A DNA stretch of 64,000 nt from an uncultured Acidobacteriota bacterium (GTDB taxonomy: Bacteria; Actinomycetota; Acidimicrobiia; Spongiisociales; ZC4RG35): positions 2,563 to 66,562 of the forward strand of contig CAWILU010000003.1 of assembly GCA_963837055.1 (NCBI GenBank), in the 5' to 3' direction. Shown here in pieces: positions 1 through 64,000 of this stretch (within the stretch, counting starts at the first letter, position 1; the number at the start of each line of letters is the position of its first letter). The notes under the pieces are model-generated. The model worked only from the letters and a program-made list of their open reading frames with translations. It was not told the origin of the DNA and searched no databases. The translations under genes were made by a program, and so were the position numbers.

Positions 1-147
1 GATCTCGTCGAGCCCATGCTGTTCCCCGTGTGCAGTTTGCGGGTCGTACACCGCGTCGGGGGCGAACAATGCTGCGATGTCGTGGTCGTCGTTGCTGCCC
101 CAGGCCTCGATGTAGGCCTCCATCCAGTCGTCGAGACGTTCGCTCAT
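1..147 (-). CDS. SnoaL/NTF2-like protein, N-terminal part (runs off window)
   Basis: Manual translation MSERLDDWMEAYIEAWGSNDDHDIAALFAPDAVY matches the SnoaL-like pattern; ATG overlaps the stop of the upstream GNAT (ATGA). Confidence 0.7.
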   Translation of the reverse strand, partial: MSERLDDWMEAYIEAWGSNDDHDIAALFAPDAVYDPQTAHGEQHGLDEI

Positions 148-884
148 CCCAGGTCCAGTCCAACCACCAACGGCTCCTCGGAGATCACCTCGAAGCCGAA
201 CCGCGAGAACAGGTCGAGGGTTCCGTGGAACGCCTTCTTCTCGTCGTTCGCCGCCCGGACCGGGTAGGCCTCGAGCCGGCGGAACCCGCGATCGGCGAAA
301 GACTTGATCACGCCCTCGAGGAGACGGGTGGCTACGCCATGACCCCGATAGGGCGGGGCGATGACGAAACAGACGATGGACACGATTCCCTCGTCGGCGC
401 CGGTGGCCAGACCGGGTAGCTCGGCCCGTGGGGTCGCATTGCACCACCCGACCACATTGCCGTCCGAGTAGGCCAGCATCCCGCTGGTCCTGCCGTCCTC
501 TATTCGGTGAAGCTGATCTTGACGGTTCTCCTGCCACGGCTCTTGGCCCCAATTCTCGTTCGTCCTCCCGCCCCGGGGATAAAACATGCAGTAGCAGGCC
601 CCCCACCATGGATTGTCGGGAAAGGCGTCACGGTCGAAGAATTCGACCGCGTCCGTCGCGCGATCGGGGCCCAGCGGGACGATCTCGATCTCGCCGACGG
701 TCGCCAAGCGCTCGGTGGGACCGGTGGAACGATCCTCGGACTCGAGGTAGTTCCGAATGGTGGACAGAGTTTCCTCGAACTCAGCGTGCGCGTCGTCGAA
801 ATGAGCCTTCACCGGCGCGGCAAGGGATGCAGTATCTTCGGCCGCCAGGACGGCGCCACAATCACATGTCATCGTCCTGCTCAT
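144..884 (-). CDS. GNAT acetyltransferase with N-terminal CxC...H...H (DUF1059-like) domain
   Basis: CFVIAPPYRGHGVA acetyl-CoA motif, LEAYP, CYCMFY; N-terminus MTCDCG...AHFDDAH. Confidence 0.8.
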   Translation of the reverse strand: MSRTMTCDCGAVLAAEDTASLAAPVKAHFDDAHAEFEETLSTIRNYLESEDRSTGPTERLATVGEIEIVPLGPDRATDAVEFFDRDAFPDNPWWGACYCMFYPRGGRTNENWGQEPWQENRQDQLHRIEDGRTSGMLAYSDGNVVGWCNATPRAELPGLATGADEGIVSIVCFVIAPPYRGHGVATRLLEGVIKSFADRGFRRLEAYPVRAANDEKKAFHGTLDLFSRFGFEVISEEPLVVGLDLG

Positions 885-2248
885 GAGACGGTCAAGGTAC
901 CCGTCGTGGCCAGCTGCCGATACCAGTCGAAGCTTCGCTTCGGCGTCCGCTGCAGCGTCTCTTGATCGACCCAGACCAGCCCGAACCGCTGGGCAAAGCC
1001 CTCAACCCACTCGAGGTTGTCCATCAACGTCCAAACGAAGTAGCCCTGGACCGGGACTCCCCCGGTCCGGGCCTCGGCCACCGCCTGCACGTGGGACCTG
1101 AGGTAGTCGATGCGTCTTCTGTCATCGATGACCCCGTCCGCATCCGGGCCGTCGGAGTAGCTGGCCCCGTTCTCGGTGATAACGATGGCGGGCGGGGCGT
1201 AGGTGTCGTGCAGATGCCGGAGATAACGGGTCAGGCCGCCAGGGTCGACCAGCCAGCCCATCTCGGTGTGATCCGGTCCGGGGTCGGTGCCGGGATCGGG
1301 GCCTGTCTCGGCGGGCTCTTCGTCACCGGCTGCGATGGTCACGGTGGTGTAATAGTTGAGGCCGAGGAAGTCGATGGGGGTGGCGATGGTGGCGAGGTCG
1401 CCGGTGGCGATCAGGTCGGGAGCGATTCTCCCCTTGTCCCGATAGACGCTCATGATGTCGTCGGGATACCCGTGACCGAACACCGGGTCGAAGAACCAAC
1501 GATTCCGGACGCCGTCGAAGTACCTGGCCGCGGAATGGTCCTCCTCGGAGTCCGAAGCGGGCCGGGCGGGACGACAATCGATGCCGATCCCGACATTCGC
1601 CCCGGGCACAACGCCGCGGATCTCCCCGACGGCCTCGCCATGAGACAGCAGCAGATGATGGCCGGCGGTCAATGCGGTTGACCAGTCCGAGATGCCGGGA
1701 GCGAAATACCCGTCACGGTGGCCGAGCATGGCCGAAACCCAGGGCTCGTTCTGAGTGATCCAGTGGGTCACGTGCTCACCAAGGGCGCCTGCGACCACGC
1801 ACGCGTATCGAGCGAAGGCATCGACCGTGGCCCGCGATGCCCATCCCCCCTTCTCCTGAAGGGCCTGGGGCAGGTCCCAGTGGTACAGGGTCACGAATGG
1901 GGTGATCCCACGTGCCCTGAGCCCGGCGACGAGACGGCGATAGAAGTCCAGACCCGCTTGGTTCACTCTGCCGTCGCCGTCGGGGATGACCCGAGGCCAG
2001 GAGACAGAGAAACGGTAGGAGGAGACTCCGAGGGCGGCGAGGAGATCCAGGTCCTCCTGCCAGCGGTGGAAATGGTCACAGGCGATGTCACCTGGATCTC
2101 GGAGGCGTCCTTGATCGGAGAACCGATCCCAGATGGAGTCACCCTTGCCCTGCTCCCGGCGGCCTCCCTCGATCTGATAGGCCGCGGTGCCGACACCCCA
2201 ATGGAAGTCGTCGGGGAAGGGCGCGGGCGACGCAGCCGCTTCGCTCAG
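881..2248 (-). CDS. Glycoside hydrolase family 1 (beta-glucosidase); start codon uncertain
   Basis: [14 protein letters not shown] lies in frame upstream of ORF 881..1966; [11 protein letters not shown] and ITENG catalytic motifs, DNLEW. Confidence 0.9.
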
Positions 2249-2270
2249 ACGACCCGGAGAAGCCTGCTGA

Positions 2271-3501
2271 TCAGACGCTGGCGCCTACCTTCTGCTCCGA
2301 GCCGACCCTGATCCCGCTCTTCGGGTCGAAGAAGTGGAGTTTGGCGGTGTCCACGATCAATTCGATCTCGTCGCCGCGCGACCACCCGCGCATCGGGGCT
2401 GACCCGGGCGATGAAGTTTGTGGTGTCGCCCAACGAGGAGGCATCCTGACCAGTGTCAGCGAGCAGCTCTTCGATGTCCGGGGTCATGACGGGGGCGCGA
2501 TTCACCGTGAAGTGAACATAGGTCTCCGCACCGAGCATCTCGGTCACTTCGACTATCGCCTTCAGGGTCCGGTCCGGGTCCGGGTCTTTGACCGAGGCTG
2601 CCTCGAGTGAGTTGGGCCGGATTCCGACCACCAGCTCCTCGGCCATCCGGTTCTCGAGCCCGGGGTGGGCGGCGAGGGCCCGAGGATCGACCTTCAACTC
2701 GGCGTTGGGCAATTTGACCCAAACCGTGTCACCCCGATTCTCCAACCGGCCGTAGCTGAGGTTCATCGCCGGGCTGCCGATGAAACCGGCGACGAAGAGA
2801 TTGTCGGGGTGATCGAAGAGATCGGTGGGGCGGCCAACCTGCTGCAAGTTCCAGGGCCTCGCCGCCGACACCGGGCGAAGCACGGCGACACGGTCACCCA
2901 ATGTCATGGCCTCGACCTGGTCGTGCGTTACGTAGACAGTGGTCGTCTCGAGGCGGCCGTGGAGACGCTCCAGCTCGGCCCGCATCTGAACTCTCAGTTT
3001 GGCGTCCAGGTTGGAGAGGGGCTCGTCCATCAGAAAGGCGGCGGGCTCACGGACGATCGCCCGGCCCATTGCGACCCGCTGTCTCTGCCCACCGGACAGG
3101 GCCTTGGGCTTGCGCTGCAGGTACTCCCGGATCTCGAGGATGTCGGCCGCCTCATTGACCCGACGCTCGATCTCGTCCTTGGAGAACTTCCTCAGCTTGA
3201 GACCGAAGGCCATGTTGTCGTACACCGACATGTGCGGATACAGGGCGTAGTTCTGGAACACCATGGCGATGTCCCGGTCCTTGGGAGCGACGTCGTTGAC
3301 CACCTTGTCCCCGATCATCATGGTGCCCTCGGTGATGTCCTCGAGACCGGCGATCATCCTGAGGACGGTCGACTTGCCGCATCCCGATGGGCCGACCAGC
3401 ACGAGGAATTCGCCATCTTCGATCTCGAGATCGAGGTCGCCTACCGCCCTGGTGCCATCCTCGTAGACCTTCCCGAGATCCTCCATCGTGATCTGAGCCA
3501 T
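2271..3501 (-). CDS. CUT1 sugar ABC transporter ATPase (MsiK/MalK-like); frameshift near 2375
   Basis: GPSGCGKS Walker [15 protein letters not shown] signature, [12 protein letters not shown]; C-terminal KLHFFDP lies in another frame. Confidence 0.92.
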
Positions 3502-3660
3502 CAGTGCAACTCCCTCATATCTCGTGGCCGACGGCGTGAACCTAGCGAATGTACGCGGGTCGGGTCGGGCGCGACCAGCACGCGTCCGGTGGACTCGGAT
3601 ATGGTTGGCGGTTGAGTGACGGGCAACACCCGACTCTCGAAACGATACGGAGGAGCAAAT

Positions 3661-5047
3661 ATGAAACGAATGCAAGGGCTGCTGGCTTTGTTGGCAGTGT
3701 TTGCAATGGTGCTGGTCGCCTGTGGCGGTGACGGTGGAACGACCACCACCGCCGAAGACGGGGGCACCACCGCCGAAGGCGGCGGAGGAGACGCCAGTGC
3801 AGCTGACTTCGCCTTGTTCGGGGCCCCGACCGGGGTCGAGGGTGACGCCATGACCGGGTTCATCGAGGCGTACAACGGCGAGACCGGGTCGGCCATCAGC
3901 TACACCGGCGGACGACTTCGAGACGCAGTTGCAGATCCGGGTCGAAGGGGAACTCCGCCGGACGTGGCGTTCATGCCGCAGCCGGCGTCGATCTGCGTGT
4001 ACGCCGGCGAAGGGGCACCTGGCGTCGCTGGAGGACATGGGCTTCGACATCGCGGCGATGGAGGCGAACCACGGCAAGTTCTGGATGGACCTGGGACTGT
4101 GTGAGGACGGGAGCCACTACGGCATCCCGTGGTTCCCGAACTTCAAGTCGGTCGTCTTCTACCACCAGCCGACGTTCGAGGAGAACGGCTACGAGGTTCC
4201 CGAGACCTATGAGGACCTGGTGGCGCTGTCCGAGCAGATCGTCGCCGACGGGATGACCCCGTGGTGCTTCGGCTTCGAGGCGGGCACCGCAACCGGTTGG
4301 GCGGGCACCGACTGGATCGAGGACATCGTGGTGCGCCAGGTCGGTGCCGACGTGTACACCCAGTGGTACCAGGGTGAGGTTCCCTTCACCGACCCGCAGA
4401 TCTCCCAGGCGTTCGACACCTTCGGTGAGATCCTGCACGGCGAGGGCTTCGTGCTCGGCGGCGCCGAGAACGTGCCGTCGATCAATCGTCGACGACTCGC
4501 CCGGGCCGCTGTTCCAGGACCCGCCGGGCTGCCTGATGCTGAAGCAGGGCTCGTTCATCGCCAACGTGTTCGCCGACATGCCCGAGTTCGAGGAGGGTGA
4601 GGACGCCGAGATCGACGTCTTCCCGTTCCCGACCATCGACGGCAACGGCGGCGCCATGGGCGGTGGCGACACCCTGATCGTCTTCAACGACGACCCGGCC
4701 AACGTCCAGGCGGTGAAGGACTGGATCACGCCTGAGTGGCTGTGCACCCTCGCCTCGGAGACCGGTGGCGGCATCGCTGAGCACGGCGGCCACGGCGTCC
4801 CCGGTGTCCAGCGGCTGCCCGGTCACAAGGACGTCGACCCCAACTGCTACGAGACCGAAGCCGCCATCGCCTTCGCCGAGACCATCACCGAGGCGCTCGG
4901 CTCGAACACCTTCGTGTTCGACGCCTCGGACCTGATGCCCCCGAGGTCGGGCAGCGGACGTTCTGGGACGGCATGGTCAGCTTCGCCCAGGGCACGCCAA
5001 CCGCCGAGGTCACCGAAGCCATCCAGGCCGCCTGGCCGGCTTCCTGA
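3661..5047 (+). CDS. Sugar ABC transporter substrate-binding lipoprotein (AglE-like), frameshifted
   Basis: GGAGGAG RBS, lipobox LVAC, PWCFGFE...[18 protein letters not shown]; pieces in ORFs 3616, 3929 and 4344. Confidence 0.88.
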
Positions 5048-5077
5048 AGACCGATCGGTGACAGTCGAACGAATCGG

Positions 5078-5103
5078 AGGGGGCGGCCTGCGGGCCGCCC
5101 CCT
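5078..5103 (+). terminator. GC-rich hairpin after the SBP gene (terminator or mRNA stabiliser)
   Basis: AGGGGGCGGCC-TGCG-GGCCGCCCCCT, 11-bp stem. Confidence 0.6.
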
Positions 5104-5149
5104 TCCGTTGCTAGGGTGATCGACACCTTCAGAGGGAGGGAGGTCCTGG

Positions 5150-6318
5150 ATGGCGGCGAGTGACGCCGCCGCTGCTCGAAGAGGAGATGGGCGGGCCGCC
5201 GCAGCCCGTTGTCCACGAGGAGCAGGCGCCACGGGTTCACCGTCTGGCTGGCTCCGTATCGCCGCCGCCCTCGTCCTCCCCGCCGTTCTCGTCGCCTTCT
5301 TCTTCACGTTCGGGTTCCTGAAGAGCGAGAACGCCAACAAGGCGCTCCAGGTCAGTCGTCGCCGTCGTGGTGGGCGTCGCCGGGATCTGGGCGCTCTACT
5401 GGGGCATGGACCGGCTCACCAACACGCTGCCATCGAAGGCGGCGGCTGCGGTGCGTCCCTTCGTGTTCGCCGGGCCTGGCGTCGCCCTGCTCGGCTTCTA
5501 CCTGGTGTACCCGGCGATCAACACCACGATCACCAGCTTCCGGAACTCCAGCTCGACCGATTGGGTCGGGTTGGCCAACTACGAGCGGATCTTCACCGAG
5601 AGCACCTTCCTGGTAGCGATCCGCAACAGCTTCGTCTGGGTCCTGGTGGTCCCCGCCGCTGCGGTGCTCATCGGCCTCTCCTTCGCCACCCTGGCCGACA
5701 AGCTGCCGCGACGCGCCGAAGTCGGTTTCTCGAAGTCGCTGATCTTCCTGCCGATGGCGATCTCCTTCGTCGGCGCGTCCGTGGTGTGGAGGTTCGTCTA
5801 CAGCTTCCGCGCCGAGGGCTTCGGCGAGCAGATCGGTCTGATCAACGGCATCGTGCGCCTCTTTCGGCTGATGGCGCCACGTGAATGGCTCGCCCATGAC
5901 CCCGTGGAACAACCTGTTCCTGATGGTCATCCTGATCTGGCTGCAGACCGGCTTCTGCATGGTCATCCTCTCGTCGGCGATCAAATCGGTGCCCGACGAG
6001 TTGCTGGAGGCGGCCCGGATCGACGGGGCCAACGGAGTGGCAGGCGTTCCGCCGGATCGTCCTGCCCTCGATCTCGTCGACGGTGGTGGTGGTGTGGACC
6101 ACCACCGTCATCACCGTGTGGAAGGTCTTCGACATCGTGTACGTCATGACCGGGGGTCGGGAAACACCCAGGTCGTGGCCAGCCAGATGGTGACGGAGTT
6201 CTTCGACAACAGCAACAACGGGATCGGCGCCGCCTTGGCCGTGGTGCTCTTCATCGCCGTCGTCCCCATCCTGGTCATCAACGTCAAGCGGTTCCGCGCC
6301 CAGGAGGCGATGCGATGA
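5150..6318 (+). CDS. Sugar ABC permease (AglF/MalF-like), frameshifted
   Basis: FLPMAISFVGA, EAARIDGA EAA loop, KVFDIVYV; split over several frames. Confidence 0.88.
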
Positions 6319-7213
6319 CGGCCGTCGAAACCCCGGGCCGGCGCACCAGTCGCCCCACCGGTGCCGACGGTCAAGAAGCCGTCGCGGTTCCCGATCTATC
6401 TCACCGTCTGGGTCATCGTCGTCCTGTGGACGCTGCCCTCCTCGGGCTGCTCGTCAACTCGTTCCGCGACCCGCGCCGACATCCGGCGAGCGGGTGGTGG
6501 ACGGTGTTCGGCGAGATCTTCGACTCGGCCACCTGGACCCTCGAGAACTACCGGGTGGTCTTGGACCAGGGCTTCGCCAACGCCTTCGCCAACACGCTGG
6601 CGGTGACCATCCCGGCGGTGGTCATCCCGATCACCATCGCCGCCTTCGCCGCCTACGCCTTCGCCTGGATGGAGTTCCCCGGCCGGAACATCATCTTCGT
6701 GGTCATCGTCGGGCTGATGGTGGTGCCGCTGCAGATGGCCCTCATCCCCATCCTGCGCATCTACACCAGCTTCGACCTCAATGGGACGTTCCCGGCGGTG
6801 TGGCTGGCCCACGCCGGCTTCGGGTTGCCGCTGGCCATGTACCTGTTACGCAACTACATGGGCTCGCTTGCCGGCCTCGATCATCGAGTCGGCCAAGATC
6901 GACGGAGCCGACCACTTCACCATCTTCACCAGGCTGATCGTCCCGCTGTCGGTGCCGGTGCTGGCGTCGTTCGCCATCTTCCAGTTCCTCTGGGTGTGGA
7001 ACGACTACCTGGTGGCGCTGGTCTTCCTGGGCATCGACCCGGACGTGGCGGTGCTCACCGTCGAGCTGGCCCAGCCTGGCAGGCCGCGGCGAGGGCGCCC
7101 TCAACCTGCTCCCGGCGGCGGCATTCGTCTCGATGGTGCTCCCCATGGTGGTGTTCTTCTCCCTGCAGCGATACTTCGTGCGAGGGCTCACCGCCGGCTC
7201 GGTCAAGGGCTGA
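6315..7213 (+). CDS. Sugar ABC permease (AglG/MalG-like), frameshifted
   Basis: AAFAAYAFAW, ESAKIDGA, FQFLWVWND, ends GSVKG-TGA. Confidence 0.88.
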
Positions 7214-7768
7214 GGGGCGGCTCCCGGCCATCGACGAGGACACCATCGACCAGTACCGGAAGCGGAACTGGTTGGCCATCGCCATCGGCACGGTGGTGAT
7301 GATGTTCAGCTACTTCCCGTACGCCCGGGCCTTCGCCGTCCCGGAGGGTGCCCCGCCGGCGATCGACGTCCCGTTGGTGGGGATGGCCCTGGCGGTGGCG
7401 CCCTTCGTCTTCGTGGCGGTGGGATTCGTGTCGCAGAACCCGAAGGCGCCGCGCCACGTGCTGCACGCCATGGGACTGCTGCTGGTGCTGGGCCTCGGCC
7501 TCGGGCTGCTGTCCCCGGTGCTCGGAGCGCGCGGCAGGGTTCGGGGTCGGAAGCGCTCTGTGTCTCCGTCGTGCCCGACATCCCGGGCCTGATGACATGC
7601 CGTCTGGTGGCGGTCGGGCTGGGGGCCGCCTATGCATCGGTGTTGCTCTTCGTCGCCCCACCAGCCGGGGTTCTCGCCGGCGCCATCGTCCCCACCATCA
7701 TGGTCGGGTTCGCCGACGAGTACGGGGCATGGCGGGCCACCCGGGAACATCCGGAGGCGGGCGCCTAG
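7214..7768 (+). CDS. Hypothetical multi-pass membrane protein (frameshifted, start unclear)
   Basis: Several hydrophobic helices in the tail of ORF 6315..7592 and in ORF 7571..7768; coding-like codon bias. Confidence 0.55.
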   Translation, partial: GAAPGHRRGHHRPVPEAELVGHRHRHGGDDVQLLPVRPGLRRPGGCPAGDRRPVGGDGPGGGALRLRGGGIRVAEPEGAAPRAARHGTAAGAGPRPRAAVPGARSARQGSGSEALCVSVVPDIPGLMTCRLVAVGLGAAYASVLLFVAPPAGVLAGAIVPTIMVGFADEYGAWRATREHPEAGA

Positions 7769-8976
7769 ACCGCGGTCACGGTCTGACTGCCCAGGTCGAA
7801 TCCCGGCATCCCTGCCGCCATCCAGTCATCGAGGGCCTCCTCATTCGGCACGTCCTGTTCCCGGCGTTGCGCCAGGCGGAATCGATGATGCAACAGGTCG
7901 CAGTACCCCTGGACCGGGTTGCCCTGCCGCAGCTCCGAGATCGCAGCGACCATCGGCTCGAATGAGGTGGTCAGCCATTTGAAGGTGCCCACACTCTTTC
8001 CCGAGGCGGAGACCGAGCCGTGCTTGGCCAGGTAGTAGTTCAGATCGCTGAGGATGACCCGAGCCTGGTTCTCCGAAGCGTCGATGCCGGTCTGTTGGCG
8101 CAGGCGCTCCGAATGAAACGTGCGGCCGCCAACCTCGACCTTCATCCTGACCAGACTCCCCTCTTCGGTCGGCGTGAGGTCGACGTCGTTGACCGAGAAC
8201 CCGAGTTGGTTGAGACGGCCGATTCGTTCGCGAATCCGATAGCTCTCGTCCCTCGTGATCACGAGCTCCTCGGTCAGCTCGTCCCACAGAGACCGATATC
8301 GCGCCTCGACATCCTCGCCAAGCGTGAAGTCGGCACGGTCGATCTCCAACCCGGTCATGGCGGCGATGTCGGCCATCTCACCGGCGAGGTTCAGCTTCAT
8401 GATCTCCAGATCCTCGGCTCTCTGCCCATCCGAGAGCTGGTCGTAGAGACGGGAGGTCTCGGCATCGATCATGATCGACTCGATCGCCTCGGCGTCATAT
8501 CGGTAGAGCAGATTCGACAGCGAGCAATCCCCCCAGAAGCACCCGGAGATATGGAGCTCGACGAGAAGGCCGGCTATGGCGTCGAGCATCTGGTCCCGTC
8601 TCGGGCCAAAGCCGGAGCCACTGACCAGATGGCGGTAGGGGAAGGTGTGCTCGACATATCGGGTGATGACTGCGGCCGACTGCTCGTCATGGGGGTCGAG
8701 CCATACTCGCTCCACCAGACCCACCACCTCGGCCGACCTCGTCGTTCGTTCCTCGAGGGCCCGGAACACCTGGTATTCACTGTTGGCCAACCTCCTGGGC
8801 AGCTCCTTGATGACGAACACGCCCTCGTCATAGGCGACGAACACCACCGGATGACGATGGATCCCGGTCGGCATCTCGACCAGCCGCTCGTGCGCCCAGT
8901 CGCTGACTGGCTGGTCCCAGGGAAGATCGAGGAACTCCGGGTTGCCGGGCCGGATCAGGAGATGTGGGGTACCCAT
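7765..8976 (-). CDS. DUF4032 / Kdo-WaaP kinase-like protein
   Basis: LLDLPW-like N-terminus, GIHRHPVVFV, FWGDCSLSNLLYRYDA, IDAETS. Confidence 0.8.
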   Translation of the reverse strand: MGTPHLLIRPGNPEFLDLPWDQPVSDWAHERLVEMPTGIHRHPVVFVAYDEGVFVIKELPRRLANSEYQVFRALEERTTRSAEVVGLVERVWLDPHDEQSAAVITRYVEHTFPYRHLVSGSGFGPRRDQMLDAIAGLLVELHISGCFWGDCSLSNLLYRYDAEAIESIMIDAETSRLYDQLSDGQRAEDLEIMKLNLAGEMADIAAMTGLEIDRADFTLGEDVEARYRSLWDELTEELVITRDESYRIRERIGRLNQLGFSVNDVDLTPTEEGSLVRMKVEVGGRTFHSERLRQQTGIDASENQARVILSDLNYYLAKHGSVSASGKSVGTFKWLTTSFEPMVAAISELRQGNPVQGYCDLLHHRFRLAQRREQDVPNEEALDDWMAAGMPGFDLGSQTVTAV

Positions 8977-9015
8977 CCGCAACCATTCTGGGCCGCGCGA
9001 AAGCGGTAGTGCCGT

Positions 9016-9050
9016 TTGACACGGGCCTCCAGACTTTGTAAGTTTACTTA
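9016..9050 (+). promoter_or_regulatory. SigA-type promoter with overlapping palindromic operator
   Basis: TTGACA (9016-9021), 17 bp, TAAGTT (9039-9044); TAAGT-TT-ACTTA palindrome 9039-9050 in an AT-rich patch upstream of the ROK repressor. Confidence 0.7.
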
Positions 9051-9073
9051 ACTTTCTTTGGAGGAGGAAAGGT

Positions 9074-10254
9074 TTGGCTGTCGACAGCTATCAGGCGGAC
9101 CGGCGTCATGCCAAGGCGACCCGTCACGATTCACGTCGCAGCAACCTCCGCACCACGCTCGAGCTCGTCTCCGACCAGGGTGCCACCAGCAGAGCCGAGA
9201 TCGCACGGCGGACCGGTCTATCCCGTGCCGCTGTTTCGAGTCTGGTTGGCGAGTTGATCGATAACGGTCTGCTCCGCGAATTGGGTCAGGGGACCTCCGC
9301 AGGTGGCAAACCACCGACCCTTCTCGCCCTCAATGAGAGGGGCCGCGACATCGTGGCCATTGATCTCGGGCACCGTCCGTTCCGGGGAGCCTTGGTGGAC
9401 CTGAGCGGGCGGATCCACGAACGTGTCGATGCAGATCATGGCAGAGACCTCCCCGGTCGGTGATAAGGCCCACGAGGTCGCCGTGGATCTGATCGAGAGA
9501 TTGATCGCGAAGTCCACCGCCCCGGTTCTCGGGATCGGAGTCGGTGCTCCCGGGTGTGATCAACCCCGAAGGCACGGTCCTCGAGGCCACGAACCTCGAC
9601 TGGCATGGATTCGATCTGGGCCCCGAGTTGCGACGTCGGTTCGACATCCCCGTCTCGATCGCCAACGATGCTGCGATGGCGGCTCTGTTCGAGTTCCGCC
9701 GCCGCCCCACCGACCGCAATCTCATCCTGGTCAAGCTCGGCCGTGGCGTCGGAGCCGGGGTCGTTCTCGATGGAGCCCTTCACCGGGGAGAGCACTCGGC
9801 GGCAGGAGAGATCGGCCACGTCAGGGTGAAGGACGACGGCGATACCTGTCGCTGTGGGAACCTCGGGTGTCTCGAGACCGTCGCCAGCGTGCCGGCCATC
9901 TTGCGTCGCCTCGGTGCCGACCCCGAGCGGCATCCATGGGACGCACTTGCTCTAGCCGGCCTCGTCGGAGACGAGCCAGTTCGCCGGGCGTTTACCGAGG
10001 CGGGCCGACATATCGGGATGGTCTTGGCCGACGTCGTTGCGACCCTCGACATCGGCCACGTCGTGCTGGCGCCGGAGCTGCTGAATGCCAGCGACATACT
10101 CATCGAAGAGATCCGCAACGAGATGCGCAGCCGCATCCTCCCTGCCACAGCGGATCTGATCGAGATCGAGGCAACCCAGATCGGAGCGGACCTCGTGCTG
10201 GCCGGCGCAGCATCTGGCGTCCTCGTCGACCGACTCGGGGTGGTACTGCGATGA
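9074..10254 (+). CDS. ROK-family transcriptional repressor (NagC/XylR-like), frameshifted
   Basis: N-terminal HTH SRAEIARRTGLSRAAVS, GGKPP, GEIGH...CRCGNLGCLE. Confidence 0.88.
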
Positions 10255-11215
10255 CGACGACGGTCGGAATCGAAATCGGCGGCTCATCGACGTCTGCCGT
10301 CGCCATCGGACCCGAGAGGGCAAGTCTTGGGCCGTCATCAGATCGAAGACGTGGTGTCGAGGGTGGCCGGCAAATGGTTTCCTCGGCCGTCGCCGCGGTG
10401 ACCGCGCTTGAGGTCGACGATTGCGCCGGCGATTGGGGTTGGCGTGCCAGGTCAAGTCGATCCGACGGAACGGGTCGAGTGGCCATGGCAGTGAATCTCG
10501 GCGTCGGTCGCGGAGCCGTTCGGACTGGCTGACGAGATCGAGGCCACACTCGGCGTCCCGGTGACCGTCGAGAACGATGTTCATGCCGCAGCGGTCGGGG
10601 CGTACGAGAGCCTTCGATCGATGGCCAGAGCCCCGGAGAGCCTTGCCCTGGTCAGCATCGGAACCGGAATAGGTGCCGGCGTCGTAGTGAAGGGTGCGTT
10701 GTTACGCGGGGCGCGAGGCATGGCTGGTGAGATCGGGCATGTCGTCGTCGACGAGTCGGGCGTCTTGTGCCGATGCGGTCAGCGGGGATGCCTGGAGGCA
10801 GTCGCGGCAGGTCCCGCCATAGCTCGGGCATGGCCCAAAGGTGTGAACGGGACCGCGGCCACTGCCCTGTTCGGGGCGGCTTCGGACGGTGACCCCGCCG
10901 CCGAGAAAGTGGCCGGTCGGATCGCGGGCCATCTCACCACCGCCCTCATCTGGCTGGCCGCGACCTACGACACCGAGGTCATGGTCCTGGCAGGGGCTGT
11001 CGCGGTGCCGGCGACCCCTTCCTGACGGCGGTGAGAGACCAGGTCGGCGCGCCGCGGCGTGGCATCCGAGCTCGCCGCCCGCCGACTGCGACCTGAGCAG
11101 GTCATCCTGGCTAGGGCCGATGACCCTCCCGGGCCCGCGGGGCGCAGCCGTCTTGGCTGCCAATCATCTTCTTCAAACGCGGGAGTCACCCGCAGAAAGC
11201 AAGCAGAAACAATGA
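10251..11215 (+). CDS. ROK-family sugar kinase (glucokinase/GlcNAc kinase-like), frameshifted
   Basis: VGIEIGGS, ENDVHAAA, GTGIGAG, GEIGH...CRCGQRGCLE. Confidence 0.82.
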
Positions 11216-11237
11216 GCAACCAACAAGGAGGAACGGT

Positions 11238-12703
11238 ATGAAGAAATACCGGAACTGGCTGTGGCTGGCGGTGGTGATGGCGATGCGTGATCGCCGCATG
11301 TGGCGGCGGCGACGCTAGGGCCACGACCACAGCCGGCGACGGAGCAGCGACCACCGAGGCGGCGCGACGACCACGGCCGCCGAGGGCGGGGCCACGACTA
11401 CAGCCGGCGCACCGGCCGAGTCGACCGGCTACGACACTCTGGACGAGGCGATGACCGGTGCGTTCGAGGGAACGACGGTCGAGATCGTGGCGCAGTGGGT
11501 AGAAGGCGAAGAGGAGAACTTCAACGCCGCTCTCGACCCCTTCCGTGAGGCCACCGGGATCGACGTCCAGTACGAAGGTCTCCCCGACTACGAGCTGGCC
11601 CTCCAGACCAGGGTCGACGGGGGCGACGCTCCCGATCTCGCGCAGATCGCACAGCCAGGCAAGATGGCTTCATACCAGGCGGATGGCCAACTGGTGGACC
11701 TCAGCAGCTGGTTGAACGTCGACAAGCTGAGAGAGGAGCAGGTGCCAGGCTTCGTCGAACTCGACCGAGGTCGACGGTGGTGTGTACGGCGTCTACTACA
11801 AGACCGACGTCAAGTCGATCGTGTGGTACCCGGTAGCAGCCTTCGAGGAGGCGGGCTACACGATTCCCACCACCTGGGACGAGATGACCGCTCTCAGCGA
11901 TCAGATCATCGCCGATGGCAATGGCAACCCATGGTGCGTCGGTATCGAGTCCGAGGCCGCCGACGGCTGGGTCGCCACCGACTGGCTCGAGGACATCGTC
12001 CTCCGGACCGCCGGTGTCGACTTCTACAACCAGTGGTGGAAGCACGAGGTGCCGTTCAACTCCCCAGAGGTATTGGCGGCCGCCGAGCAGATGTCGGCAG
12101 ATCTGGTTCGCCCCTGACTACGTCTATGGAGGGAACGTGGCGATCAACGCCACCAACATCCGTGACGTTGCCAACCCGATGTTCGATCCTGCCGGACCAC
12201 AATGCTGGTTCCAGAAGCAGGCGTCCTGGATCCCCGAGTTCTGGCCGGGGAACCGTGACGTCGCCGACCGTGAGGCCTGGGCGAACCCGCCCGGGGAGGC
12301 GAGCTCGTTCTTCTACCTCCCGGGCATCGACCCCGCAGTGGGCAACCCGGTCCTGGGAGCAGGCGACATGTTCGTCATGTTCACCGATGGTGACCGGCCC
12401 GAGGTGCGAGCGCTGCTCGAGTACCTGGCCACACCGCAAGGAGCGCAAGCCTGGATCGAAGTAGGTGGCTTCATCAGCCCCAACGCAACGGTCCCGGAAG
12501 ATTGGTACACCACGTACCCCAACACCGAGTTGGTGCCGATCCTGACCAACGCCGACGCCTTTGGCTTCGACGCCAGTGACCTGATGCCGGCAGAGGTCGG
12601 TGCCGGTTCGTTCTGGACCGGGATGGTCGATTGGGTGGCCGCCAACGGTGAAGGCACCGAGGAGATCTTCCAATCAATCGAGGATGGCTGGCCAACAGGC
12701 TGA
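11238..12703 (+). CDS. Second sugar ABC substrate-binding lipoprotein, frameshifted
   Basis: AAGGAGG RBS, MKKYRNW...IAAC lipobox, PWCVGIES...[14 protein letters not shown]. Confidence 0.88.
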
Positions 12704-12718
12704 GTCATCAGTGAGGTG

Positions 12719-12756
12719 AGGTCCCCGGCGGCGACGCCGGGGACCTTGCTTTTGTT
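12719..12756 (+). terminator. Hairpin with T-rich tail after the SBP gene
   Basis: AGGTCCCCGGCG-GCGA-CGCCGGGGACCT followed by TGCTTTTGTT. Confidence 0.75.
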
Positions 12757-12810
12757 AGGTTCGGTGCCCGGCGTCTGAGGAGTTCGATTGCCCGAGCCGT
12801 TGAAGCCCAG

Positions 12811-13908
12811 TTGGAGACGAACCGCCGACCACCGTTGTCGATCGTTCGCGATCTCACCGTCGCAGTCGGCGTCATCGTCCTCATCTGGCTCGGGTTGAGG
12901 GTCCTCCGCTCCGAGACCGCGCTCGACGCTCTCGGGCCCTTCGGCGGCAAGCTCGTACAGGCCCTGATCGGCATCGTCCTCGGCGTGGTCGGCATCTGGG
13001 CGCTGTTCGTCGTGGCCAACTCCCTGGTCGAGCTGCTGCCCGCCCGCGCCACGACTGTCATCCGCCCCTATGTCTTCGTCGGACCGGCGATCGTCGTGCT
13101 CTCCATCTTCCTGTTGGCGCCGGCGGTGGGGACGATCATCCAGAGCTTCACCGAGGTCCCCGAAGGCGAAGGGCCTCTTTACAACTACGTCCAGGCGTTC
13201 ACCGATCCGGCCCTCCAGATCGCTTTGCGCAACAACGCGATCTGGCTCATCCTGGCGCCGGCCGGAGCACTCCTCATCGGTCTCGCCTTCGCCGGTCTGG
13301 TCGACCGGGTCAAGCGCGAGTCTCTGGCCAAGTCTTTCATCTTCATCCCGCTCTGCATCTCGGGAGCCGGGGTCGCCGTCATCTGGCAATTCATCTACGA
13401 GTGGCGCCCCGAGGGCCAGCCACAGATCGGGATTCTCAACGCCATCGTTACCGCCTTCGGCGGGGAGCCCGTCCCCTGGCTCCAGGAGATCCCCACCAAC
13501 ACCCTGGCTCTCATCGTCGCCTTCGTCTGGATCCAGACCGGTTTCGCCATGGTCATCCTCTCCGCCGCGATCAAAGGTGTTCCGGTGGAGCTGATGGAAG
13601 CGGCGCGAATCGACGGGGCCGGCGAATTCCAAACCTTCCTCCGCATCGTGCTGCCCTCGATACGCGGGTCGGTCATCACGGTTTTCACCGTCACCGCCAT
13701 CGCCGTGCTCAAGGTCTTCGACATCGTCTACGTGACCACCAACGGGAACTTCGAGACCGACGTGATCGCCAATCGAATGTTCAACGAGATGTTCCGATTC
13801 CGGAATTTCGGCTTCGCCACCGCACTCGCCGTGATCCTCTTGGTAGCCGTGGTCCCGATCATGGTGATCAACGTGCGAAATCTCCGTAGACAAGGGATCG
13901 GGGCATGA
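12811..13908 (+). CDS. Sugar ABC permease
   Basis: EAARIDGA loop, KVFDIVYV, multiple TM helices. Confidence 0.92.
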   Translation: METNRRPPLSIVRDLTVAVGVIVLIWLGLRVLRSETALDALGPFGGKLVQALIGIVLGVVGIWALFVVANSLVELLPARATTVIRPYVFVGPAIVVLSIFLLAPAVGTIIQSFTEVPEGEGPLYNYVQAFTDPALQIALRNNAIWLILAPAGALLIGLAFAGLVDRVKRESLAKSFIFIPLCISGAGVAVIWQFIYEWRPEGQPQIGILNAIVTAFGGEPVPWLQEIPTNTLALIVAFVWIQTGFAMVILSAAIKGVPVELMEAARIDGAGEFQTFLRIVLPSIRGSVITVFTVTAIAVLKVFDIVYVTTNGNFETDVIANRMFNEMFRFRNFGFATALAVILLVAVVPIMVINVRNLRRQGIGA

Positions 13909-14829
13909 CCGCAGAGACAGTCGAAGGCTTCCCTCCGCATGACTGGCGACGCCGTCGCAACGGCAACGACGACCGCGCCAAAGCGCGGACAGTCGAGCGG
14001 TTGGCTGGCGAAGGTCCTGGTACTGATCATCGGGATCGCATGGACTATCCCCACCGCTGGAGTCTTCATCAGCTCATTCCGGCCCGAGACCGAGGTGGCC
14101 ACCACTGGCTGGTGGACGGTTTTCACCCACCCCTTCGACTTCACCCAGTACACCCTGGCCAATTACCAGAGGGTGCTCACTTCTGAGGACATGTTCGAGG
14201 CGTTCGTCAACAGCCTCATCGTCACCATCCCCGCAACGGTTATCCCGATCACCCTGGCCGCATTCGCCGCCTACGCCTTCGCCTGGACCAGATTCCGCGG
14301 CCGCAGCTTCCTCTTCGCCGTGGTGGTCGGGCTTCTGGTCATTCCGCTCCAGATGTCGCTGGTGCCCCTGCTCAGGCTGTACGGCGACTATGACCTGACC
14401 GGGACCTTCGTCGGAGTCTGGCTGGCGCACGCCGGTTTCGGGCTTCCGCTGGCCATCTACCTCCTCTACAACTACATCTCCCAGCTGCCCAAGGACATCT
14501 TCGAGTCGGCCTACATCGACGGAGCGACGCCGTTCACCACTTTCACGAAGCTGGTGATCCCGCTCTCCTACCCGGCGCTGGCGTCGTTCGCCATCTTCCA
14601 GTTCCTCTGGGTCTGGAACGACTTGCTGGTGTCGCTGGTCTTTCTCGGCACCAACCCTGATGTCGCGGTGGTGACAGTGAGTCTGGCCCAACTGGTGGGC
14701 AGCCGGGGCGCGGCGTGGCATCTGCTCACCGCAGGGGCGTTCATCTCCATGGTCATTCCCTTGATCGTGTTCATCACTCTGCAGCGGTTCTTCGTCCGCG
14801 GGCTCCTCGCCGGCTCCGTCAAGGGCTGA
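13905..14829 (+). CDS. Sugar ABC permease (start 13905 with frameshift, or 13939)
   Basis: ESAYIDGA, FQFLWVWND, ends GSVKG. Confidence 0.9.
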
Positions 14830-14848
14830 GGCCCGGCCAGCGGTCGGC

Positions 14849-16427
14849 ATGAGCGTCGCCGACCCCATCTGATGCTGGCCTTCGAGGGCACCGAGGTCCC
14901 CAACTGGCTGCGCCAACGCCTCGAGGAGTCGCCACCTGCGGGGGTGAGCTTGTTCCGGGAGTGGAACATGACCTCACCCGATCAGGTCGCGAAATTGACC
15001 ACCGACCTTCAAAAGGCGAGCTCGTCACCACTCCCCCTCGCTCATCGCGGTCGACCAGGAGGGAGGGCAGCTTCTCGGCCTCACCGGGTCGACCGACTTC
15101 GCCGGGAACATGGCGCTCGGGGCGACCGGCGATCCCGACCTCGCCCGGCAGGTGGCTGCTGCCATGGGCGCTGAGCTGGCAGCCGTTGGCATAAACGTCA
15201 ACTACGCCCCGGTAGCCGACGTCGCCACTCAGGCCGCACAACCCATCCCTTGGCATCCGGTCGTTCGGTGATGACCCAGAAATGGCCGGCCGGCTCACCG
15301 GCGCCATGGTGTCCGGGTTCATCGGAATCGGGGGTGTTGGCCACTCTGAAGCACTTTCCCGGGAGTGGGGAGGCAACCGTCGATCCCCACTATCGGTTGC
15401 CATTGCTCGACCTCGACCGGGAGCGTCTCGACGCGGTCGAGCTGCCCCCATTCCGAGCGGGTGTGGCCGCCGGAGCGTCCCTGCTGATGGTCGGCCACCA
15501 GTTGGTTCCGGCCCTGACCGGCAGCCGAGAGATACCGATCTGCGGATCGGAGGCCGGGATCAACGGGTTCGTCCGGTCTGAGCTCGGATTCGAAGGGGTG
15601 GTGATCTCCGATGCCCTGGACATGGGGGCCCTCGACCAGGGGCCCGGCCCAGGTCGTCGAGATCATCGCCATGATGCGAGGGGGAACGGATCTCCTACTG
15701 TGCATGCCCGACCCGGACCTCCAGAAGCGCGTCCGGATGGCGGTGGAGCGAGGCCACTCCCGGGGGCTCATCCCCGATGACACTCTCAAAGCCTCGATCG
15801 CGAGGGTGGAGAACCTGCGCGGCTCGACTCCCCGCCACCGGGGAGATACGGCCGGAAACGGTCGGCTCAGCCGATCATCTAGAGCTGGCCGGCCGGCTCG
15901 CGGAGGCATCGGTCACCCTGGTCCGCAACGACGACGGCATCATCCCGATCCGGCTCGATGCCGGGCAACGCATCTTCTCGCTGGAGCCGGAGCCGGTCAA
16001 TGTGACTCCCGCCGACACCACGTCTCTGTACCCGCCCCGACTGGCGGCCGCGCTGCGGACGAGACATCCCGATGTCACCGAAGCGGTCTACCCCCACCAT
16101 CCGGGTCCAAACGACATCGAAAGCGTCGTCAACACCGCCCGGGACCATGACCTGGTCGTGGTCGGAACGGTCGGGGCCACGCCCGGCCAGGCGAAGCTCG
16201 TGGACGTCCTGCTCGCCACCGGCACACCTGTCGTCACAATCGCACTCCGCACCCCATACGACGTGGCGGCGTATCCGGCCTCGACTACTCATGTCTGCAC
16301 CTATAACGCGCACACTCCGTCACTCGAGGCGCTGGCGTCGGCGCTTTTCGGCGCAGCGCCGTTCCGGGGACACCTGCCCGCCGCCATTCCCGGTCTGCAC
16401 CCGCGAGGCCACGGGATCACGTCATGA
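14849..16427 (+). CDS. nagZ: GH3 beta-N-acetylhexosaminidase, frameshifted
   Basis: VDQEGG, KHFPGSG...DPH, ISDALDMGA; C-terminal GH3 domain TLVRND...ALRTPYD. Confidence 0.8.
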
Positions 16428-17317
16428 ACGCTGACCTCGGCTACATCGACCTCCAGGTCAATGGAGGATGGGGCCACGATTTCACCGCCGATCCCTCGAG
16501 CATCTGGGACGTCGGGGCGCGGCTCCCCGAGACCGGTGTCACTGCCTTTCTCCCCACCATCGTCTCGGCGCCGTACGAGGCGGCCGATGCCGCCATCGAG
16601 GTGCTGGACGGCGGGCCCCCCGAGGGCTATGCCGGTGCAGAGCCGCTCGGGCTCCACATCGAGGGACCATGGATCTCACCGGATTGGAAGGGGGCACACA
16701 ACCCCGACCATCTCCGCCTCCCCGACCCCTCTGTCGCCCGGCTGTGGGCAGACTCCGGGGTGGTGAGGATGGTGACCATTGCCCCCGAGCTCGATCGGGC
16801 ATTCGAGGCCGCCGCGACGCTGGAGGGGGCCGGAGTCGTGGTCTCAGCAGGTCACAGCGGGGCGGAATTCGAGACGGCGGCGATAGCCCTCGACGGCCCT
16901 TGGAGGTCAGTAACGCATCTGTTCAATCAGATGAGCCCGTTTCATCATCGAGCTCCCGGCCTGGTCGGCGCCGCACTACTCTCCGGCCGCCCATGCGGCG
17001 TCATCGTCGACGGCATCCATGCCGACCCGGCCGCCGTTCGACTGGCATGGGACCAGCTCGGCCCCGACCGTTTCATCCTCATCACCGATGCGATGCAGGC
17101 CACCGGGCTCGGCGAGGGCATCTACATCCTCGGCGATCGGGAGGTGTTCGTCGGGCACGAGGGGCCCCGGATAGGTCGTTCCATCCTCGCCGGGAGCACT
17201 CTCACCATGGACCAGGCCTTGGTGAATCTCGTCGACTGGACCGGTGCGACGATGGAGCAGGCCGCCGCCTGCGCGTCCATGGTCCCTGCCCGTTTGCTCG
17301 GCATCGAGGAGGGCTGA
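16424..17317 (+). CDS. nagA: N-acetylglucosamine-6-phosphate deacetylase (short form)
   Basis: IDLQVNG, HIEGPWI, GAH, AGHS, THLFNQM, DGIH, ITDAM, LAGSTL. Confidence 0.9.
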   Translation: MNADLGYIDLQVNGGWGHDFTADPSSIWDVGARLPETGVTAFLPTIVSAPYEAADAAIEVLDGGPPEGYAGAEPLGLHIEGPWISPDWKGAHNPDHLRLPDPSVARLWADSGVVRMVTIAPELDRAFEAAATLEGAGVVVSAGHSGAEFETAAIALDGPWRSVTHLFNQMSPFHHRAPGLVGAALLSGRPCGVIVDGIHADPAAVRLAWDQLGPDRFILITDAMQATGLGEGIYILGDREVFVGHEGPRIGRSILAGSTLTMDQALVNLVDWTGATMEQAAACASMVPARLLGIEEG

Positions 17318-18336
17318 TGGGTCTTCTCGACGAGATCCGTGAGCAGCCGGAGGTGATCAGCCGCACGACTCTCGCCAACGCCGAGCCGGCGAAACAGGTC
17401 GCCCGTCTGGCCGGCGAATGTACCCATGCCGTGATTGCGGCTCGAGGGACTTCCGACAACGCGGGTCGCTATGCCCAATACGTCTGGGGCACCCGCAACG
17501 GACTTTCGGTCGGTCTGACGACACCCTCGCTGTTCTCGGTCTACGACCGCCCTCCCCGCCTCGATGGGGCATTGGTCGTCGGCATCTCCCAGAGTGGGGA
17601 GTCACCGGACATCGTCTCGGTCCTCGAGGAGGGCAGATCACAAGGTCGCCCCACCGTCGCCATAACCAACGAGCCCGATTCTCCCCTCGCCGACGTGGCC
17701 GATGTGGTGATCGATGTCGATGCGGGAGAGGAGAGGGCGGTGGCGGCAACCAAGACCTATACCGCCCAGTTGACCGTCGTCGCTTTGATCTCGGAGGCGA
17801 TCGCGGGCGATAGCGGCGGCCTGGAAAACGTCCCGTCGTTCGTGAACGATGCGCTCGCCGAGGAAGGCCAGGCCGAGATCCTGGCGTCGGCACATGCGGG
17901 GATGGAGCACTGTGCCGTGCTGGGCCGCGGCTTCAACCAGGCCACCGCCTTCGAGTGGGCACTGAAGGTCCAAGAGCTGACCCACGTCGTGGCCCAGCCC
18001 TTCTCGACGGCCGACTTTCTCCACGGACCCATCGCCGTGCTCGAACCCGGCTACCCGGTCCTGGCGGTCGCCGCCCGCGGCCCGGCCATCGACGATGTGG
18101 TCGAAGTGCTCGACCGGTGCACTCGGGCCGGGGCCTCCCTGGTCGTCATCGGCAACGACACACGGTTGTCCGGGTTCGCCCCGTCGATTCTCGAGCTCGC
18201 TCCTGCGGTCGAAGAGTGGCTGTCTCCCATTCCAGCGGCGGTCCTCGGCCAGCTGTTCTCCTATCACCTGACGGTGGCCAAGGGCCTCGACCCCGAAGAG
18301 CCTCGTGGGCTCCACAAGGTGACCAGGACTACCTAG
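17317..18336 (+). CDS. SIS-domain glucosamine-6-phosphate deaminase (NagB-II/GlmS-like)
   Basis: Real start MGLLDEIREQP; ARGTSDNA, ISQSGES, AVAATKT, HGP, LHKVTRT. Confidence 0.88.
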   Translation: MGLLDEIREQPEVISRTTLANAEPAKQVARLAGECTHAVIAARGTSDNAGRYAQYVWGTRNGLSVGLTTPSLFSVYDRPPRLDGALVVGISQSGESPDIVSVLEEGRSQGRPTVAITNEPDSPLADVADVVIDVDAGEERAVAATKTYTAQLTVVALISEAIAGDSGGLENVPSFVNDALAEEGQAEILASAHAGMEHCAVLGRGFNQATAFEWALKVQELTHVVAQPFSTADFLHGPIAVLEPGYPVLAVAARGPAIDDVVEVLDRCTRAGASLVVIGNDTRLSGFAPSILELAPAVEEWLSPIPAAVLGQLFSYHLTVAKGLDPEEPRGLHKVTRTT

Positions 18337-19196
18337 CTTTTCCCGACGGCTCTTTCCGCCAGGATCAGACCGCCTGCCAGCCCCGACAGCGCACCCAACC
18401 CGGGCGCGACAACGAATCCCGACTCGTGCTCGGTCATCCCCGGGTAGCCGGCCAGGTCCTCGACCAGCATGAGATTGACCAGCTCGAGCAGACCCGGTAA
18501 TCGGGAGACCCCGCCACCCAGTGCCACCCGTTCCGGGGCGAGGATGTAGACCAGATCCCGCGCCATCTGCGCGAGATAGAAGGCCTCGAACTCGACCGCT
18601 CTGGCGAGATCGGTTCCGGCGAGACCCTCCCCCGGCCTGCCGAAGCGACCGGTGATCGCCGGCCCGCTGGCCAGCCCCTCGAGACAGTCCCCATGGAGAC
18701 GGCACACCCCCTCGTAGTCGTCATCGTGATGACGACGGACCACGACATGGCCCATCTCGGGATGACCGAGCCCGTGCACCGGCTCGCCTCCGATGAGGGC
18801 TCCGCCTCCGATCCCGGTTCCCACGGTGACATAGACAAACGAATCGAGACCCCGGCCCGTCCCCCAGCGCGCCTCACCAAGGGCGGCTCCATTCACATCG
18901 GTGTCGAGCCCAACGGGCAGATCGAGGGCGGCCCGGACCGGTCCGAGCAAGTCGGTCCCCGACCAACCTGGCTTGGGCGTGATCCCGATTCGTCCGTTAC
19001 CCAGGTCGAGCGGCCCAAAAGAGGCGATTCCAACCGCGTCGGGAACCTCCCGCCCGAAGAACTCGACTACCCCCTCGATCGTCTCTTCCGGCTCGGTGGT
19101 GGGGACGGTGACCACCCCCGCCAGGTCATCCGGTGATGCGCCGACGGCATAGAGGGTCTTGGTACCCCCGATCTCGACCGTCCCGTATCTGGCCAT
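18333..19196 (-). CDS. ROK-family fructokinase-like kinase
   Basis: EIGGTK, ASFGP, TPKPGW, DTDVNGAALGE, HPEMGH, CRLHGDCLEGLASG. Confidence 0.88.
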   Translation of the reverse strand: MARYGTVEIGGTKTLYAVGASPDDLAGVVTVPTTEPEETIEGVVEFFGREVPDAVGIASFGPLDLGNGRIGITPKPGWSGTDLLGPVRAALDLPVGLDTDVNGAALGEARWGTGRGLDSFVYVTVGTGIGGGALIGGEPVHGLGHPEMGHVVVRRHHDDDYEGVCRLHGDCLEGLASGPAITGRFGRPGEGLAGTDLARAVEFEAFYLAQMARDLVYILAPERVALGGGVSRLPGLLELVNLMLVEDLAGYPGMTEHESGFVVAPGLGALSGLAGGLILAERAVGKS

Positions 19197-19325
19197 CCCC
19201 TCATTTTGGCGCGGCGAAGTCGGTCCATAGGCCGACAATGCCGCGCCAGAATGGTTCAGGGAACCCCTGGAACCACCGATGTTCTTGACATGCGAAGAGC
19301 CAGGTTGTTTACTTGGAAACCGCAC

Positions 19326-19373
19326 ATGAAGCACTTGTCCGCCGCCGCCTACGTACTCCTTCTTATCGAGTAG
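19326..19373 (+). CDS. ilv leader peptide MKHLSAAAYVLLLIE
   Basis: 15-codon ORF with a V-L-L-L-I run, downstream of TTGACA (19285-19290) and upstream of a terminator and ilvB. Confidence 0.85.
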   Translation: MKHLSAAAYVLLLIE

Positions 19374-19401
19374 CGCGCGCAAACAGACCTGCGTGCGCTC
19401 G

Positions 19402-19428
19402 ACCCTCCCCCCTGGAGGGTTTTTTGTT
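19402..19428 (+). terminator. Attenuator terminator of the ilv leader
   Basis: ACCCTCC-CCCCT-GGAGGGT followed by TTTTTGTT, just before the ilvB ATG. Confidence 0.85.
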
Positions 19429-19437
19429 ACCCGACAC

Positions 19438-21159
19438 ATGACAGAACCAAGGAAATTCACCGGATCGCACTCGCTCCTTCGTAGCCTCGAGCACGAAGGG
19501 GTCGAGATCGTTTTCGGCGTGCCCGGAGGTGCCATCCTCCCCGCCTACGACCCCCTCCTTGACAGTCCGATAAGGCATGTGCTGGCCCGGCACGAGCAGG
19601 GCGCCGGGCACATGGCCGAGGGCTTTGCCCAGGCCACAGGACTGGTGGGCGTGGTGATGGCTACCTCCGGGCCCGGAGCGACGAACCTGATAACCCCGCT
19701 GCAGAACGCGCTGATGGACTCGACCCCGATCGTGGCCATCACTGGACAGGTTCCCACTTCGGCTATCGGGAGCGACGCCTTTCAGGAGGCGTACACCACC
19801 GGGCTGGCCATGCACTGCACCAAGCACTCGTACATGGCCACCGACGCCGACGACATCCCCAACCTGATCCACGAGGCGTTCCATCTCGCCTCCACCGGTC
19901 GACCGGGCCCGGTCCTGGTCGACATCCCCAAGGACGTGCTCAACCAGGAGACGACCTGGCGCGAGCCACATTTGCACAACCTGCCCGGCTACAAGCCGAC
20001 GGTGTCTGGTCACCCGATGCAGATCAGGGCAGCCATCGACTTGATCGAAAAGGCAGAGCGCCCGGTGCTCTACGTCGGCGGTGGAGTGATAAAGGCAGGC
20101 GCCGCCCCCGAGCTGCGGGCCTTCGCCGAGGCTGCGAACGCCCCGGTGGTGACCACCCTCATGGCCCGAGGCGCCTTCCCCGACGACCATCCTCTCGCCC
20201 TGGGCATGCCAGGCATGCATGGCCTGTACACCGCCACCACCGCCATCCAGAAGTCCGATGTCCTGGTCAGTCTCGGCGCCCGCTTCGACGACAGAGTGAC
20301 CGGTGCCCCCAGCGCTTTCGCCTCCGAGGCGAAGATCATCCACGTCGATGTCGATCCCGCCGAGATCGGAAAGGTGCGCGCCGCCGACGTGCCCATCGTC
20401 GGCGATGCCCGATCTGTCCTCGTCGACCTGCTCACCGCCCTCCGTGCCCGACGCGAAGACGCCGATGCACCGGCCCGCCAGCCGTGGTTCGATCAGATCC
20501 AAGCGTGGAAAGCGGATTATCCGCTCTCCTACGAACAGGACCCGGACGGCCCGATCAAGGTGCAGCACTTCATCGAGCGGCTGTACGCGATCACCGAGGG
20601 CGACGCAGTCATCGTCGCCGGTGTCGGCCAGCACCAGATGTGGGCTTCCCAGTTCTGGGGTTTCAAGGAACCGAGGTCCTGGGTGAACTCCGGCGGCCTG
20701 GGGACGATGGGATTCGCCGTCCCGGCCGCTGTGGGAGCAAAGGCGGCCCGCCCCGATGATCTGGTCATCGCGCTCGACGGAGATGGGTGCTTCCAGATGA
20801 CCTGCCAGGAGCTGATCACGGCCACCACCGAGGAGATCCCGGTCAAGATCATCGTCTTCAACAACGGCGGATACGGGATGGTCAAGCAGTGGCAAAACCT
20901 CTTCTACGGCGGCCGTCTCTCCGCAGTCGATCTCGGCTTCACCTATCCCGACTATCCGAAGCTGGCCGAGGCGATGGGTTGTGTCGGCCTCCGGGTCGAC
21001 CATCCCTCCGAGATCGACACCGCCATCGAGAAGGTCCTGTCCGTCAACGACCGTCCTGTGGTGCTGGAAGTGGTGGTCGACGGCGAGGAGATGTGCTTCC
21101 CGATGGTCCCGGCCGGCGGATCCAACGACCGGGTCGTGATGCGCCGCGAGGACGTCTGA
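19438..21159 (+). CDS. ilvB: Acetolactate synthase large subunit
   Basis: FGVPGGAIL, RHEQGAGHMA, TSGPGATN, GARFDDRVTG, GQHQMW, DGDGCFQM. Confidence 0.97.
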   Translation: MTEPRKFTGSHSLLRSLEHEGVEIVFGVPGGAILPAYDPLLDSPIRHVLARHEQGAGHMAEGFAQATGLVGVVMATSGPGATNLITPLQNALMDSTPIVAITGQVPTSAIGSDAFQEAYTTGLAMHCTKHSYMATDADDIPNLIHEAFHLASTGRPGPVLVDIPKDVLNQETTWREPHLHNLPGYKPTVSGHPMQIRAAIDLIEKAERPVLYVGGGVIKAGAAPELRAFAEAANAPVVTTLMARGAFPDDHPLALGMPGMHGLYTATTAIQKSDVLVSLGARFDDRVTGAPSAFASEAKIIHVDVDPAEIGKVRAADVPIVGDARSVLVDLLTALRARREDADAPARQPWFDQIQAWKADYPLSYEQDPDGPIKVQHFIERLYAITEGDAVIVAGVGQHQMWASQFWGFKEPRSWVNSGGLGTMGFAVPAAVGAKAARPDDLVIALDGDGCFQMTCQELITATTEEIPVKIIVFNNGGYGMVKQWQNLFYGGRLSAVDLGFTYPDYPKLAEAMGCVGLRVDHPSEIDTAIEKVLSVNDRPVVLEVVVDGEEMCFPMVPAGGSNDRVVMRREDV

Positions 21160-21668
21160 TGCAGCACACCCTCACGGTCCTGGTCGAAGACAAACCCGGG
21201 GTCCTGGCGCGCATCTCTGCGATGTTCTCCAATCGGGCGTTCAACATCCACTCGCTGGCGGTCGGGCCCACCCATCAGGAAGGGCGATCGCGGATCACGC
21301 TGGTCGTAGATGCCCCGGAGCTGGAGCAGCTGAAGAAGCAGCTGAACAAACTGGTCAATGTGATCAAGGTCCAGGAGATGGAGCCGGCCGAAGCACTGGA
21401 GCGGGAAGTGATGATCATCCGGATCAGCGCCCAACCCGCCACTCGTGGCGAGGTGCGCGACACCGCGTCGCTGTTCGACGCCAGGGTCATCGACATCAGC
21501 TCGTCGGCCATGACATTCGAGGTGGCGGGGACACCTCAGCATCTGAGTACCTTCCTCGAGCATCTCGGGCCCTATGGCGTGATCGACTTGGTCAAGTCGG
21601 GCCGGATCGCCATGAAGCGGGAATCTGAGCTCACTCCGGCACCAGTGGTCGCAGGAGTCGGGAAATGA
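21159..21668 (+). CDS. ilvN: Acetolactate synthase small subunit
   Basis: MQHTLTVLVEDKPGVLARIS...FNIHSLAVG...KQLNKLVNV. Confidence 0.96.
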   Translation: MQHTLTVLVEDKPGVLARISAMFSNRAFNIHSLAVGPTHQEGRSRITLVVDAPELEQLKKQLNKLVNVIKVQEMEPAEALEREVMIIRISAQPATRGEVRDTASLFDARVIDISSSAMTFEVAGTPQHLSTFLEHLGPYGVIDLVKSGRIAMKRESELTPAPVVAGVGK

Positions 21669-21733
21669 CCCGTCCCTCCCGTCTCCTCTCACTGCTCGCC
21701 CTCCTCAGCCTTCTCGGCCTCGCTCTTATCTAG
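21665..21733 (+). CDS. leu leader peptide MTRPSRLLSLLALLSLLGLALI
   Basis: 22 codons with 10 Leu; ATG overlaps the ilvN stop; contains CGTCTCCT complementary to the leuA RBS AGGAGACG. Confidence 0.82.
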   Translation: MTRPSRLLSLLALLSLLGLALI

Positions 21734-21793
21734 CCGGAACGCCTTCCCAGGCAGACCGGCGCCCAGACGAGACACCGAGATTCAGGAGACGAC

Positions 21794-22990
21794 ATGGAAG
21801 ACCGAGTAAGGATTTTCGACAGCACACTCAGAGACGGCGAACAGGCCCCGGGCATCGCCCTCGACCCCGACCAGAAGGTGGCGATCGCGACCCAACTGGC
21901 CCGTTTGGGGGTCGACATCATCGAGGCCGGGTTCCCCATCTCCTCGCCGGGTGACTTCCGGGCCGTGACCCGGATCGCCCAAGAGGTCCAGGGACCGACG
22001 ATCGCCGCTTTGGCACGGGCCCAGGCCCAGGACGTGGATAGGGCCTGGGAGGCGATCCGTGACGCTGCCGATCCTCGCATCCATGTCTTCCTGGCCACAT
22101 CGCCGATCCATATGCAGCACAAGCTGCGGATGAACGAGGAGGAGGTGATCACTACAGTCAAGGCGAACGTCGCCCGGGCGCGCGATCACACCGAAAATGT
22201 CGAGTACTCCCCCGAGGACGCCACCAGGTCGGACACGGATTTCGTCATCGCCGTCTGTCGGGCCGCCGTCGATGCAGGCGCCACCACGATCAACATCCCC
22301 GACACGGTGGGATACGCGACTCCCGCCGACTACGGAGCCTTGATCAGCCGGGTCGTCCAGGAGGTGAAGGGGACCCGGGACGACATCGTCGTCTCAGCCC
22401 ACTGTCACAACGACCTGGGTCTGGCTGTGGCCAACTCGCTGGCAGCGGTCGCCGCCGGCGCCCGTCAGGTCGAGGGAGCGATCAACGGGATCGGCGAGCG
22501 CGCCGGCAACACCTCGATCGAGGAAGTGGTGATGGCGTTGCGCGTACGCGCCGACGCCTATGGCGTCGGCGTCGGGGTCACCACGGAGGAGATCTACGAG
22601 ACATCGCGGCTGGTCTCAGAGCAGACCGGCTACCCCGTCCAGTACAACAAGGCGGTCGTCGGACGCAATGCCTTCGCTCATGAGTCGGGCATCCATCAGC
22701 ACGGTGTGCTCAGGGAGCGAACCACATACGAGATAATGGACCCGGTGGCCGTGGGAATGGGCAACTCTGTGATCGTGATCGGCAAGCACTCCGGCCGCGC
22801 CGCCTTCAAGCACTCATTGGACGAGCTCGGCATCGAGGTGACGGACAACGTATTCGAGACGGCCTTCACGCGGATGAAGGATGTGGCCGACACTTCCGGC
22901 GAAGTATCCCCGGATCAGATCCGGGCGATCGTCGAGGATGTGGTCTCCGGGATGGAGGTTCTGGACGGGGTCACGGCCTCGTTCGAATGA
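21794..22990 (+). CDS. leuA: 2-isopropylmalate synthase, short form without C-terminal regulatory domain
   Basis: [43 protein letters not shown]; 398 aa. Confidence 0.93.
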
Positions 22991-24066
22991 GCAGCTATTC
23001 CATCGCGAAGGTCCCCGGCGACGGGACAGGGCCCGAGGTGATCGCCGAGGCCGTGAAAGTCCTGGACGTGGCCGGCCGTGTCCACGACTTCGAGGTCGAA
23101 TACAACGACCTGGATCTCGGCGGCGAGCGATACCTACGGACTAGTGAGACGCTCACCGGTGCGGACTTACAAGCGCTGGGAACGGCAGACGGCATCCTCT
23201 TCGGCGCCGTGGGTCATCCCCGGGTCCCTCCCGGAGTGCTCGAGCAGGACATCCTGTTGCGGATGCGTCGCGAGCTGGACCAATTCATCAATCTCAGGCC
23301 GGTCAAACTGCATCCCGGGGTGAAAGGACCGCTCCGCGACGTCAAGCCGGAAGACGTCGATTTCGTCGTGGTGAGGGAGAACAGCGAAGGCCTGTATGCC
23401 GGTCAGGGTGAGTTCACCGCCAAGGGCTCACCTTTCGAAGTCGCAGTGCAACTGTCGGTGAACAGCAGGTTCGCGGTGGAACGCTGTATCCGCTATGCCT
23501 TCGACCTGGCCTCGGCGCGGCCGAGGCGGCATTTGACCCTATGTGGCAAGACGAATGTGCTCACCTACGCCTGGGATCTGTGGTGGAGGGTCTTCGAAGA
23601 GGTCGGTGCCGAGTATCCCCACGTCGAGACGGCCTACGCCCATGTCGATGCCGCCTGCCTCTGGATGGTCGAGGACCCGGGCCGGTTCGACGTCATCGTT
23701 ACCGACAACATGTTCGGCGACATCATCACCGACCTCGCCGCCGCCATCCAGGGAGGTCTCGGGATCGCCGCGGGCGCGAACATCAATCCCAATGGTGTCT
23801 CCATGTTCGAGCCGATCGGGGGCACCGCTCCAGGGTTCGAAGGAAAGGGCTTGATCAACCCGCTGGCGGCCATCGGAGCCGTAGGCATGATGCTGCGGGT
23901 CCTCGGTGAGGTCGAGGCCGCCGTCGCTGTCGAGATCGCGGTCGGTGAAGTGGCGGGGTCCCTCCCCTCGCTCCGCGCCGGTGAGATGGGAATCAGCACC
24001 TCGGAGGTCGGCGATCGCGTCGCAGCTCTGGTAGCCGAGCCGGAGAAGGCCGGAGCGCGGGCATGA
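22987..24066 (+). CDS. leuB: 3-isopropylmalate dehydrogenase
   Basis: [34 protein letters not shown]; operon context. Confidence 0.93.
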
Positions 24067-25469
24067 CCGCACCACGCACACTCTTCGAGAAGGTGTGGGA
24101 CAGCCATGTTGTAATCGACTCCGACCCGACGCTGCTCTACGTCGATCTCCACCTGGTCCACGAGGTCACGTCACCCCAGGCATTCGCCGGCCTCAACGCC
24201 GCGTCCCGAAAGGTGCGACGCCCCGATCTGACCGTCGCCACCGTCGATCACGGCATACCTACAACCGGGCGCTCGCTCGGGATCCGGGACCCCCTCTCCA
24301 AGCGTCAGATCGATGCCCTCCTCCAGAATTGCGCGGAGCACGGCATCACCATGTTCGGCCTCGACGACCCTCGTCAGGGCATCGTGCACGTCGTGGGCCC
24401 TGAGCAAGGGCTCACCCAGCCGGGGCTGCTCGTCGTTTGCGGAGACAGCCACACCTCGACCCACGGCGCCTTCGGTGCCCTGGCTTTCGGGATCGGCACC
24501 ACCGAAGTCGAGCACGTCCTGGCGACCCAGACCATCTGGCAGGCGCGGCCAAGGACCATGTCGGTCGAGGTAGAAGGTGCCCTTCCCTGGGGTGTCGCCG
24601 CCAAGGACCTGATCCTCGGGATCATCGCCAAGATCGGCGTGTCCGGCGGCACGCGTCACGTCATCGAGTACCGGGGACAGGCCATCCACGATCTGAGCAT
24701 GGAGCAGCGAATGACGATCTGCAACATGTCGATCGAGGGTGGCGCCCGGGCCGGAATGATCGCACCCGACGAGACGACCATCCGCTACATCGAGGGCCGG
24801 CCCTTCGCTCCAAAAGGCACCCGATGGGACGAAGCCGTGGCGGCCTGGGAGGCGCTGGTCACAGATCCCGATGCTGTCTTCGACAAGGTCGAGACCCTCG
24901 ACGCGTCGAGTCTCGTTCCGCACGTGAGTTGGGGGGTCAATCCCGCCCAGACGGTGCCTGTCACCGGCCAGGTGCCGTCTCCTGACTCCTATGACGACCC
25001 GCAACAGCGGGACGCAGCAGCCCGCGCTCTCGAGTACATGGCGCTGAGGCCGGGCACGCCGATCCTCGACATCGCTATCGATCATGTCTTCCTCGGCTCC
25101 TGCACCAACGGGAGGATCGAGGACCTTCGGGCGGCGGCCAAGGTGGTGGAAGGGCGAAAGGTCGACTCCCGGGTGAGCGCCGTAGTCGTTCCGGGATCGA
25201 TGCAGGTCAAGGCCCAGGCCGAGGCCGAGGGTCTCGACGATGTGTTCGAGGCGGCCGGCTTCTCCTGGCGCGACGCGGGCTGCTCGAGTTGTCTTGCCAT
25301 GAACCCCGACGTGATCCCTTCCGGCGAGCGGTGCGCCTCGACTTCGAACCGGAACTACGAAGGGCGCCAGGGCCGGGGGGCGAGAACTCACCTGGTCAGT
25401 CCCGCAATGGCCGCAGCCGCAGCGGTAGCGGGCCACTTCGTGGACGTGAGGGAATGGGAAGAGTCATGA
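24063..25469 (+). CDS. leuC: 3-isopropylmalate dehydratase large subunit
   Basis: [36 protein letters not shown]. Confidence 0.97.
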
Positions 25470-26080
25470 AGCCGGTCACCAAGATCCGCGGGACGATGCT
25501 CCCCCTCGACCGAGCCGACGTCGACACGGACCAGATCATCCCCCAGCAGTTCCTGAAACGGATCGAGCGCGATGGCTACGGCGAGTTCCTCTTCTACAAC
25601 TGGGCCCACACCGACGACGGGACCCCTAGCTCGGACTTCATCATCAACGACCCCACCCGGCGTGGTGCCAAGGTGCTGGTCGCAGGTCCTAACTTCGGGT
25701 GCGGCTCATCGCGTGAGCATGCCCCGTGGGCCATCCAACAGTGGGGATTTGACGCGGTGATCACCCAGTCGGCCGCCGATATCTTCCGCAACAACTCCAG
25801 CTACGTCGGTTTGCTCGTGGTCGAACTACCCCAACAGGCGGTCGCCCGTCTCATGGAGCTGGCCGCCGACCCCTCGGCGGAGGTGACCATCGACCTGGAT
25901 AGCCAGACAGTCAGCGCCGAAGGTCTCGAAGAGCACTTCTCCTTCGACCCCACAGCCAAAGATCGGCTGCTGCGAGGTCTCGACGGGATAGGGGTCACCC
26001 TGACCCACGACGACGTCATCGGTGCCCATGAGGACGCTCGACCGTCCTGGTTGCCCACGACGGTGGAAGCCGCCTCGTAG
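25466..26080 (+). CDS. leuD: 3-isopropylmalate dehydratase small subunit
   Basis: [23 protein letters not shown]. Confidence 0.97.
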
Positions 26081-26093
26081 CTACCGGGCGTGA

Positions 26094-28127
26094 TCAGCCC
26101 CCGAAGCCCAAAGCCACCATCAGATCGTGAAACTGGTCCAAACGTAGTGACTGGGGGCCGTCGCTCAGCGCGTTCTCCGGATCGGGGTGGATTTCGACCA
26201 TGACCCCGTGCGCACCGATGGCCTGAGCAGCCAGCGCCAAGGGGGCAACCAGGTCACGGTCCCCGGCCGCATGGGAAGGGTCGACGATGACGGGGAGATG
26301 GGTCCGTTGCCGGAGTACCGGCACCGCACTCAAGTCCAGTGTGTTGCGGGTCGACGTCTCGAAGGTCCTGATCCCCCGCTCGCAGAGAAACACCTGCTGA
26401 TTCCCTTCCGAGAGGATGTACTCGGCCGCCTGCAAGAGCTCGTCGAGCGATGAGCTCATTCCCCGCTTCAGCATCACCGGACGATGTGCCCGTCCGGCTG
26501 CGGACAGCAGCGAGAAGTTCTGCATGTTGCGGGTGCCGATCTGGAGGATGTCGGCCTTGCGGGCGACCCCCTCCACGTCCTCAGGCGCCACAACTTCGGT
26601 GACCACGGGCAGCCCGTATGCCTTGCCTGCCTCGACCAGCATCTCGAGACCTTCATAACCAAGTCCCTGGAAGGAGTATGGGGACGTCCTCGGCTTGAAA
26701 CAGCCGCCTCGCAAGATGGAGCCGCCGCTCTCCTTGACCGCCTTGGCGGTTGTCATCACCTGGTCCCATGACTCGACTGCGCATGGCCCGGCGATCATCA
26801 CCAGGTCATCTCCACCGATCTTGACGCCGGCGACCTCGACGATCGTGTTCTGCTCCTTGTGACCGCGGCTCCCCAATTTGTAGCCCTTGGGGCTGGATGC
26901 GCTCGGCGCAAGGTCCGTGAGGGTGGAGCGGCCCTGGGGCACGACCTTCTTCGGTTTGCGCTCGATCGGCTTGGGGCGAAGATCACGGCTGGGATAGCTC
27001 CCCAGGACGCGAAGGAAGCGGACCTGACGCATCAAGGTCTCGAGGACCCCCTGCACCACGGGATCGGAGAGACTGCCGTCGAAGTCGAGGTAGAACAGCT
27101 CCTCTCTCGGGTTGTTGGGGATGGGCCGGGACTCGAGCATCACGAGGTTGATGTCGGCGTCGTGGAACACGGCAAGGGCATCCATCAGGGCACCGGGGTG
27201 GTTGCCCACGGCCATGACGATCGAGGTCTTGGTCGAGATCCCGTCGGGAACCTCCGCCGGCTCGGCAGCCACGACGATGAACCGGGTGAAGTTCTCATCC
27301 CGGTTGGCGATGCCCGTCTTGAGCACATCGAGATCGAACAGGCGGGCCGCCTCCTCGGAGGCGATGGCAGCGACCGTCGGATCGCCCAGGTCCCGAATCT
27401 TCTGCCCGGAGAGCGCGGTATCGGAGAAATAGACGACCTCGCAGTGATCGAGTTGTGCCAGGAACTCGGAGCACTGGGCCACCGCTTGGGGATGGCAGTA
27501 GATACGCCGCAGCTCCGAGATCGAGGCCCCTTCTACGCCCAGCAGGCAGTGCCGGATGCGGAAACGGACGTCACCGACGAAATGAAGACGGCTCTCCAAC
27601 AACAGGTCATAGACCTCGGAGATGGCTCCTGAGGTGGTGTTCTCGATGGGGAGCACCGCCACATCCGCCTCCTCGCGCTGCACCGCGGCGATCGCAGCCG
27701 CGAAGCTCGGGGCCCGGAGGTAGTTGACCGACATCCCCTTGTGATCGAAGTACTGCTGGGAGGCGAGCTGGCTGTAAGAGCCCTCGATTCCCTGAATAGC
27801 GACGGTCATCGCTCGCAGGGGCTTCTCCGCCCGTCCCAGGAACTCCTGCTGGATCCGCACCGAATCGTTGACGATCTCCCGCCACACGCGATTCACCAGA
27901 CCGGAGTCGAGGTCGTGCTCCATCCCCGCAGCGATCCGGTCTGAGATGAGGCCTTCCTCCCGGGATTGGTCACGGGAGGGGCGATCATGGATCCCCTTCT
28001 CCTTGGCGATGCGCAGACTGTGCGCCTTGCGCTCGGCGAGCAGCTTGAGGATGTCGGCGTCGATCCGGTCGATGTCGTCCCGGATCTGAGCTATGTCGTC
28101 GGTGTTCGGATCTGACTTGTCATTCAT
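26094..28127 (-). CDS. Fused chorismate mutase / prephenate dehydratase / ACT / DAHP synthase (type I-beta)
   Basis: Aro[20 protein letters not shown]...[54 protein letters not shown] in one 677-aa frame. Confidence 0.93.
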
Positions 28128-28196
28128 GTCGGTTCGCCTCGGCGCGTCTGAGCGGTGGATGGGTGGGGAGTAACGCGGGGGTGGGGTGAATCGGCG

Positions 28197-28271
28197 CTAG
28201 GCGCCGAAATAGACGAACCCGAAGAAGCGCCGCGAGATGGCGCCGGTGAGACGGGATGGGCTCGTCGTCAT
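28197..28271 (-). CDS. Phe/Tyr leader peptide MTTSPSRLTGAISRRFFGFVYFGA
   Basis: 24 codons with an FFGFVYF cluster, between the promoter and the CM-PDT-DAHPS gene. Confidence 0.85.
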   Translation of the reverse strand: MTTSPSRLTGAISRRFFGFVYFGA

Positions 28272-28280
28272 CTGAGCCGG

Positions 28281-28310
28281 ATTATCCGCTCCACCCCGTC
28301 GACATGTCAA
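28281..28310 (-). promoter_or_regulatory. SigA-type promoter of the phe leader
   Basis: TTGACA (28310-28305), 18 bp, GATAAT (28286-28281); 9 nt before the leader ATG. Confidence 0.7.
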
Positions 28311-28326
28311 GAGCTAAGTTCGATCG

Positions 28327-28515
28327 ATGCGGGACTTGAGCAGGGCAATCGGCATCATCCTCGGGATCGTCGGTGTCATCTGGATCCTTCAGGGCCTCGA
28401 CTTCAAGATCGCACCACAGAGTTTCATGACCGGCGATCGGACTTGGGTGGCGCTAGGCGTGCTTGCGGTGCTCGTCGGCGGAGCCATGCTCTGGAAAGGG
28501 AAATCGAGGAAGTAG
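28327..28515 (+). CDS. Small two-TM membrane protein
   Basis: 62 aa, WILQG...SFMTG...W; TAAGTT -10-like box just upstream suggests leaderless mRNA. Confidence 0.7.
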   Translation: MRDLSRAIGIILGIVGVIWILQGLDFKIAPQSFMTGDRTWVALGVLAVLVGGAMLWKGKSRK

Positions 28516-28538
28516 CGAGTTCCCGACCGGTGGCTGGG

Positions 28539-28736
28539 TCAGGCCACTCCGGTATTGGACATTACGACGCCGACGGCCACCACCAGCGCGGCTACGCCTG
28601 CCGCTGACAGAACCGTGAGCCAGAACACCGGCCGGCCATCACGCCTTCTCTTCATGATCCAATCGGTCATCGCCCAAGACAGATGGGCTCCGAAAATCGA
28701 AGAAAGCGCTCCAAGCGCCAGGTGCATCGCGGTCAT
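28539..28736 (-). CDS. Small hypothetical membrane protein
   Basis: 65 aa, two hydrophobic segments separated by a basic loop. Confidence 0.5.
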   Translation of the reverse strand: MTAMHLALGALSSIFGAHLSWAMTDWIMKRRRDGRPVFWLTVLSAAGVAALVVAVGVVMSNTGVA

Positions 28737-28911
28737 CAGTCGAAATCCTCTGGTCGATTGGCCGTTCCCCTACAGAACGGCATCTGGCGACGACGGGAAG
28801 CAAAACGAGAAGCGCCCCACCGCTAGAGAAACATCGTCGCCGGCAGCTTCCGGGTTGAGCGATGCGAATTGCGGTTTCGTGATTAGGGCCGGAGGACCCA
28901 GCCCGCCATGG

Positions 28912-30078
28912 TCAGAAGCAGACCGCGGCCACCGCATTGTACGGATTGACCGCACCCGACCCGCGGCCCCCGGGGTGGATCTCGAAATGAAGATGCGGCG
29001 CTCCACCAGAGGCGTTCCCTGTGTTGCCGTTGTAGGCGATCAGGTCACCCTGGCCCACTTGGGCTCCGTCCCCAACTGCGTAACCACCCAGGTGTGCGTA
29101 GTAGAACGACCCTGACCCGGTCGACAGCCAGATCGTCTGGCCCCCCAAACCGCTATGCCTGATGCTGACGGTGCCGCTCGCCACGGCGTAGATCGGCTCA
29201 TCGAAGGGGGCGAACATGTCGGTGCCTTTGTGAGCCCTGCCTCCAGAGCGCGCGGCACCCCATGAGTTGCTGAAATGGGTGCGGCCACGGGCGAAGGGGC
29301 AGATGATCCCGCCGATGATCGGTCCCGTGGAGCCTCCGCCCGAGGAGCCGCCGCCTCGGGGGGCATTGGCTTCGGCCGCCCTCTGCCGTTCCTCGGCCTG
29401 ACGCCGTGCCTCCGCTTCGGCCCGGAGACGGGCCTGCTCGGCCTCGTATTCGGCCTGCAGCTCCTTGCAACGACCGCTCAATTGGTCGTAGGCCCCGAGC
29501 GCACTCGTCATAGCGGCCTCTTGTTGGGCGGTCTGCTCCTGTTGCACATCTCGGGCTGCCGTCAGCTGTTCAACCGCGGCTGCGAGGTCGATGCCGAGCC
29601 GGTCCAACTCGGAGGCGACCGCGGCCAGGTCGTTTACCGATTGCAGGTTCTCATCGGCGGACGCTCTGAGGAACTCGTAGGCAGTCAAGGCCTCGGCGGG
29701 TGAGGACAGACTGACCATCCCCATCGACGGGCCGGATGCGGCCGACATGTACAGCTCGACCGCCTGATTTTCGACCTGCGAGGACAGGGCTGCCTTCTCG
29801 TCTTGGCGCGCCTGGTAGTCGTCTCGAATCCGTTGTTCCCGGTACTCGGCGTTGGACAGCTCGGCATTGGCTTCTTCCAGGGCCACTGCCGCTTCCTCGA
29901 AGTCGCCCCGAGCACTTCGGTAAACGTCGTAGGCCTCTTGCGAGTCAGCACAGGCTTCGTCGACGTCCGCCCTACTGATGCCGAGGGCCGTGCCAGGGAC
30001 GATGGTGGCGGTGAGTACGGCAGTAAGTGTGAGGAGAACCGCGATGCGTCTCGGCGTCGAATGGTCGTGGTTCAGCAT
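28912..30078 (-). CDS. Secreted coiled-coil M23 peptidoglycan endopeptidase
   Basis: Signal peptide, long coiled coil, [17 protein letters not shown]. Confidence 0.92.
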
Positions 30079-30407
30079 CTGTCTCGGGTTGGTCCCGAAT
30101 CCCGCTCTTGTCGATGACTCCGCATGAGTAGGGCCCCGCCGGAACGATCCTGTTTTCAGAATGTTGACCGCGCGGAGACGAAGACGCAGTTAAACAGATG
30201 CCGGCCGCTATCCATGGTTGGTCCGAGAATTAGAGAAGCCCCAACAAGTCAGAACCGAAGTTCGACCCGTCGGGGCTTCCGAGAGGAACCATACCCGATC
30301 AGTCGCCAAACCCCCGCAAGGTCGCGAAAATTATCTTTGGCCGGTTCGGCAGTGTCACAGCCTGGTCCAGCCCGTGGATCACGACCGCGGGTGTGTAGGT
30401 TGCCCCT

Positions 30408-30803
30408 GTGGCATTGGTAGAGGATCGCGTCGGTGTTACCGAGTCAGATCTCGAAGCCATCAACCAGGTGGCTCTGGACTATCTGGAGGGCTACGTCTCG
30501 GGTGATCCCGAAAGGCATCTCAGGTCCTATCACCCAGAGGCAATAAAACGCCGCTACTCCCTCGGCGCAGATGGGGTGGTCGGAATCATCACCCTGTCAC
30601 CGCAGATAATGGCTGATGATGCCGCGCTCCAAACCCCCAAGCAGGTCGAAGCTGAGATCATCATCGATGCGGTCTTCAATGACATCGCTTCAGTGCGGGT
30701 CTATTCGCCCTGGTGGGTGGACTTCCTCCATGTAGTCAAAGCGCGGGGCGAGTGGAAGCTGCTTCACGCCACGTGGTTTACCCGCGATGACTATGTGAAC
30801 TGA
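30408..30803 (+). CDS. NTF2-like (lumazine-binding_2-like) protein
   Basis: ALDYLEGY..GD, DIASVRV, VDFLHVVK..GEWKL. Confidence 0.75.
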   Translation: MALVEDRVGVTESDLEAINQVALDYLEGYVSGDPERHLRSYHPEAIKRRYSLGADGVVGIITLSPQIMADDAALQTPKQVEAEIIIDAVFNDIASVRVYSPWWVDFLHVVKARGEWKLLHATWFTRDDYVN

Positions 30804-30815
30804 CGGCCGGGCACC

Positions 30816-30980
30816 TCACCAATAGCCGGAAGGTGGCTCATAGTGGTCGTGGTCCTCGACGGCCCGCGGTCTCCTTCCGATTCCGACTGCGACAGCGATG
30901 CCGAGGGCGAGGAGAATCCAAAACCAATCCAAGATCCATGCCCAGACCAGCTGGAGGAAGGAGGCCACTTCTTCTATCAA
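30816..30980 (-). CDS. Small single-TM hypothetical protein (54 aa)
   Basis: Manual translation MIEEVASFLQLVWAWILDWFWILLALGIAVAVGIGRRPR... Confidence 0.45.
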   Translation of the reverse strand: MIEEVASFLQLVWAWILDWFWILLALGIAVAVGIGRRPRAVEDHDHYEPPSGYW

Positions 30981-31170
30981 CTGGCTTCGAACTCTAGGCG
31001 TCGCCGTCCAACGCGCCTCCGGTAGTTGATTCCGACGGCAGACGGGACGCTTGGCGAGACTCCGTCACCCGAAGGGTCTACCTGTTTCGCACCCCCAACA
31101 GCTGTCTCGCCTAGACAGGCCCATCAGAGACGAACTCGAATCCCGAGTTCGCGGGCTGCTCGCCGAATTG

Positions 31171-31532
31171 TTACCCGATCGGGTTCTTAGCTGACCGGCA
31201 CCACCGACTGGTCCCCCAGTATCGACCGGACGAAGTCGGCGCGTTCGGGGGCTATCTGGAACCAAGCCCACTTTCCACGCTGCTCCCTGGTGATCAACCC
31301 CGCTTTGGTCAATACCGAGAGGTGGTGGCTAATTGTTGCCTGAGTCCCGTCCTAAAGGCTGATTCAGATCGCAGGCACAGACCTCCCCTTCCGGAACACT
31401 GGCGATCACGCTTAACAGTCGGAGCCGAGTCGGATCCGCAAGCACCTTGAACCCATTGGCCATGGTCTCCGCATCCGTCGCCGTAAGTGACGAGGATGTC
31501 AGGGGGCCGCAGCATCCCATGTCGGAGGACAT
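31171..31532 (-). CDS. arsR: ArsR/SmtB regulator, frameshift near 31347
   Basis: GCCGPL, FKVLADPTRLRLL, EVCACDL, TISHHLSVL..AGLI.REQRGKW. Confidence 0.85.
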
Positions 31533-31548
31533 GCGAAACCACGCTAAC

Positions 31549-31613
31549 ACATTGAGACGCGTCGATACGATGTCCTAGCATTCCCTCGACATTTAGACGA
31601 TGATCGATACGAT
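31549..31613. promoter_or_regulatory. Two imperfect direct repeats, putative ArsR operators
   Basis: ACATTGAGACGCGTCGATACGAT (31549) and ACATTTAGACGATGATCGATACGAT (31589) between divergent arsR and arsM. Confidence 0.55.
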
Positions 31614-31627
31614 CAGGGAGGTCAAAG

Positions 31628-32382
31628 ATGGCGTCCGACGCTCAAGATGCGAGAGCAGGTCAGGGAGAGATACGCACGAGCCGCCAAGACCGGATCCTGC
31701 TGTGGTCCCGAATGCTGTGACCCCGACGAAACCCTCGAAGCTGATCTAACCGCAGGCACCTACAGCCAGGCCGAGATCTCCGTACTCCCTGCTGACGCGG
31801 TCGATGCGAGTCTCGGGTGCGGCAACCCGACTGCTGTTGCAGAGCTGTCCGAAGGCCAGACCGTCCTCGACTTGGGGTCGGGTGGGGGCATCGACGTGCT
31901 CCTCTCACGCCCACCGTGTGGGAGACGACCGGATTCGCCTACGGACTCGACATGACCGACGAGATGCTCGACCTGGCCAAGAAGAACGCGGCCGAGGCCG
32001 GAGTCACCAACGTCGAGTTCCTGAAGGGATACATCGAGGCCATTCCCCTCCCCAACAGCGTCGATCGACGTTGTCATCTCCAATTGCGTTGTCAACCTCT
32101 CCACCGACAAGCCGACCGTGTTCGATGAGATTCACAGAGTGCTCCGACCCGGTGGGAGGATCGGGATCAGCGACATCGTCGCCAACGACTCACCTCACCC
32201 CGACGAGCGAGCCGAACGAGGATCGTGGGTCGGCTGCATCGCCGGGGCCCTCTCCTACAGCGAATACCGAAACCTGCTCGGCGACCGCGGGCTTCAACGA
32301 GATCAGCCTCACTACTAGCCATCAGGCCACTGACGGGATGGATTCGGTCATCATTAGGGCCCAGAAACCGAGCGGCGGGTAG
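31628..32382 (+). CDS. arsM: Arsenite S-adenosylmethionine methyltransferase, frameshifted
   Basis: [54 protein letters not shown]. Confidence 0.9.
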
Positions 32383-32516
32383 TGTCGAATGATGAGCACG
32401 GGCACCCGACGCCGCCAGTCAGGGCACTTACCCGGCTACTCCATTTGCGACTCCGAGGATCCAGCGAGTCAACCAATCCGCTGACACGTTCGCCTCATCC
32501 CTCCCAAGGAGTCGCA

Positions 32517-33446
32517 GTGCTCACCACCCTCCATCGTCACCGATACGCGTTCGCCCTTACCGGAGCCGCCGCCTCATGGGGCATCGCCACCGTCATAGCC
32601 AAGAGTGCCCTCACCGAGATCCCACCCGTCGTCCTCCTGCCAGTCCAACTGGCGGCAAGCGTCTTGCTGGTCACACCCGTGCTCCTGGTCCGGCACCGGC
32701 AGGAACCCCGGACAAAGAACCTCCCACGTCTCATCGGCCTCGGGATTCTCAACCCAGGAATCTCCTACGCCCTCGGCCTCATCGGCCTCGTCTACATCAC
32801 CGCCAGCGAGGCGGTCCTCTTGTGGGCAACCGAGCCGATCATGATCATGGCCCTCGCCGCGGTCATGCTCCGCGAACAAGTTTCCAAGACCCAGGTGGTT
32901 GCCGCGGGAGCCGCAACCCTTGGCGTCATCATCGTCGTCATCGCTCCCGATCGCAGCGACCAGCCGATCGGCATCGCACTCACCCTCATCGCGGTCGCTG
33001 CCTGCGCGCTCTACACCATTTACTCAAGGAAATGGGCGGTAGACGAGTCATCAGGGCGAGTTGTGGCACTCCAACAAGTTGCGGCCCTCGCATTCGCAGG
33101 CGCGATGCTCGGTGTCGTCACGCTGGCTACGGACTCGTTTCCCCTAAGTGACATCTCGGCTCGTTCTTGGGCGAGTGCCGCTATCTCAGGATGCCTCTAT
33201 TACGGGATCGCCTTCTGGCTGTACCTCACCGGCCTCCAACACACCCCAGCATCCATCGCAGGCCAATACATCAACCTCATCCCAATATTCGGCATCGCTG
33301 CTGGCGGCATCCTGCTCGGCGAACAGCTGACACCTCGACAGTGGATCGGTGCGATTGTCATAGTGCTCGCCGTCAGTGTTGCTGCGCGGAGCATCGCCAA
33401 TCGGGCGCAGCAGGCTCCCGACCACGCCATACAGACGCCTGGCTGA
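32517..33446 (+). CDS. EamA/DMT family transporter
   Basis: About 10 TM helices, two EamA repeats, LLGEQLT...IG. Confidence 0.88.
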   Translation: MLTTLHRHRYAFALTGAAASWGIATVIAKSALTEIPPVVLLPVQLAASVLLVTPVLLVRHRQEPRTKNLPRLIGLGILNPGISYALGLIGLVYITASEAVLLWATEPIMIMALAAVMLREQVSKTQVVAAGAATLGVIIVVIAPDRSDQPIGIALTLIAVAACALYTIYSRKWAVDESSGRVVALQQVAALAFAGAMLGVVTLATDSFPLSDISARSWASAAISGCLYYGIAFWLYLTGLQHTPASIAGQYINLIPIFGIAAGGILLGEQLTPRQWIGAIVIVLAVSVAARSIANRAQQAPDHAIQTPG

Positions 33447-33518
33447 TGGCGGTCACCGACGATGCGAGCAAAAGCGGCGACCTAGTTGTACGCCGAGGTG
33501 GTCAGAGGCGGCTTTGTC

Positions 33519-33565
33519 TGCTCCGCGGGTAGGACTCGAACCTACAACCAATGGATTAACAGTCC
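33519..33565 (-). repeat. 47-bp copy of the tRNA-Asn 3' half (att site)
   Basis: TGCTCCGCGGGTAGGACTCGAACCTACAACCAATGGATTAACAGTCC identical to 34463-34509. Confidence 0.92.
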
Positions 33566-33805
33566 CGCCCACCACATCCGTCCAGTCCGAGTACGTGGTG
33601 TTTGGTGCTGTCCTGTCTGCGAATTTCGACCAGTCGTGCTGTCTGGTGTTGTCCTGTCCGGGTACGTACGGCTACACAAATGGCTACAGCCACACCAGAA
33701 GAGGAATCATTGGAATAGCGCGTCTGATGATGTCCTCGGATGTGTCACGGCGAAGGGGGCCATCTTGGTTGGGGGCGGGGGTCCATTGCCCGATCGGGGA
33801 AGCCC

Positions 33806-34408
33806 TTACTGGGGAACTTCGCCGCGCTCCCAAGGACCAGAGGCAAACGCTGAGAGTGCCCACGCGTACGCATCGGCGCATTGATCGACACAGGACTCAG
33901 GCACGACCACATCGAAGACGACAACATCACCATCAAGTGTGTAGCCCACGATGAGATCACCGTCGTAGCCAAACTCTGTCGCGTAGGAGGGAAAGCTCAC
34001 GGTCTCGCCATCGACAGCCTCATAGTCTCCGTGATCAACTTCCTCCCCGTTCTCATCGTGCGAGCCAAACGCTCCGGCGTCGGTAAAGAAGTGGTCGTGT
34101 TCGAGCGGCCCTTCCGCTCCTGCGCACGGGTCGCCCGACGCGGGTCCGGGGTCACCACCAAAGAAGTTTCCTTGCAACCACCCGACGTGCGATTCAGCGA
34201 GTCCAGCCTCTTGGAACGCGGCGAGCATCTCGGCGCAGGTCTGCGCTCGATGCCAAGAGCCGATCAATTCCGTAGTCGATCCCTCTGTCGAGGACGAAGT
34301 GGCCGGTGCCTCGGTCGGTTCCGTGGTCGTCGAGTCATCGGCACACGCTGCAACGGTCAAGCTCACCAGCACGACGCCAGTCAGTAACCGGATTCTCATG
34401 GAGGCCAT
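33806..34408 (-). CDS. Hypothetical lipoprotein
   Basis: Signal peptide with lipobox VAAC, S/T-rich linker, 4 further Cys. Confidence 0.8.
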   Translation of the reverse strand: MASMRIRLLTGVVLVSLTVAACADDSTTTEPTEAPATSSSTEGSTTELIGSWHRAQTCAEMLAAFQEAGLAESHVGWLQGNFFGGDPGPASGDPCAGAEGPLEHDHFFTDAGAFGSHDENGEEVDHGDYEAVDGETVSFPSYATEFGYDGDLIVGYTLDGDVVVFDVVVPESCVDQCADAYAWALSAFASGPWERGEVPQ

Positions 34409-34464
34409 CTTTCGCCGGCCAGGCTAGCGGCGGGGTCCAAAGCGAGATCGGATGGATGTCCTTG

Positions 34465-34537
34465 CTCCGCGGGTAGGACTCGAACCTACAACCAATGGAT
34501 TAACAGTCCACTGCTCTACCAATTGAGCTACCGCGGA
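34465..34537 (-). tRNA. tRNA-Asn (GTT)
   Basis: TCCGCGG acceptor stem, TAGCTCAATTGGTAGAGC D arm, GGACTGTTAATCC anticodon arm, GTTCGAGTC T loop. Confidence 0.97.
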
Positions 34538-34598
34538 AGGTGCCGACTGGCGGCGGTCAGGGTACCAGTCGGAGTCTGGCTATCCAGAGTCGCCGTTG

Positions 34599-35726
34599 TC
34601 AGGAGTTCTCCAGGAACCCCTCGAGCTTCTGCGATTTATCGGGATGACGGAGCTTGGCCAATGCCTTCGTCTCGAGCTGGCGGATCCGCTCCCGGGTCAC
34701 CTTGAAATGGGAACCGACCTCCTCCAGGGTTCGCATGCGGCCATCGGCCAGCCCGAAGCGCATTATCAAGACCTCACGCTCCCGCTCGTTCAGACCCTCG
34801 AGAGCCATGGCCAGCTGATCCTGCAGCGATGAGAAGGTGGCGACGTCGGGCGGGCGATCCGACTCGAGATCCTCGACCAGGTCGCCGAGAGTCCCATCCT
34901 CGTCCTCCCCGACCGGCGTCTCCAGTGACACCGTGTCCTGGGCGATCCGCTGCAGCTCGGCAACCCGGCCCGGATCGATGTCGAGCTCGAAGGCGAGCTC
35001 GTCCAGACTTGGGGCCCGACCCATGGTCTGGGTCATCTCCCGCTGGGCCCGGGTCAGCTTGTTGACTGAGTCGAGCACATGGATTGGCATCCGGATGGTG
35101 CGGCCCTGGTCGGCGATCGCTCTCGAGATGGCCTGACGGATCCACCACGTGGCGTAGGTGGAGAATTTGAACCCTCGTCGGTAGTCGAAGCGCTCCACGG
35201 CGCGCATCAAACCGACGTTCCCTTCCTGAACAAGATCGAGAAGGGCCATCCCCCGGCCGACGTAGCGGCGAGCGAGGGCCACCACCAGTCGCAGGTTGGA
35301 CTGAACCAGCTGCTTTTGGGCGGCGTCGCCCATGTCGATCTCATGCCCGAGGAACGCCCGGTCCTCGTCGACCAGGCCCTCCTCGTCGAGACGAGCCTGG
35401 GCCCGCCGCCCCGCCTCCATCTGCATGGCCAGCTCCACCTCCTGCTGGCTGGTGAGGAGCGGGTAGCGCCCGATCTCGTTCAGATAGAGACGTACCGGGT
35501 CGGAGACCGAGATCTGCCCGACCTCGACGAACTCCTCGATAACCCCCGGGCCCTCCTCGGTGAGCTTGATGCCCTGAGAGCGGAGGGCGTCGGCCACCTC
35601 CTCGAAAGCCTCGCCGGACGCCTCGGCGTCCTCCAGCTCCTGCTGGACCTCAGCCATCGTGAGAAAGCCACGATGCTTGCCCCGCTTGACCAGGGCGGCG
35701 ACGACCTTGCTCAGTTCCTCGTTCAC
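34599..35726 (-). CDS. rpoD: Primary RNA polymerase sigma factor
   Basis: [40 protein letters not shown]; follows dnaG. Confidence 0.95.
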
Positions 35727-37466
35727 ATCCGGGTGGAGGTTCGCTTCTCCTGCTGTAAAGCTATCAAGCGCCGCAGGTTGTCGGAATGAGCTTCGGTTCC
35801 CGGCTCCATTCCGGCCAGCGTTCGCTGCAAATCCTCGATCTCGACGTCGAGCCGGCGCTCCTTGACGCGGGACAGGATCTCGACACCCGACGGGAGTGGT
35901 CGGTCGTCCATCGCCAGAGAACGAAGCAGCATCTTCTCCTCCTCGCTGCCCGCCCGAGAGATGTCTAGGGGCTCACCGGCCACAGCCGACCCGTAGGCGG
36001 GCGCGACCACGGCGAAAGCAGATCGCAGCCGCTCATCGGTGAAGTCTTCGACGGTCACGCCCTCGACCGAAGATGGATCGGCGATTAGAACACGCATCAG
36101 CTCGGACTCGACCCGATCGAGAGGCCGGTCCTGGGTGCTCGTCATCACCCCGGCGGCTTCCCCTCCCACCCTCCACCGCTGCTTCGGCGGTCTCCAGATC
36201 CACCCCGACCAGGCGAGCCACGAACCGGCTGTACTCGCGGCGGGCGATCTGATCGTTGACCCGGCGCACCTGGGCCGCAGCGGCATGAAGGGCACGGGCC
36301 CTCCCCTCAGGGCCGCTCAGGTCGTGGCGACTCACCTCGTGTTCGATCCTGCGCTCCAAGAGCGGCCTCGCCCCCTCGACGGCGGTGACCAACTCGGCGC
36401 CTCGATCCTCTTGCACCAGATCAGCCGGATCGAGCCCGTCCGGCATCACGGCGACTCGTAGATCGAGATCCAGCCGGAATGGCGACTCGAGCTCATCACC
36501 TCTCAACGCAGCCTTGGACCCCGCCTCATCGGAATCGAAGGCGAGCACGACTTTCTCACCAAACCGACGAAGGAGATCGAAGTGCCCGTCGCCCAGAGCG
36601 GTGCCGCAGGTTGCGACCGCCGTCTTGATCCCGGCCTGATGCATCGCGATCACATCGGTGTACCCCTCGACGACCACAGCTGGGTGAGATTCGGAGATCT
36701 CCCGTCGAGCCCGGTCGAGCCCGAAGAGGATCTGGGCCTTGTGATAGACGACCGAGTCGGCGGAGTTCACATATTTGGCGTCGGGGTTGTTCACCGTCTT
36801 GCGATCGATCTCCTCGATCTTGCGGCCACCAAAGCCGACAGGGTCACCCCTGAGGTCGTGGATCGGGAACATGAGCCGACCCCGGAACACATCGAAGAGA
36901 CCTTGCCGTCCCCGGCGAGACAGCCCGGCATCGAGCAAGACCCGATCGTCGACACCACCCGCTCTCAACTCCCTGGTCAGCGTGTCCCAGTCGGTGGCGG
37001 CAAATCCCAGCCTCCACTCGTCGATGATGGTGAGGTCGTAACCCCGCTGGCGGAGATAGGCACGGGCCGGGCCTGCCTCTGGCGCTTTCTTGAGACGCTC
37101 GTGATAGACGTCGATCGCCCTCCTCAGCGCCTCCACCGCTCCACCGCGGCGCCCCCGCTGCCGGGCATCGGCCGCATCCCTCACCAGGGTGATCCCGGCA
37201 CGGCGGGCGAGCAGCTCGAGAGCGTCGGCGAAGTCGACCCCCTGAGTCTCTTGGACGAAGCTGAACACGTCGCCCCCTTTGCCACACCCGAAGCAGTGGT
37301 AGAGCCCGCGCGCCCGGTCGACCGACATCGAAGGGGTCTTCTCTTCGTGGAACGGGCAGACAGCCATGAAGCTGCGTCCCGAGCGCTTGACCTTGGTGAC
37401 CTCCGAGATCAGGTCGACGAGGTCGGTCGACTCCCGAACCCGATCGATGTCACCTCGCTCCGCCAT
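35723..37466 (-). CDS. dnaG: DNA primase (frameshift near 36165)
   Basis: [10 protein letters not shown] zinc finger, KYVNS, VEGYTD, FDSD, DPAD; C-terminus in ORF 35723..36295. Confidence 0.95.
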
Positions 37467-37499
37467 GGGTTCCGATCATAAGTACGGCCGATCGATGCT

Positions 37500-38228
37500 T
37501 CACGATGTTGCAACGAATTCGAGTCGGATCACGACCTCGTCACCGACATCGGCGACTCCGGGAGCATTGGGGATGCCGATGCCGTAGTCAGAGCGAAGGA
37601 CGGTCGCCTCGGCGACCCCCTCCACAGTGTTCTCGTCGGTCATCGACGCAGTCACGTCGAAAGTCACCGGAATCACCGCATCCCGGATTTCGAGGTCACC
37701 GGTGACGGAGAACTGAAGCGATTGAGCATTGGTCAGCTCGCCTTCCAGACCCTCGACCGAAGATGGAACGAAGGTGATGAACTCGAACTCATCACTGGCC
37801 GAGTTGAGGATCACCGGTCCCCGGATGGCCCGGTCACGATTGCCAGAGCCTGTCTCGAAGGTCCTGGCATTGACCAAGATCTCGGAGAACTCGATCGAGG
37901 CAATGTCTTCGGGGTCGAGCTGGAACTGGCCGGCCACCTCAGAAGTCGTGCCCAGCACCCGTTTCGGCTCACCCCGGAGGACCTCGTCGATCTCAAACGA
38001 CGCGACCGATAGAGCCGGATCGATGACGAAGGCAACGACCCCGTTTCCCTCCGTCGAGGTCGCGCTTCCCGCGCCCGCGGTGGTGCTCGCCTCCTCGGCC
38101 GTGATTGTGGGCGTGGTCAATTCGGTCGATGGCTCACCGGTACCACCGGCGAAATAGAGATAGGCGACGGCGGTCGCGCCCAGAACGAGGAAACCGCCGA
38201 GCACCCAGAAAACGATCGAGCGCTTCAT
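37500..38228 (-). CDS. YceI-family lipid/polyisoprenoid-binding protein
   Basis: N-terminal anchor, TGSGNRD, VTGDLEI, RSDYGI. Confidence 0.85.
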   Translation of the reverse strand: MKRSIVFWVLGGFLVLGATAVAYLYFAGGTGEPSTELTTPTITAEEASTTAGAGSATSTEGNGVVAFVIDPALSVASFEIDEVLRGEPKRVLGTTSEVAGQFQLDPEDIASIEFSEILVNARTFETGSGNRDRAIRGPVILNSASDEFEFITFVPSSVEGLEGELTNAQSLQFSVTGDLEIRDAVIPVTFDVTASMTDENTVEGVAEATVLRSDYGIGIPNAPGVADVGDEVVIRLEFVATS

Positions 38229-38239
38229 GGCCGGTCGAT

Positions 38240-39547
38240 TCAGATGAGTTTCTCGGCGAGGTGGTCGACTAACCGGTCCATCGAGACTCGGTCCTGTTTC
38301 ATCGTGTCCCGGTCCCTCACAGTTACGGCTTTGTCCTCCAGGGTCTCGAAGTCGACGGTTACCGCGAACGGCGTCCCGATCTCGTCCTGACGTCGGTAAC
38401 GGCGACCGATCGACTGGGTGACGTCTACCTCGACCATCCAGCGTTTGCGCAGCTCGGCGGCGATCCGCTCCACCGGCTCGATCAGCTCCTCTTTCTTGGA
38501 CAAGGGGAGGATGGCCACCTTGTAAGGGGCGAGCCGATGATGGAGACGGAGGACCGTCCTGGTCTCGTCGTTGACCGTTTCTTCGTGATAGGCGTCGATC
38601 AGGAACGCGAAGGTGGTCCTGGTGGCCCCGGCCGCCGGCTCGATGGCGTAAGGGAAGAAGCGATCGTCGCTGTCAGGGTCGAAGTAGCGGAGGTCCTGGC
38701 CCGAGTACTCGGAGTGCTGTTTGAGATCGAAATCTGTCCGGTTGGCGATCCCCTCGAGCTCGTCCCAACCCCACGGGAACCGGTACTCGACGTCGACGGT
38801 TTCCGCCGAGTAGTGGCTGAGCTCATCCTCTTCGTGGGGCCGGATCCTGAGGTTCTCCTCGGTCATACCCAGTTCGACGTACCACGCGAAGCGCTGTTCC
38901 TGCCAATAGGCGAACCATTCGTCGGCCTCTTCGGGCTGGACGAAATACTCCATCTCCATCTGCTCGAACTCGCGGGTGCGGAACACGAATTGGCCCGGAG
39001 TGATCTCGTTGCGAAAGGACTTCCCGACCTGGGCGATCCCAAAAGGGAGTTTGAGGCGGTTGGTGCGCCTCACGTTCTCGAAATTGGTGAAGATCCCCTG
39101 GGCCGTCTCCGGCCGCAGATAGATCATGTTCTCGTCGGAGTCCACCGGCCCCATATGGGTGCGGAACATGAGATGGAAGGGTTTGGGCTCGGTGAACGTC
39201 CCGGATTTGCCGCAGGTCGGGCAGGTGTCGGGATCGTCGAGCTTGTCGAGCCGATGACGGGCATTGCAGTTGCGACACTCGACCAGCGGGTCGGTGAACA
39301 CCTCTTCGTGGCCCGAGGCCTGCCAGACCCGGCGGGCCTGGAGGATGGCGGAGTCGATCCCAACCACGTCGTCGCGCAGCTGGACCATCGACCGCCACCA
39401 CTCGTCCTTGACGTTGCGCAACAGCTCCGCGCCCAGTGGCCCGTAATCGTAGGCAGAGCGGATCCCGCCATAGATCTCGGAGGATTGGAAGACGAACCCT
39501 CGCTTCTTGGCGAGATTGGTGATGGTTTCGAGTGTGGGTTCGGTCAT
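38240..39547 (-). CDS. glyQS: Glycyl-tRNA synthetase (homodimeric type)
   Basis: YDYGPLG, LRPETAQGIF, FRTREFEQME, IGRRYRRQDEIGTP. Confidence 0.97.
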   Translation of the reverse strand: MTEPTLETITNLAKKRGFVFQSSEIYGGIRSAYDYGPLGAELLRNVKDEWWRSMVQLRDDVVGIDSAILQARRVWQASGHEEVFTDPLVECRNCNARHRLDKLDDPDTCPTCGKSGTFTEPKPFHLMFRTHMGPVDSDENMIYLRPETAQGIFTNFENVRRTNRLKLPFGIAQVGKSFRNEITPGQFVFRTREFEQMEMEYFVQPEEADEWFAYWQEQRFAWYVELGMTEENLRIRPHEEDELSHYSAETVDVEYRFPWGWDELEGIANRTDFDLKQHSEYSGQDLRYFDPDSDDRFFPYAIEPAAGATRTTFAFLIDAYHEETVNDETRTVLRLHHRLAPYKVAILPLSKKEELIEPVERIAAELRKRWMVEVDVTQSIGRRYRRQDEIGTPFAVTVDFETLEDKAVTVRDRDTMKQDRVSMDRLVDHLAEKLI

Positions 39548-39580
39548 CGGGAGCTGGGAACGGTGGCCCGATCCGGGCAC

Positions 39581-40336
39581 TTAGTCAATCTGGGACCTGT
39601 CCTCGGCGCCCCCGAATCGCCGATCCCGCCCCTGATAGTCGATCACGGCGTCGAGGAGAGCCTGGCGGTCGAAATCGGGCCAGAGGATCCCCGGGAAATG
39701 GAACTCGGCGTAGGCCGCCTGCCAGAGGAGGAAGTTGGAGAGTCGGTGCTCACCGGAGGATCGAATCACGAGGTCGACATCGGGCATGTCCGGTATGTAG
39801 AGGGATCTGGCCAGCAAGGCCTCGTCGATGTCCTCCGGCCTGATCTGACCGTCGGCCGCACTCGCGGCAAGCGATCTGGTGGCATCGACGATCTCGCGGC
39901 GGCTCCCGTAATTGAATGCAAAGACCAGATTGAGCCGGGTGTTGGCCGCAGTCATCTCCGAAGCCTCCGCCATGTGCTTGCGATTTCGATCCGGGATCCG
40001 GGGATCGTCCATGTCTCCGGCGAACAGCATCCGCACCCCGTCGGCATGGAGGTCGTCCCGACGTCTGGTGAGCAGGTCTTCGTTGAACCACATGAGGAAT
40101 TCGACCTCCTCGTCCGAGCGGGACCAGTTCTCGGTGGAAAAGGTGTAGGCGGTGAGCCATTCGATCCCGATCTCGAGCGCTCCCTCGACCGTGTCGAACA
40201 GGGCAGCCTCTCCGGCGGCATGGCCGGCGGTGCGGGGCAGGCCACGCGCATTCGCCCATCGCCCGTTCCCGTCCAGGATCAGCCCGACATGGCGCGGGAT
40301 CCGGTCTGGGTCGATCGAGGAGAGGTCGAGGCTCAC
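39581..40336 (-). CDS. uppS: Polyprenyl diphosphate synthase
   Basis: ILDGNGRWA, FSTENW, RSSGEHRLSNFLLWQ. Confidence 0.96.
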   Translation of the reverse strand: MSLDLSSIDPDRIPRHVGLILDGNGRWANARGLPRTAGHAAGEAALFDTVEGALEIGIEWLTAYTFSTENWSRSDEEVEFLMWFNEDLLTRRRDDLHADGVRMLFAGDMDDPRIPDRNRKHMAEASEMTAANTRLNLVFAFNYGSRREIVDATRSLAASAADGQIRPEDIDEALLARSLYIPDMPDVDLVIRSSGEHRLSNFLLWQAAYAEFHFPGILWPDFDRQALLDAVIDYQGRDRRFGGAEDRSQID

Positions 40337-41049
40337 TCCATCACCGCCAACGAGGAGAGTTTTCGGTCGAGGTGATACTCGACGAAGCGGCGAGCGATCC
40401 CCATCGCCTCTCCGGCAAGACTGACGTCAGTCTCAGGCATTCGCCCGAACTCGGCGTCGGCGAGGGCAGCCAGATAGACGGTGACCCCATCCCGCAGGCG
40501 AACGGCGCCCTCGGTCCGGCACAGGTCACAAACGGCTCCCCCGCCCCCGAAGGAAAACCGATGAAGGTCGTCTACCCGACCGCAGGAGGCGCAGACGAGT
40601 AGGGAGGGCGCCACGCCGACTACGTCCGCCAGCTTCAAGAGATAGCTGGTGATCAGGTCGGCGCCGATCTCACCGGCCTCGAGTGCTCGCAAACCGCGAT
40701 GGAGGAGCAGAAACAGTCGCATCGAGGACTCTTGCTCCTGGGCAACGGCGTCGGCCGCCTCGACCATGGTCCCCGCAGCTACCACCGCATCGAGGCTGGC
40801 CCGCAGCCGGGGGAAAGGCTCGATCACCGCCACCTGGGTGATGGTGTCGAGGTTGCGTCCCTCGTAGAGGACCAGATCGACATGGGTGAAGGGCTCGAGA
40901 CGCCCCCCGAACCGGCTCTTGGTCTTGCGGATCCCCTTGGCCACGGTGCGGATCTTCCCGCTGTTCGGGCTGAGGAGGACCACCACCCGATCCGCCTCCC
41001 CGAACGGGTAGCTGCGAAGGACGATCCCCTGATCGTGACGGATGGCCAT
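40333..41049 (-). CDS. recO: DNA repair protein RecO
   Basis: GEADRVV, AKGIRKTKSRFGGRLEPF, CxxC...CxxC. Confidence 0.96.
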   Translation of the reverse strand: MAIRHDQGIVLRSYPFGEADRVVVLLSPNSGKIRTVAKGIRKTKSRFGGRLEPFTHVDLVLYEGRNLDTITQVAVIEPFPRLRASLDAVVAAGTMVEAADAVAQEQESSMRLFLLLHRGLRALEAGEIGADLITSYLLKLADVVGVAPSLLVCASCGRVDDLHRFSFGGGGAVCDLCRTEGAVRLRDGVTVYLAALADAEFGRMPETDVSLAGEAMGIARRFVEYHLDRKLSSLAVME

Positions 41050-41109
41050 AGAAGCCTCAGGCTAAAAGCCTGCGGCTCTGTTCTAGGTCATAGGTTGTAG
41101 GTTCCGGGT

Positions 41110-41388
41110 ATGGCACTTGTTTCAGACAGCGAGATCGACGCCTTCGTCGAGGGTCACACGGGTTGGGGCCACGAAGGCGATGCCGTCTCCCGCACCTATG
41201 AGTTCGCCGATTTCAACGAGTCGATGGGGTTCGTCACCAGGGTCGCCCTGTCGGCCGAGAAGGCGGACCACCATCCCGATATCGACATCCGTTGGAACAA
41301 GGTGACCCTGACCCTGTCCACCCATTCCGAAGGCGGGGTGACCCCCAAGGATCTCGACCTGGCCGACCTCTGCGACGGGCTGACCTAG
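41110..41388 (+). CDS. Pterin-4-alpha-carbinolamine dehydratase
   Basis: AEKADHHPDI, THSEGGVT..D. Confidence 0.93.
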   Translation: MALVSDSEIDAFVEGHTGWGHEGDAVSRTYEFADFNESMGFVTRVALSAEKADHHPDIDIRWNKVTLTLSTHSEGGVTPKDLDLADLCDGLT

Positions 41389-41407
41389 CCGTCTTGGCGC
41401 GCCAGAA

Positions 41408-42295
41408 TCAGTCGAAACCGAGGCGATCGAGGAGTTGCGGCTTGCGTTGCCAGTCGGGCTCCACCTTGACCTGGAGACTGAGATTGACTCGATTGCCCAA
41501 CAGCGCCTCGAGGTCGTGGCGAGCCTCGGTCCCGGCGGCCTGAAGCAGCGAGCCCCCTTTTCCGATCACGATCCCCTTCTGGCTCTTTCGCTCCACGATT
41601 ACGTCGGCGGCGATGTCGATGAGCCCGTTTTCCCTTTGCTCGAGGTCCTCGACGATCACCACCAACGAATGGGGCAGTTCCTCGCGGAGCCGGTCCAGGA
41701 ATTTCTCCCGGACGATCTCGCTGATGACCAGGCTTTCGGGCTGGTCCGTGGTCATGCCGGGTGGGTAGTAGACCGGGCCTTCCGGGAGCCGCGCCACGAC
41801 CTCCTCGATCAGCTCGCTTACCCCGGCGCCATCGACGGCGGAGACGGGCACGTAGGAGGCGAAGTCCCACTCCCCCGCCTTGGTGAGCTGGTCGACGACA
41901 CGAGCGCGTTTGGCGATGTCGAGCTTGCTCACGACGACGATCACCTCGGCATCGGCCTCGGCAAGACGTTCGGCGATGAGCCGGTCCCCCGGCCCAACGG
42001 GCATCGTGGCGTCGACCAGGAAGACCACGACGTCAGCCTCGGCCAGCGTCCCGTAGACGAGCGAGTTGAGCCGCGTGCCCAACTCGTTGCGGGGCTTGTG
42101 CAGGCCAGGCGTGTCGACCAGGACGATCTGGTACTCCGGCTCGTCCCCCGGTGCGGTGACGACGCCTCTGATGGCATTCCGCGTCGTCTGGGGCCGGGAG
42201 GAGGTGATGGTGACCTTCGATCCGACCAGCGTGTTGACCAGAGTCGACTTGCCCACATTTGGCCGCCCCACGACGGGCACGAAACCCGACCTCAT
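41408..42295 (-). CDS. era: GTPase Era
   Basis: GRPNVGKST, PQTTR, DTPG, KH domain SQKGIVIGKGG. Confidence 0.97.
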   Translation of the reverse strand: MRSGFVPVVGRPNVGKSTLVNTLVGSKVTITSSRPQTTRNAIRGVVTAPGDEPEYQIVLVDTPGLHKPRNELGTRLNSLVYGTLAEADVVVFLVDATMPVGPGDRLIAERLAEADAEVIVVVSKLDIAKRARVVDQLTKAGEWDFASYVPVSAVDGAGVSELIEEVVARLPEGPVYYPPGMTTDQPESLVISEIVREKFLDRLREELPHSLVVIVEDLEQRENGLIDIAADVIVERKSQKGIVIGKGGSLLQAAGTEARHDLEALLGNRVNLSLQVKVEPDWQRKPQLLDRLGFD

Positions 42296-43479
42296 TCGGC
42301 GTCCACGGCCTCCGACACCGATACCGACACACCGGCCACACGGCGCCCCTGCATCCGGGTGACGGTCAGGGTCAGCGAGCCGTGACTGAACTGCTCACCT
42401 TCGTCCGGGACACGTTCGGCAAGGCCCATCACCAGACCGGCAACAGTGTCCCAGTCCTCGTCGGGGAGGTCGACACCCGCAAGCGCGGCGAGCTCATCGA
42501 CCGGTAGCCGGGCGTCGACATCCCACCCGCCATCTGGGCGGGCCGAGATGAACATCTCGTCCTCGTCGGTCTCGTCGGTTATCTCCCCAACGAGCTCCTC
42601 GAGCAGGTCCTCGATCGTGACCAGACCGGACACCTCTCCGTACTCGTCGACGACGATCATCTGATGCCGGTGGGTGGCCTGCATCTCACCGAGCAATGCC
42701 GACGCCAATTTGGTCTCGGGCACGAACTCGACCGGTCTCATCACCTCTGCCACCGATGCAGGGCGGCGGCCCTCCCCGAGCAGTGGCAGGAGGTCCTTGA
42801 CCATGACCATGCCGACGACGTCGCCGTTACTGGTCACCGGGATCCTGGAAAAGCCTTCGTCGGTGGTGACGGAGATCAGTTCCTCCACCGAAGCCGTGAC
42901 CGGCACCGTGACCATGTCTGGACGAGGGGTCATCACCTCGCGAACGACGGTGTCGCCGAATTCGAGCACCGAGTCGATCATCTCGCGCTCCTGCTCGGTC
43001 ACGATCTCCGGCTCGGGCTCGGCATCGTCCTCTTCGTCCTCATCGGTGTCGGTCATCAGCTCGGTCGCCCATCCCCCGACCGCCACGGCCAACTTGAGCA
43101 GACCGGCCGAGCGATACACGATCGAGCGGGGGTTGCGGCGGCCGAGTTGCCGTGGGATCAGGTCGCCGAGCAGGAACACCACCACGAAGACGATGGCGGC
43201 ATATCCGATCGCGGTCCCCAGGGATTCGCCAGCGGCGAACACGGCGGTCCCCGCAACCCCGGCCACGAGCAGCAGCGCCGACCCTGCCATCGCCACGGCC
43301 GGTGTGATGTCCTCACGTTCCTCCAGCAGGGCGGCCACGGTCCCGGCACCACGAACTCCATCGGCTGCGTCGTGGAGGGCGTCGGCCCGGGGGACCTTGG
43401 AGATGGCTGCGCCAGATGCCCGCAACCACGCGGCGAGAGCCGCAGCCACGACGGCCACGATGAAGGTGACAACAGTCAC
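42292..43479 (-). CDS. HlyC/CorC (CNNM-CBS-CorC) membrane protein
   Basis: N-terminal TMs, VREVMTPR, FSRIPV, VDEYG..GLVTIEDLLEELVGEI. Confidence 0.92.
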   Translation of the reverse strand: MTVVTFIVAVVAAALAAWLRASGAAISKVPRADALHDAADGVRGAGTVAALLEEREDITPAVAMAGSALLLVAGVAGTAVFAAGESLGTAIGYAAIVFVVVFLLGDLIPRQLGRRNPRSIVYRSAGLLKLAVAVGGWATELMTDTDEDEEDDAEPEPEIVTEQEREMIDSVLEFGDTVVREVMTPRPDMVTVPVTASVEELISVTTDEGFSRIPVTSNGDVVGMVMVKDLLPLLGEGRRPASVAEVMRPVEFVPETKLASALLGEMQATHRHQMIVVDEYGEVSGLVTIEDLLEELVGEITDETDEDEMFISARPDGGWDVDARLPVDELAALAGVDLPDEDWDTVAGLVMGLAERVPDEGEQFSHGSLTLTVTRMQGRRVAGVSVSVSEAVDAE

Positions 43480-43940
43480 TGTCTCTTCACCCCCACCATC
43501 GACAACAACGCCTCCTCACGACGCTCCATCAACTCGGCGTCGTCGTCTTCGATGTGGTCGTAACCGAGGAGATGGAGGATCCCGTGGGCGACCATCAGCG
43601 CCATCTCGTCGTCGAAGCCGACCCCATTCTCCGCTGCCTGACGGCTCACGTACCCGGGAGCGATGATTACGTCTCCAATGACGAGGGGCGGGCCGGCCGG
43701 ATCGGGATCGGGCACGACACCTGGCATCAGCTCTTCGACCGGGAAGGCCAGCACATCGGTGGGACCTGTTCGGTCGAGAAAGCGCTCGTTGTAAGAGGCC
43801 ATCTCGTCTTCACTGACCAGAAGCACAGTCACTTCCGTGTCGTCCGGATACGCCTCTTCGGATAAGACGAGCTCGGCCAGATGGCGCAATTGGATCAGAT
43901 CGACCGGTTCACCTTGCTCGTCGGCCAGGAAGACGCTCAC
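43476..43940 (-). CDS. ybeY: rRNA maturation endoribonuclease YbeY
   Basis: PTDVLAF, HGILHLLGYDH. Confidence 0.96.
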   Translation of the reverse strand: MSVFLADEQGEPVDLIQLRHLAELVLSEEAYPDDTEVTVLLVSEDEMASYNERFLDRTGPTDVLAFPVEELMPGVVPDPDPAGPPLVIGDVIIAPGYVSRQAAENGVGFDDEMALMVAHGILHLLGYDHIEDDDAELMERREEALLSMVGVKRQ

Positions 43941-43977
43941 TGGCCGGCGCGGGGTTTTCGACTGGGAGGGTCATCCA

Positions 43978-46494
43978 TCAGGTTCCGGGGAAGTTGGGAT
44001 ACGCGATCCGCTGATGGTAATGACCGACCAGTGAGTCGAGGAAGGCAGACCGGATCAGGGTCATCTCGGAAAGGGTCAGCGGAGACTCGGATAGCTGTCC
44101 ATCGTTGAGCTTCTCGTCGATCACACGATCCACGACCTTCTCTATTGCCTCGGGGGTGGGCTCCTCCGTCTGAAAATTGGCCCGGCACGCCGCCTCCAGT
44201 GAGTCGGACAACATCACGATCGCCGTCTCGGCGCTCGTCGGCTTGTGCCCGATGTGCCGGAAGTCGTTTGGATTCACGTGGTCGCCGTTCTGCGCCCTCG
44301 CCTTCTCGTAGAAGAAGCGCATGATCCCGTCCCCGTGATGGCTGACGATGCCGGTGGCGACGTCCGAGGGGATCTTGAACTGACGGGCGAGGACTATCCC
44401 GTCGCTGACGTGCTTGCGGATGACTTCAGCTGATTCGAGCGGGGTGAGGAAGTCGTGCGGATTCGGTATCCCGAACTGGTTCTCGATGAACATGGTCGGG
44501 TTCTCTGTCTTGCCGAGGTCGTGGTAGTAGGCCATGGCCCGGGCAAGAAGGGCATTTGCGCCGATGGCGCGGGCAGCGGCGTGCGCCAGAGTTCCCACCA
44601 TGAGCGAGTGGTTGAAGGTGCCGAAGGCCTTCTCCTGGAGCAATTGCAGGGCCTGGTGGTTGCGGTCGGTGAGATCGAGGAGGCTGAGGCTGGTGGTGAT
44701 GTCGAAGGCCGACTCGAAGAACTGGAGAGCTGCCAGACCGATCAGCGAGGCGACCACCGAGACCCCAACCGCCCAGGCCATCGAGATCCCAACGAACTCC
44801 CAAGCCACATCGGTGGGGCCGACGTGGAAGAACCAGGCAGTGGCGCCGGCCGCAAGAGCCGCGGTCAACGAGGAGAACAGCACCGCGGTGCGGAAGGCCC
44901 CGCGGCTGCTCACCGAGCTCACGAAGGGGATCGGGGCCATGGTGGCCAGGGCGGCGTACACCGCGACACCGGTGTCCTGCGTTCCCACGGCGGCGATGAC
45001 GCCCACCGCAAGTGCCATGAGCACCGCGATGCGGGAGTCGAAGAGCACTGCGGTCATGAAGCCGAATGCCACGGCCGGAAGGACATACCAACTCGATTGC
45101 GGCTGGAAGATGACGGTGGCTCGCACAGCTCCGGCGGCGAGCACGATGAGGATGCCGAGCAGGGCCACCATCCTCGGCCTGGCCCAGAACTCGGGACGGA
45201 ACCTGGACAGGTACAACCCGAGCAATCCCACCAGAACCCCGAGCACCGCCAACATCCCTCCATCGGCAGTGGCCTGACTGGCGAAAGAAGCCGTCGCAGT
45301 GATCGCGTCGATGTGGAACTGGCTGAGCGGGACACCTCGGGCGACGATGGGCTGATCGGCGATGAACTCGACCTCGACATCCTCGACCGATTCTGCCGCC
45401 TCGTTCTGCGCTTCAGTCGTGGCGGCCTCGTCGACCAGGTAATTGGGTTGCAGGAAGCTCGCCACCACCTCCCCGGCTGCATCGCTGGCCGCTTGATCCT
45501 GACCCGGTGGGTTGGCGTCGAGATAGAAGACCGCCGGTGGGCTGGAGCGGAGACGCTGTTGGGCGGTTGTGACCTGCTCGGGTGTGATGAGCAGACCGAA
45601 CTCCTGGAAGAGACGATTTACTGCGGCCTGCCGGACGACGGGAAGGCGAGGGTCTTCACCAACCGCAACCCGCATCACATCCTCGCTGGCCGTGGCGACC
45701 AGAGTGGCGACGGCATCACTGGCGACGATGTGCTCCGCGGTGACCTGGGCGATTACTTCATCGATGGGTCTCAGATTCACCAACAGCGGGATCGGCGTCG
45801 CCTCGCAGGCGATGCCGGGTTGGCAGTCGACGTCTTGCACGTAGTTGCCGGCACCGAATACAAAAGCTTCCGGGATCGCGGCGTCCTCAGGGTCGACGCT
45901 AACCCGGGTGATCCCGGGGAGCACCTGTGCCGACCAGATGCCGTTGTCGTCGGTCATCACCTCTTGGGTCTGGCCGGCAGAGTCGACGATGCCGACGGTG
46001 ACCCGGGCCACGCCACTGTCGGTGCGTGACCCTTCTGACTCGACGTCGAACACCCCGTCGTTGTCGACGTCGATGAAGACCATGCCGGATATCAGCACGG
46101 GCTCGGGCACCTCTGTGGGGGCGGTGCCGTCTGCCGCAACGGTGGTCGTAGTGGGGTCGCCCGACACGTCCGGCGCCGGGACCTCCACAGGGTCCCCGAT
46201 GACCAGGGTCTCGACGTCGTCGAACACGGCCTCCACCTGACCATTGACAGTGTTCTGGATCTGCTCGTTGATCTGCTCGACCGGCGGCACCGAGTCTCTG
46301 GCCTCCTGCGCCAGACGCTCGGTCGCCTCGGTGTCGACCACGGTCGCGGCGCGCTGAGCCACATAGTCCTGACTGGCCGGGGCACCGAGCACCAGTTCGG
46401 AGTCCGAGGCCGCCGTGCCCAACGAGAGAACTCCCCATGCCGCCACAACAGTGGCGACAAAGGTGGCGATACGGACCAGCGCTGGCCGCGGCAT
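43978..46494 (-). CDS. 7TM-HD phosphohydrolase (PgpH-like) with SdrD B-like extracellular insert
   Basis: 7 TMs, GTFNHS, YHDLGK..NP..FIENQ, HHG, MLSDSLEAA; located between phoH and ybeY. Confidence 0.9.
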   Translation of the reverse strand: MPRPALVRIATFVATVVAAWGVLSLGTAASDSELVLGAPASQDYVAQRAATVVDTEATERLAQEARDSVPPVEQINEQIQNTVNGQVEAVFDDVETLVIGDPVEVPAPDVSGDPTTTTVAADGTAPTEVPEPVLISGMVFIDVDNDGVFDVESEGSRTDSGVARVTVGIVDSAGQTQEVMTDDNGIWSAQVLPGITRVSVDPEDAAIPEAFVFGAGNYVQDVDCQPGIACEATPIPLLVNLRPIDEVIAQVTAEHIVASDAVATLVATASEDVMRVAVGEDPRLPVVRQAAVNRLFQEFGLLITPEQVTTAQQRLRSSPPAVFYLDANPPGQDQAASDAAGEVVASFLQPNYLVDEAATTEAQNEAAESVEDVEVEFIADQPIVARGVPLSQFHIDAITATASFASQATADGGMLAVLGVLVGLLGLYLSRFRPEFWARPRMVALLGILIVLAAGAVRATVIFQPQSSWYVLPAVAFGFMTAVLFDSRIAVLMALAVGVIAAVGTQDTGVAVYAALATMAPIPFVSSVSSRGAFRTAVLFSSLTAALAAGATAWFFHVGPTDVAWEFVGISMAWAVGVSVVASLIGLAALQFFESAFDITTSLSLLDLTDRNHQALQLLQEKAFGTFNHSLMVGTLAHAAARAIGANALLARAMAYYHDLGKTENPTMFIENQFGIPNPHDFLTPLESAEVIRKHVSDGIVLARQFKIPSDVATGIVSHHGDGIMRFFYEKARAQNGDHVNPNDFRHIGHKPTSAETAIVMLSDSLEAACRANFQTEEPTPEAIEKVVDRVIDEKLNDGQLSESPLTLSEMTLIRSAFLDSLVGHYHQRIAYPNFPGT

Positions 46495-47474
46495 CAGTTG
46501 GCCTTGCTCTCGAACCGGGCGTAAGCCTCCACGATCGAGGCGACGATCCGGTGCCGCACCACGTCCCGGGCGGTCAGTTCGACGAATGAGACTCCTGGAA
46601 TGTCGCTGAGGATCTGACGCACCACCTGAAGCCCCGATGACCGGTTGTCAGGCAGATCGGTCTGAGTCATGTCCCCGGTGATGATCATCTTGGAGTTGAA
46701 CCCGAGCCTGGTCAGGAACATCTTCATCTGCTCTGGCGTCGTGTTCTGAGCTTCGTCGAGGATGACACAGGCGTCGTTGAGAGTCCTTCCTCGCATATAA
46801 GCGAGCGGGGCTATCTCAATGGTTCCCTTCTCCACCAACGAGCCAGTCTCCTCAGGCCCGAGCATGTCCCACAGGGCGTCGTAGAGCGGACGCAGATAAG
46901 GATCGACCTTGGCGGCCAAATCCCCCGGCAGGAACCCGAGCCGCTCCCCTGCCTCGACCGCGGGGCGGGTGAGGATGATCCGGCGAACCGACCCGCTGAC
47001 CAGGCTGTCGACGGCTGCAGCCATGGCCAGATAGGTCTTCCCGGTCCCGGCCGGCCCGATTCCAAAAGTGAGGGTGTTCTCCCTGATGGCCTCCATGTAC
47101 CGCTGCTGGCCGTGGGTCTTGGGGCGAATCATCCGACCTCGGCCTACCGGGATGCCGTCGGAGAGCACGCCCGAAGGGCTGGGAACGTCCTCGATCACCA
47201 TCTTGACGACTTCGTCCACCCGCGCCGAGTCGAGGGCATGGCCCTCCTGGACCAGGATCAGAAGCTCCTCGATCACGGTTCGGGCTCGATCCACCTCGGT
47301 GTCAGGCCCTCTGAGCGCCACTTCGTCACCACGCGCCACAAAGCGAACCCCGGGAAAGTGGGACTCGACCTGACGGAGGTGTCGGTCGGCCTCTCCGAGG
47401 AGATCCAGCATCAAATGATGGCTGGGTACGCGTAAACGCGACTCGATTTGATCGGTGGGTTGCTCAGTGGGCAC
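46494..47474 (-). CDS. phoH: PhoH-like ATPase
   Basis: GPAGTGKT, RPAVEAGERLGFLPG, MRGRTL, DEAQN. Confidence 0.96.
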   Translation of the reverse strand: MPTEQPTDQIESRLRVPSHHLMLDLLGEADRHLRQVESHFPGVRFVARGDEVALRGPDTEVDRARTVIEELLILVQEGHALDSARVDEVVKMVIEDVPSPSGVLSDGIPVGRGRMIRPKTHGQQRYMEAIRENTLTFGIGPAGTGKTYLAMAAAVDSLVSGSVRRIILTRPAVEAGERLGFLPGDLAAKVDPYLRPLYDALWDMLGPEETGSLVEKGTIEIAPLAYMRGRTLNDACVILDEAQNTTPEQMKMFLTRLGFNSKMIITGDMTQTDLPDNRSSGLQVVRQILSDIPGVSFVELTARDVVRHRIVASIVEAYARFESKAN

Positions 47475-47541
47475 GGGAGGAGACGCCCTCTCGGTGGCGT
47501 CGCAACCATTCTAGAGGGCGCCCGGCGCTGATTCCGACTAT

Positions 47542-47955
47542 TCAGTCCGACCCGGAAGCCACTTCCACCGTCGAATCCAGCAAGGAGGCGATTACGGCCT
47601 TATCCGAGTCCCGGACCTCGTCCGGGCTCCCCTCGCGGCGAAGAAAATGAATTGCGGCCAGGTAGCGATCGATCAGATCACCGTCTTTCGAGTCCGCCGC
47701 GAGGTCGAGATCGATGAGCACACCTCGCTCGGAAGATCCGATTGGGAGGAGATCGGCGGCGGGCACCGCAAAGATCTCAGCGAGACGGACCAAGCGCTGA
47801 ACGCTCAGCGCGCGCTCCCCGCGTTCATAAGCGCCGACGACCGACGCCTTGAACTCTCCACCCGTGTACGACTCGAGCTCCCCCAGCGACCAACCACGCT
47901 GGCGGCGCGCCGAGCGCAACCGCAAGCCCAGCGAAGCGCTGAATCTATCGACCAA
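47542..47955 (-). CDS. XRE-family regulator, BldD-like
   Basis: LGLRLRSARRQRGWSL...KASVVGAYERGERALSVQRL...LLP...IDL parallels Streptomyces BldD; GGAGG RBS before TTG. Confidence 0.8.
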   Translation of the reverse strand: MVDRFSASLGLRLRSARRQRGWSLGELESYTGGEFKASVVGAYERGERALSVQRLVRLAEIFAVPAADLLPIGSSERGVLIDLDLAADSKDGDLIDRYLAAIHFLRREGSPDEVRDSDKAVIASLLDSTVEVASGSD

Positions 47956-48017
47956 AGGTTGCCTCCCGTAAGCCCGTGGCCGGATGCTACATACTCTTTT
48001 GCGCCCTTTCCAGGCAA

Positions 48018-48650
48018 TCATGAGAGTCGGGCGGCGGCGACCAGCGCGGCCGTCTCCACCCGGAGCACGGTTTCGCCGAGATCCCAGAGATCGACGCCCT
48101 CGGGAATCTCTCCTGGCGCCCAGCCTCCCTCCGGCCCGATGACCACTGTCCGCGCGTGCGGCCTCTCCCTGCTGCCGGCCGGGTCACAGACGACATATGG
48201 CCCGGTCAGGTCGGAGAGCCCGACGAGGCCATTGGCGACAGTCATCAGCCATCCGCCTCTGGATTGTTCCAGGCCGGATATCGCCCAGGATCGGGCACGA
48301 TCGGCACCCGGGTGGCGGCCCTGCCCGTGCCTCGTCTCCAAGAACCAAAGCTCGGCGATCCCCATTTCTGCCAATTTCTCCACCAGGAATCGAGCTCGAT
48401 CACGACTGTCGGGTGGTGCAGTCACCACGATCAGGTCAGAGGGACGAGTTATCGCGGCCTCTTCGCCCCGAATCAGCTGACCTGTCTCATATGAACCCGT
48501 TCCGATCAGGCCCTCCCCGTCGGTGTAGCTGGCCTGCTCTCCGCTCTCGAGCCGGAGCACTCTGTCCAGATGATGACGTTGTTCGTTGGACAGATCGAGC
48601 TGTTCCGCGACCCACGGCCCGGGCACCCACAAATGAGGGACGTGCCCCAT
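48018..48650 (-). CDS. rsmE: 16S rRNA m3U1498 methyltransferase
   Basis: HLDRVLRL, EQSR, IGPEGG, LRVETA. Confidence 0.93.
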   Translation of the reverse strand: MGHVPHLWVPGPWVAEQLDLSNEQRHHLDRVLRLESGEQASYTDGEGLIGTGSYETGQLIRGEEAAITRPSDLIVVTAPPDSRDRARFLVEKLAEMGIAELWFLETRHGQGRHPGADRARSWAISGLEQSRGGWLMTVANGLVGLSDLTGPYVVCDPAGSRERPHARTVVIGPEGGWAPGEIPEGVDLWDLGETVLRVETAALVAAARLS

Positions 48651-48661
48651 GGCGGAGTTAG

Positions 48662-49738
48662 TCAGCCGGCGGAGGCCGGGCGGTCGGTCCGCTCGCCACG
48701 GAGGTCTGCCCACCGGCGGAGGAGGTCTTCCTCATCGCGGGTCAGGTCGGTGGGAACTCTCACCGACACGACGACGTGGAGGTCGCCGCGTGTCCGCCGA
48801 CCCAGACGGGTGATGCCCAAACCGGCCATGCGGTAAACCGCCCCAGGCTGGGTCCCGGGAGGGATGTCCAGTTGGGACTCCCCGCCCTCGAGCAAAGGGA
48901 TCGCCAGACGGGTGCCGAGGGTCGCCTCGGCGATGCCGATGGACACCTGATGGATCAATTCGGCGTCTTGTCGCTCGAATCGCGGGTCAGGGGCAACCCG
49001 CACTTCGACGTAGAGGTCACCCGGAGGACCACTGCGCCCACCTGACTGCCCGCGACCAGATAGACGCAACCTGGTTCCGGAGGAGACACCCGCCGGCACC
49101 TCGACCGTCATCGTGACCTCGCCATCGACCGCTCCCAGGCCGGAACAGGCAGGGCAGGGATTGGTGACGAGCACGCCTTCGCCGTGACATGTCGGGCAGG
49201 TGCCGACGGTCATCATCGTGCCGAACAGCGACCGCCGCGCCATGCGGACCGATCCGGCGCCACCACACTGGGGGCAGGTGGTCTGGCCATGGCCGGCCTC
49301 GGCGCCGGTTCCAGCACACACCTCGCACGTCTTCCTCGTGCGAAACGTGACGTCGACCTCGGTGCCGAAGGCGGCGCCGACGAGATCGACATCGGCGCGG
49401 ACGAGAACGTCCCCGCCCCGTGTCGGCCGGCTCGAGCTTCCCGAGCCGAACATCGAGCTGTCACCGAACACAGAACGCAACAGATCGTCGAGCCCGCCAA
49501 ACCCGGCAAAGAGATCGGACAGGTCGATGGTGTCCCCCCGGTCGTATCGGCGCCGCCGATCCGGGTCCGAGAGCACCTCGTATGCCTCCGCCGCATCCCG
49601 GAATCGAGCCTCGGCAGCCGGCTCACCCGGGTTGGCATCGGGATGTGTGGCACGCGCAATCGACCGGAAAGCCTTCTTGATCTCTTCCGTGGTGGCGTCC
49701 CTGCCGACCCCGAGGATGTCGTAGTAGTTCTTGGCCAT
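48662..49738 (-). CDS. dnaJ: Chaperone DnaJ
   Basis: J domain HPD, four CxxCxGxG repeats. Confidence 0.96.
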   Translation of the reverse strand: MAKNYYDILGVGRDATTEEIKKAFRSIARATHPDANPGEPAAEARFRDAAEAYEVLSDPDRRRRYDRGDTIDLSDLFAGFGGLDDLLRSVFGDSSMFGSGSSSRPTRGGDVLVRADVDLVGAAFGTEVDVTFRTRKTCEVCAGTGAEAGHGQTTCPQCGGAGSVRMARRSLFGTMMTVGTCPTCHGEGVLVTNPCPACSGLGAVDGEVTMTVEVPAGVSSGTRLRLSGRGQSGGRSGPPGDLYVEVRVAPDPRFERQDAELIHQVSIGIAEATLGTRLAIPLLEGGESQLDIPPGTQPGAVYRMAGLGITRLGRRTRGDLHVVVSVRVPTDLTRDEEDLLRRWADLRGERTDRPASAG

Positions 49739-49741
49739 GGG

Positions 49742-50743
49742 TCAGTCTTGTTCGGAGCTGATCCGGTCCTCCAACTCACGGGAGACCTCTTCCACCGCCG
49801 AGATCGCTCGCTTGTAGTTCATCCGCATCGGCCCGATCACCCCGACCGAGCCTCCGCTCGAGCCAACCTCGTATGTCTTGGACACGACGGCGAGATCGAC
49901 ATCGCGAACTGGGAGCTCGGCACCGATTTGGATGGACGTCCCCGAGGCGACCGCCAGAATCTTCATCACCTCGGCCTCTCTTGCCAGCACCTCGAGAATG
50001 CGCTGCACGGCGCTCAAATCCTCCCAGACCGAGGTCAGTCTCTGCGTTCCGCCGATGAACATCTCCGTCCCGGCAGCGGCGGCCAGATGCAAGCCGTCGT
50101 TCATGGTCAGCACTGCCTCCCGGGTCTTCTCGTCGAGAGAACCGAGGACTTCATCACTGATCGACGGCGTTGAACCGAGATCCATCCCCACCACGGCTGC
50201 ACTCACCAACCGATGGGCCTCGTCGAGCTCGTTGGTGGTGATCGGGACGCGGACCCGGGCCCTCTGCTGAAGCACACGCCCGCTGTCCGTGACCACGATG
50301 AGAAGCATCTGATCGGCCGTCACCTGAACACTGTGCAGGGCGCGAACACGGTCGGCTCTGAAGGCGGGCGCCACGACAACGGACGGCAGGTCGGTCACTT
50401 CGGCCAGGAGATCGGAGGTCTCCTTGAGCAGCTTGGAGAGCTCGAGATGGACATCACCGAAGAAGGTGTCGATCTTGGCCTGAGCGGTCGTTTGGAGACG
50501 TCTCGGGCCGAGGTGGTCGACGTAATACCTATAGGCAGCGGCCGTCGGGATCCGACCCGCCGAGGTGTGAGGCTGGATCACGAAGCCCTCCGCTTCGAGG
50601 GCGGTGAGATCGTTCCTCACTGTGGCGGTGGAGACCGAGAGGCGAGCCCGCTCCACGATGGCGCGGGAGCTCACCGGCTCACCGGAGCGAATGTGCTCCT
50701 CGACGAGGGCGCGAAGGATCTCTGACCGGCGATCTTCCAGCAT
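49742..50743 (-). CDS. hrcA: Heat-inducible repressor HrcA
   Basis: ATVRND, QPHTSAGRIPT, IGPMRMNY. Confidence 0.96.
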   Translation of the reverse strand: MLEDRRSEILRALVEEHIRSGEPVSSRAIVERARLSVSTATVRNDLTALEAEGFVIQPHTSAGRIPTAAAYRYYVDHLGPRRLQTTAQAKIDTFFGDVHLELSKLLKETSDLLAEVTDLPSVVVAPAFRADRVRALHSVQVTADQMLLIVVTDSGRVLQQRARVRVPITTNELDEAHRLVSAAVVGMDLGSTPSISDEVLGSLDEKTREAVLTMNDGLHLAAAAGTEMFIGGTQRLTSVWEDLSAVQRILEVLAREAEVMKILAVASGTSIQIGAELPVRDVDLAVVSKTYEVGSSGGSVGVIGPMRMNYKRAISAVEEVSRELEDRISSEQD

Positions 50744-50748
50744 CTGCC

Positions 50749-51924
50749 CTAGAGATTATCCGTGTTGCCGGGCTCAACCCACCCTTCGGGTGGGCTCAGG
50801 TCGAGCACCCGACGATGCACCTCGTCGGTGAGCAACGGGCGCCGCACAATCAGTCGCCCCGCTGCCGCGTCGATAACCCCCTCCCGCAGCAACAACTCTC
50901 CCCCGGCCGAGCCGAGAAGGGCGTCCACTCCCGGACCGTGGGTCACACCAGCGGTTCGCCGCAGACCGACGAACAACCGGTCGATCTCGCCCTCCCATCC
51001 CGCCATCGGCTCGCCTCCTGCCACCGGTCTCACCCCTTGCTCGAGGCGATCGATGTAGGCATCGAGTCGGCGAACGTTGTAGCTGCGGACCCCGTCCCGG
51101 TACCGGTGTGCCGCATTCCCGTACGCCTCGTATTCCCCTTGGGCCCACACTGTGAGGTTGTAGCGGCACTCCCGACCGGGCCGCGACCAATTGGACACCT
51201 CATATCTCACAAGCCCAGCTTCGGCCAGGAGCTTTTCCGCCATCTCGTAACGGTCGGCCTGCGTATCAGCGTCCGGAGCCGGGGCTCCATCCTTCACCTG
51301 GCGATGAAGAGGGGTGCCTGGCTCCACCGTCAGCGCGTAACAGGAGACATGGTCCGGCCGAAGCGCCATCGCCCGCCGAAGCGAATCCTCCCAGGAGTCG
51401 TCGGACTCGTCCGGAGCCCCGAATATCAGGTCGAGCGAGGCGTTCTCGAACCCGGCGTGACGGGCATTGCTGAACGATTCCTCGATGTCCTCGGCTCGGT
51501 GCCGCCGGCCGAGACCGGCCAGGACCCCGTCATCGAAGCTCTGCGCTCCGAACGACACCCGGTTGAAGCCGGCTTCGACCAGTTGCTCTGCCCGGTCGCG
51601 GCTGAAATCCTCGGGGTTCGCCTCCAAGGAGACCTCCACGTCCGCGGCCACACCGTGTTGACCGCGCAGAGCCTCGAGGATCCCGGAGAGAAGCCCCGGT
51701 GCGACATGACTCGGTGTTCCCCCTCCGAAGTACACCGCGTCGAGAGTGCGCCAGGTGCCGGCCAGCTCGATCTCAGTGATCACCAAAGCGACATAGCGCT
51801 CGATCCGGTCGTCTGCCCCGGCTACTACCGCAAAGTCGCAATAGGGGCAGACGGCAGAGCAAAACGGGATGTGAACGTAGGCCGCGGCCCGCCCGGCGTG
51901 AATATCGACATCGGGGCCGGTCAT
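50749..51924 (-). CDS. hemW: Radical SAM heme chaperone HemW
   Basis: [27 protein letters not shown]; lepA-hemW-hrcA context. Confidence 0.92.
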
Positions 51925-53729
51925 AAGTCGTCGTCGACCCGAAGAGCGGCCACGAATGCCTCTTGGGGCACCTCGACCGAGCCCACCATCTTCATCCGCT
52001 TCTTGCCTTCCTTCTGCTTGGTGAGCAGCTTCTTCTTGCGGGTCACGTCACCGCCGTAGCACTTGGCGATGACGTCTTTCCGCTTGGCCTTCACCGTTTC
52101 CCGGCTGATGATCTTGCCCCCGATCGCGGCCTGGATCGGGACATCGAACATCTGGCGCGGGATGAGGCCGCGAAGACGTCCGGTCATGGTCTTCCCATAG
52201 TCGTTGGCCTTGTCCCGGTGCACGATGGCGGAGAAGGCATCGACCGGCTGGCCGTTGAGCAGGATGTCCACCTTGACCAGGTCGGCAGCCCGGTAGTCCG
52301 CCGGCTCGTAGTCGAGCGAGGCATAGCCCTTCGTTTTCGACTTGAGCAGATCGAAGAAGTCGAAGACGATCTCGGCGAGCGGGATCTGGTAGTCCAGCTC
52401 GACCCGCTCCGGGCTCAGATAGCTCATGTTGCCCATCTCCCCCCGCTTCGTGGTCACCAGCTCCATGATCGGACCAACGTATTCGCTGGGGGTCAGGATC
52501 ATCGCCCGCACATAGGGCTCGTAGAGACCGGTCCGAAGCCCGGGGTCGGGGAGGTCCTGTGGCGATTTGATCTCACGAACACTGCCGTCGGGCATGGTCA
52601 CCTGATAGGCGACCGAAGGCGCGGTGGCGACCAAATCGAGGTCGTACTCCCTCTCCAGCCGCTCACGAACGATCTCCATGTGGAGGAGGCCGAGGAAACC
52701 AACCCGGAATCCAAAGCCGAGGGCGCGGCTGGTCTCCGGCTCCCACATCAGGGACCCATCGCTCAACCGAAGCTTCTCGAGCGCCTCCCTCAGCCGCTCG
52801 AAGTCGTCGCCGTCGGTGGGGAACAACCCGGAGAACACCATCGGCTTGGGCTCGGCATATCCGGGCAGGGCTTCTCGGGCAGGTGCGGCGGCATCGGTCA
52901 GCGTGTCACCGACTTTGATTCGGTCGATCTCCTTGACTCCTGTGATCAGATAGCCGACCTCACCAGCCTCGAGGATGTTGACCGGCTTGGCCGCTGGAGT
53001 CAGCACTCCCACCTCGATGGCGTCGTGGGTCTCGCCGGTGGCGATGAACTTCAGCCGAAAACCCGAGCGAAGCCTGCCATCGACGACGCGGACATAACAG
53101 ACGACGCCCCGATAGGCGTCGTAGTACGAGTCGAAGACCAGTGCCCGCAGCGGTGCGTCTGGGTCACCCCTAGGAGGAGGGACCACGTTGACGAGACGCT
53201 CGAGTAGCTCTTCGACGCCTTCACCGGTCTTGGCGGAGATCCTGACGATGTCCTCGGGCGATCCCCCGATGACGTTGGTGATCTCGCCAGCAACCCGATC
53301 GGGGTCTGCGGCGACGAGATCGATCTTGTTGATGGCGGGGATCACCTCGAGACCGGCGTCGACCGCCAGATAGGCATTGGCCAGTGTCTGTGCCTGGACC
53401 CCTTGGGCGGCATCGACCAGGAGAAGGGCGCCCTCACATGCTGCCAGGGACCGTGACACCTCATAGGAGAAGTCGACATGGCCAGGTGTGTCGATCAGGT
53501 TGAGCTCATACTCCTGCCCATCGGCGGCGCGATGAGCAAGCCTCACGGTTTGGGCCTTGATGGTGATCCCCCGTTCCCGTTCCAGGTCCATCGTGTCGAG
53601 GACCTGTTCGCGCATGTCCCTTTGATCCATGGCACCGGTGAGCTCCAGCAGTCGATCCGCCAGGGTCGATTTCCCGTGGTCGATGTGGGCGATGATGGAG
53701 AAGTTGCGAATGCGCGCTTGATTGGTCAC
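51921..53729 (-). CDS. lepA: Elongation factor 4
   Basis: [37 protein letters not shown]. Confidence 0.98.
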
Positions 53730-53872
53730 GGGTAACCGGGAGGAAGCGGCATTGTACCTACCGAAATCCCGCTGTTAATCTGCGGTCTTCGGTCTCTCGG
53801 CCGAGGTCCATCCGACCAAGTGGGTGGCCGACTCGCGCACCCACAACTCAGAACTCAGGACTCAATACCCAT

Positions 53873-54130
53873 ATGGCCAACATCAAGTCACAAATCAAGC
53901 GAAACCGGCAAAACGAACGCCGGCGGATGCGTAACAAGTCGATCAACAGCAACCTGAAGACCACCGTCAAGAAGGTCGAAACGGCAGCGGCCGCCGGTGA
54001 GCCAACCGACGCGCTCATTCGTGAGGCGCAGGCCAAGATCGATACCGCAGTGTCCAAGGGCGTTCTTCACAAGAAGGCCGCCGCCCGCAAGAAGTCGCGA
54101 CTCGCCAAGCGAGTCTCTGCGGACTCCTAG
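53873..54130 (+). CDS. rpsT: 30S ribosomal protein S20
   Basis: [13 protein letters not shown]...[16 protein letters not shown]. Confidence 0.97.
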
Positions 54131-54155
54131 AACCTATTACCTAGGACTCAGGACC

Positions 54156-54175
54156 GGGCGGCCGAAAGGCCGCCC
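54156..54175. terminator. Hairpin between convergent rpsT and holA
   Basis: GGGCGGCC-GAAA-GGCCGCCC. Confidence 0.65.
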
Positions 54176-55158
54176 TACCCATACCAGCGGCACAACGCCA
54201 CGGTCAGCCGCTCCAAGGTCACACGGTGCACCTCTTCCGGCTGGGACTTGATCACCCGATCTGCCCGAACCAGGGCCTCCTGAGCCCGACGCAGAGATGA
54301 TTCCCTGACCCGTCCCCGCTGGGACCAAAACCGCGCCGCCCCCCGATCGGCCGTGCCGGCGGCGACCCAGCTTTTGAAGGTTGGCTCGTCTGGTGCCGCC
54401 GCGGCCAGCGCCCGTTTCTTGAGATCAGACTCGACGGCGGCGAGGAAGACCAAAGGGTGCCCGTGGACCAGGAAATCCGAGAGCCGGCGCAGGGCCTCGC
54501 CGACGTCACCTTTCGAGATGGCGTCGGTGATGAGAAAGGTCGGCTCGTCGGGGCGGTTCTTGAACCGGTCGAGCACCATCTCCTTGGTGATCTTCCCGCT
54601 CGCCTCTTCGAGCTGGTCGAGCGCCTGGCCCATAGCCGCGGTGTCGGTGCCGAATTTCTGGAGGATGGCCTTGGCCGCGCCTTTCTCGAACACCAGGCCC
54701 CGGTCCCGGACTTCGGCTTCGAGCCATTGCAGTGCCTGGCGCTCCCACATCTTCTTCACCGACTGGGAGCTCCCCAGACTCTTGATGAGAGACGACAGCG
54801 ACCGGGGCAGGGCGCCAGCGGCGAGGATCACCACCTCGATCGAGGAGAGGTCCGCAGTCTTGATCAGCTCCTCCAGCACCGACCCTTCCGAAGCTTGGAG
54901 GTTCTGGGCATCCACCAGCTCGAGCCCCTGCGACTCGCCGAAGAGCGAGCCTGATTGAAGGAGAGGGATTGCCGGCTCCAGCTCGGTCCGCAGTGCGCCC
55001 TCCCCTTCCTCTCCCGCTCCGCGGCCCGGCACGTCGACTCTGATCACCTGGCTCCGCTCCAGACCGGCTCGGGCGAAATACTGAGCCGCACCGTCGAGCA
55101 TCTGTTGCCGCTCGCCGGGCCCCGCGTTCGCCGGCGCCGAGATCAGGAGCAATGCCAT
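54175..55158 (-). CDS. holA: DNA polymerase III delta subunit
   Basis: SLFGE motif, 327 aa, conserved comEC-holA-rpsT position. Confidence 0.8.
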   Translation of the reverse strand: MALLLISAPANAGPGERQQMLDGAAQYFARAGLERSQVIRVDVPGRGAGEEGEGALRTELEPAIPLLQSGSLFGESQGLELVDAQNLQASEGSVLEELIKTADLSSIEVVILAAGALPRSLSSLIKSLGSSQSVKKMWERQALQWLEAEVRDRGLVFEKGAAKAILQKFGTDTAAMGQALDQLEEASGKITKEMVLDRFKNRPDEPTFLITDAISKGDVGEALRRLSDFLVHGHPLVFLAAVESDLKKRALAAAAPDEPTFKSWVAAGTADRGAARFWSQRGRVRESSLRRAQEALVRADRVIKSQPEEVHRVTLERLTVALCRWYG

Positions 55159-55331
55159 GGCTAGACCGTAATCAGGTGCACGGATATTTCAGCAGGGCGG
55201 CAGCCCCGCCGAACAGACTCATTGCCGACCGACTTCGCCCCTCGGCAACCATCATCCATGCGCAGCTCCCATCTATCCATCACCCGCACCTCAGGGCGAA
55301 CAGACGCCGGTCGGCCGGGGCTTCCGCCTCG

Positions 55332-56126
55332 TCAACCCCTCCCGAACAGCCGCACCAGGTCGCAGGCGACTGCCACGTCGTGGACCCGGATGATGTCGGC
55401 CTGATGCTCGACGGCGAGGGTGATGTAGGCAACGACGCGATCGAAGTCCCGCTTCCGTGGGATCGGGATGAGGATCGGCTTGCCCAAAGCGCGCAGATGC
55501 TCACTATCAGCGATCACCTGGATTTGCATCCGGGTATAGGCCTCGTAGTCGCCCCGGTAGTTGAGCGCGATGCCCGGGTCGAGAATGACGTTGTCGATCC
55601 CCAGCTCACCGAGCTCGGCCAGCAGGGACTGAAAGGCCGATGCGGTGTGAGCGGCCTTGTCTTCCCTGATCTCGATCTCTCCGACCTCGTGCGGGTTTTG
55701 ACCCTCCACGTACACCGCAACCGCGGCTACACCGGTCTGGGCGACGAGCTGGCGCATCTCGGTGTCGGCCAAACCGCCCGTGTCATTGATGATCACCGCC
55801 CCGGCGTCGATGGCGGCGCCGGCCACATCTGCTTTCCAGGTGTCGATCGCGACCAGATGTCCCTCTGCCGCCAAGGCCTCGATCACCGGTACCACCCGAG
55901 CGATTTCGTCCGAGGCCTCGATCGTCGGGTTGTCCAGATGCGAGGACTGCCCGCCGATGTCGATCATGGTCGCCCCCCATGACCGATATCTCTCGGCCAT
56001 CAACAATGCCTCGTCGACAGAGCGAGCCAGGGTGTGGACATTCTTGGAATCGGGCGAGACGTTGATGACACCCATGACGTAGGTGGTCTCGCCCAAAGGG
56101 AGCTGTGCGATGCCCAGGTCCAGCAC
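55332..56126 (-). CDS. Dihydropteroate synthase-like pterin-binding enzyme (divergent)
   Basis: VMGVINVSPDS, IDIGG, IDT, IINDTGG, ILDPG, RK, RVHDV. Confidence 0.85.
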   Translation of the reverse strand: MLDLGIAQLPLGETTYVMGVINVSPDSKNVHTLARSVDEALLMAERYRSWGATMIDIGGQSSHLDNPTIEASDEIARVVPVIEALAAEGHLVAIDTWKADVAGAAIDAGAVIINDTGGLADTEMRQLVAQTGVAAVAVYVEGQNPHEVGEIEIREDKAAHTASAFQSLLAELGELGIDNVILDPGIALNYRGDYEAYTRMQIQVIADSEHLRALGKPILIPIPRKRDFDRVVAYITLAVEHQADIIRVHDVAVACDLVRLFGRG

Positions 56127-56144
56127 GGGTCAAGTCTCCCATCT

Positions 56145-58221
56145 TCAGCCGAGGGGCACCACGACATCGCCGGACACATCGGTGCGGGCAACAGTGGACC
56201 CGCTCTCCTCGAGGGTCGAGATCACCCAGCCGACGGGATGCCCGAAGTCGTTGTCCCCGACCGAGATGACGGCCAGGTCGGCCCCGATCCCCTCGAGCCA
56301 TTCGGGCCTCGAGGTGGCCGCACCGTGGTGCGGCACCTTGAGAACGTCCGCCCTGAGATGTGCCAGATCCGCCTGGGCGTATCCCTCGATATCACCCGCC
56401 AGCAGCATGCTTCTCGACCCGTCGGTCACCGAAAGAACGATGGACTCGTCATTCGACGAGGCATATTTCCGAACCGGGCCCTCCACGACGATTGTCAACT
56501 GGCCGAGTCGAAACCGGTCGCCTTTGACTGGCGCCACGACCGGCATCCCACCCCGTGACCACAGCTCGGACAACTCGGTCGATACCGACGTCTGGTGAGC
56601 TTCAAGCCGAGCCCATACCTCGCCGATAGGGATTCGGCCGGCGAGGACACCGAGCCCTCAGCGCGTGATCGGCGTGCGCGTGGGTCAGCACGACCAGATC
56701 GAGCCGTCTGACCCCGTATTGGTGGAGATTCTCCAAGAGCGCGACCGGATCGGGCCCGCCGTCGACAAGTGCGAGACGCCCCCCACCGCCAGAGATGAGG
56801 ATCGCGTCTCCCTGCCCGACGTCGAGGACCACGACACCTGGGTCGGGCAGGCCTCGCATCGGGCCAAGGACGGAGATCGTTACCAAGGCTGCCGCCAGCA
56901 GACCGAGGACGGTCCGCATCCTCGGCCATGACAGATACAGCAATCCCCCGGCCAGAATCGTACCCAGCCCCAACCATCCCACCTGCGGCCAGCCCGAAGC
57001 ACTTCGAGCGATCTCGAGCACCACCTCGGCCAGCCACGCTCCCAGGTCAACGATCGCGTTAGGCCCGAGCACCCCGACGACCCCAAGGACGGTCGAAAAG
57101 GCCACGAGAGGCGCCGCCACCAGATTGGCGAGAGGCGACAGCAGCGGGAGAAGGCCGAAATGGACAAGGAGGAGCGGAGCCACTGCGATCTGGGCGCCGG
57201 CGGTCACCATCAGTGCACGCGCCAGCCTGCCACGAGAGACCGGCCATCGGGCGCCAACAATGACACCGGCGGTGGCGGCGACCGACAACTGGAAGCCTGG
57301 ATCCCGCACGAGACCCGGATCGAACAGCAACAACCCGACCACGGCTGCGGAAAACACCTGCCAGGTCTCCATGACGAGACCGATCAGCCGCCCGCACAGC
57401 ACTAGACCGGCCATGGTCGAAGCGCGGACTACCGAGGGTTCGAACCTGGTAGCAGCGGCGAATATCGGCAGACCGAGTAGCCCCAGGACTGCGCGACGAC
57501 GAGGCCCTACCCCAAGTGGCCCTGCCGCCACGAAGAGCAGGGCGAGGAAGAGGGCGACGTTCGACCCACTCACCGCAGTGAAGTGAGACAGACCGGCCCG
57601 TCTCATCGCCGACTGGTCGACGTCGCCCACCCCGCTGGTGTCCCCGACCAAGAACCCGGCCAAGAGTGCCCTTCCTCCCTCCAGCGGCATGAGACGCTCG
57701 ATCACCCGGTCACGGATCGAGTTTCCGACGGCGAGGACTGGGGAGCCGGGCCCGTCCAGACGACGGAAGACACGGACGTCGATCGTGCCTCGGTGCGGCT
57801 CCTCTCGAACTGTGCCCGGCTCACCGATCACGCTTCCTTCGATCCGCACCCTGTCGCCGCGGGAGGCATCCGCCTGCGCGGGGAGATTCGCCAGAACCGG
57901 GCCCGCCCCGGTTTCGACCAGCGCGTACGGCCCGTACCTCCCCTCAACGATGTCACCGGCCATGATCCCGTCGAGCTCGATCCGCCCAGACGGCAGGGGC
58001 TCCAAAGAACTCACGCTGAACGACGCGGCCACCGCGACTAGGGCTACCAACAGGGCCGCCAGTGGCCGATGAGTGACGGCCAACACGAGGACGATCAGGC
58101 CGGCGAAGATCAGGCCCGTGCCGGGCCAGGCTCCGACATAGGCGGCACAGACAACCGATCCTGAGCACAGCAGCCAGGGCCGGGAGACGGGCGGGACCGT
58201 GACCGTATGCGCGAATGTCAA
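56145..58221 (-). CDS. comEC: Competence protein ComEC/Rec2 (frameshift near 56660)
   Basis: HFTAVSGSNV, GFQLS, LDVGQGDA, THAHADH, KVPHHG, ISVG.N.FGHP. Confidence 0.93.
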
Positions 58222-58772
58222 GGGACGACGATCAGGTCCCTCATCGACGCCAATTTGGCCTCGCCTATCCCCGGGACCGAGAGCAGGTCCTCGACCGTTT
58301 CGAAGGGCCCGTTGGCCTCCCGATAGGCGACGATGCGCTCGGCCAGCACTGGGCCGACGCCGGGGAGATCCTCCAAAGTCGTGGCATCGGCCTGATTGAG
58401 CGAGATCAGACCACTCTCTTCCTGACCCGCCGCTCCGCTCATCGGCGAGTCATCCGGACCCGGTATCTGCACGTGATCCCCAGCGACCAGGGGCCGGGCC
58501 AGATTCACCGAGTCGAGCCGCGCCCCTTCCAGCGCACCGCCCGCTGCTGCAACCGAATCTGCGACGATGGCCCCGTCGGTCACCTCGACCACACCCGGGG
58601 CTGCCACCCAACCCGAAACGTAGACCGCGAAGACCGCCCGGTCGGCCGGAATGGCTCCCATGGTCGTCGATGGTGAATCGTCTGGAGGCCGGTCGCGCAC
58701 GGTGCCGAGTCCTGCCCCGATCAGCACGGCGGCGAGGCACAGACCCAACGTCATCGACTGTGATCGACTCAT
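58218..58772 (-). CDS. comEA: Competence protein ComEA
   Basis: SLBB domain, HhH LPGVGP...VPGIGE. Confidence 0.93.
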   Translation of the reverse strand: MSRSQSMTLGLCLAAVLIGAGLGTVRDRPPDDSPSTTMGAIPADRAVFAVYVSGWVAAPGVVEVTDGAIVADSVAAAGGALEGARLDSVNLARPLVAGDHVQIPGPDDSPMSGAAGQEESGLISLNQADATTLEDLPGVGPVLAERIVAYREANGPFETVEDLLSVPGIGEAKLASMRDLIVVP

Positions 58773-58849
58773 GGCTGCCTCTCACCCCCTCGGCCGCCTT
58801 CCCCCGTAGATACCAACCAGCAGGCGATGGGGGAAGAGAGTCGTAAGTA

Positions 58850-59671
58850 GTGTCGGAAACCGTGCTCGACACCACCCCGTATCTGGTCACTCCCGGGACA
58901 GAGGCGAACCTCGGGTCACGCGATCCCCGATCCAACGCAGGCTTCGACGGCGGAAAGGTCGAAGGGAAGGCCGCGCTGCGGCCGCTCAACGCGAGACTCG
59001 CCGAGTTGCAGAGCCGTCTCTGGGCGGAGTCGAAGCAGAAGCTATTGGTGGTGCTCCAGGCGATGGACACGGGTGGCAAGGATGGGACGATTCGCAGCGT
59101 CTTCAAAGGGGTCAACCCACAGGGAGTCCGGGTGTGGGGCTTTGGGGTACCGACCGATTGGGAGCTCGCCCACGATTACCTCTGGCGCATCCACCTCAGG
59201 ACTCCCGAAAACGGAGGGATCGCCATATTCAACCGATCGCACTACGAGGACGTGCTCGTGGTGCGCGTTAAGGGGCTGGCGCCCGAAGAGCGGTGGCGCA
59301 AGCGTTACGGCCACATCGTCGAATTCGAGCGGCTCTTGGCCGACGAAGGCACCGCTGTGGTCAAGCTGTTCCTGCACATCTCGAAGGGGGAGCAGAAGGC
59401 GCGTCTCGAAGCAAGGCTCCAGGAGCCGGACAAACGCTGGAAGTTCAACGAAGGCGATCTAGAGGATCGCAAGCAGTGGAATGACTTTGCTCTCGCCTAC
59501 GAGGAGGCTCTCAGCCAGACCTCGACCGGGCACGCTCCTTGGTATGTGGTCCCGGCCGACCGGAAGTGGTATCGAAACCTGGTTGTCGCTTCGATCCTCA
59601 TCGAGACGCTGGAGAACATGGACCCCCGATTCCCGCCCGAGCCGGATCTGGAGGGCATCGTCATCGAGTAG
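58850..59671 (+). CDS. ppk2: Polyphosphate kinase 2 family (class III-like)
   Basis: QAMDTGGKDG, HDYLWR, FNRSHYEDVL, PADRKWYRN. Confidence 0.92.
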   Translation: MSETVLDTTPYLVTPGTEANLGSRDPRSNAGFDGGKVEGKAALRPLNARLAELQSRLWAESKQKLLVVLQAMDTGGKDGTIRSVFKGVNPQGVRVWGFGVPTDWELAHDYLWRIHLRTPENGGIAIFNRSHYEDVLVVRVKGLAPEERWRKRYGHIVEFERLLADEGTAVVKLFLHISKGEQKARLEARLQEPDKRWKFNEGDLEDRKQWNDFALAYEEALSQTSTGHAPWYVVPADRKWYRNLVVASILIETLENMDPRFPPEPDLEGIVIE

Positions 59672-59677
59672 CGACCC

Positions 59678-60067
59678 TCAAACGAGGAGCCGCTCGGCCG
59701 CACGCGCCTCCACCTCGAGCGGGATGGCCAGATAGGCGGCGTGGTGGCCAAGGCCTTGCCACCGCCCACGCAAGTATCCAGACACATACCGCCACAGGAA
59801 ACGCAGGATGCCCAGCTCGCCCCATTGACGGACATGCACCAGCTCGTGCACGAGGATGAGAGGGCGACCCTGCATCTTCGTCATCAGCTTCGGGTCCAAG
59901 AAGATGGTTCTGCTGAGCGTCATGGCAGTGATGCCCGGGCCCCAGAATCGTCGCATCAGCTTTGGGGCGGTACGAACACGGACCGAGTCGGGCTCTACCG
60001 GATCGATGAGCAGGCGAACGCGGAGAGAATCGATACCTCCGGCTCGCAGCATCTGGCCGGCGTTCAC
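59678..60067 (-). CDS. Small HExxH protein (DUF4157-like)
   Basis: AMTLSRTIF, VHELVHVRQW, PLEVEA. Confidence 0.65.
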   Translation of the reverse strand: MNAGQMLRAGGIDSLRVRLLIDPVEPDSVRVRTAPKLMRRFWGPGITAMTLSRTIFLDPKLMTKMQGRPLILVHELVHVRQWGELGILRFLWRYVSGYLRGRWQGLGHHAAYLAIPLEVEARAAERLLV

Positions 60068-62487
60068 CCCAGGACGAAGTTGATCACATTGGGCGGCCGG
60101 GCGATCACTTTGCTCACGGTTGCGCCGTCGATCCAGCCCTGAACCTTGTCCGATCCAAGTGCCACGCGCTCTGCATCCTCTGGACTGATATCGGCCGGCA
60201 CGTCCACGCGATCACGGACCTTCCCGTCGACCTGCACCACCATCGTCACCGTCGACTCGGCAGCGAGAGCCTGGTCCCATTCCGGCCAAGGCTCCTTGGC
60301 CAGCATGGTTCCCATCCCCCGCAGCTCCCACAGCTCATGAGCCACATGAGGCGCGGCCGGAGCGAGCATCAGCAGCATTGTTCGGTAGGCCTCGTCGAAT
60401 GTCTTCTCGACCGGAGAGCCCGCCAGGTACTCCTGGAACGCATTCGCCAGCGACATGAGGGAGGAGACGGTGGTGTTGAAGTGGAACCGGTCTATGTCCT
60501 CGGTGACCCGCTTCAGGGTGCGGTGGGTTTCGGCTATGAGCTGAGCATCGGCCTCGTTGGGCTCCCGGTCGACGAAGGCATGCTTGGTGACGCCCATCTT
60601 CCAAACCCGGTCGAGGAATCTCTTGGTGCCGGGGACCCCTGAGTCGTTCCAAACCGCATCGTCGGTAGGTGGGCCCACGAACAGCTCGAACAGACGCAGT
60701 GCGTCGGCGCCATAGCTCTCGTAGTAGTGGTCGGGGGTCACCACGTTGCCCTTGGACTTGGACATCTTGGCGCTGTCCTTCACCATCATCCCCTGGGTGA
60801 ACATCCGGGTGAACGGCTCCTCCACCGGGCTCAACCCGATGTCGTGGAGGAATTTGGTGATGAACCGGGCGTAGAGCAGGTGGAGGATGGCGTGCTCGAT
60901 GCCGCCGATGTACTGATCGAGGGGCATCCAGTACGCCGCCTTGTCCCGATCGAAGATGGCCTCTTCGTTGTGCGGGTCGGTGTATCTGAAGTAGTACCAG
61001 GAGGAGTCGACGAAGGTATCCATGGTGTCGGTCTCTCGTCTGGCCTTGCCACCGCATCGTGGGCAGTTGGTGACGACCCATTCCTCAACCGCGGCCAACG
61101 GCGACTGGCCTTTCGGGGCGTAGTCCTCGACTTCCGGCAAGGTCACCGGCAGTTGTTCGCGTGGGACGGGCACCAAACCGCACTCGGGGCACTCGACCAT
61201 GGGAATCGGACACCCCCAGTAGCGCTGTCTCGAGATCAGCCAATCGCGCAGGCGGTACTGGATCGCTCGTTCCCCAATCCCCTGTTCCTCCAGCCAGGCG
61301 AGGATCCGGTCTTTGGCCCCGGCTCGATCGAGACCGTCGAGGAACCCCGAGTTGATGGTCTGCCCGTCGCCGAGATAGGCCTCGCCCTGCCAGTCCTCTT
61401 CGGGCGCCACGGTGCGGATGATGTCGAGACCGTATCGGGTGGCGAAATCCCAGTCCCGCTGGTCCTGTCCCGGGACTGCCATGATCGCCCCGGTCCCGTA
61501 ACCCATGAGCACGTAATCGGCGATATAGATGGGCACCGGTTGCTCGTTGACCGGGTTAATGGCGAATCTCCCGGTGAATACCCCGGTCTTGTCACCTTCC
61601 GCCAGACGCTCGATCTCGGATTGGCGGGCGGCTCCGGCGACGTACTCCCTCACCTCTTCTTCGTTCGGGCTGCCCTCGATGAGACGTTCCACCAGCGGGT
61701 GCTCGGGTGCCAGGACGCAGAACGTCATGCCGAAGATCGTGTCCGGCCGCGTGGTGAAGACCTCGAAGGAAGCGCCAATGTCCTCTACTGCGATGCTGAA
61801 GCGAGCGCCCTCCGATCGACCTATCCAGTTCCGTTGCATGGTGCGGACTCGGTCGGGCCATTCATCCAGCGTGTCGATGTCATCGAGGAGTCGGTCGGAG
61901 TACTCGGTGATCTTGAAGAACCACTGCGCCAGGTTCCGCCTCTCGACCAGCGTCCCGCATCGTTCGCAGGCTCCGTCCACCACCTGCTCATTGGCGAGGA
62001 CAGTCTGATCTTTGGGGCACCAGTTGACCGGGGCTTCTGCCTTGTAGGCCAGACCGCGGTCGTAGAGCTCGAGGAACAGCCACTGGTCCCACCGGTAGTA
62101 AGCGGGATCGTGGCTGGCCAGCTCCCGGCTCCAGTCGAACGCCGCTCCTAGCTGGCGGAAGTGCTCCTTCATTCGGGCGATCTGGTCGAGGACGCTGACC
62201 CGTGGCGGGATGCCTGTCTCGATGGCCCGATTCTCGGCAGGTAGCCCGAAACTGTCCCAGCCCATGGGGCTGAGCACGTTGAAGCCCTGCATCATCTTGT
62301 ACCGGGTGATGAGGTCTATGTAGGTGTAGTTGCGGATGTGCCCGACGTGGAGCTCACCCGACGGGTAGGGATACATGGCCACGCTGTAGAACTTGGGCCG
62401 TGTCGGGTCCTCAGTGGTGTGAAACACACCCTCGGACTCCCAGCGGTCCTGCCATTTCGCCTCGATCGCCTTGTGGTCGTAAGACAT
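60064..62487 (-). CDS. leuS: Leucyl-tRNA synthetase
   Basis: MSYDHKAIEAKWQ start, PYPSGELHVGH, TTRPDT, KMSKSKGN. Confidence 0.97.
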   Translation of the reverse strand: MSYDHKAIEAKWQDRWESEGVFHTTEDPTRPKFYSVAMYPYPSGELHVGHIRNYTYIDLITRYKMMQGFNVLSPMGWDSFGLPAENRAIETGIPPRVSVLDQIARMKEHFRQLGAAFDWSRELASHDPAYYRWDQWLFLELYDRGLAYKAEAPVNWCPKDQTVLANEQVVDGACERCGTLVERRNLAQWFFKITEYSDRLLDDIDTLDEWPDRVRTMQRNWIGRSEGARFSIAVEDIGASFEVFTTRPDTIFGMTFCVLAPEHPLVERLIEGSPNEEEVREYVAGAARQSEIERLAEGDKTGVFTGRFAINPVNEQPVPIYIADYVLMGYGTGAIMAVPGQDQRDWDFATRYGLDIIRTVAPEEDWQGEAYLGDGQTINSGFLDGLDRAGAKDRILAWLEEQGIGERAIQYRLRDWLISRQRYWGCPIPMVECPECGLVPVPREQLPVTLPEVEDYAPKGQSPLAAVEEWVVTNCPRCGGKARRETDTMDTFVDSSWYYFRYTDPHNEEAIFDRDKAAYWMPLDQYIGGIEHAILHLLYARFITKFLHDIGLSPVEEPFTRMFTQGMMVKDSAKMSKSKGNVVTPDHYYESYGADALRLFELFVGPPTDDAVWNDSGVPGTKRFLDRVWKMGVTKHAFVDREPNEADAQLIAETHRTLKRVTEDIDRFHFNTTVSSLMSLANAFQEYLAGSPVEKTFDEAYRTMLLMLAPAAPHVAHELWELRGMGTMLAKEPWPEWDQALAAESTVTMVVQVDGKVRDRVDVPADISPEDAERVALGSDKVQGWIDGATVSKVIARPPNVINFVLG

Positions 62488-62510
62488 CGGAGTCAAGGGT
62501 AAATGGGTTC

Positions 62511-62545
62511 TGAGTGGTGGGTGGTGAGTCATGAGTGGTGAGTGG
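62511..62545. repeat. Heptamer tandem repeat (TGAGTGG-like x5)
   Basis: TGAGTGG TGGGTGG TGAGTCA TGAGTGG TGAGTGG. Confidence 0.75.
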
Positions 62546-62646
62546 GCTGGACTTGCGCGCGCCACGTTCGAAACCGGTACCGTGGTCGTCGTCGCGGGGT
62601 TGGCTCGCCTTCGCCGCGACCTGACCCAACAAGGGAGGAAGAAAAT

Positions 62647-64000
62647 ATGAAACGAATGCGCTGGTTGGCGCTCGTTGCAGTACTCGCTCTCATTGCCGGC
62701 GCCTGCGCCAGCGAGAGCGGCGACGACACGTCGACCACCGCGGGTGGTGACACGACGACGAGTGCCGCTGCCGAGGGCTCGACCACATCGGCCGAGACCG
62801 AGGAGCCGTCGGAACTGCTCACCCTCGATTCGGGAGGCTGTGATTACGGGGGCAAGATCAACAAGATCGAAGCCACCTCGGCGTCCGAGGTGGTGTTCAC
62901 CCTCTGCGCAGCAGACCCGGCATTCCTGGTGAAGATTGCGTTCGTCCCGTTCTCTATCCAGCCATCCGAACACCTCGAGGCCACCGCCGGCTCTCCCCTG
63001 GAGAACCCGGTGGGCACAGGCCCGTTCATGCTCCCCGAAGGGGGCTGGACCCGTGGCTCCCAAATCGTGTTCGAGGCGAACCCCGACTACTGGGGCGAGG
63101 CTCCGGCGTTCGACACACTCGTGTTCCAGTGGCGTGAGGACAGCACCGCGCGGATCACAGAGCTGGTGTCGGGCAACGCAGACTTCATCACCAACCTGGC
63201 GGCGAGTGACTACGCCGGCATCGAGGGTGACGCCAATCTGCAACTGCTCGTCGACAACAACCCGAACGTGTTCTACATGGGGTTCAACAACCAGTTCCCG
63301 CCGTTCGACAACCCGCTGGTGCGGCAGGCGATCGCGCTGGGCGTCGACCGGCAGAGGATCATCGATACCTTCTACCCTGAGGGTTCGGAAGTGGCTACCC
63401 ACTTCGCACCATGCATCCTGGAGAACGCCTGTGAAGGCGATCCGTTCCCTGACTTCGACCCCGAAGCAGCACGGGCGCTCCTCGCTGAGGCCGGGTTCCC
63501 CGATGGGTTCGACACCACCATCTCGCTTCGTGATGTGTTCCGGGTCTATCTCCCCGAGCCGACGGCGGTGGCCGAGGACATCCGGGCCCAATTGGCGGAG
63601 AACCTCGGGATCAATGCCACCATCGAGGTGATGGAGTCGGCCGCTTACATCGAGGCGACAGCCGCCGGCCAGGTGGAGGGAATCCACCTCCTCGGCTGGG
63701 GCGCCGACTACCCGCACGTGACCAACTTCATCGACTACCACTTCGGTGGGATCAACGTCCAGTTCGGTGAGATGAACCAGGAAATCGTGGACGCTGTCAT
63801 CGAAGGATCAGGGACGGTGGACCCTGCGGCGGCACAGCCAATCTACGCGCAGATCAACGGTCTGCTCGTAGAAGACGTGCCGATGGTCCCGGTCGCCTGG
63901 GGAGCTTCGGCCAACGCCGGGCTCGCCACATTGGAGGGTGCGGTGACCCCGCCATTCGGTGCGCCACAATTCAACTCTGATGAATCCGGGCGACACCGAC
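62647..64000 (+). CDS. Peptide/nickel ABC substrate-binding lipoprotein (family 5), partial
   Basis: GGGAGG RBS, lipobox AGAC, PVGTGPF, NPDYWG, PFDNPLVRQAIA, FDPEAARALLAEAG. Confidence 0.9.
   Translation, partial: MKRMRWLALVAVLALIAGACASESGDDTSTTAGGDTTTSAAAEGSTTSAETEEPSELLTLDSGGCDYGGKINKIEATSASEVVFTLCAADPAFLVKIAFVPFSIQPSEHLEATAGSPLENPVGTGPFMLPEGGWTRGSQIVFEANPDYWGEAPAFDTLVFQWREDSTARITELVSGNADFITNLAASDYAGIEGDANLQLLVDNNPNVFYMGFNNQFPPFDNPLVRQAIALGVDRQRIIDTFYPEGSEVATHFAPCILENACEGDPFPDFDPEAARALLAEAGFPDGFDTTISLRDVFRVYLPEPTAVAEDIRAQLAENLGINATIEVMESAAYIEATAAGQVEGIHLLGWGADYPHVTNFIDYHFGGINVQFGEMNQEIVDAVIEGSGTVDPAAAQPIYAQINGLLVEDVPMVPVAWGASANAGLATLEGAVTPPFGAPQFNSDESGRHR

Follow-up and report, generated by a model that had tools for sequence, protein, structure and literature searches.

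A probable Phe/Tyr-sensing leader peptide lacking a hairpin-plus-U-tract terminator upstream of a chorismate mutase-DAHP synthase fusion gene in a family of Acidimicrobiia

Organisation of the leader and of the downstream fusion gene

The window (the whole stretch of 64,000 nucleotides that was analysed) carries on its minus strand a gene whose product of 677 residues matches the Pfam families CM_2 (chorismate mutase, E-value 2.6e-15), PDT (1.8e-54), ACT (3.4e-4) and DAHP_synth_1 (1.3e-80). The ACT match, at 20.8 bits, lies under the Pfam cut-off of 27 bits. The region upstream of this fusion gene contains a promoter, a short upstream open reading frame (uORF) and the following elements, given in the direction of transcription.

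28281..28310, minus strand: sigma-70-type promoter, with TTGACA at 28310-28305, an 18-nt spacer and GATAAT at 28286-28281
28197..28271, minus strand: leader uORF of 24 codons plus stop, encoding MTTSPSRLTGAISRRFFGFVYFGA, with ATG at 28271-28269 and the stop codon TAG at 28199-28197
28206..28226, minus strand: putative sensor block, codons 16-22, TTC TTC GGG TTC GTC TAT TTC (F F G F V Y F)
28191..28207, minus strand: hairpin across the stop codon, 7 bp, loop CUA
28207-28201, minus strand: 5' arm of the hairpin, UCGGCGC, from the last Phe, Gly and Ala codons
28197-28191, minus strand: 3' arm of the hairpin, GCGCCGA, its first nucleotide being the G of UAG
28146..28190, minus strand: C-rich, G-poor tract (26 C and 4 G in 45 nt), candidate Rho loading (rut) region
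28188-28175, minus strand: conserved C-box CACCCCACCCCCGC, in the 5' part of the tract, 2 nt past the hairpin
28137..28145, minus strand: GCGCCGAGG, a second copy of the 3' arm fused to the GAGG Shine-Dalgarno sequence (SD, 28140-28137) of the fusion gene
26094..28127, minus strand: fusion gene, CM_2 / PDT / ACT / DAHP_synth_1, 677 aa, with ATG at 28127-28125

The positions that the original prediction had assigned on the minus strand to the promoter, the uORF, the pairing elements and the C-rich tract all check out. The promoter is matched at 11 of 12 positions and is the sole promoter-like match within 27500-29000 (mean of 0.3 in shuffled sequences). Since the uORF start codon lies only 9 nt downstream of the -10 element, the transcript is predicted to be leaderless or to carry a 5' UTR of 0-3 nt. 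Parts of the stretch, the leader included, are covered by contigs from four metatranscriptomic RNA runs; the contig ends at 28271 and 28273 correspond to a SNP bubble at 28272 and are uninformative on the 5' or 3' ends of the transcript, and the remaining contig breaks fall in strain-variable sequence.

The leader peptide ends with RRFFGFVYFGA, in a genome where Phe and Tyr account for 2.9% and 1.7% of the codons, respectively (4.6% combined). The C-rich tract starts 1 nt past the hairpin, i.e. 9 nt after the stop codon, and its skew is reached by only 4.9e-5 of the 45-nt windows of the 2.6-Mb genome, at 42 distinct loci. The other 41 of these loci are mostly coding or repeat DNA, and C-rich tracts were therefore discarded as a general theme of leaders. 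The Rfam search that had been proposed along with the original prediction (cmscan of 20000-42000, E up to 1) matched no family, Phe_leader included, in 28128-28310.

Conservation of the leader in fusion-bearing genomes

To follow the element across relatives, a covariance model was run on 151 genomes of the family, one family of Acidimicrobiia made up of uncultured soil bacteria. The leader was detected once per genome in 62 of them, two weak matches among these being judged false, and full-length relatives of the fusion are likewise encoded by 62 of the 151. When leader and fusion were cross-tabulated by hand, 60 of the 62 fusion-bearing genomes were found to carry the leader, the other two having the gene at a contig edge, and no leader was present in the 89 family genomes devoid of the fusion. 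The leader always lies 42-87 nt upstream of the chorismate-mutase-first ORF and occurs in at least 13 genera; all leader-bearing genomes are relatives, so these counts are not independent.

The layout of the window's leader is retained in 48 of 50 leaders from other genomes: TTGAC., 16-19 nt,.A...T, whose end lies 4-10 nt upstream of ATG or GTG, followed by the uORF in frame. The ORF measures 21-32 codons across 48 leaders (24 codons in 29 of them), and the N-terminal two thirds of the peptide vary freely with the frame retained. Among the loci of the window's genus with enough upstream DNA, 18 of 18 have the uORF. A near-leaderless, F/Y-rich leader ORF ahead of the aromatic biosynthesis fusion, as first described from the window alone, is thus not a matter of chance but a conserved feature of both the genus and the fusion genomes of the family.

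Apart from the F/Y block, the leader peptides diverge; within it, TTC/TTT and TAT/TAC swaps and exchanges between F and Y are seen. The last 10 codons of 69 distinct leader ends contain three to six Phe/Tyr codons (median five) and no Trp codon, and the two aromatic codons closest to the stop are the most conserved aromatic codons. The peptides end in YFGA (59 sequences), YFGV (8), FFGA (1) or YFGS (1). We consider it very probable that the element is a Phe/Tyr-sensing leader peptide.

The stop-spanning hairpin is also conserved. Folded alone, it has a free energy of -12.2 kcal/mol, and partition-function folds of 49 leaders give a mean pair probability of 0.96. Over the 69 distinct sequences 99.4% of the cells are paired, compared to 18-50% in slid controls. 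Two of the seven pairs show compensatory changes (C:G to U:A), once together with a change of the stop from UAG to UGA. Both the uORF conservation and the helix covariation that were to be looked for upstream of orthologous fusions are hence observed, the covariation residing in this local hairpin.

The C-rich, G-poor character of the tract is also maintained, with means of 0.51 C and 0.13 G in 50 spacers for a genomic G+C content of 64%. The C-box, with the consensus CACC(C/U)CACC(C/U)CCGC and a nearly invariant CCGC, follows the hairpin at a distance of 2-5 nt in every genus; among the most distant members, L098, L109, L155 and L034, it has decayed to plain C/U-rich sequence ending in CGC. 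A model of the hairpin and C-box (R2), searched against five genomes for recurrence of the module before other operons, recovered the Phe leader only: no second copy was found there, and the next-best matches score no more than 20 bits, fall in coding DNA or next to a tRNA, and are noise. The leader is a compact element of about 145 nt in which three parts are conserved and sharply delimited: the block of F/Y codons, the hairpin embedding the stop codon, and the C-box.

Folding of the leader and candidate read-outs

No terminator-like site was detected within 27500-29000. As already stated in the original prediction, a hairpin followed by a U-tract is missing: none of 49 Phe/Tyr leaders has one, whereas the ilv, trp and cys leaders of this genome, used as positive controls, all do (3 of 3). 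The same genome carries W-rich, C-rich and BCAA-rich leaders before the matching pathways. When the genome was screened for short promoter-proximal ORFs containing an amino-acid run, the Phe, Trp and Cys leaders were recovered, all other matches being chance ORFs; the strict promoter pattern of the screen missed the ilv and leu leaders. The claim of three distinct ribosome-sensing switches within 9 kb held in part: the ilv leader is present, as a classical leader with a terminator, and a Leu-rich uORF is present.

It had been proposed that TCGGCGC pairs alternatively with the GCGCCGA just after the stop codon or with GCGCCGAGG at the ribosome binding site (RBS). Conservation of the second copy is limited to the window's genus, unrelated sequence being found at this place in other genera, and the mean probability over the 49 leaders was 0.96 for the local hairpin against 0.007 for pairing of the 5' arm with the SD. 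For the leader of the window, the alternative ensemble comes out 2.5 kcal/mol less favourable. Moreover, a ribosome moving 5' to 3' would mask TCGGCGC whenever it masks the first GCGCCGA, so stalling could not select between the helices. This two-partner switch was consequently rejected as a family-wide mechanism.

Other rearrangements were sought by constraint folding with ribosome footprints. The freed 3' arm has a mean paired probability of 0.36 with varying partners, which yields no antiterminator/terminator alternatives. An ermC-like switch of four segments, with the C tract pairing to the freed 3' arm and the SD being released as a result, was rejected since there is no consistent partner and the C-box is predicted to be as unpaired with a stalled ribosome (0.69) as without (0.66). 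A helix CGCGUU/GACGCG, joining the end of the C-box to ACGCG(C/U)C near the SD, occurs in the minimum free energy (MFE) structure of the window and is possible in two genera; it was dropped because, read by eye, leaders with CCGCUG or CCGCGCC lack it. Stall-dependent unmasking of the SD had no consistent effect over 48 leaders (accessibility 0.44 free, 0.43-0.48 stalled). Taken together, the folding analyses predict no ribosome-dependent RNA structure switch in the leader.

The anatomy of the leader, its conservation and the lack of both an intrinsic terminator and a predicted RNA switch are shown by the data above; translation of the uORF, stalling as the signal and a read-out by Rho are inferred. 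We put forward, as our preferred but tentative reading, a ribosome-mediated Phe/Tyr attenuator controlling the CM-PDT-ACT-DAHP synthase fusion. When Phe-tRNA and Tyr-tRNA are plentiful, the ribosome would reach UAG and depart, the stop-spanning hairpin would close and the unstructured C-rich tract would be left bare up to the fusion RBS; Rho would load on it, and transcription would end close to where the fusion gene begins. Under a shortage of charged tRNA-Phe or tRNA-Tyr, the ribosome would be held at the aromatic codons. On the last two of them (Tyr at position -4 and Phe at position -3 relative to the stop) its leading edge would lie over the hairpin, beside the C-box, and the parked ribosome would keep the hairpin open and hinder Rho loading, as in the tna operon, with the consequence that RNA polymerase would reach the fusion gene. 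PMC1262725, taking tna as its model, suggests a role for Rho in actinobacterial Cys leaders that lack a terminator. The genome itself encodes a Rho RNA-binding domain (G000:C4:528429-528641); the rho frame is split in the assembly, as is that of trpE, and both splits are probably assembly indels.

Several points count against gating of Rho. Judging by ribosome footprint sizes, a ribosome whose A site holds the last Phe codon should reach only about 3-6 nt past the stop, and the C-box starts at +12; the steric block would thus be incomplete and most of the tract exposed. If the ribosome stalled at the first two Phe codons, neither the hairpin nor the tract would differ from the unstalled state, and the folds show no stall-dependent change in C-box accessibility. 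In addition, the G-poor tract, of about 45-70 nt, is short for a canonical rut site. A narrower version, possible though less secure, is that of a 'switch-less' attenuator without competing helices: the stop-codon hairpin and the C-box would form a Rho platform gated by the ribosome on the last Tyr/Phe codons, tna-type gating would serve starvation sensing, and the leader would be half of a two-isozyme design. If true, each of two DAHP synthase isozymes would have a leader peptide of its own: the fused enzyme the Phe/Tyr leader, and the isozyme encoded last in the trp operon a classical Trp leader.

The main rival to a Rho read-out, serious if rather doubtful, is translational attenuation of the mycobacterial poly-Cys type, in which the SD would be paired with the Arg-Arg/Phe codons of the uORF or with a pyrimidine tract until a stalled ribosome frees it, any drop in transcription being secondary polarity. 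UUC-rich RNA is naturally complementary to purine-rich SD sequences, and in six leaders from a subset of the window's genus (L060, L078, L081, L096, L085 and L092) pairing of the SD with either the RR codons or the F/Y block is predicted at 0.46-0.73; the unpaired probability of the SD rises there from 0.17-0.38 to 0.46-0.66 with a ribosome at the first Phe-Phe. In the MFE structure of the window's leader, the F-G-F-V codons form a helix with GAGGCGAACC; GCGCCGAGG does not vary within the genus, and the experimentally studied actinobacterial precedent works in this way according to the description in bioRxiv 10.1101/834739. Over the 48 leaders, however, mean SD accessibility does not respond to stalling (see above), and the SD partner is inconsistent, with means of 0.14 for the N-terminal region of the uORF, 0.08 for the F/Y block, 0.21 for the C tract and 0.007 for the 5' arm. 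At the RR codons the partner sequence is CAGCGC, AGGCGC or CGCCGC, differences for which the invariant GCGCCGAGG does not compensate; pairing of the SD with the F/Y block reaches only 0.23 in the window, and the two family-wide conserved features, the stop-spanning hairpin and the C-box, would be left with no role.

Alternatively, the C-box, with or without the hairpin, could be the site of a trans-acting RNA-binding protein or of a G-rich small RNA carrying the main signal, the uORF only modulating access. The box is indeed conserved in sequence and, throughout the genera, in its distance of 2-5 nt from the hairpin, it lacks a predicted cis partner, and folding reveals no ribosome-dependent switch. 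We nevertheless find this unlikely, as the decay of the box in L098, L109, L155 and L034 fits composition rather than a specific site, the single copy of the module in each of the five genomes indicates that there is no regulon, and no candidate factor was identified. It is quite improbable that the uORF is no sensor at all and that a leaderless mini-ORF, or just the 5' portion of a structured leader, has been conserved for constitutive purposes such as mRNA stability, ribosome recruitment or a pause hairpin, its F/Y richness being a by-product of nucleotide constraints. The F-G-A end of the peptide is partly dictated by the 5' arm, and the block is invariant within the genus even at synonymous sites; yet outside the hairpin the codons shift and stay aromatic (FFGFVY, FYGHVY, FGFAYFY, TFFFRGY, AAFFRGY), synonymous changes are present, and five Phe/Tyr in seven codons are very unlikely at the combined usage of the genome. 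Furthermore, the downstream gene makes exactly these amino acids, and the W-, C- and BCAA-rich leaders of the same genome precede matching pathways. Finally, we regard as highly improbable a non-canonical intrinsic termination, or a long pause, at the stop-spanning hairpin that would do without a U-tract and be prevented by a ribosome on the 5' arm. The hairpin is stable, covaries and overlaps the end of the leader ORF, like segment 1:2 of classical attenuators, but the 8-10 nt past it are C-rich (UUCACCCCAC), and a C-rich RNA:DNA hybrid is strong, the opposite of a release signal. Ordinary hairpin-plus-U-tract terminators are used in three other leaders of the same genome, and a ribosome at the stop codon would also cover the hairpin, so that plentiful and scarce tRNA would have the same outcome.

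Relation to known leader-peptide systems

Leader-peptide attenuation is textbook knowledge for proteobacteria. It is patchily known in Actinomycetota and, as far as our searches show, has not been found for Acidimicrobiia, a large uncultured soil lineage: the literature search returned no paper with 'Acidimicrobiia' together with 'leader peptide', in keeping with the initial statement that no description in this lineage was known. The present leader probably allows the ribosome to sense a shortage of Phe and Tyr through a read-out other than the textbook terminator hairpin. The terminator-less design is kept across many genera, with ordinary terminator leaders in the same genome, which indicates that the difference is selected rather than a quirk of the lineage. 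A compact element with three conserved parts and no predicted switch is also a clean test case for the read-out of a stalled ribosome, by Rho or by translation initiation, in high-G+C bacteria. More broadly, flux into the common aromatic pathway may be divided among isozymes by amino-acid-specific leaders instead of repressors.

The pheL-pheA and pheST leaders of Escherichia coli are leader-peptide transcription attenuators. The present leader resembles pheL-pheA in its short ORF, in the run of Phe codons near the stop and in the presumed stalling of the ribosome on scarce Phe-tRNA (PMC11802643); it likewise lies directly upstream of a chorismate mutase / prephenate dehydratase gene and has a hairpin overlapping the end of the leader ORF. 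It differs in having no U-tract terminator (0 of 49), no predicted antiterminator and no Rfam match, in a transcript predicted to start at or next to the start codon, in Tyr codons that are an invariant part of the block and in a target gene that also carries DAHP synthase.

In Actinomycetota as a whole, Phe/Tyr leaders are already known from the aroR leader upstream of aroF in Corynebacterium glutamicum, whose expression rises under Phe limitation via ribosome stalling (PMC11802643, summarising Neshat et al. 2014). The two share a leader peptide with an aromatic block (Phe-Tyr-Phe in aroR) and a downstream DAHP synthase gene. By contrast, aroR, compared here by its description in that summary, is a case of transcription attenuation from another class (Actinomycetes), and the present leader has four to six aromatic codons, a stop-embedded hairpin, a C-box, no terminator and a triple fusion downstream. 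With the mycobacterial poly-Cys sORFs ('Cys ribulon'), as characterised in bioRxiv 10.1101/834739, it shares a leaderless sensory sORF (here predicted) with the regulatory codons at its 3' end, the lack of an intrinsic terminator, an untranslated spacer of about 60-100 nt and the phylum. In that account nearly the whole poly-Cys leader is a stable duplex in which the Cys codons pair with the SD, whereas no such conserved pairing is predicted here, and the conserved parts are a local hairpin and an unpaired C-rich box.

In the tna model, which PMC1262725 cites for actinobacterial Cys leaders, Rho is proposed to be denied access by a ribosome that remains at the end of the leader ORF. The present leader is like tnaC-tnaA of E. 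coli in combining a leader peptide and a C-rich Rho entry region (here a candidate) by the stop codon with the lack of an intrinsic terminator. The tna operon is catabolic, and there the nascent peptide and free Trp, rather than a lack of charged tRNA, arrest the ribosome at the stop codon. The stall proposed here, unlike that of tna, would occur three to four codons before the stop.

Anatomy and conservation of the leader

The regulated gene encodes two enzymes of the Phe branch joined to a type-I DAHP synthase, which catalyses the opening step of the common aromatic pathway. No published account of a triple fusion of chorismate mutase, prephenate dehydratase and DAHP synthase was found in a literature search. 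The gene, its leader and the adjoining DNA hold the following features.

26094-28127, minus strand: fusion gene, 677 aa, domains CM_2, PDT, ACT and DAHP_synth_1
28310-28305 and 28286-28281, minus strand: promoter-like site, TTGACA and GATAAT with an 18-nt spacer (11 of 12 positions match)
ATG 28271 (9 nt past the -10) to TAG 28199-28197, minus strand: leader ORF (uORF), 24 codons, MTTSPSRLTGAISRRFFGFVYFGA
uORF codons 16-22, minus strand: F/Y block, TTC TTC GGG TTC GTC TAT TTC
28207-28201 and 28197-28191, minus strand: 7-bp hairpin, UCGGCGC (5' arm) with GCGCCGA (3' arm), loop CUA
28190-28146, minus strand: C-rich tract, 45 nt with 26 C and 4 G
28145-28137, minus strand: GCGCCGAGG, then the ATG of the fusion gene at 28127
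28327-28515, plus strand: divergent ORF for a small membrane protein

The promoter-like site is the sole such match in 27500-29000, and because the small membrane-protein ORF is divergent, the leader occupies the whole intergenic gap. Just past this ORF, the cobalamin riboswitch model matches weakly (28459-28650, plus strand; 20.5 bits against a gathering score of 31.5; E = 0.16), probably by chance. The stop codon of the uORF falls in the hairpin loop and extends into the first pair of the 3' arm, and the hairpin folded in isolation has a free energy of -12.2 kcal/mol. As originally noted, the tract that follows is C-rich and G-poor: its C/G skew is reached by just 4.9e-5 of 45-nt windows genome-wide (2.6 Mb, 64% G+C). 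The screen for C skew also returned repeats at C1:65281, C4:448605, C6:621621 and C7:278574 (contigs of the window's genome, G000), in which a G/T-rich arm (GTGAGTTGTGAG...GGGT) stands opposite a CCCACCACCCACCACCC arm and which resemble members of a dispersed palindromic repeat family. A terminator scan of 27500-29000 found no hairpin followed by a T-run, and the Rfam search proposed with the original prediction gave no family that matched it with an E-value of 1 or below in the leader.

Of 25 genomes of the window's genus, 19 carried a fusion match spanning 600 or more of the 677 residues; the 16 other-family genomes of the same draw had none. The uORF, whose conservation had been proposed as a check, was present at all 18 same-genus loci having enough upstream DNA; within the genus its final 11 codons and the hairpin show little or no variation, whereas the N-terminal 13 codons vary freely. 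A degenerate FFGFVYFGA* pattern (up to 3 mismatches) matched in 29 of 401 genomes of the order, compared to none for the reversed pattern used as control; two of the 29, located within a long ORF, were set aside as unrelated. When all species genomes were searched for the exact Tyr-Phe-Gly-Ala-stop-hairpin motif, 58 stretches were recovered, 53 of which are leaders and 5 chance matches in other phyla. An ORF beginning with chorismate mutase starts 42-87 nt past the uORF stop in 50 of the 53 leaders, the remaining three loci ending too early to show it; these ORFs are complete in 33 cases and then encode 660-694 aa.

A covariance model (R1) built on the F/Y block, the hairpin and a conserved box at the 5' part of the C-rich tract (C-box) detected one copy each in 62 of the 151 genomes of the family, spanning 14 of 38 genera. 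The two weakest matches, each the only one of its genus, lay in ordinary coding DNA and were judged false by eye, leaving genuine leaders in 12 of 38 genera and at one locus (L034) of a second family. Protein searches detected full-length relatives of the fusion in 62 of the 151 genomes and in one genome of the second family, the one that carries L034. Cross-tabulated by hand, the leader is present in 60 of the 62 fusion genomes and no genuine leader occurs in the 89 family genomes lacking the fusion, counts that come from related genomes and thus describe linkage within a clade rather than independent events. In the two fusion genomes devoid of a leader match, G018 and G320, the gene sits at a contig edge. 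It should be noted that the tallies over 25, 401 and 151 genomes include the unpublished G018, G027, G216, G269 and G452, on which no claim rests.

Of 50 leaders, 48 have a -10-like hexamer 16-19 nt past TTGAC and, 4-10 nt further on, an in-frame start codon (ATG or GTG). The uORF measures 21-32 codons (24 in 29 leaders) and the peptides diverge widely among genera (M[TK]TSP...RRFFGFVYFGA, MKATWTLNFFGAAQRFFGFAYYFYFGA, MNRVRITEGFLFAFYGRVYFGA, MSRDAAAIQDTRSFGAFYFRGYFGA, ...AAFFRGYFGV). All 69 distinct leader ends nevertheless hold 3-6 Phe or Tyr (median 5) and no Trp in their last 10 codons, compared to 4.6% Phe plus Tyr codons genome-wide. Phe and Tyr are exchanged for one another among these ends, and synonymous variation is seen (TTC and TTT, 222 and 18; TAT and TAC, 60 and 36), TAT being commoner than in the long ORFs of the genome, where it makes up 32% of Tyr codons. 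This is the pattern expected for a leader peptide selected solely for its regulatory codons, from which we infer translation of the uORF.

With regard to the hairpin, standard pairs fill 99.4% of its cells in the 69 distinct sequences, compared to 18-50% when the partner is slid by 1-3 columns. Both sides have changed in two of the seven pairs, with U:G intermediates also seen: one C:G pair became U:A in the family-f9 leader, and in one genus the closing C:G pair became U:A while the stop simultaneously changed from UAG to UGA. Loops are 3 to 5 nt long, UAG, UAA and UGA all serve as the stop, some genera have a 5-bp version, and all four letters occur at the loop base that completes the last sense codon. 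The alignment suggests a conserved structure, although the covariation evidence is modest since four of the seven pairs never vary and the alignment was fitted to the model.

Folding and read-out of the leader

The original prediction held that the 5' arm switches between the 3' arm and a second GCGCCGA at the ribosome binding site. The second copy was not kept outside the window's genus, within which GCGCCGAGG is invariant and beyond which it is replaced by, for instance, GACGCAACGCGUC or unrelated sequence. Partition-function folds of 49 leaders (each sequence beginning 2 nt ahead of the uORF start and reaching 30 nt into the gene) gave a mean probability of 0.96 for the local hairpin versus 0.007 for pairing between the Shine-Dalgarno (SD) window and the 5' arm, and forcing the 5' arm to pair with the second GCGCCGA in the window's own leader cost 2.5 kcal/mol of ensemble energy compared to the local hairpin. 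The two-partner switch is thus not the conserved mechanism. We then simulated stalled ribosomes by holding a 28-nt footprint unpaired with each of six codons in the A site (five from the F/Y block, plus the stop). Mean accessibility of the SD window was 0.43-0.48 in stalled leaders versus 0.44 in free ones, with a clear opening only in a subset of one genus when the ribosome stood at the first Phe-Phe. Placing the ribosome on the last Phe codon freed part of the 3' arm, which found no consistent partner (mean paired 0.36); the C-box was then unpaired with a probability of 0.69, versus 0.66 in the free leader. Stability of the whole leader is unremarkable (z = -1.07). Thermodynamic modelling therefore predicts no RNA switch, and ribosome position would alter just the opening of the hairpin and the nearness of the ribosome to the C-box.

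The element is very probably a Phe/Tyr-sensing leader peptide; how it is read out is less certain. We tentatively favour Rho, the RNA-binding domain of which is encoded in the genome. The hairpin would close once the ribosome leaves the uORF stop codon, with a C-rich tract lying bare a short, constant distance away, so that access of Rho would be gated as in tna, the model put forward earlier for actinobacterial Cys leaders that lack a terminator (PMC1262725). This preference stems from the non-coding features conserved family-wide, which are precisely a closing hairpin and a nearby bare C-rich tract. The C-box, CACC(C/U)CACC(C/U)CCGC, lies 2-5 nt 3' of the hairpin in all genera, reduced in the most distant members to C/U-rich sequence with a CGC end, and the rest of the spacer, although variable in sequence and length, stays pyrimidine-rich and G-poor (means over 50 spacers: C 0.51, G 0.13, T 0.21). 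Rut sites are described as C>G-biased and YC-rich in a paper that treats uORF-based Rho-dependent attenuation in general terms (PMC13650167). Moreover, conservation among the aromatic codons of the leader is highest for the two adjoining the hairpin, and the folds offer no alternative helix. Against a role of Rho, about 8 nt separate the expected leading edge of the ribosome from the C-box, a ribosome held at either of the first two Phe codons would have no influence, and the C-rich tract is short. The main rival, masking of the SD (GAGG, 28140-28137), a mechanism demonstrated in leaderless Cys sORFs of mycobacteria (bioRxiv 10.1101/834739), is considered less likely: it suits part of the window's genus, where the SD is predicted to pair with the RR codons, but not the family as a whole, in which the predicted partner is the F/Y block in some leaders and the C tract in many, and it leaves the hairpin and C-box without a role. 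A mixed mechanism, in which the SD is unmasked and the transcript then protected from Rho, is also possible.

Other leaders of the genome and known attenuators

Other amino-acid leaders were found in the same genome, among them three classical attenuators with a hairpin and U-tract.

Window 19326-19373, plus strand: BCAA leader MKHLSAAAYVLLLIE*, upstream of ilvB (acetolactate synthase), behind a TTGACA promoter-like site
Window 19401-19421, plus strand: terminator-like hairpin GACCCTCCCCCCTGGAGGGTT and T-run, directly before the acetolactate synthase gene
G000:C6:412656-420180 (loci L169 and L171), minus strand: Trp leader MSRTSISRAGHTWWWTWRAPEVASVG* (...HTWWWTW...), then hairpin and U-tract, upstream of trpE
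G000:C7:69821-69889 (locus L170), plus strand: Cys leader MTCPPTSSACCCLCRCAAVPCG* (...ACCCLCRC...), then hairpin and U-tract, upstream of TusA and DsrE-like sulfur-transfer genes

The terminator scan was positive for these three control leaders (BCAA, Trp and Cys) versus 0 of 49 Phe leaders, which bears out the originally noted lack of a hairpin with a U-tract and indicates that the missing terminator is specific to the Phe/Tyr leader. A second DAHP synthase, bearing an N-terminal ferredoxin-like domain, is encoded by the last gene of the trp operon (after trpE, D, C, F, B and A), so that the two isozymes each stand behind their own amino-acid-specific leader (Trp and Phe/Tyr). In the assembly, which has 7 contigs, trpE (C6, L169) and rho (G000:C4:526929-530141, L168) are each broken into two overlapping frames, probably through assembly indels or possibly through real frameshifts; in the N-terminal part of rho, an Arg/Gly-rich insertion precedes the RNA-binding domain. 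A Leu-rich uORF, MTRPSRLLSLLALLSLLGLALI* (10 Leu; window 21665-21733, plus strand), has its own GGAG and overlaps the stop codon of the gene before it. An HMGL-like (leuA-type) gene follows 60 nt further on, at 21794, and the scan showed no terminator-like site here.

Taken together, these results establish that the element is real, conserved and specific. Seliverstov et al. 2005 found no RNA element for Phe or Tyr among the Actinobacteria accessible at the time (PMC1262725), and the search for literature joining 'Acidimicrobiia' with 'leader peptide' found none, in line with the expectation that such a leader was undescribed in this lineage. Related systems include the C. glutamicum aroR leader, which contains Phe-Tyr-Phe, lies upstream of aroF and responds to Phe (2025 review, PMC11802643), and the terminator-type attenuator of M. 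tuberculosis ilvB1, described in a 2026 paper that also mentions translational attenuation (PMC13236596). The leader analysed here is very probably a Phe/Tyr leader-peptide attenuator, a known general kind in a lineage without any described, and it differs from the described types by its predicted leaderless start, stop-embedded hairpin and C-box, with no terminator and no predicted switch.
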